Below, in pieces: positions 1-64,000 of a stretch of 64,000 bases of DNA. Under the pieces are notes generated by a model that saw only the letters and a program-made list of their open reading frames with translations, searched no databases and was not told the DNA's origin. The position numbers were made by a program, and so were the translations under genes. The stretch's first letter is position 1. Every line of letters starts with the position of its first letter. This stretch comes from Octopus sinensis (taxonomy: Eukaryota): NCBI RefSeq assembly GCF_006345805.1, contig NC_043004.1, positions 19,344,001 through 19,408,000 on the forward strand, given 5' to 3'.

Positions 1-189
1 CCCTTCGTCATAGCAGTGATAACTGGACGGCTGTACACTATTGTGATGATGTGCTTAATGTCATCAAAGCTTAGTTATCTGAGAAAATAGACGAAAGAAT
101 TGTGATAATAAAGCCAGAATAAAGATCAAAGAAATAGTGCGTGTATTTGACAAAAACAGAAAATGACCATCCCCAAATATTAAAAATAC

Positions 190-222
<33 letters not shown>

Positions 223-270
223 ATATTGTATTTGACAAAAACAGAAAATGACCATCCCCAAATATTAACA

Positions 271-322
<52 letters not shown>

Positions 323-329
323 TATATAT

Positions 330-600
330 AATAGTTAATCCAAACAAGAAAGCACAAAAAACCACAACGACGCGAGGACGTGGAACAAATATAGTATTAT
401 TGGACGCTCAGGAAAGAAGGAAAGAAGGAGGGTTTAACGTTTCGAGCGGAGCTCTTCGTCGGAAACATAGGAGAAGGAAAGATCCAGAGAAGGGAAGACA
501 GGAAAAAAAATCGCCAACGGTACACACGAGGTCACATTTTGAAAGACCGGAAGGAAAAGGGCGAAGAAAGATGTTTTCAAAGACAGGAGAGTAGTATTGT
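330..600 (-). mobile_element. Penelope-like (PLE)-derived non-autonomous repeat carrying a hammerhead-like motif
   Basis: Homologous to 44370-44580 (acaacgacgcgaggacgtgg / acaacaatgcgaggatgtgg ... acgtttcgagc ... tcgccaacg); both copies are flanked by microsatellites and contain a hammerhead core. Confidence 0.55.
432..466 (-). ncRNA. Minimal type-I hammerhead ribozyme-like motif (one core substitution)
   Basis: Minus strand reads GTTT-CCGACGA-A-GAGC-tcc-GCTC-GAAAC-GTT-AAAC: stem I GTTT/AAAC, stem II GAGC/GCTC, palindromic ACGT stem III; CCGA in place of CUGA. Confidence 0.55.
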
Positions 601-999
601 CAAAGACAGCAGAATGATAGAGGGGGGAATGTGTGTGTAAGTGTGGATATGTGCGTGCGCGGAGATCTGCGTGTGCGTGTGTGTGTGCGTGTGTGTGTGT
701 ATGTGTGTGTGGTTGTGGCTGTAAACAAAGCGTGTTTGTAGGGCTAGTAGAATAAGGAGTGGTGTCTTTTGTCCCTACCACAGGTCAGTACTGTTACTTT
801 GAAGTATGAATGTATGTATGTATGTATGCATGCATGTATGTATGTATGTATATATGTATGTATGTATGCATATATGTATGTATGTATATATGTATGTATG
901 TGAGTGTATAGTAAGTATACAGCTACTATATATGACAAACGGTAGACAATGTACGATAAAAAGAGTTTATTAACCATCATACCGAAATCAATGGAAATT

Positions 1000-1620
1000 T
1001 CGATAAACTGACATTTACCATACAACTCATAGCGGACTTTCAAAGCAGTTGTTGACCCTAAATGTTAGCATTCACTGAACGACTACCTATTACAAGCTCA
1101 ATGTGCAACACATCCTCCAAAAGAGACAACATAACCTTCTTTCCAAACCGCCCTTGTTTGACAATAGGTTCTGAAGCCTGGTCGGAGCGAAGTCACTGAT
1201 TTCTCTTATTAGGATTACGAAAATAGATGCATTTTTCATCTCAAGTTACAATTCAACATAAAGAAGGAAATCACAAGGGTTTGCCATCAGTTGTTTGCAA
1301 ATGTTCCCAAGTCGTTGGGCTCGGTCATTGGTCAATTTATGAGGTCAGTTCTCGACAGCGTCTGTTCACAAGGCTGAGCTTACGGAGGTGTCGATTGGTT
1401 GCTACTTTATGAAAGAACAAGTTCTGCCGACAATCTACGAGTGATTGATTTTTGCACAACCATTACAAGCAAGGCTTCATCTTCCGCATCAGGTTTAGTT
1501 GGCCTTGATTTTTCTTTTTAATTGGTATCACCTTCCTTGAACCAATTTTGTGACACACGTTCGGTGGCCGTTGCTGAGCCTTCCACATGATTAATTTCTT
1601 TTGCTGAGCTTTTTTCCACA
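1000..1620 (-). mobile_element. Decayed mariner (Tc1/mariner) transposase fragment
   Basis: Minus-strand translation with stops and frameshifts gives NWFKEGDTN, INRHLRKL, IVT*DEK and EPIVKQGRFGKKVML, matching the mariner HTH region, the TGDEKW motif and the KKVML motif. Confidence 0.8.
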
Positions 1621-1844
1621 AGTAGCATAAAATGGTACCAATAGCAATTTATTCATCACTCATTATCAAAGCTCTAAAATAAAGACTAAGCAATTAATGT
1701 TTACATGTTATATATGAAAATAAAGAACAAAAGAAACAGGAATTGGGCAAGTTAAACCAAATTACCATGGAGACACAACTTGCCAAAATTCATTCGTGAA
1801 AATCCGAAAAAATTCTTTTGACTCAACATGGCATATCCTTTCCA

Positions 1845-2050
1845 CTATAGACACAAGGCATTAAATTTTGCAGGGAGGAGGCTAGTCAATTATATCTATC
1901 CCAGTGCTCAACTAGTGTCTACTTTATCGACTCAGAAAGGATGAAAGGCAAAGTCGACCCCAGTGGAATTCGAACTCAGACTGTAAAACCGGAAGAAATT
2001 CCGCTAAGCACTTTGTCCGGCGTGCTAACGATTTTGCAAGCTCACCGCCT
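1845..2050 (-). mobile_element. SINE family B (tRNA head, Meta-like core), diverged copy
   Basis: Contains aaggatgaaaggcaaagtcgacc...ggaattcgaactcaga...gtgctaacg...gctcaccgcc, the reverse complement of the family seen on + at 51793. Confidence 0.85.
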
Positions 2051-2630
2051 TCATATTTGTATATATGTCCATACTTACGCACATATGCATTCACACGTGT
2101 AATCTTTTCGCTAAAATAAATACATCAGTTAAATATATGCTGCATCGATTTATTTTTGCAACTGCAATATCAATATGAGCAGCTTTAATAGCAACAAAAC
2201 AACTGCATCGAGTTACCAATCTCCAATTGACAACTATATACTGCCAGGAATAATCTAAAACTCTAGGCAATATTTGAAACTAAGGTAAGAAGTAAACTTT
2301 TAACTAAAACAAAATTACTTTTCGCGTTTTGGGCAAAATATCAAGAGGAATCGATTGCCTGTTCTGCAGAGATTTATATGAGAACCATATTGGCATATGT
2401 TCAAGGTTACGCATTTCAATGTTTTCACAAATATGAAGGTGTGAATTTCATCTTTAGTTAAGCAATGGAAATATAACATTCCTGATTTAATTATCTGTCC
2501 TATAAAATATTAAAGATCTGGACTGAATGATTATATTCATTCGTGCACGCACACACACATATACACTCTTAGCCCCCCTGCCTATTATAAATACATATAT
2601 GGTGTGTGTGTATATGTGTGAATGTGTATG

Positions 2631-2694
<64 letters not shown>

Positions 2695-2739
2695 ATATAT
2701 ATATATATATATATATACTATATTATATTATTATATATA

Positions 2740-3154
2740 GGCGCAGGAGTGGCTGTGTGGTAAGTAGCTTGCTAACCAACCACATGGTTCCGGTTCAGTC
2801 CCACTGCGTGGCATCTTGGGCAAGTGTCTTCTGCTATAGCCCCGGGCCGACCAATGCCTGTGAGTGGATTTGGTAGACGGAAACTGAAAGAAGCCTGTCG
2901 TATATATGTATATATATATATATATAATATATATAGTGTGTGTTGTGTGTGTGTCTGTGTTTGTCCCCCTAGCATTGCTTGACAACCGATGCTGGTGTGT
3001 TTACGTCCCCGTCACTTAGCGTTCGGCAAAAGAGACCGATAGAATAAGTACTGGCTTACAAAGAATAAGTCCCGGGGTCGATTTGCTCGACTAAAAGATG
3101 GTGCTCCAGCATGGCCGCAGTCAAATGACTGAAACAAGTAAAAGAGTAAAAGAG
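2740..3154 (+). mobile_element. SINE family A, full dimeric form (tRNA head, CORE-like ccttgggcaag, (TA)n(GT)n linker, Meta-like right arm)
   Basis: ggcgcaggagtggctgtgtggtaag...gaagcctgtcg-(TA)n-(GT)n-...gactgaaacaagtaaaagag; near-identical to 24203-24622 and 56879-57290. Confidence 0.9.
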
Positions 3155-3304
3155 AGTATATATATATACACACACATATATGTTTATAATTGCATATATA
3201 TATATTAACAATTGAGGATAAAATATTTAAAAGAAATTAGTTGGCGTGAAAAATCTCGTAAGAGAAAAAATCCGTAAATTTTTCCATTTTGAAAATATTT
3301 ATTT

Positions 3305-3539
3305 ATATTATATAAAGGGTACTACTATTCGTAGATACCACACGCTAAAGAGGGACCAATGCGGTCAAAACTACTAAAATAAACAACTAAAATAAACAGG
3401 TGATATGTAACTAAATTCTTTTTTTAAATGATTTGCTTTGAAGTTTTGTATTCGGTGAAATTTTGTTTATTTTAGTAGTTTTGACCGCATTGGTCCTCCT
3501 TAGCGTGTGGTATCTACGAATAGTAGTAACCTCAATATA

Positions 3540-3545
<6 letters not shown>
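3305..3545. mobile_element. MITE-like element with ~80-bp terminal inverted repeats
   Basis: tactactattcgtagataccacacgcta...ggaccaatgcggtcaaaactactaaaataaacaa is inverted at 3464-3543; AT-rich spacer and TA-rich flanks. Confidence 0.8.
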
Positions 3546-3582
<37 letters not shown>

Positions 3583-3689
3583 AATTGCATATATGTGTGT
3601 GTGTTGAATAAATAGATCGGAAGATAAATAGACAGACAGATAGATGGACAGACAATCAGACAGGCAGCCAGACAGATATATATATATAT

Positions 3690-3754
<65 letters not shown>

Positions 3755-3935
3755 CATACTATGAGATGGATGACCACTACTGAACCTTCAGTTCTTTTTT
3801 ATATGCTAAACCACTGGTGTGAAATTGATGTTAATTAAATAATATCAAGTTCCTCACCATCATTTTGAAATTAAATATATATATGTATATATATGTGGTG
3901 TAATATATATGTATGTGTATATATATATATAGATC

Positions 3936-3952
<17 letters not shown>

Positions 3953-3967
<15 letters not shown>

Positions 3968-4046
3968 ATAGATAGATATAGATAGATAGATAGTTAGATA
4001 GATAGATTATAGATAGAGATAGACCGACAGATAGACAGATAGATAA

Positions 4047-4103
<57 letters not shown>

Positions 4104-4150
4104 GCAGGAGACAGACAGACAGACATAGATAATAGATAGATAGAGATAGA

Positions 4151-4219
<69 letters not shown>

Positions 4220-4228
4220 TAGATAGAT

Positions 4229-4323
<95 letters not shown>

Positions 4324-4330
4324 CAGACTG
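3953..4330. repeat. (GATA)n/(GACA)n microsatellite
   Basis: Direct reading of the sequence. Confidence 0.95.
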
Positions 4331-6444
4331 AATGATAGAAATTACACAGATATTTAGATGTATGCCTTTATATGTGTATGCATGTGTGTCTGTTTATATA
4401 AGTATGTGTTTTGTGTTTATATTTGTTTGTATGTGCGTGTGTGAGAGAGTGTGTGTGTGTGTGTGCATGTGTATGTGTGTATACGTGTGTACATAGCTCA
4501 AATGTCTAAATACATTGTAAAGTGTAACTGTTGCTGCAGATGAAAACGAAGGAGTGTAATTAATAATGAAAGAAGCAGACGACATGAGTATAGTTTTCAA
4601 AAGTACAAATACCATTGTTATATAGTTAAATATTTAATATGATACTTCTTTGCCGCCAATACGACAACAATATTGTCAAGAATGCTTTTGACCAAATTTC
4701 TGCAGTAATCTGGGTTACCTACAGTGTGAAGACCTAAGTATTTTTTTCCTTTTTTTTTCAAACGCGAAGCTGATAAAGCATTTTATACTGTAATTTCGTT
4801 TATTTTTAATGATCCCAAAAATTTTGATAGGATTTAGGCCAGGAGATGATCCTGGCCATTTACTTTGTAGAGTAAATATCATTACTTGTAAGGCAGTTTT
4901 TTACGCTTTCACCCTTGATGCCTGATCCTGCCGGTAAAAGGTACAATAATTGATGAACCTTATGGAAAGGAAACTTCTCCGAAATATCCAAATAGATTTA
5001 GAGTTTATTGTTTTACCTTCATACATTATCTAAATATTGTTTCTCATCTTTGCAGGAATAACCACTATATTATAATAGAAAGGCTTCACTTATTGCATGT
5101 CTGTACTTAGGATTGCGGCTTGAGTTTGGTGGACAACTAACAAAAGGAGGTCAGATCATTAATGCATAATGAGCTAGATAGATTTAAGAAAGATCTATCT
5201 AGCTCATATCCACTTATATTTCTCCTTATATAGAGACCATCGTCTTCACAAAATATCAGCATGAGCTTATATGAAAAAGGCCTAGATCATATATATCTAT
5301 GGGTTCCTATTATTGAGCAATATTACGTGCAGCCATACAAAAATTAAATAGATAATTTTAAATTTTTATTGGCTGCAATGGAATTACCTGACACTAATGT
5401 AACTATAGTAGACATTTATAGTAGAAATTTATACAACAGAAAGTAGCTTGGTAGAAATACGTTTAATTCTTATCGTAAACTTAATGAGCAATCGTTTTAC
5501 ATAAATAAGACTTCTATCCAATCAAGTAGCATGTTCCCTAACTTAAGCCTTAACATTCGTAGCCACATAGTGTCTTTATCACAACCACATTTATTAGTGC
5601 TTCTCGGAACATCCCTCTTGAACAACAGCCTCTCTGAAAAGATGCGCTATCTACTTAGGTTTAATGTCCCAAAGCGCAGGAATAGAATGCGTACAATTTT
5701 GTGATATAATCTTGCTTTTAGATGAAATGCGAAAACGAATATAGCAACAGTCCAGAAATTACAATTTTAAACGACTTTCTTCCACGATAAGCTGAAATTT
5801 TGTATTTACTTCAAACTATCAATTATAATTCCCTTCCTGAGCGAAATTGCTTGGCGAAATAGAGTACTGAACATATCTACACCTGAGTGACAGCGAAATC
5901 TTACATTAGATTGATTGAACCAAAATGTATCAGCAGAGATTTTCAGTACAAACACCGAGAGAAAGTTTGCAACAACTTTTGAGAAAGAAGACCACGTAAG
6001 TTTAAAATCACTTACATGTTTATGATGGAGTACTACCATAACGGGATTGCAGCATTTTGTTGAAGATTTGCTGTCATTTGTGTCTATCCGAAAAGGTGCT
6101 TATTTGAAGATAACGTAGTCTCAGCATTCTCAGGGTTTGAATTTGAGTTGTGAAATTGTATTTCATTGTTAACATACCAAAAATATTGTTTGATTCATTA
6201 TATGATTCATTAATTTATAACAGTAACATTAGTATGACTTCATTGTGTGCCTTTGGACAGCTCATCTATTTGTTGTCTTCAAATCTAATATCAGAAAATA
6301 AAAAAGGAAACTCTTAATTGTTGGGGCTAAATTTGACAGTTTGCATGAAAAGAAAAGCTAACACAATATTCCATCCAAAAACAAATGTTTTTTTTTTTTT
6401 TTTCATGAAAGAATATCAATTAGATTATGTCTGGAAGATAACAG

Positions 6445-6900
6445 TTTATTCCAAGTAGTTGCCCTTATCTCCCACCACGGCCTGAAGATGGCTCCAGAAA
6501 CTGAGGCATGCATACCTCACCGTAACCCTGCGAAGATCTTGGAACACCTTGATTTTGGTGTTGTACGCAGAGCAGTTGGTGTCTTTCTCAACCGTGCTTC
6601 ACATATAGTAAATCCTTGGGATTACAATTGGCGGAAGTTGTAAAAATTCTCTCTGACAACTTCTGATTCTTTCCGTAGGTTTGGCACTGAGCTGATCATG
6701 CTACTACATGTATATCCCCCCACCACCACCACCACCATCAGCAGCAGCAACTCTCCCCATCCAGAACTTGATCACAGTCTTCAGAAGCTTTACATAGCTG
6801 TCCGAATTAAGAGCCTAAGGCCATGATCAAACAGGTGGGGGCGGCATAATGTCCCCCTCACTGGAGACTCAGCCAAAGGGCATCACGGTTTGGGGGAATT
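6445..6900 (-). mobile_element. Decayed Tc1/mariner-superfamily transposase, catalytic C-terminal half
   Basis: Minus strand gives VSSEGDIMPP, LRLNSDSYVKLLKTVIKFWMGRVAA, NCNP, EKDTNCSAYNTK and SHLQAVVGDKGNYLE*. Confidence 0.8.
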
Positions 6901-6962
6901 TTTATGATACGCGGGACATGATACGAACTATATATATGTGTGTGTGTTTGTGTGTATATATT

Positions 6963-7055
<93 letters not shown>

Positions 7056-7368
7056 GAGGGAGATAGATAGATAGATTGATATATAGATAGATATAGATAT
7101 ACATATATATATATATTTATCATGTCACAGCATTGAACAGCAGTCATGATGCCGGCATTTTGATACCCGACGAAGAATCACCATGATACAGGTAATTTTT
7201 TTCCAATATTCAGATGGCTTACAGTCCTCCATTTCAGCAAACATTTTCTCAATCACAACTTTAATTTTTATGCTCTTCAAAGCCTTTCCCTGTTTACCAA
7301 TACATGAAGCTGTTCTTGAAATAAGAAAACATGAAAGTCGTCAATTTTAACCCGTATGTGTGAGTGTA

Positions 7369-7421
<53 letters not shown>

Positions 7422-7648
7422 TAGATAAATGAATTATCTTATTACGGATAATTCGAGAGATAACCGATACCTGGGTAGCAAACTCACAACAGAAAGAATA
7501 CGGTTGAAATTACGACCAAAGGGCATATACTCCGTGCCTTAGTGCGGAAATTTGAAGTCTAATAGTATAAGTATAGGAAAGAATGGAGCTGAACGAAGAT
7601 TTAACAAAATTCCTTTATTTTATTTTCAATTTGAAAATAAAATTTTGT

Positions 7649-7699
<51 letters not shown>

Positions 7700-7703
<4 letters not shown>

Positions 7704-7796
7704 TATGCTATACTATACTATACTATACCCTGCTATACTGTACTATACTATATTATACTATACTATACTATATTATACAATACTATACTATACTAC
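7700..7796. repeat. (TATAC)n pentanucleotide microsatellite following (TA)n
   Basis: Direct reading of the sequence. Confidence 0.9.
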
Positions 7797-8162
7797 GGAA
7801 CTCCGTCGGTTACGTTAACGAAGGTTCAAGTTGATCAGATCAACGAAACAGCCTGTTCGGGAAATTAACGTGTAAGTGACTGAGCATTCTACAGACACGT
7901 GTACCCTTGACGTAGTTCTCGGGGAAATTCAGCGTGACACAGAGTGTGACAAGGCTGGCCCTTTGAAATACAGGTACAACAGAAACAGGAAGAAAGAGTG
8001 AGAGAAAGTTGTGGTGAAAGAGTACAGCAGGGTTTGCCACCACCCCTTGCCGGAGCTTCGTGGAGCCTTAAGTGTTTTCGCTCAATAAACATTCACAACG
8101 CCCGGCCTGCGAATCGAAACCGCGATCCTATACCCTAACCACTGGGCCATTGCGCCTCCACA
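7797..8162 (-). mobile_element. SINE family C (tRNA-derived head gtggaggcgcaatggcccagtggttagg)
   Basis: The reverse complement has A-box and B-box-like motifs (tggcccagtgg; ggtttcgattcg); homologous to 37155-37471. Confidence 0.8.
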
Positions 8163-8231
8163 CACACACACGCACACACGCACACACGCACACACGCGCA
8201 CACACGCACACTCGTATATTTTGTTGTATCT

Positions 8232-8471
8232 GGAGATAGTCATTTTGTCTTTACGCCTTATTTATTAACCAACACACTCACCGGTTCGATTTCCACATGC
8301 TCTCAAACAAACTAAAGGAACACAAGTCCGATAATGGAAAGAGTCGTAAACTACTGAGAAGGTTGCAAGACACAACGAAAATTCTGGGAGAAAGAAAGGC
8401 ATGAATAAATTGAGTGGAAATCGAACCGGTGAGTGTATTAGTTTATAAGGCATAAGACAAACTGACTCTCC
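8232..8471. mobile_element. MITE-like element with ~55-bp imperfect TIRs
   Basis: ggagatagtc...acactcaccggttcgatttccac is inverted as gtggaaatcgaaccggtgagtgt...gactctcc. Confidence 0.75.
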
Positions 8472-8598
8472 CCAGACACAAAAAATACTTCGACACAGGA
8501 ATTCACATAAAGAATATTGAAAACCAGATAGAAAAACGGACTATATATATGTGTGTGTGTTTGTGTGTATATATATATATTATATATATATATATAAT

Positions 8599-8702
<104 letters not shown>

Positions 8703-8994
8703 TTTATATATAGATATATATATATATATATATATATATTTTTTATATATATCCTGAGTTATTAAATAGACTTTGTTTCAAATTCAGACTCACGCATGCT
8801 TGCTTCAAAACATATAACTCTATAATTTTGATGTACTCGGGTTTCCCTATTCGCACTAGTATGGATTTATATGCTTTTTATAATTATCGTTTTTATTTAC
8901 GCGATTGTATACTACTGTTGCAATTTACCTGGTCACAATTTAATCATATGTATACTTAATTTGATAAGTTCGATAAAATTACGAACCTGTTTCG

Positions 8995-9218
8995 TATTTC
9001 TTTACTGCCCACAAGGGGCTACACACAGAGGGGACAAACAAGGACAGACAAACGGATTAAGTCGATTATATCGACCCCAGTGTGTAACTGGCACTTATTT
9101 AATCGATCCCGAGAGGATGAAAAGCAAAGTCGACCTCGGCGGAATTTGAACATAGCGGCAGACGAAATACCGAAAAGCATTTCGCCCGGCGTGCTAATGT
9201 TTCTGCCAGCTCGCCGCC
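8995..9218 (-). mobile_element. SINE family B, near full length
   Basis: tatttctttactgcccacaagggg...aagtcgacctcggcggaatttgaa...gctcgccgcc. Confidence 0.9.
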
Positions 9219-10116
9219 TTACGAACCTGTTTCACCTTACAAACGCAATTTTATCTGCATACGTTAGACGTTTATTGTATTTCCTCCTTATTCCCACCTC
9301 GTCTTCCACCACGTTTCAGTTTTTCCTTTTAAGGAGTTTGTTTTAAGAAGTTCGTTTCAAACAAAGGACTTTTCGAATGAGTTTTAGCAATTTGTTTCAT
9401 CACACAATCAAAATGTGTAATCAATTTTGAATATTTTCTAGTTGGACAGAATAATCCGTTGTGTTTGTTCTACCTCTTGGCGTTCAAGTCCCGCTGCTAT
9501 AAACTTTGTATTTCATCATTTCGGGGGCGAAAACAAATCATAGCAACGACACTAATGCCAAACTATGTAGCCTTTCCTTTGGTTAAACACCAGTAAAATG
9601 GAGAGGGAAGACTTAAATGATTGATCAATGCCAGTCTTCCTAAAAATAGATTTATAAAGGCCTGCACGTACATGTGCACATATCTGGTAAATCTTGAAAG
9701 ACAAATGCCCTCTTATATATGGTGGTTTTATCTTATGCTATTCATTATTATGACGGTCAGGTAGGGAAAATCTTTCTACTAGTACTATGTAAACCAGTAC
9801 TACATGTTTCATAGTTGGATGGTCGGCGACTAAACCGCCTACCATCCACCACCTTGCTTGTTAGGTGAAGAGGGTGTTGCGGACACTCTACAGGATTTTA
9901 AAAATAGATCTGTCAAAAAACGGATGTGGTCATTGAAGCCAATGGCCTTCAATACTCAGCACATGTGATGACAAAACTGTATAGCTGCTCCAAGATGTAG
10001 CCACGAAAATTCTAACGAAGATTAGAAATAATTTTAAACTATGAAGTTTCCAGTAACTATGATGACAAATTATAGTAGTAGATAAGCGAGTATGTATAAA
10101 AGCGAGTATAAAAAGC

Positions 10117-10176
<60 letters not shown>

Positions 10177-10180
<4 letters not shown>

Positions 10181-10517
10181 TGCATGCGTGGATGTGCGGC
10201 AAAAAGCTTCCTTCCCAAGCAAATAATTCTGGGTTCAGTCCCACTGCGTGGCACCTTGAGCAACTGTTTTCTACTACAGTCTCAGTGAACCAACGCCTTG
10301 TGAGTGGACTGGATAGACGAAAACTGAAAGAAGCCCGTCGTACATCTATAAAACTGTACGTTTGTGTGTGGGTGTGTGTTTGTGTGTCTGTGCTTGGCCT
10401 CCCACTATCGCCACTATGCTTACAGAGAATAAGTCTTGGGGTCATTTTGTTAGACTAAAGGCGTTGCTCCAGCATGGCCGCAGTCAACTGACTGAAACAA
10501 ATGAAAGAATAAAAGAA
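10177..10517 (+). mobile_element. SINE family A, diverged dimeric copy
   Basis: cccactgcgtggcaccttgag...gaagcccgtcg...gctccagcatggccgcagtcaactgactgaaac. Confidence 0.85.
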
Positions 10518-10559
10518 CATATATATATATATATTAATAAATAAAACATATGCATATAT

Positions 10560-10790
10560 ATAAACATATATGTACGTACCTACCTCTACATGTATATATA
10601 CACGCAATATGAGTACAGGACACCAAAAGAACGTCGAACACAATGAGAAACGAAAACAGAGACACAAACCCAAGGAACTGGACACTTTTTTAAACAACAA
10701 AAAAATAGAGTACAGGACAATTAACACAAAGAAAAAAAGCCCTTCTTCAGTCGCCATGGTTTCATCTACTCTACGTTTCGAGGTGTGAAG
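10560..10790 (-). mobile_element. Probable PLE-derived repeat
   Basis: Minus strand has gaaacgtag...ctgaagaaggg...tgtgttaattgtcc, related to the + copy near 19320-19450. Confidence 0.4.
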
Positions 10791-10858
10791 GCGTATATAT
10801 TTATATATATGTATATATATATATATATTATATACATGTATATATAGTATATATATAA

Positions 10859-10917
<59 letters not shown>

Positions 10918-10983
10918 ATATATCGTGACGTATTTTTGCCATTTCAATATGGCTAACCCCTAAGGGCTATATAAGGGTTATAT

Positions 10984-11025
<42 letters not shown>

Positions 11026-11121
11026 ATATATATTATATATATATATGTATATATATATATATACTATATATATATATGTATATATATAGTATATATATAC
11101 ATATATATACATATATATATA

Positions 11122-11184
<63 letters not shown>

Positions 11185-11203
11185 TATGTATGTAAGTATG
11201 TAT

Positions 11204-12620
11204 AACGGACTCTCCTGTCGTTAGACGACGTATGAGGGCTCAGCAATTTCTTACCGAACGAAACTGGTCTTCCCACAGTTCCCATCTTTTAGCGAACTGA
11301 ACTCTAGGATCAAATGCAGACCTAGGTTGGGTGCTTGGCAAGCAGAGTGCAGTGAAGCCCTCATGCTTCTCTGCCAAATGGGTAACGCGTGAGGCGGGAG
11401 TTCCACCTCGCTTTTCTATAGAAGGTTAGTGGTCAGCAAGTGCGATGATGTTCTCGGGGAGACCCTTAAGTTCGATGACGGCCAGCTAACCAGACTATTT
11501 CGAGGGACTTTCGAGCCGGGGTTTATGGTCAAATACCAGAAATCTCTGCGCTAGCAGTGCTACCAAGCAACACTGTTTGATCGAGATAAACTCTTTAGGC
11601 ATAAAACTGCAGCCACACGGACATATCCGAGATGCGAGCAGAGCAATGAAACTGTTCTACACGCGATCTTAGTGCTTGCTGATTTCTAATCTATGGGCTT
11701 ATTTTGAACAGCTGCTGTGGCGTATGAAAAGAGCACAGTTGTCAGCTGAGTCCATCATTAAGATTTTTCCGCTGCCTTCCTTCAATAAGGAAAGGCAGGC
11801 AGCTTTTCCCTGTTTGGTGGCTATAGCAAAAGAGGTCGTGTTGTTGACGCCTATGAAAGGGATAAGGACGGGCAAGGGAGTGAAGAGAACGACAAACTAA
11901 AATCCCACCAGTGACATCATAACTAAGGACATGCAAACTACCATGGAAGACCACACCACGAAGGCGACCGATCGCAAATGGAGGGAAGTCGTAAAGAAAA
12001 AAGGCAAAAGAAAAAGCACTTCCCCAACACCCGTTCACACTACAGATACACATCCTCCTGCACATACGCACTCACACTTTTACACAAGAATCACAATCAT
12101 CGGCACCAATACCGTCAGATACTGTCATCAACCTCACAGACATCAATACCAACAACACACTACTAGTTGAACACACACGCAAGAATCCCCTCATCACCCC
12201 ATTCAAAACTCCTACCTCACACCCACTAATGCCCAACCACATCCAATTCATCCACATAGACAATCATTCACACATTGAATTAAAGAGAACTTCCCTAACG
12301 ATGTTGGACCCCTTCAGCTGGCTTTCCCAAAACATTTGTACTTTAATTTAATGAAGGATGCTGCACAGGTCACACTGGAGAGGGAGGATTTACCTTCATC
12401 CCTCACAGGAGATTAAAAATAAGTAAACTTTTCGTACCTCTCCTCTCATGGTCTTCCTCAAACTTTGCAGCGAGAATGTGCGTGGCCTGGGATCGCATTG
12501 GAAGCAAACACGCTATAGTTTTCTGTGCTTTATTACTTAGTTTAGGTTTATTTCTATGTTCTGTATTTAATGTTGTCAATATTATTTCTGTTCGTTGCAT
12601 TCACATGTGGGATATTTTTA
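11204..12620 (+). mobile_element. L1/Tx1-type non-LTR retrotransposon, ORF2 3' remnant, interrupted at ~11880-12360
   Basis: Translation QCYQATL..RDKLFRH..YPRCEQSNETVLHAIL...LWAYFEQLL...AKEVV..MKGIRT resembles the zf-RVT C-terminus; homologous to 37545-38200 and 46130-47250. Confidence 0.7.
11880..12340 (+). mobile_element. LINE ORF1-like fragment (basic, Thr/Pro/His-rich) inside the Tx1 remnant
   Basis: ORF 11931-12170 contains KWREVVKKKGKRKSTSPTP, resembling LINE ORF1 N-termini; identification is by resemblance only. Confidence 0.35.
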
Positions 12621-12789
12621 ATTATGCCTGCATCTTTAAGTGCTTTAACGTACTTATCTTTATGACTAGTCCTCATTAGAAGAGGGATACGAAATTCTTT
12701 TACTGATGCACTTTATTAGATCTCCTTTTATAGATTGTGGATGATTACTTTGATAGTTTATATACATTAAGTTAGAGTTAGGTTTCATG

Positions 12790-13250
12790 TAAGATTGGTG
12801 TAAACCTGTATTTAAATTGCAATTAACGCCTGGGTAATTGATAGAGTAATTTTCATTTTCTATAGTGACAGAAATGCCGAATCTATTGAAGAATTATACT
12901 GACGTTAAGTAGTTCTACGCGTGTATTAGAGGTGTTTTTAATTATACAGACCCCCTGCTCCAAATTCAGCGAATTCCTTAGTGATATTGTCCAATAGGTA
13001 CCTTCCCGCAAGATCAGTTCCCTCCGCTGAGTCTGGAGACCCATAGATATATCAAAGAAAGCAGGTGTGTCCTTCCTAGCTCACAGTTTATTATCAAATT
13101 CGATAATGGACTTACGGGCCGTGAGCATTACGTTGATTTCCTTCTTAATTATCTTAGTAAAGTTCTTAGCAAAAATGAGCGCACTATTTAGAATAGTGGG
13201 GTTTATGGGGGAGTAATAATTGTGAATGTAGGTAAATCATACTGTTAGTA
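12790..13250 (-). mobile_element. Penelope-like element reverse transcriptase fragment
   Basis: Minus strand gives ILNSALIFAKNFT...ARKSIIEFDNKL..RK...FFDISMGSPDSAE..DLAGRYLL...GGLY, matching the PLE RT motifs FDxxMGSxDxAE and GLYRDD. Confidence 0.8.
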
Positions 13251-13832
13251 TGCGCAGGCGTGGCTGTGTGGTAAGAAAGAAGCTTGCTTCCCAACCACAT
13301 AGTTCCGGGTTCACTCCCATTGCGTGGTACCTTGGGCAAGTGTCTTCTACTCGGGCCGAGCAAAGCCTTGCGAGTGGATTTGGTAGACGGAAACTGAAAG
13401 AAGTTTATATATATGTGTGTGTGTATGAATATACTTTATTAAAAGCAGCAGAAATATCACAAAAGCTGTTATTCAGAGTTTCGCGTTCCCATTCGTCGGA
13501 CAGTTTTGTCTGAACGAACAGAACGTGAAACTCTGAGTAACAGTTTTTGTGATATTTCTGTTGCGTTTGATAAAGTATATTCATACACACACACATATAT
13601 ATAAACTTCTTTCAGTTTCCGTCTACCAAATCCACTCGCAAGGCTTTGCTCGGCCCGAGTAGAAGACACTTGCCCAAGGTACCACGCAATGGGAGTGAAC
13701 CCGGAACTATGTGGTTGGGAAGCAAGCTTCTTTCTTACCACACAGCCACGCCTGCGCATACTAACAGTATGATTTACCTACATTCAAAATTATTACTCCC
13801 CCATAAACCCCACTATTCTAAATAGTGCGCTC
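13177..13832. repeat. 656-bp fold-back palindrome (328-bp arms, 4-nt loop) containing two inverted SINE-A left arms
   Basis: 13177-13502 is the reverse complement of 13507-13832; loop gttt at 13503-13506; one mismatch in the outer ~260 bp. Confidence 0.95.
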
Positions 13833-14879
13833 TGGTATTTGAGTACTCTTTTTTCCACCTTGTTTCCACCTTGTTTCACATTTATGTGCTTACTCCGGTA
13901 TATGTGAATATATATATATGCATGCGAATATATATATATATATATATATATATATTCGTACGGTTTTCCATAGTTTAGACAGGAATTGATTCTGAAGAAG
14001 AAATTTTGAGATAGGATGTTTTCTTGTGGCCAACTGCCAGTGGATTTCAAGTAAAGGCCTTCTTTTTAATCACTAAACGGCAGATCAAACGGCCGAAATG
14101 TCAAGACGAATAGTAAACAACACCACCATTTCGCTCAAACGTTGATAAACAAAAGAACCACATTTAGGCACATTCGCGCGTGAAGACTCCATACACATAT
14201 ACCCAGATGTATTCAATGTGTAAACATAACACTCTCTCTCCAACCTTATATACGTGTGTGTGTGTGTGTGTGTGCGCGCACACACACACATACACACACA
14301 CACATACACATACACACACATACACACACTGAGAGAGATCCTGTCCGTACATTCGACTTCAACAATGACCAGTTGTTTATCTCTGGCACATTCAATACCT
14401 TTATCTTTTAGTCACTCGAAGTGATACACACGCACACACATAAATAAATACACTTATGCAAACACATGCACGTGCACACACACGCACATACACACTTTCA
14501 CAAACACAAAAAGTTTCATTGTATTTGCCACTAAATATATACTTACATTTAAACTGGCTTGTACGTATACCTGTATGTGTCTCTGCGTCACAAACACACA
14601 CACACATACACACACATACATACACACACACACACACATACACACATGTATGCAGACACATATGTACATATATAAAATTAATATAAACAGTAGTTTGCAA
14701 TGTTTCATTGAAAAAGAATAATTATACTTGTCGTTAAATTTGACTAGGGTGTTAGGAAACACCTGCATTGCTAGAAATAAGAGTTAAAATTCTCTAATGC
14801 TATAGTTAACACACATAAATGTAAACATATACACTAACAGGGATCTTAATGGTCCGAAAAATGCCGATTGAGAATTCTT

Positions 14880-14926
14880 TATGCTGACATCAGTTTCGGC
14901 AATTTCCGCTGCCTCATCAGTTAAGA
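14880..14926 (-). ncRNA. Hammerhead ribozyme-like motif with perfect core
   Basis: Minus strand reads CTGATGA-GGCAG-cggaaa-TTGCC-GAAAC-tgat-GTC; stem I is not canonical. Confidence 0.6.
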
Positions 14927-15178
14927 CTGACTCGAAAGTTCAGTTCCTTTTGAACTTGCTTGTCAATTAGTATATATGTTTCCGCTATCCAAATTAATGG
15001 ATGATTTAGCGATTCGCTAATGTGTATTCATAAAATTAATATAAACTGCAGTTTGAATGTTTCATCAAAATTGATGTCAGTATTAAGAATGTTCAGCATT
15101 TGCTTTTTCGCCGTATTCATATGTAGTGACAATTATGATTCTCATTTTTACTGGAGCATTATTATATATATATAAAAT

Positions 15179-15953
15179 CTGAAGGTTCAGTAAATTGTAT
15201 TACATACATATGAGAGGGATGACCACCATGTGGACAATTCTAATGCTAGAAGTAGATCCGCTATGGTCTTACCACTAAGAAATGTTCTCAAGAAAATTTA
15301 GCAAACACCAGAATGTAAGCGAGCAAGAAAAAGGAAAAGTAACAAAAATATAGATTAATCATAAACAGATCATAAGTGGATCTACTTCTAGCATTAGGGT
15401 TGTCCACATAGTGGTCATCCCTCTCATATGTATGTAATTTACTGAACCTTCAGTTTTTAATGATAGACCACTGGTTTTAAATTGATGTTAATCGAATTAA
15501 TATCCAATTTTTCACCCTCATTTTAATTTTGATTTTAAATTAATACGTTCTTTAACCGGCAAAAGCTACTGCAGTGAATTATTTTATGCAGTATTATTTC
15601 CGGTAATTTAGCGCGCCAAATCGAGAACTTTTGGAAAATAACCACAAGTGTAATAAGTAGAACTAGATGCATGTCCGACCCCGTGCGGACGTCTAGTTTA
15701 TAGTTCTGCGAATTATATTTGTATGGACGATCATACTGAAGATCTACGGACAAATTGCGTAAGTAAAATTACGTTATCTATTGATAGTGAAACATTGTTT
15801 ATGATTAATCTATATTTTTGTTACTTTTCATTTGTCTTGCTCGCTTACGTTCTGGTGTTTGCTAAATTTTTTTGAGAACATTTCTTAGTGGTAAGACCAT
15901 AGCGGATCTACTTCTAGCATTAGGGTTGTCCACATAGTGGTCATCCTTCTCAT
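15179..15953. mobile_element. MITE-like element with nested inverted repeats
   Basis: 15179-15266 is inverted at 15371-15453, and 15210-15367 is inverted at 15796-15953; related sequence occurs at 3755-3870. Confidence 0.75.
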
Positions 15954-15972
15954 GTGTATATAATACAATTTA

Positions 15973-16058
<86 letters not shown>

Positions 16059-16194
16059 AAAAGACAATTATGCAGATAAACAATTTAAACACATCAAATA
16101 TATTAAATAATCAAACATCAAATACAAAATGCGTATGAAGCAGCACTGTCTTCTATACGCAGAATCTCTGGATCTCATCTGCGAACTATATATT

Positions 16195-16255
<61 letters not shown>

Positions 16256-16256
16256 T

Positions 16257-16347
<91 letters not shown>

Positions 16348-17039
16348 CACATAAACATACATATATGCATATATTGCCACAAAATATCTGGTGAACAAAT
16401 ATGAATTTGTCAGTGTTAACTACATCCCAAGATGGAGCCTTGTGTATTTGTTGGAAACCGTCTCCCTCCTCAGTGGAATGTTTATGATAATTAAAAAATA
16501 GAAGAAACGTACATACATACATACATAGACGTATACAGAAACACACATGTACCGATACGCATATTGGTATAAAACTGCTAGCACAGGAGCATACGTGAAA
16601 CATGGCTAAGTGTGCACACATATGCATACATAGGCACACCACGCATTTATTTGTATCCATGTACACAAGTGTGTGTGTGTGAGTGTGTGTGTATGTGTGT
16701 TTTAGTGGGTGTTAATGCGTTTGTATACTTTATTTAAATAATTTATTTAAAAGCGTTTGGTAGAAATGTAACGAACTATGATACTGAAGCAGTGTAAAGA
16801 TGCAATTTGAAAAAGAGAGAGAATTTATGAGAATTAGAGAGAGGTATAGGATGAGAATTAGAGAGGGCGAGAAAGAGAGAAAGAAAGGGTAAGTGTTATA
16901 TCAGAGAGGTAGACTTTGCAAAGAAGGTAAAAAATGAACGATAAAGAATTCTTTTGTTTTAGACTAAAATAGTGCATGGACTGAAATAGTAAGTGGACTT
17001 AGAAACGATTGAGACGTACGATAACATTCTTTTTGACAT

Positions 17040-17620
17040 TAGACTGAAGCAATCCATTATTAGAAAGTTTTCTTAACGTTGACCTTTCAGCTGAGAGTCG
17101 AAACAAGCATCTCGTGGCTCTGCTGTGCAGTTCCAGTTTCTAATCTCGGTTATAAGTGGTTCATTTAACTAATACACTTGAGAACGAAATAAAAGTCATA
17201 ATGTTTGAATGTTTACCTTGCTTGAACTCTGTGTCTTTTCAAAAACAAAACAACTAATAACTACCTTTATGTAACGAAAGGAAGCAAAGCACAGCTAGAT
17301 AAATTTGCATGTTTATTTCAATTTTCGGTTACTGGGAATTCACAAATTATTGAACGAATACTTTCATACTTTGATGACCACGCATCAGATTTTCATCGAG
17401 TCAGACCAATCGGAAATAAATTCTTGTTTTTCCATAGATAATAGGCCCTTGGGCAAACGTTTTGTTGTTAATTTTGGAATCAGCCAAGTTTCGTACGAGA
17501 ATATTTCAGTTAGTTTTCGGATTACTGATTCCAGCTAGTTTTTAGCTTTCTGGACAAATGTTGTTGGACAAACTTCTCTGTCACAACGTTTCCTCAAAAG
17601 AATTTTCTCTGCCTCTATCC
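17040..17620 (-). mobile_element. Possible decayed hAT-like transposase C-terminus
   Basis: Minus frame LPKGLLSMEKQEFISDWSD and AQQSH weakly recall Charlie/Buster transposases; many stops. Confidence 0.25.
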
Positions 17621-18358
17621 TTCCACAGTATTACTTCATCTCAAGTTTTAATAATGTTTTTATATTATTTTTCTACATAAATAAATTTTTTCCTGTAAAC
17701 CCTAATCACTGTTCCCCTCTATGGAGATGCCGCTATCTACACGATTTTCTTGTCCACTTAACCCAGGCTTTATCCTATTGCATCTAAAATACTTTTAACC
17801 TGGCATATATAATTTACATGAACGGAGAATTCGAAAAACATATCCATGGTTATACGATAACCTGGATTTATTTAAAACCACCGATGGACCCACAATGTTT
17901 TGCAATGAATCGTACTAACATCAACACATGTACACTACTCATATATAAGATGGCTCATCGTTGGTTTCAATGATGAATATTCAGTTGTTCGATCATGTAC
18001 TAAAGTATAAGTAATTGCACAAATAGCCTTAACATGATTCTCAGCCAGATTCAGCTTGACACAGTGTGTAGCAAAGTTAAATCTTTGAATTACGGATACA
18101 ATCCATCTGATGGGTTTCTAAGCAATTTCTGCACACCAAATTTCACTCACAAAGTACGGTTGAACTCAAAACTGTAACAAAACGACACTCAATCAAGCAA
18201 TCTCCTCGACCATTCAACCATTTTGTAGTCATCCATTCATCCATCCATGCACACATGCACACACTCATACACACACACACTCACACATTTATCCAGCCAT
18301 CCACCCACCATTTATCCATCCATCCATTCGTATGTGTGGTGTGTGTGTGTGTGTGTGT

Positions 18359-18395
<37 letters not shown>

Positions 18396-19522
18396 TGTAG
18401 TAACAAAGTATTTTCGATTGCTTGAGAAATAATTAGTAAAGCAAAACCTTGTAGAATAGACTATAACAGATGTGACTCTTGTGTGAAAGAAATGTACCAA
18501 ACTTTCACTTCTAAATTTACTTTTATAAAAACTAGACAGGAACAAGCTATGGGATGCCCACACTGGATTAAATATACAGTTAAACGGTTTAAAGAAACGT
18601 AACTTACCATCTATAGTAATTATACTAGTTAAAATAACGATTGTGATCATTAATGATATTTATGCAAATAATGCTAATAAATATAATTATAATATCAATA
18701 ACAATAATATTGATTGAGAACATAAACTCAAAATAAGTAAAATACCTCTGAATAAATAATGTACTTCATAGAGAAAAACGTAAACGAAACTGATACAATT
18801 GATTGTAATATAAGTAGACATTTTAAAACCACATTTCAACCGTAATACCAGTAGAGGTGATTATAAGACCAGAATTCAATTTGATTTAAAAAGTAACGCT
18901 ATAACCTTCAACTGAATACCAACGCATGGTAGCTTGTTTGAATTAATTCACTTGGAAACGTTGTAAGTGGTGGACTCTTGAGGAAATTGCAGCGACTACG
19001 ATGCATAATATGCAAACAACGAGCGGAAAAGAAAGGTGAACGATGGTTACGTGTGAGCAACGAGAGAGAGAAAAAGAGAAAGAGAGAGAGAGACAGAGAC
19101 AGACAGACAGACAGACAGAGAGAAAAAGACGAAAGGGAGAAAAGGGAATTAGAGAAGAATGGGGGAGAAAACAGTATAGAGTGGAGTTGCATCAAAAAGG
19201 TATATATATATATAAACTTACTTGGAAATGGATGCGTGACGTTCAATTAAATTCCCTACTTTGACCCTCCATAAATCCCAAATTTTATGTTGGAATTCAC
19301 GGGAGTAACTGTCTTCGAAAACTCATACTGTAGTTGAGTGCTCAAAATAAGGATTAGATAGACAGCCAACAACTGATGAAGGGTCATTTTTTGTGTTACT
19401 TGTCCTATTTTCTATATTTTCATTTTGTTTGCGTATTTAACGTGTTTGCTTTCGTACTTCACGTTATTTACAATTGATGATGTCCTGTACCCATATATGC
19501 ATGTATATATATATACATATAT

Positions 19523-19611
<89 letters not shown>

Positions 19612-20337
19612 GTATGTATATTCATGTACCTCGATGCAAGCTGTGATTTTAACGTTTTGTATTACTCACTTGTTTTTGTGAAATCGTAAGTGGTGGCTGT
19701 CACGTGTCCGTATTGTGGTTTGTTATTGTGTTCGTCTTGGTCGTGTTTCTTGTCGTTCGCAGTTTCTTTGCAGAATGTGCATACATTTGTGCATGTATGC
19801 AATTATCAAGAAAATTTGTTATCAGTATTCAGGTCAGAATACCGCCGAGATATACTCTTTTCTTCTTCTGGTTTCAATTTGTAATGTTTATTTTGGTTTC
19901 AGTTCAATTTACGTGTGAGGAAAAAACTGTTGTTTCTTACTTCTGGAAATGGAATAGGCATTGAATAACTGCTGCGAGTAGTCATTTTCGTCTTATTCTG
20001 AGCTGATCTTCTATAAACATAAAAAAAAATCATGTTCCGGAGATATAAGAACGGTAACAATGTCATTTCATTCTGTTGCGATGTGTGTGTGTGTGTGTGT
20101 GTGGTGTGTGTGTGTGTGTGTGTGTTGGTCACAACGGATACAGATAATTGCCAAGTTTTAAGAATATATCAAACGAGGAGAAACCAGCCAAGAGAAGAAA
20201 TACAGAGCTGCGAATAAGCACATTCGAAATTTGACAAAAAGAAAAATATTGATTTCTTGAAAATAGTTGCTCATAACGTGAAATTTCCATATCCTAAAAT
20301 GCAATTATCATTGAATATTTTAATTGTCATTTGTGTG

Positions 20338-20425
<88 letters not shown>

Positions 20426-20714
20426 GTGTACGAGTGCATTCTTGACAATTTTGAAATAACTTCAAATCACTGAACTATAGTTTTAATTTCTTCTTTCTAA
20501 CGTATTGATACGCATCTATCATTTATACAACCGTCAACCTTCTATATGCACCATTTTATGTACTTCCCTTTGCTTGATAAGTTTAGTAAAATTAAGATTT
20601 TACAATGAAAAGGTTTTCCTAATATTTTATTTGTTTTGTTTTCGGCGTTCCCCTCCAATTTTCGATATTTCCCACCTCTTAACACCAACAGAAAGAGGAA
20701 GTCTGTACTCATTA

Positions 20715-20790
20715 TCTATCTACCTACCTACCTACCTATCTATCTATCTATATATATATATATATATATATTTGTCTGTCTGTCTCTCTG

Positions 20791-20845
<55 letters not shown>

Positions 20846-20866
20846 GTCTGTCTATCTATCTATCTT

Positions 20867-20911
<45 letters not shown>

Positions 20912-20912
20912 A
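20715..20912. repeat. (TATC)n microsatellite
   Basis: Direct reading of the sequence. Confidence 0.95.
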
Positions 20913-21563
20913 TAATCTAATCTAATCTACTCGCACAACAGCCTGCCACTATTTATCTCTTTATTAATCTTGTTATCTATGCTTAAAAATCAATCTCTAT
21001 AACGTCATTTGCCTAAACAGTTAAGCATTAAAACCTAAACCAACAAAAAGACCTAAATTTTCTTTTGCTATCTTGATATTACGTTGTCTTATTATTTCAT
21101 ATTGATATATATCATGTACAAAGAATTAGAAACTAAAGAGGCTGATAAAGGGAATGCAGTAATCTTGGAGGATACAGAATACTATAAAAATCCTGTTAGA
21201 TGAGATTATGGAAGGACCTATACGTATATAGGCACGGGTGTGTATGCTAAAGGTGCAAGCTACAATAGGTTTAAGTGTGGCTGTGTGGTAAGAACTTTGC
21301 TTTCTAACCACATGTTTTCGGATTCAGTCTCACTGCGTGGCACCTACTAGAGCTGCCACCGACCAAGGCGTTGTGAGGGGACTTTTTAAACAAAAGTTGA
21401 AAGATATTCGTATTTATATATCTATAGGTTGAAAAAAGTGTAGAAATCTATACAAATAAAATTTTTATACATGAAAGATGAAGGTGGAAATAGTACAGAA
21501 GACTAAGACATTTCAGTTTAAGAAGGAATTTAATAAAAATAATTCTAAAAATTATATAAAGAG

Positions 21564-21606
21564 AATATTACCGGTTTCGATGGTGAAGCTCATCTTATCA
21601 AATATC
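21564..21606 (-). ncRNA. Decayed hammerhead-like motif (PLE-type)
   Basis: GATAT-TTGATAA-GATG-agcttcac-CATC-GAAAC-CG-GTA-ATATT; all three stems pair, and the core carries two transitions. Confidence 0.45.
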
Positions 21607-21684
21607 AGTAAAAATTTATAAAAATTAGAAGTTTAAACAGTTTATCTTCTGTTTGGGGATCAAGAACATATCTTGACATAAGCG

Positions 21685-21822
21685 CTGCTGTTTCTGTATG
21701 GTAAGAAGCTTTTTTCCCAACCACAAGGTTCCGAGCTCAGTCAAACTGCGTGGTACCTTGGGCAAGTGTCTTCTACTATAGCCTCGGGTCAACCTTGTGA
21801 GTGGATTTGGTTGACGGAAACA
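21685..21822 (+). mobile_element. SINE family A left arm; another decayed copy lies at ~21266-21420
   Basis: ctgcgtggtaccttgggcaagtgtcttctactatagcc...ggatttggttgacggaaac. Confidence 0.8.
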
Positions 21823-22989
21823 GATTTTGTCTATCACATAATATTTTTGAGATACAAAATCTTTTAGAGTTGCTAGAAACAGCTATTTAATGCTCATAAA
21901 GGAAGAATCAAACAACATACGTAAATGTATTTTTAATATACAATGTATTTTTTTACTCTAATAAATCAAAACACAAAGATGTGTGAGTAAATGCACATTG
22001 GCATATAAGAATTAAACTTGGTTATAACAAAGTATGAATACAAAATCTCTGTTCATTGTGTACTGCAAGAACTTCCGCTTTTTTGACGATCTCTTGTGCA
22101 CAGCTTCTGGAATGTCTCTCATTAAACTCCAGCAGTAATCTGCCGTCATGTTTGAGTCCCATTCTTCCATTACATTTACATCTTGATGAACTCATTCACC
22201 TTGTTCTTCGCTAACGTGACTCATGTTCTCTGCAAATTCACCCAGGTGACTGTGTAAGTAGTGCAATTTAATGCTCATTCTACATCCAAACGCTTGCAAG
22301 CTCAAGAGCAGCCCATCCTCAATTTCTTGATTGTTGTCAGCTTTCCTGTTCCCAAAGAAATTCCACACCACATCAGGGAAGACTTTCCAAACTCTAGCCC
22401 CCGCCGTACTCATCGTGTAACAAAATATGGATCACTGAGTAGTGTTTTCATTTGAGGTCCATCAAATATTCCTGCCTTCTTCTTCTCGTCACTGTGACTT
22501 GAAAAGATTGTACATATATATGTGAAGCAATCTCCACTGTGATCATGAGCTTTGATGAATTGCTTCATCACACAAAGTTTCAGCACAGGTTTTGCAAACT
22601 TCGTGGGGATCCCAGATTTTTTCCTGGACTCCAAGTGCTACTTTAAAGTAAGCAAGATACACCTTTTTGACAAAGTTATTAGTGTTGTGCATTTGAATCT
22701 GTGGAGGGAAGTTTCCAAAGATATAACGGAAGATATCAGGGTCAATCTTTTGAACACGTCCTTCTTTTTGAAAATTAGCATTACAATCTAGTCCAAAATT
22801 TCCGCAGATTGTGGTGTTAAATTAACTTTCTTTTATGCTTCAGGTAAATAAAAGTGTGAACCGATCGCAAAAAAAGGTGATGTGATAGAGCAAATCTGAG
22901 GTCAGTTTTGGAATCAGCACCCAATATTAATCTAAAACAGCTCTTAGATTTTATGCCAGAAAATAAAAGTTTTCCTGGCAAGGAATAGT
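21823..22989 (-). mobile_element. Chapaev3-type (CMC) DNA transposon, internally deleted
   Basis: Minus strand gives MKQFIKA..SGDCFTYIC..EKKKAGIFDGPQ and FGCRMSIKLHYLHSHL..FAENM..VSEEQGE..HQD..MTADYCWSL.RD; CAC terminus and subterminal repeats at ~22880-22989. Confidence 0.8.
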
Positions 22990-24202
22990 GGAAGTTATCA
23001 GTTCCATTTCAGAATAGAAAGTGAATTAGAGTTAAGTAGGAATAATATGCTACAGTGTAAAGGAAAGACAGAAGAGTAGATGCACTAAAGTAGATATATA
23101 CTAGTCTGCATAGTGAGGGCTGTTTGTCGAAAGAGGTTAGGGGGTGTATATACAAAGGCAGGTAGATAAAAGGATGAGGAATAGCAGATGTCAGATGCTT
23201 TCATTCTCTAGCTGACCATCAGCGCTGGCCAGAGTTCTAAGGTGACAAGAGTGGGAGAGAGGGGATTAGTATGGTAATAAAGGTGTAGTAAAAGATAACG
23301 AAGATCTTGAATTATAGAGAGTGTGATTAAGACTAGCGGTGCGGGGAGATTTAGGGCTCACCTGGTTATAATGGTGCTAGAAATAGATGCCCATAATATT
23401 AAAATTTTAAAATTTATAGTGTTAATGGAAGTGTATGCTCCTTCGTTGGAAATCAAAGAACAAAAATAATCTAAAGATGACAAATAGAAAATAAATAAAA
23501 GACATCTATTTACTAAGTTTAGGTAGAGTGAAATTATAGGGTCGTCCAATGATGAGGGAAATACAGTAATAACGGACAATGGAAAATAGATATCATATAA
23601 GTAAGTCAGTGAAAAGATTTGGAAAATTAAATTAATTATGTATTTTATTACTCAATGTATAACTCCATAACCGTGTGAAGAGAAGGACTTGTGGTTTTCA
23701 ATTAATAACAAATTTGTTGAAACGGAAAGTGTATTCGATTAATTACAATCTAGGTTAGATGCGTAAATATGAATTAATGGAAAGAATGAGGTTCTATGAA
23801 ATAAAAGATAAAAGGATATGATGGTAATGTAGATATACTAATTTAATTAAGTGAGCTCATATGATGCCTAAACTATATATCTCTGAGAATCAGAGGTAAT
23901 TGTTTTATCATAATTAAACTTGTAAAATTTAAATGATTTAAAAATTTATGAGCAGTTAGAGAAGGCTTCATGTTGCTTGTTTAATAACTGTGTTGAGTTA
24001 TATGACAGAATGTATATAGATTCCCTCAACATGGGGTACTTTTGGCCTTGTTATGGAAGACCTGAGTCATTGATGGAATAAGCTATGTTATGTCGTATGC
24101 TCTTTTTCATAAGGTCGTGCATATGCTCTGCGAGAGTAGATCTGCTATGTATTTATTATTTAAGTGAGGTTAAATGCGCAGATTATCTTTGTTTCAAATC
24201 AT

Positions 24203-24622
24203 AGGCGCAGGAGTGGCTGTGTGGTAAGTAGCTTGCTAACCACCACATGGTTCCGGGTTCAGTCCCACTGCGTGGCATCTTGTGCAAGTGTCTTCTGCTA
24301 TAGCCCCGGGCCTACCAATGCCTTGTGAGTGGATTTGGTAGACGGAAACTGAAAGAAGCCTGTCGTATATATGTATATATATATATGTATGTGTGTGTGT
24401 GTTTGTGTGTCTGTGTTTGTTCCCCTAGCATTGCTTGACAACCGATGCTGGTGTGTTTACGTCTCCGTCACTTAGCGGTTCGGCAAAAGAGACCGATAGA
24501 ATAAGTACTGGGCTTACAAAGAATAAGTCCCGGGGTCAAATTGCTTGACTAAAGGCGGTGCTCCAGCATGGCCGCAGTCAAATGACTGAAACAAGTAAAA
24601 GAGTAAAGAGTAAAGAGTAGAG
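24203..24622 (+). mobile_element. SINE family A, full dimeric copy
   Basis: Near-identical to 2740-3154. Confidence 0.92.
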
Positions 24623-25629
24623 AGTAACCCCAATATAAATCTCGGTAGAGTTTTGGAGTTTATTGATAACCGTGCACTTATAAACCACATTTAACCTCCT
24701 GCAGTGAGCTTGCAACGGACAAATAATTCACATTTATAATTAATAGAATACCTATTCAATTAGTCTACCAAGTGTAAATTCTAACTTTTACAAAATAAAG
24801 GTATCGCTTGAACATAAAGTGCTGTGTGCCAAGACTTTTCAACAAAGAACAACTATTACAAAAATTATTTAATTAGAACAACTAAAAGTTATCTAGAGTG
24901 CTTCAGCGAATATTTCACAAACAGTAAAGTTACATAATACTGGAAGTTATCCAAACCATAAAAGAAAGCAACTCTAATTCTCCAATACCAAAGTCTTTTA
25001 TCCTAAAGCAACGACACTTAATCAAACATAATTGCGGATACAATACGTCTGGCGTTGTCACCGTACATAAATTTTATTCAACATGGCATTTGTATTTTGA
25101 GTTATTTCACCTGTCTTTCTTAACCAGAATTATTTCAGTTATTTATCTCTGAATTAATGAAAATGGTGAGCTTCCATTTAACTGTACATTATTCATGTAG
25201 GAGACGTATCTGGGGAATTTCCACCAGTTGTTATTATTATCATTCTGGTTCTCTCCAAAAGTAGATCAATAAGAGAGACCACTAATAGAAACATACTGAT
25301 TATTATGTCATACTATACCAATACTATATGAATAAAACACATGTTAATCATCACCTGGTGACACTGTCTTTCATTGTGAATTACATGACGTATACAGCTT
25401 TAATATACATTTAGGGACGTCAACATACACTCCGATTTACATCTGTCCCTTTAAATTCATAAGACTATTTTAGCAATGTTTATATGCACTTTGTTGTCCA
25501 ATCTCCAATGAAGTCACTCAGCAAGCAGTGAACACTTAACTTCGAAATTTATCATTAAGAGTGCCTTTTTAGACTGATGGCGATGCCCTACTACATTGAC
25601 GTGCCACTGGTTGGAACCTTTAAAAGAAC

Positions 25630-25817
25630 GAGGCGTGGCTGTGTGGTAATTAGCTTGCTTTCCAACTTCATGGTTCTGGATTCCGTCCCACTACTTGGGC
25701 GAGTGTTTTCTACTAGAGCCACGGGTCGACCAAATCCTTGTGAGTGGAGTTGGTAGACGGAAACTGTAAAGAAGCCCGTCGTATATATATGTATATATAT
25801 ATGTATATATATATGTG

Positions 25818-25865
<48 letters not shown>

Positions 25866-25904
25866 CATATACATACATACATACATACATACATACAAAC
25901 ATAC

Positions 25905-25999
<95 letters not shown>

Positions 26000-26000
26000 G
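25630..26000 (+). mobile_element. SINE family A left arm running into an expanded (TA)/(TACA) microsatellite, right arm absent
   Basis: ggcgtggctgtgtgg...gaagcccgtcg followed by ~210 bp of microsatellite. Confidence 0.8.
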
Positions 26001-26081
26001 GTTGAAAATGAATACCCGAGATGATATATATGGAAAAAAGTCAAGGTTGAAAATGCTAAAATAATTTTATTAAAAGCATTT

Positions 26082-26117
26082 CAGTACCGGTTTCAGTCAT
26101 TGAGACTTTTTCAACTG
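26082..26117 (-). ncRNA. Decayed hammerhead-like motif (PLE-type)
   Basis: CAG-TTGAAAA-AGTC-tcaat-GACT-GAAAC-CG-GTA-CTG. Confidence 0.45.
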
Positions 26118-26278
26118 TACGTATGGAAAGCAATTAAATATTGGAAAAATTAAAAGAAAAGTTTTTTAAAAGAATATTTGCATAGTATTCAAATACAAGG
26201 GGCATTTCCTTGTTTCTACCTGTCTCTGTCTCTCTTATTTACTCTTGTGGGTTCGAGGTCATTGTGAACTCTTGGTAC

Positions 26279-26480
26279 GAAAGAAGAAGAAGAAGAAGAA
26301 GAAGAAGAGAAGAAGAAGAAGAAGAAGAAGAAGAAGAAGAAGAAGAAGAAGAAGGAGAAGAAGAAGAAGAAGAAAGAAGAAGAAGAAGAAGAAGAAGAAG
26401 AAGGAGAAGAAGAAGGAGAAGAAGAAGAAGAAGAAGAAGAAGAAGAAGAAGAAGAAGAAGAAGAAGAAGAAGAAGAAGAA
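26279..26480. repeat. (GAA)n polypurine microsatellite
   Basis: Direct reading; it explains the poly-K/R/E/S/F/L ORFs here. Confidence 0.95.
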
Positions 26481-26564
26481 GGGCAATCAAGACCCATACC
26501 ACGAAAAGAAAGATTCTTCTTTAAGGAAGGCGGGTGGGCATTTGAATGGATGAAAAAATCACTT

Positions 26565-26662
26565 AATCTTATACGCATGAGTTTCACTATTAACGATTAA
26601 TTATATAAATTAATTAATCAATCAATTAATTAATTGGCCATCCGTAGATCATCAGTAAGATC
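26565..26662 (-). ncRNA. Type-I hammerhead ribozyme candidate with 7-bp stem I and long AT-rich stem II insert
   Basis: GATCTTA-CTGATGA-t-CTA...~55 nt...TAG-t-GAAAC-tcatgc-GTA-TAAGATT. Confidence 0.55.
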
Positions 26663-27699
26663 ACTGAACAATGCATAATTATGAAACTACAATACGTACC
26701 GAAAAAATACATGCATACTGAATTCCATCTTTATACATGTAAGAAATCTTTATAGCATGTAAAAAATCCACATGGTGTATTTCTCTCCTTGTATAAATTT
26801 TTGTTCACTATTATATATCGTGCCGAGCCAGAAATGTACCGCAGTGAGTACATTCAACAGCGTGATACCCAGTCGAAGAATCGAAATATCTAACTATTTA
26901 AATGCAGAGTAAAAATTATTGAAAATGCTCAGTTTACGTAGCTGAATTAGTTAATTAACGTTCTACACCATACAAGTGATAAAAAATCACTTGTATGGAG
27001 AGCAGAGTCAATTAACAGATACATCACATGTTCTACACTTTTACTACAATGCTTCTAAATGTTTCCATGCTAACCATTCCATTTTATTCTAAATATATGT
27101 TAAATTCTTGTTTCATTATATCTGCAGAGTTTCCTTTCTGCTATATTATCTAAAGAATTGGCGTTCGTTTAATTGTTTCGAAGACGACGTCAGATACAAA
27201 GCCAATATTGATGCTACAAAGGTTCTTTGACAGCCACTTTGAAAGACATTTCATTTAGCAATGATCAAAAGACAGAATGTTACAAGCAGGTTTATGGTTT
27301 GCATTCTGTAATAGACAAGTTGTTAACAGAATTAATACTTATATTGAGGGGACTGACAACATCAGCAATTTCAAATATTCATCATTTAAGTGCAAAAGGG
27401 CCACCAATCCAGAAAATAGGGTTGCTACCACTCTTAAACAATGCTTTCTACTTACATGCTGCCCTCACCAAACTCTAACCTTTTTCCATTTACAAGTTGA
27501 GATATATTGTTCTGTGTCCTTTTTCTCAAGAAAGCTGTCTCTACAAACTAAGCTTAAAGCTCTCACCGAATACAAATTGCTGAGACAGTTGTAAATGGTC
27601 ATCACCTTTAACACTTTCAATATTTCTCCTTATTCAGTGGCCAGCGATATGATTTCTGTCGAGTGAAATTCTATGGAAACACTGAAGAACAAATTCTTA

Positions 27700-29600
27700 T
27701 GTCATGTTGCATAAGATTTTCCAACTGATTATACGTATCTTTTAAATGCTAATTTCGAATCTGAAATCGGTTTTCGTCCACATGCTCTGGTTTCCATGCA
27801 ACGTGTAACTTAGGATATTTGCAAAAAGTATTCATTGTTGTTTAGATCTATCCTCACCTCAGACCAATAAGGTTATTTTTGTTTTTTACAAACATCAATT
27901 TTTTTATCTTCCTTATTAATTTTGGATTTTAGAGATTTATTTTATTTACAAAAAATTATACCTGTTTTTCTTTACTTCAAATCTGATCTAGGTTTTTTTA
28001 AGGTATTTACACATAAAGACGTGCCTATAAAGTTTTATTTTCGAGTTCCCCTTGACGACCAATATCAGAAATGTGTTCCTTATATTGTTTCATAGTTGTA
28101 AGGAAATACTTCATGACTGGATGAAAGGAAAACGAAAGGGCTTGCCTTTTTGTGTTCCCATATTTTGGCAAAACCCCAAGGTCCACATAACTCCCTACAA
28201 TTTTTACTTGGTCAACATGAAAGGTGTAGGCAAAAAAACACAGCATAGGACCTGGTATTTCCACAGCAATTCGATGTACTCCACACTCTGAGGAACTTCT
28301 GAATCAAGTTGTTAATGGTTTTACTTCCTCTGAAGATAAAGACAGTTAACATGAACAGGAAGAACAGGGAATTGTGATAAAAAGCTTCGGAATCCGAAAG
28401 CTACCAAACAGTCTTCAGTCCCTCAGCATTTTATCCGAACGGAATTGAATGACTTAATGCGTGATATGGTGCTCTTCAAAACAGCGGCTGAGAGAGCCTC
28501 TAAGCTGCAAGAAAAAATCTGCTTAACCGGTCTGCAAGCATTTCATATTTTCGAAAGCGAGTTCAGAGTTTTGCGATCTTTTATTCAGAAGATAAGGCAG
28601 TTTGTTTACTGCCACGATATCCTAGGTCCTCTAAGACAATTAAGTGTTACTTCATATAGTCAGTCAGAATAGTGATTATTTCTGGATAACTCTAACTGCA
28701 ACCTCAAGTATGTTATCTTACAGTATGCCAATGTTAATGAAGTGGTTCCAGATGGCCACCCGATGCATTTTCGAGAATATAACAGCATAAATATGGTAAT
28801 TGACTTACTCAAATACTGCAAGCATAACTGATGATTTGTGTAGATTTCAACATGGTCAACTTCCTGCTTGGTCAGCAGAAAGGCTTCCGTGTTATCTCTT
28901 CACATGGGACAGCTGAGCTCGAGAGAAAACAATGGGCTCGCAAGGAGTGGTCGATCCGATAAAATCTGGAAGATGCATGCCAACATTGGGAATTGGATAA
29001 TCGTGAGCCGAGAGAAGATAATTTTTCCTCCTAACTATATCATGCTCGACTTGAGACAATTACTGAAGGTATTGACTACTGATGTTGAATGTTTCCAACA
29101 TTTCTGCTTTTTCTGCATCTTTTTAGACAAGCTCAAATTGGACCTTAAATTCGTGCCTTTGTGTGTGATGGCGAATTAATTTAAGAACATGACTGACAAG
29201 GAGAGGATAGTGTGGCTGTTTCTCGTGGCAATTGTATAAAACGTATCTAATAATAAAAAATGCAGAGAAATATGAAGTTGTGGTTATTAGAATGCTGTTG
29301 ACTTTTAACGATCTTGGTGCAACATGAGTGTCAAGCTCTATTTCCTGATCAATTCCCTGAGAACCTTGAGGCTACAGGTGATGAACAGAGAGGGTGCTTT
29401 CATCAGGTTCTCATAACCATGGAAGAATGTTACCAGAAGTAATGAAACAAAAATATGATGCCATACTGGGGCATCAAATAAGATTGTTCAGAAGTCCACA
29501 AACACAAGTGTTAGAAGCACGGATTGTTGCCTAAATAGGACCTGTTTAATCTTGGGGTTCCAATTCCTTATCAGTTTTTCTGAATCACTTATAATTTTAC
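27700..29600 (+). mobile_element. Chapaev3-type (CMC) transposase pseudogene, near full length
   Basis: DDQYQKCVPY..CKEILHDWMKGKRKGLPFCVPIFWQNP, ELNDLMRD, FVYCHDI..LFLDNS..NLKYVIL and DQFPENL..GDEQ..FHQ..MEECYQ match Chapaev3 motifs; many stops and frameshifts. Confidence 0.8.
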
Positions 29601-30589
29601 TGTCGAAATATATGTCATTTTAAAGTAACAAGGATTAATGCTTACTCATATTTGACTGTAATGGATTAATGTTTCAAATTTAAAAAGTGGTGACACATTT
29701 TACTCCACACAAGAGAGTTTTTCTTTTCTTGTGTCCTTTACCAATTTAAATGCATATTATGATGCCCCTACACGTTTTTTTTTACTACACAAAAATTATC
29801 TCTGCAAAGATGAGTGTTTTGAGCCTAATTTAAGATTGTATAACAATATATTCTCAGATGAGTCATGTCATCATACGAGAATCGTCCAAATTTCACAAAA
29901 AAAACATAGAGTGCTGAACTTCAAAAGATCTAGAGCTTACAGAGGAAAACTAACTTCACACTGAATTCATCAAAATCAAATTAGTTAAGAATAAGTGTTG
30001 ATATCGATGTAACAAATTCTTTCTTGCTCAGCGAAATCTACTGTCTTACATCAATGTATCTTACACTACACAAATCTTACCTTCTTTAAGATGTCTCGAA
30101 ATTATACACACTGTTTTTATTAACAAAAATCCATCAGTCATGTTCACAAATACAATTACCAGCAACCTGAATAAGCACAATGCAATTACTTGGGAGAGTG
30201 AAATACTTTACAGTATGACAGCTCCAGCTGAACTTTCAAGGCAACAAAATATTTGTAATCTAGCCAAAACTATTTCTCAAAGGCTCTATTATCTTTTCAA
30301 GGTCGAAAAGAACTTTAGCACTGAATAATTTCTAATCCTCGATGATGTACAAATGCTATGGATAGTCAAAACTTCACTCGCAAATACACTACAGCCATAA
30401 GTTCAATGATGCATGCTGCGCTCCAATTTTCGTCACTACCGACTCAGGCTACGTTGGGGCATTCTTCTATCTAAACCTATTCGATGCATCAGTCTTTCCT
30501 TCTTTCATTCTTTCTTTTGTTTTTCCTTCAGACTTAATGTAAAACACGTTGATTGAAACTTTCTCCCAGGATATCAAACATATAAATCA

Positions 30590-31501
30590 CTCTTACAATT
30601 CCTACCAGGCAATCTTGTTCGCAGTTAAAGTCCTGGTGTTTTTGTTATGTATTTGTTTAAATGTTTTTTTTTATCATACTTATGATAGGAATTGTTTCTG
30701 TTTTTAGGTTCCACATTCAAGTGACCTCTATTTCCAGGTCTTTGTATTTTGAAACTTTCTCCGTTTCTTTTAGAGAAATATTGTCAGCTGTTGATATTGA
30801 TACATCGTTAAGTGAGAATATTTTTCTTAGTGACCTCTGGCAATTATATCCGGCCTATTGGCCTTAATGTGTATATCTGTGTGTTGTATTGGCCTATTTC
30901 AGAGTATGGTTGCTTTCTCATTTTCTGTGATCTTTTCTGGCGTATGCTTATACCATCTTTTTTCTGTTGTTATTCCATAGTTTTGACATAGCTTCCAGTG
31001 TATATAGGCCACAACTCTGTCGTGTCTGTGAATATATTCCTTCTTAGCCAGGACTGGGCAACCAGAGACAATATGATTTATTGTTTCTGCTCCACATCCA
31101 CATATTCTGCAGTTACTTGCATTTCTTTTCATTATATGCATGTTGTGATTTCCGGTGGGAAGCTTTTGATGCTGTCCTACAATTAAAAACCTTCAGTCTC
31201 TGCTTTGAGCTTCTCGGCCATTGTTGGGATTCTGATTTGTCTATTTCCTTTCTGTTTAGTTTAACCAAGTATTTACCATGAAGGGCTTTTCTTGCCATCG
31301 TGTTATCATGATCAATTGATGTTCTAGTTTTAGACTGGATTTCAGTTGTTCTTTTTCTTCATAGTTGTTAGGTACTATGACTTCTATTTTGTATTTGTCA
31401 GCTTCCTTAAAAACTGAAAACAGTTTTTTGTTTTGTTCGTGTTTTATGGCTATTTGTATTAGTTTTCCTTGCTTCTGAAAAAGGCATTTCTGTAATCCTT
31501 A

Positions 31502-31555
<54 letters not shown>

Positions 31556-31680
31556 GAGTTACAGAGCAGCGCATGCCTTCAAAGTGACACTGGGCTACAA
31601 ATATACGAAGCCCAGTATATACCCATCATTACTACTTGTCCGATAGGAGTACACCAGGCACATGCATTACAAGGAAAGGA
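30590..31680 (-). mobile_element. R4/Dong-clade non-LTR retrotransposon 3' remnant (CCHC zinc knuckle plus REL endonuclease) next to (ATT)n
   Basis: ORF 30899-31141 CRICGCGAETINHIVSGCPVLAKKEYIHRHDRVVAYIHW..ENEKATIL, then ANRPDI and KYKDLEIEV; (ATT)n at 31502-31556. The part beyond 31556 is assigned less securely. Confidence 0.85.
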
Positions 31681-34600
31681 CAGGTTTAGTATCAACCAGT
31701 TTGTTGGCTGATGTGCTGTCACCACTGAGGGATTTGACGCCTCTTCCTTCTCCTAGTCGAACATGTTGTGCCCTTTCCTTAACCACTAACCTATTGCTTC
31801 CTCCACACAATGTTGAGACACTGAATTTCCACACTGTATTTCTTTTGTTTTTTAAGCCGTCAACTTGAAACGATTCAAGCGAATATTCACGGCATATTTT
31901 GTTAATATTTGTACAACTAACATTAAATGTAAAGAAACAACGGAGCGTTACACTAATGTTGCACCAAGATCGTGAAAAGCCAACAGCCTTCTAGTAACAA
32001 CAATTTCATAATTCCCTGCTTTTATTTTTATAATCAAGGAAGTTTTATACATTTATACCACTGCCATGAAAGTCAGCTGAACTGCCCTCTCCTTGTCATT
32101 CACGTTCGTAACAAATTCCCCATCTCATACAAGGGCACGAATTTAAGGTCCATGCTTTGATCTTGTCTAAAAGCACCTGCTTTGATCGTGCCTAAAAGCA
32201 TAGCAAGAAAAGCAGAAATGTCGAAAGCATTCATCGTCAGTAATCAATGCTTTCAAGAACTGTTTAAATGTAAACAAATAATGTTTAAATTAAATGTTTT
32301 AATAGGTAAAAGTTTTAATACGTAAACTTGTGATATTTTTGTGATATAAACTTGTGATATTTTTGAAACGAAATTTCATTCCAAATATTTTGCTGTTAAA
32401 GCTCTGAAAGAGAAGTATGGAAAATATACGTTGCTATTCTCCTATTCATAAATTCAGAAAACATGTGACAATTTTGTCACATATTTTATGTTATCAAGTT
32501 TAAAACAAATACTTCTTATATATTTGAGATTGGACAATAGAGCAAAATGAAGAAAGTGATGGAAAATTAGGTTTAAAACATTAAACCAACACAACTGTTG
32601 TTTTTCTCCGATGACTTGAGATTTTTCTCTTTTTATGGTGGTTGGGGAGGGTCTAATCGGGAACATTAGTGTAATTGTAATGTCCGTCCGACGAGCCAAG
32701 CACTGGTTCACTGCATTTCCGATAATCAAATGCGAACAAATATTAACAAGGAATTTCGTTGATGTTTATAATCTGTACTAATATGCACTGGGGAGGTTCT
32801 CGCTCCAACCTCCCTCTCTCTCTTCTCTCTCTCTCTCTCTCTCTCTCTCACGCGCACACGCACACACAAACATACGCACACTTTCCCTCTGTCTTAAATT
32901 TCATCCACAAAACATTAATCAACTCATATGATCAAATCCAGGACCGTGTGATTTCAAAACGAGTTTCGTGATCACAGCAGTAACGATTTTGCCAATAACT
33001 GTCCATAAACTTGTTTATAAACAATTTTTCATTCATTCTGGGACTGTGGTTTTCAATTGTTGATTGAACAAACTCAAGAAATAAACATCCATGCTTTTTA
33101 CCAAGCGATTCAACAAGGAATTCCAATTGCATCGAGAGATCCCCTAAATGACAGATATTCTCTTGATCTGCGGTATTCATGAAATAATAGCAGAAGACTT
33201 TGCAGTTTATTTTTCGCCAGTCACAGTTATAGCTCCATGTTTGAAAGAAAGCAAAATTAGATAAGATGTGGCTAGAATCTTTCTCGGAAGTATTAAGCAG
33301 GGATCAGAATTGTGTTATGGATCTTGCTGGGAATTTGCATCTTGTGTTACTGTGTCTGACACTAATAATTTGTTTTTAATGTTACTAGCATGATTACAAT
33401 TCTCAAAAGGAGCTGTTACACTTCGCTGCTACTGTATTTAAGAATGACTTGGATATCCTAAATTTTCTACTTTTTTCCTTCATATAGCGATTTCGTATTT
33501 TGACAAAACGTATTAACTTTATTAAGTTTGAAGTATATTGGACTGAATCATTCAGTATATTACTGGTACTACGTTATCGTTCTTGTATAGATAAAATGTA
33601 AATCAACCTCGACTAAATGTGAGCATTGAAAGTAAAACTAAATAAAACTGTGAGCAAAATAACGTGTCACTCTACCGTTTCTAACAATTTACCATGCTAT
33701 GCCGTAATTCACTATTTCAAATCTAAACTTTAACTGATATGCCATTTGCGAAGAACTATTGTAAAGTGGTATTTTCAATATCAGTTGGTGTTCTGGCGTA
33801 GTTTATGAGCAAAATTACGTCAATCTTTGCGTGGATGTGGAACTGCATTGCAAAAGGTTAAACAACGTGAAATGCTGAATTCGTTGGTAAATCAAACACA
33901 GAATGAAGCTTTAAAATATTTGACAGTTAAAGGTCATTAATAGATTTTCTTCCTGGCAGAAGCACATAAAGTTGCTTTTGTGTTAATCTACGAAATTAAA
34001 GTGTTCATGTTGCGAGCTTGAAGAAATTGAATTCCTGGAAATTGGCTTATTCTCAATCATGAATATAGAGCAAATATGTACTCTTCAATTTCCGCGGACA
34101 GTTTGTACCATTTTAGTTCCAATGAAGACATGTCTTATCATTCATCAGTTTTCTATTCATTTAATTATTCTTTATAAATTCGATTGTCCTCTTCTTGAAT
34201 ACTTATTGAAGTTTTCAAAACAATTCATCTCTATCTAGTATATTGTATTGGAAAACTAGCTTAAGGTGACCCGCTCTACGCGCGGGTGAGGGTGTGGTTG
34301 TTACTTTCCGTTGCTTCCTCTCTGTTTCTTATCGCCACATTCTCCCTCTTTGTTTCTCTCTACTTTCTCTCTCACTTTCCCACTCTCTTACTCTTCCTTT
34401 CTCTCGGATCGGACTCTCCCTCGCTTTCTCTTACTCTCTACCTTTCCCTATCTATCTCTCTCCCATTTATAAAAAACAAAAGATCTTGAGTAAGTTGAGA
34501 AAGAAAATATTTTGATAGATCAATCATAAATATCAAGCAGTGACAACGGAAAGGTCTGCTTCAAGGCGGACAGCAAAACACTAACATTTAAAAGAGACAG

Positions 34601-35516
34601 ACGAACTTGCGAACTGAAAAAAAATAATAAAAATATTGGAAACCAAAGTTTGAAGGGATAAAATCTCAGGATAGTAGACTCACCAAAGCAACCACTGTAG
34701 CGCCCCAAAACGTTTCCCAATCAATTTCTCACCTCAAGTTACCCTCCTGTAAATTTTAATCCCTTTCCAGCCCCATTTAGACCCTTTTTTACATAACAAT
34801 CCAATTTGTATCAACGTTCGCCTTCTTTATTTTATAGATTAGATGAGTTATTGATGAGATAATGGAGGGGTAGGAACAACTCCAAGATATCAGAGTTTCG
34901 GATCATATCGTCGCCATTGCATATTCTATTTAACTGTGAGTGTATATCCTAGTCTTGGTATACTATTAAATCGTATAATTACCATGAAAAGCTATTTTAC
35001 ACCAAAAACCAAGTCAATAAATATAACTAATGACTTTCAATGGATTTGAACACTTATACTGCATTTGCACATAAAATCCATGAACCACCCGTCTAACCAC
35101 TTGCCTACTCAATATTTTTGTCCGACTGGAAGTTAGAGCGTTTATAATGAGCATATTGACAGTATTTTCTACATGTAGTCGGAAGAAATACTGGTATATC
35201 AAACGAAATGTTGATGGTATGTTTGGTGGCTGATTCCTCATATTTTCTTTGACTGAAGAAACAGTTCTGCTATCTGGATATAAATAAGTGCAATGATGTA
35301 ATTTCAAGTTCATTACTGTAAGTAATGGAAGAGTGGGATGGCACTATTCCTAAATTCCAAATAGTTTGTAGATGTTAGAAATATACCCTTCATTAATTTG
35401 CAGTGTTGGGCAATGAACCAGAAAAGAAACTGGATGTCGATCTAGTACTTGAAACGAGACCAAAGTTTTTCGCTTCTTACCAGATGCATATCCCAAAATA
35501 CGTATCTTTTACCATT

Positions 35517-35886
35517 TACTTGTTTCAGTCATTAGACTACAATCATGCTGGGGCACCGCCTACAAGAATTTTAGTATAATGAATCTACTCCACTACTATT
35601 TTAAAGCCCGGTAATTATTTTGTCGGAATATCTTGCCGAACTACTAAGTTACGGGGATGTAAACAAATAAACACCGGTTTGCAAGCGATGACGAGGTCAA
35701 ACACACACACACACACACACACATACGACGGGCTTCTTTCAGTTTTATTGACCAAATCCACTCGCAAGCCTTTGTTTGTGTTCGAGGCTATAGTAATAGA
35801 CACTTGCCTGTAGTGCAACGCAGTGGGACCGAACCCGGAATCATGCGGTTAGGAAGGAAACTTCTAACCACACAGCTACGTCTGTG
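35517..35886 (-). mobile_element. SINE family A, dimeric, diverged
   Basis: ttacttgtttcagtcatt...(CA)n-tacgacgggcttctttcag...ccacacagc. Confidence 0.85.
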
Positions 35887-36597
35887 CATATGTATAATGA
35901 CTTGTATTAAATATTTCATCCTTACTTTAAAGTATTACATCAAACTCTATAGCTTAGTCCCTTCCTGAAACCCATCTTTAGTTACAGGGTCAAGTTAATG
36001 AACTTCTCACCATTCATGGAAGATAACAACTATTGATGAGATCTGTGAGACATAGTTCCTCTTCTGAATAAGCAAAATAAAAGGAATTCAACTTAACACT
36101 GTATGCAACTGAAGTACTTGACTATTTTGCAATTCATAACTATATGGACTGAGTTCAATGCCATAGCTATTAAGATGATATATGTGTGCGGTGAATAGGT
36201 TACCTTTCATTGCAGCGCTATTATTCCTGGAGTCAGTATGGTAAAAATGCGAAAGAAGAGAAAATAGTAGTTGTTTCATAAATCTTTCTGTGTTAGAAAC
36301 ATATACTGAAAGGATATAGTTGGACATGAGCTTCAAATATCAAAGTTGAAGATTTGAGGAAATTTCTGAGAGACGTGAGGGAAACTTTAAAAAAGCTGAC
36401 AATTCATCAAACAATATTTTGGCTGATCTTTCACATTTTGTCATAAAATTCTATTTTAGTAATTCCTTAATGATGTATTAAAAATCAATCCAAAATATTA
36501 TCTCCTTTATAGGACATAAGTCATTATTTATACAGAAATCATACGAAATAGAAAATAAAACAGTAAGTATTCTATGTTATATAATTTGCTTTTGATT

Positions 36598-36639
<42 letters not shown>

Positions 36640-37154
36640 TGTGTGCGTGTGTGTGTGTGTGTGGATGTATGTGTATGAGTGTCTGTATTCCTTCTCAACG
36701 CAAAGATAAAGCTTTCAAAGGCACATCGGAAGTAAAATAATGAATATATTTGCTATCTAACTTATTTTGGACGAAGAACGAAGAAGAGAAAAACTTTGCG
36801 AGCAAAATTTAAAAAGTTAGCATCCAAATATTAATCTTCGGGAAAAATGAAATAAAGTTGTTTAAAAGTGGAGTCCTAAACAACTAACAAACTCAACGGT
36901 GACAAAGACTGATATAAGTTTCTTTTAGGGAGGCAAAATTTCATAGATATTTTTGAAGGGACAAAAAGCATGTTAATAACTTGAAAGCCTTTTGTGGGGA
37001 CGTGGATGACTTAAAAGAAAGGACTTCATCAAAAAGTATCTCAGTCAATGAAATACAGCTTAGTCAAAGGTTCTCGAAAAACAGCAAAAAATTTAATAAT
37101 AATGTTTTAACATTTGGCACAAGACCAGCAATTTAAGGACGGGGAGGAGTAAAT

Positions 37155-37471
37155 TTTTTATCTTATTATATTGGTTCCTTCTCGAGCCATGCCTGGCTCA
37201 TAAAGGCCGGTTTCTCGGTTTCTTGGCGTATAGCTTCTCCATCTGGACGGAACGCCGGTCCGTCGCAGGTGAGCTGCTAGATGCAGGAGGAAAGAGTGAG
37301 AGAAAGTTGTGGCGAATGAGTCAGCAGAAGTTTCGCCATTACCTTCTGCCAGAGCCGCGTGGAACATAGGCGTTTCGCTCATAAACACACACATCACCCG
37401 GTCTGAGATTCGAACCCGCAATCCCTCGACCGCGAGTCCGCTGCTCTAACCACTAGGCCATGTGCCTCCAC
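37155..37471 (-). mobile_element. SINE family C with 12-bp target-site duplication, nested in a SINE-B tail
   Basis: Direct repeats ggaggagtaaat at 37143-37154 and 37472-37483. Confidence 0.85.
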
Positions 37472-37544
37472 GGAGGAGTAAATCGATTACATTGACTCAG
37501 CAGTGGGATGATCTTACCAATAGAAGTATCTAATGACCATATCT

Positions 37545-38520
37545 TGTCCCCACTCGTGAGAGCAGATGCTCAACTAATCAGCAATACTCAGACAGGGGAC
37601 GACAGCATACAGAACAGCTACATCATTCTTCGCGCATTTCAGACAAACCCGGTGATGGTACTTTCGTGTTTATAGAGTTTACCTCGAACTGGTGATGTTT
37701 CTTCCCGGTAGCACTGCAATGCTAGGGATATCTGGAAATCAGTCTTTTTTCCTGGCCTGAAAGCCCTTCAAAACAGACCAGCCAGTCGATTTTCATCAAC
37801 GTCCAGAGCTTCCAGAGACCGACATCACTTTGCTTATCGCTAATTTTCTCTGGACATTAACATGGTGCTTCTACTTAACACATTGCCCAACTGGTGGAGG
37901 GCCGAGAGCGTTTGATGACACTCCAGACGCCAAACACCTTGTTACAGTCTTTGGCTGACCCAGGACTGCAGCTTCGTCAAAGGATGAGTTGTAGGAAAAC
38001 TCAACCACACCTGTGGATTTGCTAAAATTGTCACAGCCTCAGTGCATGGATGCGCATCAACAGCTGAGGCATACGCAGTTTTCCACTCAGCTGGTGTAGA
38101 ATGCGACCCTTTCACAAAAAGACAAATAGCAGATTATCCAACCAGAGTTATGGCACGGAGAAGCAAGAGTTAATAGATGACGGAGAAGATGTTGCTGTTC
38201 GGTAACTCTACCCGATCCTTCAGGAATTGTTTTCTCACGACCTGTTTCTGAGTGAGACTGGGCACCCTTGCACCTCACTTCTTAGTTCTTCTGCACTTGC
38301 TTGTTGGGTTTTAACATTGGTGTTGCCTATTAGTGTTGTGGTAGTAGCAGTGGTGGGGATGTTGGAGTTGATGTTTTGTTGTGGAGTTTTTCTGCTCTCA
38401 ACCAGTCTCACATCTTTTTTTTTTTTGTGAAAACATATTTGTTTTTTCCTTTTTTCCTCTCCCCTCTTCCAGGGATAATTTTTCCTTTGTTCCTCTTTCT
38501 TACTCTCGTTACAGGACATA
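37545..38520 (-). mobile_element. L1/Tx1-type remnant (ORF2 C-terminus), preceded by an ORF1-like fragment at ~38230-38520
   Basis: AFRPGKKTDFQISLALQCYRE..VRGKLYKH is homologous to the element at 11.5 kb. Confidence 0.6.
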
Positions 38521-38664
38521 TCTGACTAATTTGAATTAAGGAGGTGTATGTTTTGTGTTGTTATGTTGGGTTTGGGATATTCTGTTACGGATGGTAGCGA
38601 TGTTCTCTTTATTGCTGTTGTTATCATGGGGATGGGTGGGGAGGTAGCTGCTGTTTTCGTTGGT

Positions 38665-38888
38665 GCTGGCAGAAACATTAGCACGCCGGGCGAAATGCTT
38701 AGCGGTATTTCGTCTGCCGTTACATTGTGAGTTCAAATTCCGCCGAGGTCGACTTTGCCTTTCATCCTTTCGGGGTCGATGAATTAAGTACCAGTTACGC
38801 ACTGGGGTCGATGTAATCGACTTAATACCTATGTCTGTCCTTGTTTGTCCCCTCTATGTTTAGCCCCTTGTGGGTAATAAAGAAATAG
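38665..38888 (+). mobile_element. SINE family B, full copy
   Basis: gctggcagaaacattagcacgccgggcg...gcctttcatcctttcggggtcgat...aagaaata. Confidence 0.9.
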
Positions 38889-40044
38889 GTAAGTCAATAA
38901 CGCTCGGTCATCGATCTTGGGAATTAATAATCATATCTCACTCAAATTACATTCTAATGTCTTCAACTGATTATACATTTGGACAATGTAATCTGTGGAC
39001 GCCTTTAGACTTAGTCATGTTACACAACGAAACTATTACTGGTTAAAGTGAAGCGGAAAGGTTTGAGTCAGTTACTGAAACTGTATCGTAATCTAGACTT
39101 GCTTATCTTTTGCTATATGCGCTCTTTAAAATTACAGCTATCCTAGTTATAGTAATGCTAGAACGCTACCTTTTGATACACGCAAAAAGCAAAAACAAAA
39201 TATCTATTGTTCTGCTACTGTCTATGCTTGAAACATTATACCTCATGGAGCGAAATCGAAACTACAGTCTATTGGAAGCACAATACATTGTTTGTATGGC
39301 GATTGATTGATAAACTAGGGAATGAAATCGAAGATGTAAGCTATTATAGATACCACATATGATTTCAAAAGAAATCGTGTACTTCATTGCTCTCTATAAA
39401 CTTCCAGCAATCTTATAGTCTTCAAAATTACTAGAAATTTCACAGGTAAAGCAAGAAGACATATTCAATATATAAATAACCTTACAAGACATATTGAAGT
39501 CATTAGGTGGACTCATCTTTGAAAAAGAAATCTATGAGGATCTTATCAGCTATCTACGTTTCCTGGTGTATAAAGTATTTATTTACCAGCTGTTATAGAA
39601 CAGTGATGTCGGCTTAAATTAGAAGTAAGTGTAGCTTATCGTTGATTGAAATAACATTATGAATATATTGCTGCCAAAATATAAGCTTTTATGTAACAGT
39701 TTGATGGTATTTTGTACACTTTAAACTGTTAGATTAGGTATCCGTGTGTCAAGAAGGGCGGGGTGTAGCGTTCAAGGTGTGTACGCACGCATATCTATCT
39801 GTAAAGGAATACGTCTGTATCCATGTGGAATTGCGTGTGTTGGAACGTGTTTCTACAGATTTTATAGCAGTTGTTTTATTTTTGTCCTAACCTATTCTAA
39901 CCTATTTATCAATTAAGGAACCAGCGCTATAAAACATTCCTGGCGCTTACGGAATATTTTCACCAACAACGTATCATGCTACCAATTTAAATTTGTTATT
40001 TCCAACATCAACAACAACAATAATAATAGTAATCCTTTATACTA

Positions 40045-41100
40045 TAGGCACAAAGCCTGACATTTTGGGGAGGGGGCTAGTCAATTACATCGACCCCAAT
40101 GCTCAACTGGTACTTATTTTATCGACCCCGAAACGATAAAAGGCAAAGTCGATCACGGCGGAATTTGAATTCAGAACGTAAATAGCTAGGAGAAGTGCTT
40201 TCTGTCCGACACGGTAACGATTCTTATTTCTTTACTGCCCACAAGGGGCTACACACAGAGGGCACAAGCAAGGACAGACAGACAGATTAAGTCGATTATA
40301 TCGACCCCAGTGCGTAACTGGTACTTATTTAATCGACCCCCAACGGATGAAAGGCAAAGTCGACCTCGGCGGAATTTGAACTCAGAACGTAACGGCAGAC
40401 GAAATACCTATTTCGTTACTACCCACAAGGGGCTAAACATAGAGGGGACGAACAAGGACAGACAAACGGATTAAGTCGATTATATCGATCCCAGTGTGTA
40501 ACTGGTACTTATTTAACCGACCCCGAAAAGATGAAAGGCAAAGTCGATCTCGGCGGAATTTGAACTCAGAACGTAGCAGCAGACGAAATACCGCTAAGCC
40601 TTTCGCCCAGCGTGCTAACGTTTCTGCCAGCTCGTAGCCTTCCTAATAATGCTAATAATACTTCCCACTATAAGCACGCGGCCTGAAATATGGGGAAGTA
40701 AGTTAGCTGATGCCATCGACCATAGTTCTCAACTGGTACTTATTTTATCGAATCCAAGAGTTTAAATGAAAAGCAAAGTTGATCTCGGCGATATTTGAAC
40801 TCAGAACGTATAATCTGTTGTGCGTATAAACAATAAGCAACTTTGGAAATAGAAAATAAAATAACTGCAACAGCAACAATAATAATCCTTTCTACTATAG
40901 GCACAAGGCCTGAAATTTTGGAGGAGGCTGAAAGTCGATTACATCGACCCCAGTTCTTTACTGGTACTTATTTCATTTACCCTGAAATGATGAAAAAGAA
41001 AGTCGACCTCGGCGGGATTAGAATTCAGAACGTAGCGACGGGCGAAATATCGGTAAGCATTTTGTCCAGCTCACTAACGATTCGGCCAGGTCGCTGCCTT
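40045..41100 (-). mobile_element. Cluster of five SINE-B units, three of them abutting head-to-tail
   Basis: The core aaaggcaaagtcga..cggcggaatttgaactcagaacg recurs at ~40140, 40350, 40535, 40770 and 41000. Confidence 0.9.
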
Positions 41101-41115
41101 AACAACAACAACAAC

Positions 41116-41193
<78 letters not shown>

Positions 41194-41280
41194 AATGGTG
41201 GGTGATGGTGGCGGTGGTAGTGGTGGCGACGATGACGACGACGACGATGACGATGATGATGATGATAATAATACTAACGT
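41100..41280. repeat. Compound (AAC)/(AAT)/(GAT)/(GAC) triplet microsatellite
   Basis: Direct reading of the sequence. Confidence 0.9.
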
Positions 41281-41376
41281 GATATTTCATTATATAACTG
41301 CAAAAAACTCACAAACTCAGGCTGAATTTTTGCATGAGTGTGCAGTGTATGCATAAGTGTAGTGTGTGTGTGTGTG

Positions 41377-41410
<34 letters not shown>

Positions 41411-42400
41411 ATCTGTATTATTATGTGTTTCTAGTTCCATCGAATCTAAAAGCTTCAGGGAATCAAAGTTGTTAGACAACTGTCAACAATGAATAAACTC
41501 CATTTCCAACATCCAGTGAATTACTATATTAATTGTTATCTTTCTACAGTCATGTAGTTTGTGTGTTTTAACGCTGATAGCATTACTTTCAGTTTTATAT
41601 CTGCACTTTAAAATTGTTTCAGTAAAAGAAGCACCATTTTTTTTCTATAATCACTAGTTTTTTTCTTGTCGTTGCTTGTTTTTGTTTTCTATTTAAATCA
41701 TTGTTTATTTGTTTGTTTTTTAATTAAAGATTACTAACACAAGTAAATAGATACGTGTATAAAGCAGCTGTAACATTGTCATTGTAAGATAGAGATATTA
41801 AAGTTGTTTTAAATAAAATGAAATGATTCCTAAAATACTGCAGAGCACAATTTGAACACTCCATTTACTACCTCTCTTAAAGAGTGACAAGTAGATTCAT
41901 TGATGGATTCGAGTTCTAGACAAACCATCTAGTTGACTTCAACGGGAGAAACGTTAGAAGAAGCAAGCTATTGGACTACCAATCTGGATGGATCAAATTT
42001 AAATTTGCTGCTGGTGTTTAGTGGTGCATTTGTGTAGATTTGTGTAGTAAAACTAATTTTCTGCATTATAGTTTTGGTAGCTGTTAGCAACAGGTAACCA
42101 GATATCCAGTGACATTTATCAATGATAGACAGACTTCTATCTCAAGGGAGCATCTGGCCAGCTTCTGCTTAATTCCATGAAACTAGAGCTAAGCACTATT
42201 TGTTATGAACTATTACTACTACTTGTAATCGAAGAGGATTACCCCTGTTTATACTACTATGTAATCGCGAGTAGGCATAGACATATTCCGATCCTTCTAC
42301 TTTTCACTCAACGAACACCCAGAATGTAACTGTTGTTTCTCATTTTAACTAAGCAGACTGGAACAATATGTACCTCCCACAAGGACATAATGTACCACCC

Positions 42401-42476
<76 letters not shown>

Positions 42477-42627
42477 ATATATATTATATTAAATTAGAGA
42501 TAAAACCACTATTAGGCAAATCATACAATGAAAAACTCAAGCCAATACATAAGATTTATTAATTTATATTATTTGAAATATATATCAAAATTATTAAAAA
42601 AATATAATTAGTATAACACTACGATTG

Positions 42628-42665
<38 letters not shown>

Positions 42666-43689
42666 GAAATATGTTACAAAAAGAAAATATAAAATACACG
42701 TGGAAATGTAAGGGCAAGATATGAAAAAATCAACGAAAATGCACATTGCAAATAAAAAAAAAGGCTTTTTATGACAGGTAACGACAAATATATACATTTA
42801 GATTGACAGAGGTAGTAATAAGAGTCATAAAAGTCATTATTATGAGATGATTATAAGATGATAATAAAGTAAGAGAACAAAGCGAACCATGGTTACGGCA
42901 AAAAGCTATTCATCGCTTTGAAAACATATATATCCACTCACCGGTGAAATTTCACTCATTACCTTCTTTATTTTTCTAAAATTTTCGTTGCGTCTTGCAA
43001 CCTTTTCAATAGTTTTTCATTCTGTCTGTTATTCACTCGGCGTTCTTTTTGTTTGTTTGTACGCATGTGTGGTGGTCAGTGCGTGTATGTGTGTGTGCAT
43101 ACACATGTATATATTATGTATGTATGTATGTATGTATGTATGTATGTATGTATGTAGTATGTATGTATGTATGTAAGTGTGTGTGTGCATGTATGTATGT
43201 TTGTGCATATGTATATATGTGTGTATGTACATTTGTATGCATGTATTCTGCATATTCATGTGTTTGTGTGTTCGTGTTTGTGTGTTTTTACGTATGTGTG
43301 TGTATGGGATTTTTGCAACTATGTACTGTGTTTGCATGTATGGATGTGTGTCTCTATATGTGTGGATGTGTGTCTCCATATCTGTCTTTGTGTGAAGTGA
43401 AGTGTGTATATATATGGTCATGTGTTTCAGTCTTCATTTTGTGCATGTGTACTTGTCTGTTCATATAACCTATGTACCTATCCGTCTGTAAGTCTATCTG
43501 CTTACTTTCATATCCATATGCCTACATACATGAGCATATAAATATACATATATACACACACCCACCCACACACACACACAAGCACACACATGCATACATC
43601 TATCTACATAACAGCTCACTAACTATTCTACTCTACCTGTGTAAACTGTGGGTATGGGGTATGATATCTACTACATATATTTCCTATTA

Positions 43690-44110
43690 AGTGTTGGAGA
43701 GGTTTAATTTATGAGGACGTACTCCTGTATTTGTCTGAGTGTTGGGTCCTTTGGGTGCTTGGATAAAATGCGGATGTCGAGTTGACCCAGGTTGCCTCTA
43801 TGTTGGGCCTTGACATGGTAGAGTATGAAGGACTGTCTTTTGTCGTCATATTGTCTCAAATGTTCATTTAGTCATTCGCAATGATCCTAGATGTCTCCCT
43901 ATGTATGTCATGTTCATGTCTTTACAAGTACCTTCTATGCATCTTATGCTGTAAACTACATTTCTAGTTCTACAGTTAATACCATGGCTAATCCTACATA
44001 CCATGCAATCATCATTGATGCATATGGTATTCTCAAAGGGGTACGTCCTACATGGTTGTGATCTGGCCCAAAGTCATCTGACAGTAAATCAAAGCCATTT
44101 AATTCCAAGA
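43690..44110 (-). mobile_element. Penelope-like GIY-YIG endonuclease fragment
   Basis: Minus strand gives INCRTRNVVYSIRC...C...TYIGR..LNEHL..ILSKHP (VVY...YIG motif). Confidence 0.75.
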
Positions 44111-44284
44111 ATTATTTATGTTTAGCAACTGAATGAACTAAATAAAAACATCAAAATCTGAAACATTGTGAAAATTGTTCAAACTGAAGTCCTTGAGCGA
44201 CTCATTTTTCCATTCGAATTAATACAGAATTACTGGTAGAATTTATGGAAATTTGATTTACTATCGGGTAACTTCTGGCAAACC

Positions 44285-44364
<80 letters not shown>

Positions 44365-44369
44365 ATATA

Positions 44370-44579
44370 TATATATTTAATTAAACGCCCCACACCCCAA
44401 AAAACGAAGAAAAACAACAATGCGAGGATGTGGTACATGCAAAGTATTAGCGTTCATGGAAGGAAAGAAAGGTTATTTTACGTTTCGAGCAAAGTCCTTC
44501 TTCAGAAACAGAAGGCAAAAGAAAGTCCAAGAGAAAAAGAAGACGGAGGAACAAGTCGCCAACGATCCACATGTAGTTA

Positions 44580-44580
<1 letters not shown>
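44370..44580 (-). mobile_element. PLE-derived repeat with hammerhead motif at 44476-44508
   Basis: TTT-CTGAAGA-A-GGAC-ttt-GCTC-GAAAC-GTA-AAA; homolog of 330-600. Confidence 0.55.
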
Positions 44581-44650
<70 letters not shown>

Positions 44651-44699
44651 CCTGTGTGTGTGTGTGTATAGGTTAGTGGTACAACAACGTACCAATATT

Positions 44700-45382
44700 C
44701 ACATCGGCTAGATTCACCTAGACAAAACTTCAAATGTCGCTACATAAATGCCACCATTTACTCGTCGGAACGCCTGGCCGAGAACAGTGAAAAAGTTTTC
44801 AAAGAAAAATTTATTAAATAGTGCAATACAGTAGTATTGCTTCCTAGTAAAACAATACACCATCAGATTAAAGTATAAGATAGTGGTACAACAAAGTGCC
44901 AATGTTTACTGGAAATAGCAGTCGATACTATACGACGCTATAGTAAAGCTTCACTGTATAAATATACTGGCAAAAATGTTTGCGGGCAGCGAACATAAAA
45001 AATTTCATCTTACCTGTAGGAAGAACATTAAATAAATGTACAAACCAGATGTGCATAATCTAAGACTTCTGTTTAGAACTTTCCAAATTAAGTTTGTTAA
45101 CGTAAATTTGATTAGTTCTCATCGGCTAAATTCACCTAGACAAAACTTCAAATGTCACTACATCAATACCAGCATTTGCTCGTCTGAACGCCTAGCCGTT
45201 AGCAGTAAAAAAAGTTTTCAAAGAAATTATTAAATAATTAAATAATGTAATACAGTAATATTGCTTCCCAGTAAATCAAAGCACCATCTGGTTAAAGTAT
45301 AAATATAGGATAGTGGTATAACAAAGTACAAATTTTCACTGGAAATAGCATTCGATAATATACAACGCTATAATAAAGCTTT
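44700..45382. repeat. Old tandem duplication (~255-bp homologous blocks, ~420-bp period)
   Basis: cggcta(g/a)attcacctagacaaaacttcaaatgtc at 44705 and 45123; blocks end with cgctata(g/a)taaagctt. Confidence 0.85.
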
Positions 45383-45396
45383 TATGTTTTATGTCT

Positions 45397-45790
45397 TACT
45401 AGTTTCAATCACTGGACTGCAGATATGCTGGAGCACCGCCTAGAAGAATCGATCCCAGTACTTATTATTTAAGCCCGGTGCTTATTCTATCGGATTCCTT
45501 TTGCCAAACTGCTAAATTATAGCGACGTAAACAAACTAACACCGGTTGACAAGTGGTGGTGGCGACAAAAACAACCAAAAGACGCACACACTCACACACA
45601 CACACGCACACAAGCATGCGTGCACACTCATATATATCTATTTACGTATATATACACGCACAATGAAATTCTTTCTGTCTTCATCTACTAAATCCACTCA
45701 CAAAGTTTTGAATGACCTGGAGACACCGGCCCAAGATATCACGCAGTGGAACTGAACCCGAAACCTAGAGTTGAGAAGCAAGATTCTTAT
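45397..45790 (-). mobile_element. SINE family A, diverged dimeric copy
   Basis: gctggagcaccgcc...aaatccactcacaaag...gcagtggaactgaacccg. Confidence 0.8.
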
Positions 45791-46129
45791 CATACAGGAA
45801 CGGAAGGAGAAAGCTATTCTGAAACGGGTGACTTGACTTGAATACATAGTCCTGAGTATTATTTTAAACTACATCTTGTAGAGGGTCCATGGTTCGGGAG
45901 TTTCAACCACTATCAGGGTTTCAGCTATAGGTTAATTGACGTAAACCACCGAGAACGAGGGACCCTAGGCTGTTGTCATAGCATCTTAGCATCTTATTAG
46001 GAGGGGCTTATTCTGATGTAAAATTTACTGCTTCATGTGATTGTTGGTCATTTTGCTTCAAAGAAGGAAGAGGAAAAAAGATGAGGACATCTGCTTGATC
46101 AGGAATGGCCGCCCACAATTAAACAATAA

Positions 46130-47250
46130 CAACGACTCTGAATCCATTCATCAGGCGAGTTCTGAAAATAGCTTCTCACTCAGACCATGTTCGCTTCTCT
46201 CAACCACCTTTCAATAAAATTCATTTTTAATCAACACCTGTTTCCCCTCTGCATGTGAAACTTGAAAAAGTTGATCGGGGCTTGGCTCAAGAGTAAAGTG
46301 TTTTCAATCCTTTCATTGGCATCCACCACACAACCTCTTTTGCCATAGTCACCAGACAAAAGGAAAGTTTCTGCCCTTTCAGGTTATTAAAAGGCTATCC
46401 AACCGATAGCCAAACTCCTCTTATATACAAAAGAGATAGCTCTATACGTCAACAATCTCTAGAACCCTCGGAATTTATCTCAAGGCGGAAATAATTATCT
46501 TCACTCTGTTAGGCCAAGGATTTACCAGAATCTTGCCATGAGTCTCTGACTGAAAGTTCTCTGGATCAGTCCAGCTAGTTCATTTTCATTAACGTCCAAG
46601 AACGTCACCACTTTGCTTCCCTGAGAACGCGACCGCATTGCTTATCACTATTCTTCTGTAAGAATGTCAACGCTGAAGCTCTACTGAGCACATTTTCCGA
46701 CTGGTAGATGCTTAAGGGCACCTGACACCATCCCAGTTACCAGTAAAACAGCTTTAGTCTACCACAGCTCAGTCGGAGTAACAAGCTGTGACAAAAAGAC
46801 AAAAGATTGTTCACTATCCTAGAAAAAAAAGTCTCAGTAAATGTCGAAGCCTCAATATATAGCTGCACATCTGCAGCCATGGCATGTTGAGTCCTGTGCA
46901 GCAAGTGAACGCCATAACGTGAGTATACCATGAAAAGCAAAAGAAGAGCTGCTAAATCTTGTCAGTCAAAAACATGCCGGACAGGTGAGCAAATCTAGCA
47001 GGCTATCCAAAATAAGTAACTTACTCATCATACAATTATTTGCTGTTATCAGGTTTTTTCAGCAATTTGCAAATTTTTTGGGAAATCCACTGCCACTTAT
47101 AGCTCACTGTCCACCCATAATATTAATCAAAGCTGCACACAAGTGCTTGGAATCGAGGAGCATGCGTACATCTTAGTCAGAGATTGAAATGCAGCTTTGT
47201 TGCTACGTTATGACTTTGACTTTCAAGCTTCTTGTGCATCTTTCGTGCCC
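46130..47250 (-). mobile_element. L1/Tx1-type ORF2 3' remnant
   Basis: CLVTMAKEVVWWMPMKGLKT is homologous to CLVAIAKEVVLLTPMKGIRT at 11.8 kb. Confidence 0.7.
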
Positions 47251-49117
47251 AAGAATATATGGGTTAGCTCCAACAATGTAATTTGGTATTTCGCATTGAA
47301 GAAATGGTCAATGGCCATTCGAGTAAGGGACTCTGACCAAACAGATCACTGACCATACATTAATATATCTAATTCTGAGTTCAGCTATGTGAAAGGTGTG
47401 CCTTGAGGTAAAGCAATCAGCCTCCTTGACGTGTAGGGTTTCCTTGAATGCCTCTTCAAAATGAGTTTTGCCAATTCTGTTGCAGAAAATTTCAATGTTG
47501 CATGGAAATTTATTCTGTAATTGTTTTGTAGATATCTGACGGTGTCTTGAATTGTAATTTGTCGTTTGCAATGTTGAAGGGGGACAAGTTCCTCAAATCT
47601 CTTATCTTCTGTTTGTGTCTTAATTCTGTTCTGATATACACTCCGTTTATTTGCAATTGTTTATATTTTTATGAGTGAAATTTGGCTATTGCTGTTTTTG
47701 TTGTAGTTGTTCTTGTTTTTATTTTCCTTTTTTGTGGTTGCTATACTGTGTATTCTGTTGTTGCAAGTGATGTGGTTGTGTACTAATAAATACAAAACCA
47801 TAGCTAAAAGAAACTGGGATGGAAATGGATGCCTGGCTGAAAAGAGCAGCTACTAGTGGACTAGGATATAATAAAATACAACAAAAATAAAACAAAACTT
47901 AGCATTAAATGGATTTATTATTAAAAAGCATTTATACGAGTATCGGACATACATGGTTAATACAGACACTCCGTAATAAATAGAATAGCATCAATATTAA
48001 CACGTTGTATCAACCATACCTCGTCAAATTAGAGAGCAACCATATCACTAAAAAGCAAAAGAAAGATGGTTAAGACAGCTTTATACCCATAAGAAAGAAT
48101 TTCTATGAATCTTTCATGGGGACTCATTTTACTTTCTACTCTTCTGCCTCGGAAAAAGTATATGCCATCTCTTGTAAATGGATGATCCGAAACTATTTGT
48201 AAGGATGATCACCTTCTGGAAAACTCACCAAAAAGTACTCGTGAATTCAGGAAATAAAGAAAAGACATTGGAACATGTAAGTGAAAATTATCTATGTAGT
48301 CATACTATTTCTGGACTTATTACAAAAAAATATATTCAAGAAATTAAAAAATAACGGAGTAATACCCCAGTTAGTCTAGTTGTAGAAAACTCTTGTTCTT
48401 TATTCTGCAAAAATACTGCAGAAAATAATTTAGAATTTAGGATTCCTCATGGTAATAATTCTGACGATAAAACTTTATTGACATGTGTAACATATAACTC
48501 CAACACAGAAATACGGAACGGCGAGAAAACATGAACGAATGACAGTTCTTTGATTTAAGAAATGTTCAAGCAAACTGGTAAAGTTAACGACAATCCAATA
48601 CCCTTCTATGGCATCGGAGAAATGGACAAATCCTGCTCTCATTTTAACAGAGATTCAGAAACGAGTCTATAAACTATCATTATGACAGCCGTGTGGTTTT
48701 TCCCTCTGAAGCCCTATTTTCCATGCAAGTAATGAAATTAGTGTATCGAAAATTTTAGTTACGCGGCTTCATTTACTTCATTTGACGCTCTAATTACACC
48801 TGGAAGGAATATAATGTTTTAGAATTAACAGACAGATATATCATTCTATTTCTACTCTGTATACAGAAAACGATCGCACGGCATATGGCAGTATTACATC
48901 ATTCATACTAGATTAATAACTTTACGTTGTTGTTGTCAAGATTATTATCATAAACTCTTTAACATAATGTTATGAAGCTATATAAATATATGCATCAAAA
49001 TAATGTAAAAAGAAAAATAATTAATAATGATATTTTGGGGTGGTATTTGTCTGGTAAGTGATTTGACTGGAGACTGTGTGTTGCGACTAAAACAATTACA
49101 GCATCGAAAACACAAAT

Positions 49118-49245
49118 TAGCCATTTAAAAACACACAAAATCTGTTAACTTCACTTAAACACCAATTGTCCTGAAACTTTTTGGCACCACATAATAAATG
49201 TTTAAGTGAAGTTAACAGTCTTTGAGTGTTTGGAATAGCTAATAT
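49118..49245. repeat. Short inverted repeat / mini-MITE hairpin
   Basis: attagc...ctgttaacttcacttaaaca is inverted as tgtttaagtgaagttaacag...gctaat. Confidence 0.75.
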
Positions 49246-49964
49246 TTGTATTACACGCTGTAATTATGAATAATAATAATTCTTTGAAAACTGACACAAA
49301 GCCAAATATATGGTGGATGGCGCAAAGAAATAAATTAATCTCTGTACTTGACTGGTGCTACAGTTTATTGACTGCAGAAGTATGTAAGACAAAGTTTACC
49401 TCGGAGTGATTTGTTTGACATTACAATCATTCTGTCAGAGCAATCATAACAATGACAGCAAAGATTACTTTACTACTAAACGACGAAAAACACTTAATAT
49501 ATCAAAATGAACTATAAAACTGAAACAGAATTCAAAACAAAGTTAAAGAAAAGAAATGGAGAAAATACTCATCTATTTCCTACATCCCGCAAGGCTCGAT
49601 CGAGAAGATGCGAACCAGTATGAAATCTAACAATATCCTAAAGAACTTGATGTTAATGGCAGCAACCAAGAAACAAATCACTAAGAGCCGATTTTAATTG
49701 TACTAGATCGAAGTCTAGCCTCAATCCCCTCCAAAAAACTACGAAAATACACCGAAATTAAATAAAATAGAAAACTAATATCAACTGCAGTAAACAAATG
49801 GCGTCATCGTTTTATGGCAGAATATAGCCATAGGCCATGATACATAATGTGGTCCTGGGTTTCCTGCATTAAGGAATAAGATGGGCTGATAACGCTGGGA
49901 AAACCTTCGATCATAGTTCTGTTGGGATTAAATAGGAGCAACAACCTGGCTACGGTAATATTCT

Positions 49965-50327
49965 TTATTCTTTTATTCTTTTACTTGTTTCAGTCATTTG
50001 ATTGCGGCCATGCTGGAGCACCGCCTTTAATCGAGCAACTCGACCCCGGGACTTATTCTTTTGTAAGCCCAGTACTTATTCTATCGGTCTCTTTTGCCGA
50101 ACCGCTAAGTAACGGGGACATAAACACTAGGGGACAAACACGCATATATATATATATGTACATATATACGACGGGCTTCTTTCAGTTTCCGTCTACCAAA
50201 TCCACTCACAGGGCTTTGGTCGGCCCGAGGCTATAGTAGAAGACATTTGCCCAAGGTGCCACGCAGTGGGACTGAACCCGGAACCATATGGTTGGTAGAC
50301 AAGCTACTTACCACACAGCCACTCCTG
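49965..50327 (-). mobile_element. SINE family A, full dimeric copy
   Basis: Reverse complement of the 2740-type element. Confidence 0.9.
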
Positions 50328-51792
50328 TAACACAATTGTCGAAACTGACAAGGAGTTCAAAGTGAACCACTCTGATACCATAACCAAAGACAAACGAGAA
50401 AATTTCGATCCTTCTTCAAAAATTTATGCTGAAGGTATTAAAGTACAAAAACCTGAAAACCGAAATAGGCATGGCGTGTGGGTATGGTGCAATGTAGGTG
50501 TTAATATTATTAGCGCACTGTGTATGATAAAAACATAATATCCATACCAGTGTTCATAACTTTACGTACAACTAGAAAAATCGTTGTATTAGGCCCAATA
50601 CAGGTGAAGAAATGAACTTTCTACGTTATGTAACACTGCAGAGCATACATGCAACATAATTACCAGCCAATAAAATAACACATATTGTAACAAAAATAAC
50701 ATCACTTAAACAACGCTTCTTTTACAACAAACACTAAAATAACAAAGAAACAAACAAAACAAACCTACAACACAGTAAATTAACTGAAAAAACACAAACT
50801 GCTTCTTATTCATACCAACAGATTATTGCATGTCAAATACCAAATCTCTTTCTCATCACTCAATCACTCTTCTCTAGAACTGTATTTCTGCTCGTATTTC
50901 CTCTCCATTTAGAAAACTTCTGATGCAGCAAACTAAATTATAAATTAATTCTTCGCTCAGTTCTAGTAATTCCTGTAATTAAGGACACTTGTTCTTCATC
51001 TTCTATGAAATCAATTTTGAAGAAGTACACATCGCCTCTCCCAGAAAAGATTAATAATTATATTTAAGATCTCTGTACTGTTGTTTTTGACTTACGTTGA
51101 TAGAGTATTGTCCAACTAGCTTTCATTCTCAGTTGCAGCAATTTCTCTTCATTTATGATGCGATATGGAAAGTAAAATGGTTGAGTTGATATGATATTTG
51201 TCATTATAATCCTCACCTCAAGTCACACATGATCGAACAGTCCTGTTATCCAAGACATTCTCATCATGACCATCCATTGTGTATCACATTATCAACGTTT
51301 CTCGTCTTTGGACAATAAAGTGTGATTAGAAAGAAATGTGGTTGCTTTTTTTATACAAGGTGGGGGAAGGTCCTCTTCTTAATTTTAAGTCTTCAATTCA
51401 AATATATTGTTGGAATGTTGTATATTCATACATTACTTTTAAATTTCTGTGCTTGAATTAACCAAGTTATCCAGATTAGATAGCAGAACTTATGCAGAGT
51501 AACAACTCAATAGTCTAACATTCTCTCCAGAGATTAGCTTAAAGTCATAGAAATTCTTTATGGGTGGTAGGCTTAATCCAACATATGATTTAACTGCGCA
51601 AAATAGTCCCTGTATGTCATAAAATGAGTTCGCTCTATTGCAAGCATTCGGAGCAATTTTCCAATCTGAGCAGAACTCTCTACCACCACCAGTGTGTGAG
51701 CCCCTGGAAAGTATCAAGGGAGCTCTTCGCACTAAATCATTTTGAAAAAAGAGGAACATAAAGAACCAGGTTATCCTAATTCATATAATAAA

Positions 51793-52060
51793 GGCGGCGA
51801 GCTGGTAGTAACGCTAGCACGCCGGGCGAAATGCTTAGCGGTATTTCGTCTGCCGTTACGTTCTGAGTTCAAATTCCGCCGAGGCCGACTTTGCTTTTCA
51901 TCCTTTCGGGGTCGATAAATTAAGTGCCAGTTACGCACTGGGGTCGATATAATCGACTTAATCCGTTTGTCTGTCCTTGTTTGTCCCGTCTGTGTTTAGC
52001 CTCTTGTGGGTAGTAAAGAAATAGAAATAGGTATTTCGTCTGCCGCTACGTTCTGAGTTC
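51793..52060 (+). mobile_element. SINE family B, full copy plus start of a second unit
   Basis: ggcggcgagctgg...aagaaatagaaatag|gtatttcgtctgccg. Confidence 0.9.
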
Positions 52061-52605
52061 ATAAAAAATCCCCTATAGTTTAGAAAACGTTGACGTTTTG
52101 TTTAAAAAATTATCTTAGGGGAAGATATATTTGTAAAACCATCTTCACTTTCCCTTCTGGTATAAAATATTGTCTATGTAAGAAATAAGATTGTTTTTTT
52201 TTTTGTTTTAGTTATTTTGTCTCTTGTGTGTTGTATATTTGACATAATTATGTTGTATATGATATCATCTGTGTATCTGAGAATGCGTATGCGAGAATGT
52301 GAGTATGCGAGTGGGCACGTCAGTATGTGTCTGTGAGTGGTGGCTGTTCTCTAAGATTTGGGGAATGATTGGATTTGTATGACGCAGGCGTTGGTGCGTA
52401 GACATTGCTCCCGTTGACGTGCGCGTGTTGTTTAGTGTGAAGCTATGTCTGGTGTCTGATCATCTAATGTGGGAGTACTGTGATTATGATAGTGACGGCA
52501 GTGAATGTTTTAACCAGTGTATAGTTGTAGATAGTGCCATTGTAATCTTCGTGTTTGGCTGCTGTTGTTGTTTTTGCGGAAGTGATGCAGCTGATGATGG
52601 TGATA

Positions 52606-54560
52606 CCACCACTAACTATAACAAAAAAGCATCAGCATCATCATCACCACCAATACCACTATCACCACCACCACACCACCACCACCACCCACCACCACCA
52701 CCACAACCATCACCACCACCACCACCATCACCATCACCACCACCATCACCACCACCATCACCACCACCACTAACTACAACAAACACATCAGTATCTTCAT
52801 CACCACCACCACCACCACCACCACCACCACCACCACCACCACCACCATCACCACCACCACCACCACCACCATCACCACCACCACCACCACCAACCACCAC
52901 CACCACCACCATCACCACCACCACACCACCACCACCACCACCACCACCACCACCACCACCACACCACACCATCACCATCACCACCACCACCACATCACCA
53001 CCACCACTAACTACAACAAACACATCAGCATCATCATCACCACCACACCACCACCACCACCACACCACACACCACCACCACCACACCACCACCACCACCA
53101 CCACACCATCACCACCACCATCACACCACCACTAACTACAACAAACACATCAGCATCATCATCACCACCACCACCACCACCACCACCACCACCACCACCA
53201 CCTCACCACCACCACCACCTCACCATCACCACCACCACTAATACAACAAACACATCAGTATCTTCATCACCACCACCACCCCACCACCACCACACCACCA
53301 CCACCACCACCACCACCACCACACCACCACCACCATCACCACCACCACCACACCATCACCACCACACCACCATCACCACCACCATCACCACCACCACTAA
53401 TACAACAAACACATCAGTATCTTCATCACCACCACACCACCACACCACCACCACACCACCACCACCACCACCATCACAACCACCACACCACCACCATCAC
53501 ACCACCATCACCACACACCACCACCACCATCACCATCACCACCACCATCACCACCACCCACCACACCACCACCCACCACCATCACCACCCCATCACCATC
53601 ACCACCACCATCACCACCACCCTAACTACAACAAACACATCAGCATCATCATCACCACCACACCACCACCACCACACCACCACACCACCACCACCACCTC
53701 ACCACCACCACCACCACCACCACCACCACCATCACACCACCACTAACTACAACAACACATCAGCATCATCATCACCACCACTACCACCACCAACACCAAC
53801 ACCACCACCACCATCACCACCACCATCACCATCACATCACCACCACCACCATACAACAAACACATCAGTATCTTCATCACCCCACCACCACCACCACCAC
53901 CACCACCACCACCACCACCACACACCACCACCACACCACCACACCACCATCACCACCACCACCACCACCACCTCACCACCACCACTAACTACAACAACAC
54001 ATCAGCATCATCATCACCCCACCACCACCACCACACACCACCATCACCACCACCACTAACTACAACAACACATCAGCATCATCATCACCACACCACCACC
54101 ACACCACCACCACCACCATCACCACACCACCACCACCACCATCACCACCACCACTAACTACAACAAACACATCAGCATCATCATCACCACCACCACCACC
54201 ACCACCACCACCACCACCACCATCACCACACCACCACCACCACCATCACCACCACCACTAACTACAACAAACACATCAGTATCTTCATCACCACCAATAC
54301 CACTATCACCTGGTGCTGGTGATAGTGGTATTGGTAGTGATGATGATGCTGATGTGTTTGTTGTTGTTAGTGGTGGTAGTGATGATGGTGGTAGTGGTGG
54401 TGGTGGTAGTGGTGTTTGTAGTGGTGGTGGTGGTGGTGGTGGTGGTGGTGATGATGATGATGATGATGTTTTTGTTATAGTTAGTGGCGGTGGTGATGAT
54501 GATGCTATGTTTGTTGTAGTTAGTGGTGGTGGTGGTGGTGGTGGTGGTGGTGGTGGCATG
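52606..54560. repeat. Compound minisatellite: variable (CCA/CCATCA)n tracts separated by a conserved ~33-bp module, with an inverted terminal segment
   Basis: 13 direct copies of ctaactacaacaaacacatcag(catcat|tatctt)catcacc at 52613-54310; three or four inverted copies at 54318-54525. Confidence 0.9.
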
Positions 54561-55610
54561 AGTGGTTAAAGGTGCAGAAGTGATTGATGATATTTGGCAT
54601 GTTTTTAATTATTTTTTTTATTATTTTTACTGTCATTGATTATGGTGTTGTTGATGGATCAATAATGATGAGGATAATGACATTGATCATGATGGGCATC
54701 GATTATAAGGATGGGATTGTCGTGAGTGCTGATAGGAATGGAGGTAATAGTAGATGGGTAGGGGTAGTGAGGATGACCATGATGATGACGATGATGATGA
54801 TGATGATGGGGGTAACGGTGTTGGTGGCGGCGGTGGTGGTGGTGAGAGAGATGCTGGTGCTACAGCTGATAATGATGATAGTAGTAGTGGTTGCAGTGGT
54901 GGAAGTGGTCGTGATTTGTGGTGATGGAGGTGGTGGTGGTGGTGGTGGTGGTGGTGGTGGTGGTGGTGGTGGTAGCGGCAGCAGGAGTGATGCTGATGCT
55001 GATGTTGATGATTCTGATAGTGGCGGCGGTGATAGTGAAGTGGTGACGTTAGAATTGAAGCTAACGGTTATGATGATGGTGATGATGATGATAATGAAGA
55101 GGAGAAGGAGAAGTATCATCGTCATCATCATAGCGGTGACAGTGGTGATGCTGGTAATGATAATGTATTCCATTAACATCTAAGATGCCTTTTAGGAATA
55201 TTTAATCCACCCACTAATTGACTAATATTTTACTTTTTCAGTCCTGGAAGCATTAATGACAAACTTGACCCCGGCAAGATTTGAACCCAGTGCAGGAAAA
55301 TCTGTAACTAAATACCTAAATACCACAGGCATTTTGTCCCCTTCTCTAATAATATCGGCAATCCAAACGATGATGATGATGATGATGATGATGACAACGA
55401 TAATGATAGTATTGATGACTATAATGGTGATGATGACGATGATGATGCCGATGATGATGATGTTGATGATGATGATGATGATGATAATGATGGAGTAAGA
55501 GTGTGGTAGTGGTGGTAGTAGTGATAGTGGCTGTAGTAGCGGTAGTGGTGGTAGGGCTGATGGTGGCTGTGATGGAAATGGTGGCGTGAAGCGGATGCTG
55601 GTAATAATAA
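54560..55610. repeat. Decayed (GAT)/(GGT) low-complexity tract
   Basis: Direct reading; source of the M/V/G-rich ORFs. Confidence 0.85.
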
Positions 55611-56079
55611 TAATACGGTCGAAGTATTTAATGACTACCTACTGGAATACACTGGATTTAATGATTACCATCCTATACAATATTATATAATATCCTACCA
55701 CACTACTGCAGCACACTATACTATATGGTGCATACAATATATGCTATACTACTACCAAACTACACTAAACTTCATGTTACCCTGTCATACTGTATGCTAC
55801 TATACTATACCCTACTATACTATGTCCTACTATTCTATGTGATATCCACACTGAATTAGGGAATAGCATGCGTCTGGCATTTCCGACGATACGACAGAAA
55901 TAGTTTTACTCAAGAAGATGGTAATCTTAGCCAAGACTTAGCCGTTTTGTAACAACCCACCTGAGATTGCCTATGATATAAGCTTCTTATTTTAAAGTGA
56001 TCTAAGTTACAACCTTCCACCGAAATTTCATGTTAATTTATGTTCCAAGAATCAAAATAATGGTTTCAAATTTTAGTTC

Positions 56080-56255
56080 AAGGTCAGCAATTTTAGGGGA
56101 GGAGATAAGTCGCTAACATTGACTGGTATTGTTTTATTGACTCCCGAAAAGATGAAAGGCAAAGTCGACCCCGGTGGAATTTGAACTCAGAATGTAAAGG
56201 TGGACGAAATGCTGCTAAACATTTTGCGTGCTAACGTGTCTCCCAGCTCGCCACT
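56080..56255 (-). mobile_element. SINE family B copy; further minus copies at ~57480-57665, 58255-58465 and 58700-58890, and a plus copy at 59140-59340
   Basis: Each contains the aaggcaaagtcgac...ggaatttgaactcagaa core or its reverse complement. Confidence 0.85.
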
Positions 56256-56878
56256 TTAAACTAGCTTAATAATGGCAACATTTTGCCGTTGTTTTTTTTT
56301 TTTTTAATAAATTCTACATTATTTTCAAAATTAATTCAAACAAAGGCAGTGTATTTCAACAGAAAAGTGGTAATAAAAGAGTAACCACTTCGAATATTTC
56401 TCAAACATATCAGAAGTCATCTTTCACCCGGATCTCCTTGAGTCAAAGTACAAAAAGACCAGTGTGTCTGAGAAAGACAGTCAAATGGAGGGGTTACCAA
56501 AAGCATAATTAGGTCCCCATTCCGTTTGTAGGTTTGATGAATGGTAGTTGACTTCTTGCTGAGAGTTTATCAATCCTTATAAATAAGTGTATTATTTTGT
56601 CCCATTATGCTGTCTATCTTTCCCCACTCAGCAGGATGATATCATAGAATGGTAATCAGTCACCGATAAGTTGACCATAAAACAGACGGCACTGGTTAAT
56701 AGGATTATCATCAGTAGAACATGTTTGATCTGGCTCTGCTACACCACACCATACTATATACTAACATATCGCATATCATTATACATTATACACTTAACGA
56801 TAGCACTCAATACTTTAATAATGATAATAATAATCGATCATACCGTAACAGTCACAAAATATACAAGAATAATAAATC

Positions 56879-57290
56879 GCAGGAGTGGCTGTGTGGTAAG
56901 TAGCTCGCTTACCAACCACATGGTTCCGGGTTCTGTCCCACTGCGTGGCACCTTGGGCAAGTGTCTTCTACTATGGCCTCGGGCCGACCAAAGCCTTGTA
57001 AGTGGATTTGGTAGACGGAAACCGAAAGAAGCCCGTCGTATATATGTATATATGTATGTGTATGTGTGTGTATGTGTTTGTGTGTCTGTGTTTGTCCGCC
57101 CAACATCGCTTGACAACCGATGGTGGTGAATTTATATACCCGTAACTTAGCGGTTCGGCAAAAGAGACCGATAGAATAAGTACTAGGGTTACAAAGAATA
57201 AGTCCTGGGGTCGATTTGCTCGACTAAAAGGCGGTGCTCTAGCATGGCCGCAGTCAAATGACTGAAACAAGTAAAAGAGTAAAAGAGTAC
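56879..57290 (+). mobile_element. SINE family A, full dimeric copy
   Basis: Near-identical to 2740 and 24203. Confidence 0.92.
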
Positions 57291-58473
57291 TGATAACAAA
57301 ATTGCATGTCATGCACTGAACTGTTACAAGAAAATGAGAAATGTAACTATTCTAAAAATGTAGCCTTATGTAGAGAATATTTCAGGGAAGTTTTATAATC
57401 ATCCAACTGGGAAATGTGATTGCTTATAACTGATTATATTCAATTTATTCTTTTATTCTTTTTCATAAAAATTAATTCAAAATTTCGGGGTGGGGGTTAA
57501 GTCGAATACATTGATCCTAATGTTCAACTGGTACTTATTCCATTGCCTCCGAAAGGAAGAAAAGCAAAGTAACCTCGGTAGAATTGAAACTCAGAATGCA
57601 AGGCCGGACAAAATGCTGCAAGGCATTTTGCCCGGCGTGTTAACGATTCTTCCAGCTCGCTGCGTTATTTGTTAATAAATACTGAAATCTAGAAACTGTT
57701 CGAACCATTATCATTCCACTACACACGCATGCGCGCGCTGCGTAAAATGCGAATATAAGAATATAAATGCTTGAATATCTCAATTTTTTTTTAAATAGAA
57801 ATATTTAGGAAAAGGACTCAAAGAAATATAAAAGTGAATATCATTGAAAATTGTGTAGCTTCTCAAGAAGGAAATATGATTGCTTACGTATATTTATGAT
57901 CATGCATCTGTTAATGAATATTGAAATTATAAAACTTTTCAAATGTATATATATAAAGTGGAACATCATTTCAATTTATATATATGCAGATATAGACATT
58001 TCTTTTTAAATTGGTGAATGTAATGTTAATATAAGAATATAAATATATGAATAGCTCCATAAACATTTTAAAATAAAATATTTAACAACACTGGAACATT
58101 GAAAGATTTCTTTTAAAAGCAAGCAATAAGTTTTGGCGAATTCCGCTTCAGGTTAAGAGAGAAACAAAAATAGAATTTTATTACCTTTATAACTATCGTA
58201 GATTGCGATAATTTGACTTCTCCTTCCTCTTCTCTTTATCAATAATGATTTCAAATTTTGGCCCAAGGCTAGCAATTCCAGGGGAAGAGCTATGTCGAAT
58301 ACATCGATCTTAACGCTCAACAGGTACTTTTTTTATCGAACCCGAAATGATGAAATGCAAAGTAGATCTCGGCGGAATTTGAACTCAGAACATACAGACG
58401 AACGAAATGCCGCTAAGCATTTTGCCCGGTTTGTTAACGATTCTGCTATCTCACCACCGCCTTTATTATTATT

Positions 58474-58538
<65 letters not shown>

Positions 58539-60469
58539 CCTTTCTACTATATGCACGAGGCCAACAATTTCAAAATGACAGTTTAGTCCATACTAGTACT
58601 CCGAAAAGAGAAAAAATGAAGTTGACCCCGAATTTATTATTTTTTTCCGACGCCCTTTCTATTCTACCGACCGAGGTCAACTTTTCTAATGAGCAGTTAT
58701 ATGTATGTAAGACATTATTTTCTACTCTAGGTGCAGTCGATTAGACCGACCCCAGTACGCAACTGATGCCTAATTTATCGACCTCGAAAGGTTAAAGTCG
58801 ACCTCGGCGGAATTTGAACTCAGAATGTAAAGACAGGCGAAAAACCAGTAAGCATTTCGCCCGGCGTGCTAACGTTTCTGTCAACTCGCCGCCTTTATTA
58901 TCTAAAAGAAATTAATTAGGATAATTTGGTTCTTTACGTTTTGAGTTCAAAAGCCATCGTGGCCAACTTTGCTTTCATCTCTCCGAGTTCGATTAAATAG
59001 ATGCACCGGACAAATATTTTCTCGGGTCACTTCTTCCCAAATTTCCAACTTCGTGCCTTTGCTGGCATTATTATTAGCTTTTGCTGTGGTTCTCTTTGCT
59101 CTCAGTATTTTTGACCTTCATTGTGAGAAGCCATGACTGAAGTGGCGAGCTGGCAGAATCGTCAGCACGCCGGGTAGAATGCTTTTTCGGCATTTTGTCC
59201 GTCCTTACATTCTGAGTTCAAATTCCGCCTTAGTCGATTTTGCCTTTCATCCTTTCGTGCCAGTGAAACACTGGGATTGATGTAATCCACTCGTCCCCTC
59301 CCTCCACCACCCATATTGCAGGCCTTGTGCCTTTAGTAGAAAGGATTGTGTGAAGAGATGTGGGAAAATATTTTTTATGTAGACCATTTACATAATAAAA
59401 ATAATTCCTTGTCTTTCTTGTTGCCATTTGGAGGTGGGGGAAGCTCTTGATTGCTCAACATTCACAGTTGCTCAATCAAAAAAAACGGAAGAAATAAAAA
59501 AGACTATAATCAGAGAGAAAAAATGACAAATTCAATTTCTTGCAGAAAGTATTCGTATTTCACTACAACAATATTTCTGGCAGAAAATAAAATAATTTCG
59601 AACAATTTAAACGGGAGTCTGATGGATTTCCTAGATGACCTACAAGATGAGGATGGAATTGAAAAAGTACTATTTACTAAGAAATGAAACCAGATAATAA
59701 AGAACACCCGAAAGACTGATGGCGAAAACCGTAGCAGAAGCTTATTGGACCTATCGGGAGATAGCGACCCTTTTCCCACCCTCTCCGCCACTCGAACTGT
59801 TCGGAACAATTTGAATTCTATAACGAGTACATGAAACTGAAAAGGTGGCCAGAGATGCGAGTATGTAGTACTGTTATTTACTGTGTGTAGTGTAAGTTCT
59901 AGGATTTGGATTTGTGTTCATTATTTTTCAATCATTCATAAGGCACTTGTTTTAAGGGAGATAATTTCAATTTTCAGTCTCCACATTCTGGTTCTCTCTC
60001 CGTCTCAAACATTAAAAAAAAAAAATGGGGGCGGAGTCTTTTACAACTATTATTTCGATCAATACACCTTTTTCCCTAAAAATCTTTACCAACAATATCC
60101 TGTCGTTTTTTCTTGATTTCCGTGTCTGTTTGGATCGACATATGTAGTTACATTGTTGCTCTCTGAGACTATTTCTGAAGTATGCTTAAATTATTCCTTT
60201 CCTATCGTTATTTCGCAATGCTGGCATAATTTCCCAGGGTGTGAAGGTTCTAAATCACTTTCTGGCAATGGAGTCGATTTCTACTATTACTCTGATTCTC
60301 CTGTAGCCTTGCATTATTTTTTTCTAATTTCTTCCTTCCTTTCTATGTATAGTCGTGTATCAGCTTCATCTACTCCGATGGTGTTCCAACCTAATTCTCG
60401 AATTTCACAGTCTGGTTCTAATTTAATGTTTTCAGTTTTAGTTAATTTTCTTTGAGGGTGGTGGGAGAA

Positions 60470-60476
60470 CCGGTGA

Positions 60477-60529
<53 letters not shown>

Positions 60530-60600
60530 CTGATGATGAAGATTTATTCTGGTGGTGGTGGTGGTGGTGGTGGTGGTGGATGTTGTGGAGGAGGAGGAGA
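60470..60600. repeat. Compound (CTG)/(GAT)/(GGT)/(GAG) triplet repeat
   Basis: Direct reading of the sequence. Confidence 0.9.
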
Positions 60601-63600
60601 AAGAATTTGGTAAGGAGTAAATTTGGCACCTTTTCAAATGTTCTCTGAACTCCAGTAAAAAGAAATGGTTAACTGATGCTGAAATTAGCCAAATTAGAAC
60701 ATAAATATCCTTGAAACCCAGAAGCGTTCCATTCACAAACATTTCCTTTTGAAACAATTGTATTAAACTCTTTAATAGTATTATCTGTCCAGTCTGTCGT
60801 CCCTTTTTCTGCGATGGAAGGAACTATTTTGAGTGAAGTTTAGCAGCTATTTCTAGCAGGACGAGCGACACCCAAAGGTTTCATCATCGTATTAAGAAAA
60901 ACATTGCTTAGTGTTTTTGATTATGTTTTCAAATAAACAGATTCTCGAGCAAAATCTCTGTTTCTTTTCAGAATAAGCTTAGGATTACGTAGAGTGAAGA
61001 GAGGAACTTGTAACGAAGAGGTGAATGATAGGCAGATAATTTTAGTTGCATATCAATTCTAGTTTGTAATAATTCATTCGGTAGCATTAGGAGATCGCCA
61101 TCATTATCGTTAATATCAACTTCCTTAGCGCCGGCGCTATATTATCACTATTGTTATAATTGCAAACATTATCACCGTGCTGTCGTCGTCATCATCATCA
61201 TCATCATCATCAAAGGGTTTCTTTTCACACACTGTAGGATTTGTCTTCATTTAATCACATTATCCTCCACTAGCATATGGATTACAACTGGGAAGCATAT
61301 TGAAATGAATTAGCTCAAGCAGGAGCTTAATTAACGAGTGCAAACTCTGCTTACTGACAATTTACCACCTATCCAAGACACTTATACATTATTCTTTAAC
61401 TTGTATACGAGATGATGGGCACTTTATTCTTATTTTAATGTCATAAGTTCTCTGTCTTCACAGTCCTTATTCATTTAACTGTTTTATATCCTGGGTATGA
61501 CTTTGGCCCAAGGCTAGCAATTCCAGGATAATTCTATGGTTTTTGAGGAGCGTGGAACCACATCTTATCCACTATTGTTCCCAGGTCTACTCAGACCCGG
61601 AGTGGTACCACGAGTTAGGGACCCAGCTTTGTGTTAAACCATGGTACGTTGAAATCATACGATGCGGCACAGTGAATGTGAACTATTTCGACAAGCTGAG
61701 CGCAAAAACAAACAATAAACTGTCAACGGCCAAACTCAACCACTTCAGTTAACGAACTACTTCTGTCATCTGTAGCAGTGATGTGCGCAGATGAGATGGA
61801 GTGGGGACAATGAGCAATATTGACTGCAGTTTCAACTTTGAGAAAAAATATCTTATGTTATATAAATTTTCACTGACTTACAAAATCTATATTAGCTAAG
61901 CAAATAACCTTCTTTAAATACGTTAAAGACAGTATAACATATTCTGAACATTATTTCAGAAAATTATCTCCGTTTTCTTTGAATGCATAAAGGTAGATTT
62001 AATTAGGACAAAATGAGTATGATAAAATAAAATAAATTTCCTTTCTTCACTTTTCCAGAATAACATTCCAAAAAAGACTCATATACATCAATATCCATCC
62101 TTAGACATAAGAAAAATCAGAAATGCAACAAGAATTTTAATTATCGAGCTCAGATGAAAGAGGGTCATGAAAAACTGGCACGAGATATGAAACTAAAGAA
62201 ACTCGACTAAATCTAAAAAGCTAAATCTAAAATATTCTCTATAGCTTCTTCACGTTCTTTTGGAGTGACCCTTTTTTTGATATATTTACGCACCATACAG
62301 TTAACAGAAGGAATTATTTGAAATTAATCATTGCTCATTTTGCTCTGCCTAAGACATTTTTTTTTATTTTCAAAATTGAAAATTATCAAATTGAGCATTT
62401 GTGTGGAGAAAAACTGACTTGGAAACCAACAGAAAAAAAGAATTTAGATTGTTAAAGACCAAAAATTATCCAGATATTTTATTAGCAACCACAATTACAA
62501 TCGGATCAAAGTTGAAAAATTTGGGGTTGGGGGAATGGTACCTGTCACTTAACTATGTTCCAAACAACGATAACAACTATGCCGACCAAATTTTTACTGC
62601 CAAAGATGATGCAACCGTACAAAATGATGATGCAAAACTTGCAATGTAATCGCTTAAAACAGGTTATGAGAAAATAACAAGAAATCAGAAATTATTTATT
62701 TTGCCCGCTTGCCCATTTCCCCACTCTCTATTTCAATGTGACTGACACCCAAGCCAGACGTTCATACCTCATAACTCGATCGGGACGTATGGCGTGGAAG
62801 AGTTGCATTGGTTTGGGCAAGTCGCCTGACCGGTTGATGATGATAACGTACGTGTGACACAGTAAGTGGAAAGTATTTAGTACAAAGCGAAGTTCTTTCG
62901 TGTGAAGAATACAATCACAGTACAAAAGCACCATGAAACCTGAAGATACCAGACGTACAATCATTTCTTTGTTTAAAATTATTAAGAACAGAAGACTGAG
63001 TAGAATGAATAGATTTTAATTAAATGCTGTGAATTCATTCGAACCCTCATTTGAAACCGAACACACAATATTATTGTTTACAAATGTATGTAGGAACCCC
63101 ATTTAAACATAAATACATGAAAACATTGTTGTTCATTAATATATTCATATATTTATCGCTCGATATTGAGCTAATTTAGATTTGAGTTGAAATCATACTA
63201 CAATCAAACCCTAATTTGTAATTTATTTCTCTGGTCAATAAAATGACTTACGTGCTGGTGCTGACCTAACCGACCATATGTCACCTCTACAAATATTTAT
63301 ATCCTTGGGGCAATATAAGTAATAAAACGAAACCGATTTATTAACAATAAATTAATGATCAAAATCAGTGATAAATATAACTTCAATCACCTGCATCTAA
63401 TTTTTAAATATTTTTATTGCAGTCATCTGCTCTAAGCATTCCAAACGATTAAGTTACTACAAGGATTTCCTTAACTATAGATGTAAAAGCCACATCTTTT
63501 TTTGAAGTTGATCCCTGCATACGAATATTGCTCCCAGAAGGCTCAGATAAAAGTAACAATCAACAAAAAAAAAAAACAAGCAAGAACTGCACTTGAAATA

Positions 63601-63644
63601 CAAGTTTTAAAATAAATACAATAGATTTAATTATATTCCTCTCT

Positions 63645-64000
63645 ACTCTGGCCACAAGGCTCGAAATTTTGGGGAGGGTGCCAGTCAATTAGATCGACTC
63701 CAGCACGCAACTGGTACTTGATTTATCGAGTCCGAAAGGATGAAAGGCAAAGTGAACCTCGGCGGAATTTGAACTCAGAACATAAAGACAGACGAAATAT
63801 CTATTTCTTTACTACCCACAAGGGGCTAAACACAGAGAGGACAAACAAGGACAGACAAACGGATTAAGTCGATTATACCGACCCCAGTGCGTAACTGGTA
63901 CTAATTTAATCGACCCGAAAGGATGACAGGCAAAGTCAACCTCGGCGGAATTTGAACTCAGAACGTAAAACCGCTAAGCATTTCGCACGGCGTGCCAACG
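63645..64000 (-). mobile_element. SINE-B tandem (two abutting units), truncated by the window end
   Basis: Junction cagacgaaatatctatttctttac at ~63790, equivalent to the one at ~40400. Confidence 0.9.

What the first reader, a model, noticed from the sequence alone, without database searches (positions are those of the whole stretch)
13177..13832. 656-bp fold-back palindrome with young outer arms and an old apex
Seen: arms are exact reverse complements around a 4-nt loop. The outer ~260 bp (PLE RT fragment, SINE-A left arm, microsatellite) differ at one base, whereas the inner ~65 bp differ at about ten positions including indels. Inference: an old inverted PLE terminal repeat formed a hairpin that later primed fold-back synthesis or gene conversion, copying the SINE and RT flank. 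A transcript would form ~320 bp of dsRNA, a potential ADAR or endo-siRNA substrate; coleoids are known for extensive A-to-I editing. The diverged apex argues against a simple read fold-back artefact.
Basis: partly seen in the sequence, partly recalled or inferred. Interest (0 to 1): 0.72.

Follow-up and report, generated by a model that had tools for sequence, protein, structure and literature searches.

The report
Old hairpin extended by fold-back copying
A 656-bp DNA palindrome in repeat-rich non-coding animal DNA is real in the sequence and is best read as an old, decayed 130-bp hairpin that recently primed copying of 263 bp of its own left flank, a known repair or replication accident with no evidence of function.

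Summary
Arms 13177-13502 and 13507-13832 pair around the loop GTTT. The outer 263 bp differ at one base. The inner 63 bp differ at 10 substitutions plus 2 one-base indels (Fisher p 1.4e-8; step at 13429-13440).

The arms contain the stub of a decayed retroelement, a SINE-like head, its microsatellite, and a unique apex. [quoted passage not shown] Its homology runs unbroken through the left boundary (13236 to 12669). The right arm stops abruptly in unrelated DNA. The left arm is therefore the template and 13570-13832 is the copy.

No inverted similarity exists beyond the ends, there is no target-site duplication, and no other copy occurs in the window.

Best reading (0.6): fold-back (snap-back) priming at an older imperfect inverted repeat copied the flank, and the new end was rejoined. 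Yeast experiments show this mechanism.

Not supported: that the apex is a PLE terminal repeat. Untested: transcription, ADAR or siRNA roles. An assembly artefact (about 0.15) cannot be excluded without reads, and no orthologous locus could be reached.

This is an ordinary kind of event, though a clear example.

The parts
12669..13236 (-). Decayed, 5'-truncated Penelope-like retroelement fragment (RT region, about aa 261-462 of relatives 760-800 aa long). It runs uninterrupted through the palindrome's left boundary at 13177.
   Evidence: tblastn of P0008/P0007/P0014/P0108 gives three frame-shifted segments, 13236-13039, 13042-12944 and 12887-12669. DNA identity to Logan contig L001 is 61% over 13229-12627. 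P0001 is 60% aa identical.
13177..13439 (+). Left outer arm, inferred to be the template of the duplication. It contains the PLE stub (13177-13236), a short linker, the SINE-like head (13253-13402), the microsatellite (TA)n(TG)n (13403-13424) and 15 bp more.
   Evidence: 1 mismatch in 263 bp to the right outer arm. Retroelement homology is continuous across 13177.
13253..13402 (+). SINE-like repeat head. It lacks the family's conserved 3' half after the internal microsatellite.
   Evidence: Ten other copies in the window are 69-85% identical to it. The alignment shows other copies continuing into ...GTCTGTGTTTGTCCCC...CGCTTGACAACCGATG..., which is absent here. About 6% mismatches to the consensus of the other copies.
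13440..13502 (+). Left half of the old apex inverted repeat.
   Evidence: 10 substitutions and 2 indels against the right half; K2P 0.195. Unique in the window.
13503..13506 (.). Loop GTTT at the centre of symmetry.
13507..13569 (+). Right half of the old apex inverted repeat. Its outer end is inferred to be the 3' end that primed fold-back synthesis.
   Evidence: change point 13429-13440 on the left corresponds to 13569-13580 on the right.
13570..13832 (-). Right outer arm, inferred to be the newly synthesised inverted copy. It contains the microsatellite copy (13585-13606), the SINE head copy (13607-13756, 152/152 identical) and a PLE stub copy (about 13773-13832, 3'-truncated).
   Evidence: P0001 aa 32-50 maps to 13782-13838 only.
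13832..13833 (.). Outer junction of the copy with unrelated right-flank DNA. There is no target-site duplication, and continued copying would have given ATTTTTGCT rather than the observed TGGTATTTG.

Best explanation
This is a real genomic inverted duplication made by fold-back (snap-back) priming. An older imperfect inverted repeat, about 63-78 bp per arm and now about 82% complementary with a 4-nt loop, lay just right of a SINE-like head and a decayed Penelope-like RT fragment. Either a break occurred to the right of it, or a nascent strand dissociated while replicating rightwards. In both cases a 3' end was left in the right half-repeat. That end annealed to the left half-repeat on the same strand and primed DNA synthesis back along its own left flank. 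It copied 263 nt: 15 bp of spacer, the microsatellite, the SINE head and 60-74 bp of the PLE fragment. Synthesis stopped at an arbitrary point, and the new end was joined to the DNA now at 13833 onward. The old half-repeats were not resynthesised and so keep their accumulated differences. The new segment is still nearly identical to its template. Shown: the anatomy, the step in divergence, which arm is the template, and the absence of any inverted homology outside. Inferred: the priming event itself, break versus replicative switch, the polymerase, and the joining pathway. No function is implied. If a long transcript crosses the locus it would form a long duplex, but that is a by-product.
For: (1) There is a sharp step from K2P 0.195 to 0.0038 at 13429-13440, p 1.4e-8. 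(2) The identical part runs from that step all the way to the palindrome's edge, and nothing inverted remains beyond it. Outward synthesis from a primer predicts exactly this. (3) Retroelement homology crosses the left edge without a break, at protein and DNA level. The right edge cuts the copied stub after about 60 bp and abuts unrelated DNA. This gives the template and copy polarity. (4) The two SINE heads are 152/152 identical and their microsatellites are the same length, while other family copies are 69-85% identical. The arms are therefore a duplication, not two insertions. (5) The apex differences are ordinary neutral-looking changes: 9 transitions of 10, two of them CpG to TpG. They do not look like sequencing-type errors. 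(6) Rough ages fit a sequence of events. Apex divergence is about 10% per arm, the SINE is about 6% from its consensus, and the outer arms are about 0.2% per arm. (7) The mechanism is demonstrated experimentally. In yeast, an imperfect inverted repeat next to a break folds back, Pol delta extends it, and the other end captures the new DNA by end joining. This gives interstitial inverted insertions of 2 to about 150 bp, and 'longer inverted repeats are formed' (PMC11724301). Inverted repeats down to 75% identity still fold back in single-stranded DNA (PMC10164571). Breaks near natural inverted repeats drive inverted duplications (PMC10622511).
Against: No reads, no second individual and no orthologous or empty site could be examined, so neither the event nor the sequence is independently confirmed. 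At 263 bp the copy is longer than the interstitial fold-back insertions seen in the yeast amplicon assay (up to about 150 bp, most under 14 bp). In one yeast system the mismatches in the priming repeat were corrected during fold-back, whereas here 12 differences survive. That requires a transient hairpin that escaped mismatch repair. Junction microhomology cannot be assessed without the ancestral right flank.
Confidence: 0.6

Rival explanations
1. Assembly or library artefact. The true genome has left flank, apex, then right flank, and the 263-bp inverted copy comes from a fold-back or chimeric long read, or from in-vitro snap-back fill-in at the natural hairpin, that was incorporated into the contig.
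For: Fold-back reads exist at about 0.55-0.6% in ONT genomic libraries and can tangle assemblies (PMC12870357). The window has no Ns and so probably comes from a long-read assembly. A natural hairpin is a plausible site for in-vitro snap-back. No independent data could be reached.
Against: Described artefact reads are near-perfect palindromes folded at the read's midpoint and are not recurrent, and HiFi data have almost none. Here the copy stops after 263 bp and the contig continues for 50 kb of unique sequence. A second chimeric join at 13832/13833 would therefore have to survive consensus building. The one arm difference and the preserved old apex fit a real locus.
Confidence: 0.15
2. This is an older, larger palindrome whose outer arms were recently homogenised by arm-to-arm gene conversion, leaving only the centre unconverted.
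For: Arm-to-arm conversion is well known in large palindromes (established knowledge; primate sex-chromosome palindromes, listed). It would also produce young-looking arms.
Against: The identical tract reaches exactly to the palindrome's end, with no diverged inverted remnant outside. A conversion tract would have to coincide with the end of the old homology. Conversion between partners about 18% diverged is strongly disfavoured (established knowledge). The SINE appears younger (about 6%) than the apex repeat (about 10% per arm), so it was probably never part of an old palindrome (soft evidence). The right-arm PLE stub has no continuation.
Confidence: 0.1
3. The whole 656-bp palindrome formed in one recent fold-back at a tiny central repeat (ACA/TGT). 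The central ~65 bp then diverged fast, through error-prone initial synthesis or repeated centre breakage and repair.
For: On the + strand 7 of 10 mismatched positions are G.T pairs, the commonest misincorporation. The differences are somewhat denser near the tip, and both indels lie within 15 nt of the centre. Centre-directed rearrangement of palindromes is established knowledge.
Against: About 18% differences over 63 nt is far above any replicative or repair polymerase error rate (established knowledge). The G.T excess is not significant (7 vs 2, two-sided p 0.18), nor is the gradient (p 0.17). Centre-break repair gives deletions, not scattered transitions. Two of the changes are CpG to TpG, typical of slow decay.
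Confidence: 0.07
4. It is a mobile fold-back element or MITE, or a composite transposon with long terminal inverted repeats, inserted as a unit. A variant is the inverted 5'-truncated copy that often accompanies PLE insertion.
For: MITE-like fold-back elements occur in this window at 3295-3553 and 15173-15459. PLE insertions often carry an adjacent inverted 5'-truncated copy (PMC8557442).
Against: There is no target-site duplication. No other copy of the apex or of 13177-13250 occurs in the 64 kb, and there are no relatives on record. The left 'terminal repeat' is simply the continuation of a flanking retroelement fragment. The right PLE stub is 3'-truncated (60 bp), the opposite of what target-primed reverse transcription leaves. 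A SINE that arrived later is present in both arms at 100% identity.
Confidence: 0.05

Closest known systems
Local fold-back (templated inverted) insertions at double-strand breaks: Pol delta extension of a hairpin formed at an imperfect inverted repeat, then capture by end joining (yeast; PMC11724301). Related: snap-back synthesis in SD-MMEJ / polymerase-theta end joining (PMC5728401, PMC4912351).
   Same: There is a pre-existing imperfect inverted repeat at the centre. The inserted DNA is the reverse complement of the sequence immediately next to the repeat. The event is interstitial and makes a longer inverted repeat. The copy ends at an arbitrary position joined to unrelated DNA.
   Different: This copy is 263 bp, against 2 to about 150 bp (mostly under 14 bp) in the assay. 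The priming repeat is about 63 bp at 82% identity with a 4-nt loop, rather than 10 bp with a 41-nt loop. This is a fixed natural variant in an animal genome, and its genetics and junction microhomology are unknown.
Fold-back inversions / palindromic duplications initiated by short inverted repeats near a break, via hairpin-capped chromosomes (Tetrahymena rDNA, yeast sae2/mre11 mutants, cancer amplicons; PMC10622511, PMC10164571).
   Same: Intrastrand annealing of an inverted repeat exposed as single-stranded DNA primes synthesis back along the same molecule. Diverged repeats (at least 75% identity) are competent.
   Different: Those events copy to the chromosome end, make dicentrics and trigger breakage-fusion-bridge cycles. 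Here synthesis stopped after 263 nt and the chromosome stayed intact. In the yeast clones the repeat mismatches were corrected, whereas here they persist.
Large sex-chromosome palindromes maintained by arm-to-arm gene conversion.
   Same: The arms are nearly identical around a distinct centre.
   Different: Those have kb-to-Mb arms, a unique spacer, and ongoing conversion under selection. Here the arms are 328 bp, the centre is itself an older inverted repeat, and the anatomy argues against conversion.
Inverted SINE pairs (for example inverted Alu) as dsRNA and ADAR substrates (PMC5625713 for the metazoan-wide link between dsRNA and editing).
   Same: Two inverted copies of a SINE-like head lie 204 bp apart and would pair in a transcript that crosses both.
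   Different: Inverted Alu pairs arise from independent insertions and are 10-20% diverged. Here the pair is a duplication at 100% identity, and no transcription or editing evidence exists.

Membership tests
Fold-back-primed (snap-back) inverted duplication | A pre-existing inverted repeat lies at the centre of the new palindrome and is older than the duplicated arms. | tested here: met
   Inner 63 bp K2P 0.195 vs outer 263 bp 0.0038; change point 13429-13440; p 1.4e-8.
Fold-back-primed (snap-back) inverted duplication | The copy is the reverse complement of the DNA immediately adjoining the repeat. One arm (the template) is continuous with its flank, and the other ends abruptly. | tested here: met
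   PLE homology runs 13236 to 12669 through 13177. The right stub ends at 13832 in unrelated DNA, and there is no inverted similarity outside.
Fold-back-primed (snap-back) inverted duplication | An empty (pre-duplication) allele or ortholog exists, and the junction shows 0 to a few bp of microhomology or filler. | not testable with these tools
   No orthologous or allelic sequence could be retrieved.
Long-read fold-back artefact | The palindrome is symmetric about the read or contig segment, the breakpoint is at an arbitrary site, and other reads do not support it. | tested here: inconclusive
   The context is asymmetric (328-bp arm, then 50 kb of unique sequence) and the centre is a natural diverged hairpin. 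These features do not match the described artefact, but read support cannot be examined.
Penelope-like element (for the fragment at 12669-13236) | A single ORF with a reverse transcriptase followed by a C-terminal GIY-YIG endonuclease (canonical EN+ PLE; PMC8557442). | tested here: met
   Full-length relatives (713-911 aa) have FDxxxFYPSI, FDVTMGS and invariant Y-R-D-D, then a CNC...CP...C linker and ...YKA.V...Y.G.T..FK.R.Y.H at the C-terminus. Pfam gives RVT_1 in 3 of 16 members (best E 1.6e-4) and GIY-YIG in 2 of 16 (best E 2.3e-3, C-terminal), all below gathering score. The nearest PDB sequence is a retron-type RT, E 0.1. The window itself holds only the RT part.
Penelope-like element (for the fragment at 12669-13236) | Pseudo-LTRs, a hammerhead ribozyme, and an adjacent inverted 5'-truncated copy. 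| tested here: not met
   Rfam at E<=1 over 12500-14500 gives no hammerhead. The fragment is 5'-truncated and lacks its 3' end in the window. The inverted stub is 3'-truncated and includes a later SINE, so it is not an insertion-associated copy.
   tblastn with five PLE proteins gives no hit below E = 1 in 13425-13584. The L001 DNA match ends at 13229.
MITE / fold-back transposon | Terminal inverted repeats flanked by a target-site duplication, and multiple copies. | tested here: not met
   No TSD. The apex and 13177-13250 are single-copy in the window. Genome-wide copy number is not testable.
microRNA / structured RNA gene | A match to a curated family at gathering score, or conservation with covariation. 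| tested here: not met
   All Rfam matches are generic long-hairpin hits far below gathering score, for example MIR841 at 97 vs 200 bits. No homologous sequences are available for covariation.

The most novel reading that the evidence does not exclude
The locus is a palindrome that grows by accretion. A hairpin-prone centre breaks or stalls replication repeatedly, and each time it re-primes on itself, so layers of different age record successive fold-back events. On this reading the apex is the fossil of a first snap-back, possibly at the 5' end of a reverse-transcribed fragment. Each apex arm read outward encodes ...ETLSNSFCDISVAFDKV..., which resembles RT motif A, and the centre is a 3-bp ACA/TGT stem with a 4-nt loop. 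A weaker variant is that the apex is kept as a + strand RNA hairpin: 7 of 10 mismatched positions are G.U wobbles on that strand, and the fold is -105.5 kcal/mol against -84.3 on the other strand.
Probability: 0.2. Interest if true: 0.5.

Novelty: new member of a known kind. Interest (0 to 1): 0.3.

Why it matters
If the sequence is real, it is a clean natural example of how a short, decayed inverted repeat can seed a much longer perfect palindrome in an animal germ line. So far this process has been characterised mainly in yeast reporters and cancer genomes. The template and the copy are both identifiable, and the age contrast is preserved in the sequence. Such events create new fragile sites and new long-duplex-forming sequence from ordinary repeats. 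In a genome crowded with SINE-like elements they could add to the pool of dsRNA-forming loci. On its own this is one non-coding locus with no functional evidence. Its main practical value is as a test case for checking long-read assemblies at hairpins, and as a search pattern (old centre, young arms, one arm continuous with its flank) for a genome-wide survey.

Tried and rejected
- Six-frame Pfam scan of the left flank found nothing. The RT identity came only through a Logan homologue and a full HMMER scan of representatives.
- Rfam scan gave only sub-threshold generic hairpin matches to plant and animal miRNA families. ARAGORN found no tRNA.
- Exact-product look-ups of four ORFs were not on record: apex; right junction; left SINE into the left half of the apex; right SINE into the right half of the apex.
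- Homology searches with the apex ORF and with the SINE+apex ORF found no candidates.
- An exact degenerate 34-mer from the apex in the metagenome contigs gave 0 hits.
- The RT motif-A resemblance of the apex has no database support. The pattern D[ILFVM][SKREQT]xAF[DN]x[VIL] occurs only at the two arms in the window and in none of 100 shuffles. But it was defined post hoc, and neither Pfam nor the PDB sequences support it. It is kept as a lead only.
- PLE insertion-associated inverted copy: rejected (see rivals).
- Pol III read-through from the SINE heads as a source of long dsRNA: unlikely, because of T-runs at 13504-13507 and 13544-13548 (+ strand) and at 13441-13444 and 13461-13464 (- strand). 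This is inference.
- Strand bias of the apex mismatches (7 G.T vs 2 A.C) is not significant, p 0.18.
- A literature search for the SRA runs behind L001/L002, to name the organism, found nothing.

Full report
**1. Observation**

The inverted repeat is present at the stated coordinates. The repeat finder gives arms 13177-13488 and 13521-13832 at 98% complementarity. A gapped alignment of the left arm against the reverse complement of the right arm carries the pairing on to 13502/13507 around the loop GTTT at 13503-13506.

The differences are very unevenly placed:
- Outer 263 bp (13177-13439 vs 13570-13832): one mismatch, 13222 G opposite 13787 A.
- Inner 63 bp: nine transitions, one transversion and two single-base indels.
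- Kimura distances: 0.195 inner, 0.0038 outer.
- Contrast: Fisher p = 1.4e-8, best change point 13440, support interval 13429-13440.

Pairing stops dead at 13177/13832. In-register identity outside is 24-30%, and local alignment of the left flank with the reverse complement of the right flank scores no better than shuffled sequence over 100, 200 or 400 bp. As single-stranded DNA the 656 nt fold into one hairpin of -395.5 kcal/mol, z = -57.

**2. What the arms are made of**

Local BLAST of the separate parts against the window gave these results:
- 13251-13402 is one copy of a SINE-like family with ten other copies in the window, only 69-85% identical to it.
- The two copies inside the palindrome are 152/152 identical.
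- The apex (13425-13584) and the outermost 74 bp (13177-13250) occur nowhere else in the window.

Aligning the family with flanks shows that other copies continue past the internal (TA)n(TG)n microsatellite into a conserved 3' half. This copy runs from the microsatellite straight into the apex. That this is the abundant octopus SINE is my own recollection and was not tested. ARAGORN and Rfam do not call a tRNA here.

**3. The "PLE RT fragment"**

Pfam finds nothing in six frames of 12300-13260. The minus-strand frame crossing 13177 does hit one protein from two Logan contigs, P0001, at 60% identity. Contig L001 aligns at the DNA level, 61% identity, from 13229 leftward to 12627.

A full HMMER scan with P0001 finds 976 relatives. 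The long ones (713-911 aa) share this architecture:
- an RT core with FDxxxFYPSI, FDVTMGS and an invariant Y-R-D-D;
- a Cys-rich CNC...CP...C linker;
- a C-terminal ...YKA.V...Y.G.T..FK.R.Y.H region.

Pfam support is sub-threshold but consistent. RVT_1 is found in 3 of 16 members (best E 1.6e-4) and GIY-YIG in 2 of 16 at the C-terminus (best E 2.3e-3). The nearest solved sequence is a retron-type RT at E = 0.1. An RT followed by a C-terminal GIY-YIG domain defines canonical EN+ Penelope-like elements, and an extra CX2-5CxxC motif in the linker marks the Neptune and Nematis clades (PMC8557442).

tblastn places the fragment at 13236-13039, 13042-12944 and 12887-12669 on the minus strand, in three frames. 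It corresponds to about aa 261-462, so it is an old, 5'-truncated, decayed copy.

**4. Which arm is the original**

The retroelement homology passes through the left boundary without interruption, at both protein and DNA level. In the right arm only the stub up to 13832 is present (P0001 aa 32-50 maps to 13782-13838), and what follows is unrelated. The left arm is therefore native sequence, and the outer part of the right arm is an inverted copy of it. The boundary at 13177 falls at an unremarkable point inside the RT fragment.

**5. What the apex is**

This remains unknown. The apex has no similarity to the PLE proteins or to L001. It has no relatives among 5.8 billion proteins when its spanning ORF is used, and there is no exact match in the metagenome contigs. 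Calling it a PLE terminal repeat is not supported.

I noticed that each arm, read outward from the centre, translates to ...ERETLSNSFCDISVAFDKVYS (the left arm has AAFNKV). This resembles the D-x-S-K-A-F-D-x-V motif A of non-LTR reverse transcriptases, from my own knowledge. A pattern written for it occurs only at these two places in the window and never in 100 shuffles. However, the pattern was written after seeing the sequence, and neither Pfam nor the PDB sequences support it. It is a lead and nothing more.

On the + strand seven of the ten mismatched positions are G.T (G.U) pairs, so the + strand RNA hairpin is more stable, at -105.5 against -84.3 kcal/mol. Seven against two is not significant (p = 0.18). 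Two of the changes are CpG to TpG. Together with the 9:1 transition bias, this looks like slow neutral decay rather than sequencing error.

**6. Mechanism**

The pattern has four elements:
- an old imperfect inverted repeat at the centre;
- a near-identical inverted copy of the adjoining flank that starts at the edge of that repeat and runs outward to an arbitrary end;
- one arm continuous with its flank;
- nothing inverted beyond the ends.

This is what fold-back priming predicts. A 3' end lying in the right half-repeat, after a break to its right or after a nascent strand came off its template, anneals to the left half-repeat on the same strand and is extended along its own flank. The new end is then rejoined.

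This mechanism has been shown experimentally:
- In yeast, a 10-bp imperfect inverted repeat next to an HO break folds back, Pol delta (Pol32-dependent) extends it, and the other end captures the product by end joining. The result is interstitial inverted insertions of 2 to about 150 bp, and 'longer inverted repeats are formed' (PMC11724301).
- Inverted repeats down to 75% identity still fold back once single-stranded (PMC10164571). The apex is about 82% identical.
- Breaks near natural inverted repeats drive inverted duplications (PMC10622511).

There are differences from those systems. The copy here is 263 bp. The twelve differences in the priming repeat were not corrected, whereas in the sae2 mutant clones they were, so the hairpin must have been transient.

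Rough relative ages fit an ordered history: apex repeat about 10% per arm, SINE about 6% from its consensus (9 mismatches in 146 columns plus indels), outer arms about 0.2% per arm. These numbers are small and the consensus rests on nine copies.

**7. Rivals**

*Gene conversion in an older, larger palindrome.* This would need a tract that ends exactly where the old homology ended, since nothing is left outside. It would also need recombination between partners about 18% diverged, and a SINE that looks younger than the apex to have been present in both arms.

*A single recent fold-back followed by fast divergence of the centre.* This needs an implausible error or mutation rate, and the suggestive G.T bias and centre-ward gradient are not significant.

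*A mobile fold-back element.* There is no target-site duplication and no other copies in the window, and the left arm is plainly the continuation of a flanking retroelement.

*The inverted 5'-truncated copies that accompany PLE insertion*. These do not fit. The right stub is 3'-truncated, and both arms include a SINE at 100% identity.

*An assembly artefact.* This cannot be excluded. Fold-back reads make up about 0.55-0.6% of ONT genomic reads. But those reads are symmetric about their midpoint, are not recurrent, and HiFi data have almost none. Here the copy ends after 263 bp and the contig runs on for 50 kb, so a second false join would be needed. I put this rival at about 0.15.

**8. Function**

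There is no evidence for any function. Rfam matches are generic hairpin hits far below the gathering scores. T-runs at 13504-13507 and 13544-13548 on the + strand, and at 13441-13444 and 13461-13464 on the - strand, would be expected to stop Pol III transcripts that start in either SINE head before they could form the long duplex. This is an inference from the established T-run terminator rule. A 320-bp dsRNA would need a Pol II transcript crossing the locus. A link between dsRNA abundance and A-to-I editing across animals is documented (PMC5625713, listed), but nothing ties it to this locus.

**9. What could not be done**

No reads, alleles or orthologues could be reached. Four exact ORF look-ups, three homology searches and one collection scan returned either nothing or only a paralogous retroelement. 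The organism was not identified by any tool. L001 shares a second repeat with the window, which suggests that the Logan runs come from a related genome.

**10. Verdict**

The apex's PLE identity is not supported, and the RNA roles are untested. This is a new instance of a known kind of rearrangement. It is of modest interest and is mainly useful as a clear natural example and as a locus to check against raw reads.

Noticed in passing
window 3295-3553: A self-inverted element of about 260 bp with about 79% complementary long arms (GGGTACTACTATTCGTAGATACCACACGCTAAAGAGGGACCAATGCGGTCAAAACTACTAAAATAAAC...) around an AT-rich centre, lying in TA-rich DNA. It looks like a MITE-type fold-back element.
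   Followed up: partly
window 15173-15972: Nested inverted repeats. 15173-15269 vs 15367-15459 are 88% identical with arms about 98 bp apart, looking like a 290-bp MITE. 15191-15367 vs 15796-15972 are 94% identical with arms 430 bp apart, a second inverted partial copy. The structure lies 2 kb right of the target and is probably a transposon family rather than a fold-back duplication.
   Followed up: partly
window 14247-14306: A head-to-head microsatellite palindrome, (TG)n-GCGC-(CA)n, with 30-nt arms 87% complementary and no spacer, 415 bp right of the target. It gives sub-threshold mir-297/mir-466-type Rfam hits. It could be a small fold-back footprint inside a microsatellite, or chance.
   Followed up: no
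window 23952-24721 (minus strand): Weak protein-level matches to the C-terminal (linker/GIY-YIG) part of the same Penelope-like family (P0008 aa 668-787, E 0.015-0.46), next to another SINE copy at 24205-24357. This is possibly a second decayed PLE fragment.
   Followed up: no
window 52000-55500: A GC-rich block (GC 0.50, GC skew -0.67) of (CCA)/(CAC)-type minisatellite with an interspersed unit ...CACTAACTACAACAAACACATCAGCATCATCATC..., followed by its complement-rich (TGG/TGA) stretch at about 54.3-55.5 kb. It is a large imperfect inverted arrangement of simple repeats.
   Followed up: no
window 8985-9220, 38665-38891, 40221-40641, 51791-52061, 63770-63968: A second interspersed repeat family of about 200-270 bp, 88-91% identical between copies, on both strands. 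A 30-bp piece of it also ends Logan contig L001, which suggests that the contig comes from a related genome.
   Followed up: no
window 13425-13584: Each apex arm, read outward from the centre, translates to ...ERETLSNSFCDISVAFDKVYS. This resembles reverse-transcriptase motif A. The pattern is unique to these two sites in the window and absent from 100 shuffles, but it was defined post hoc and Pfam and the PDB sequences do not support it.
   Followed up: partly
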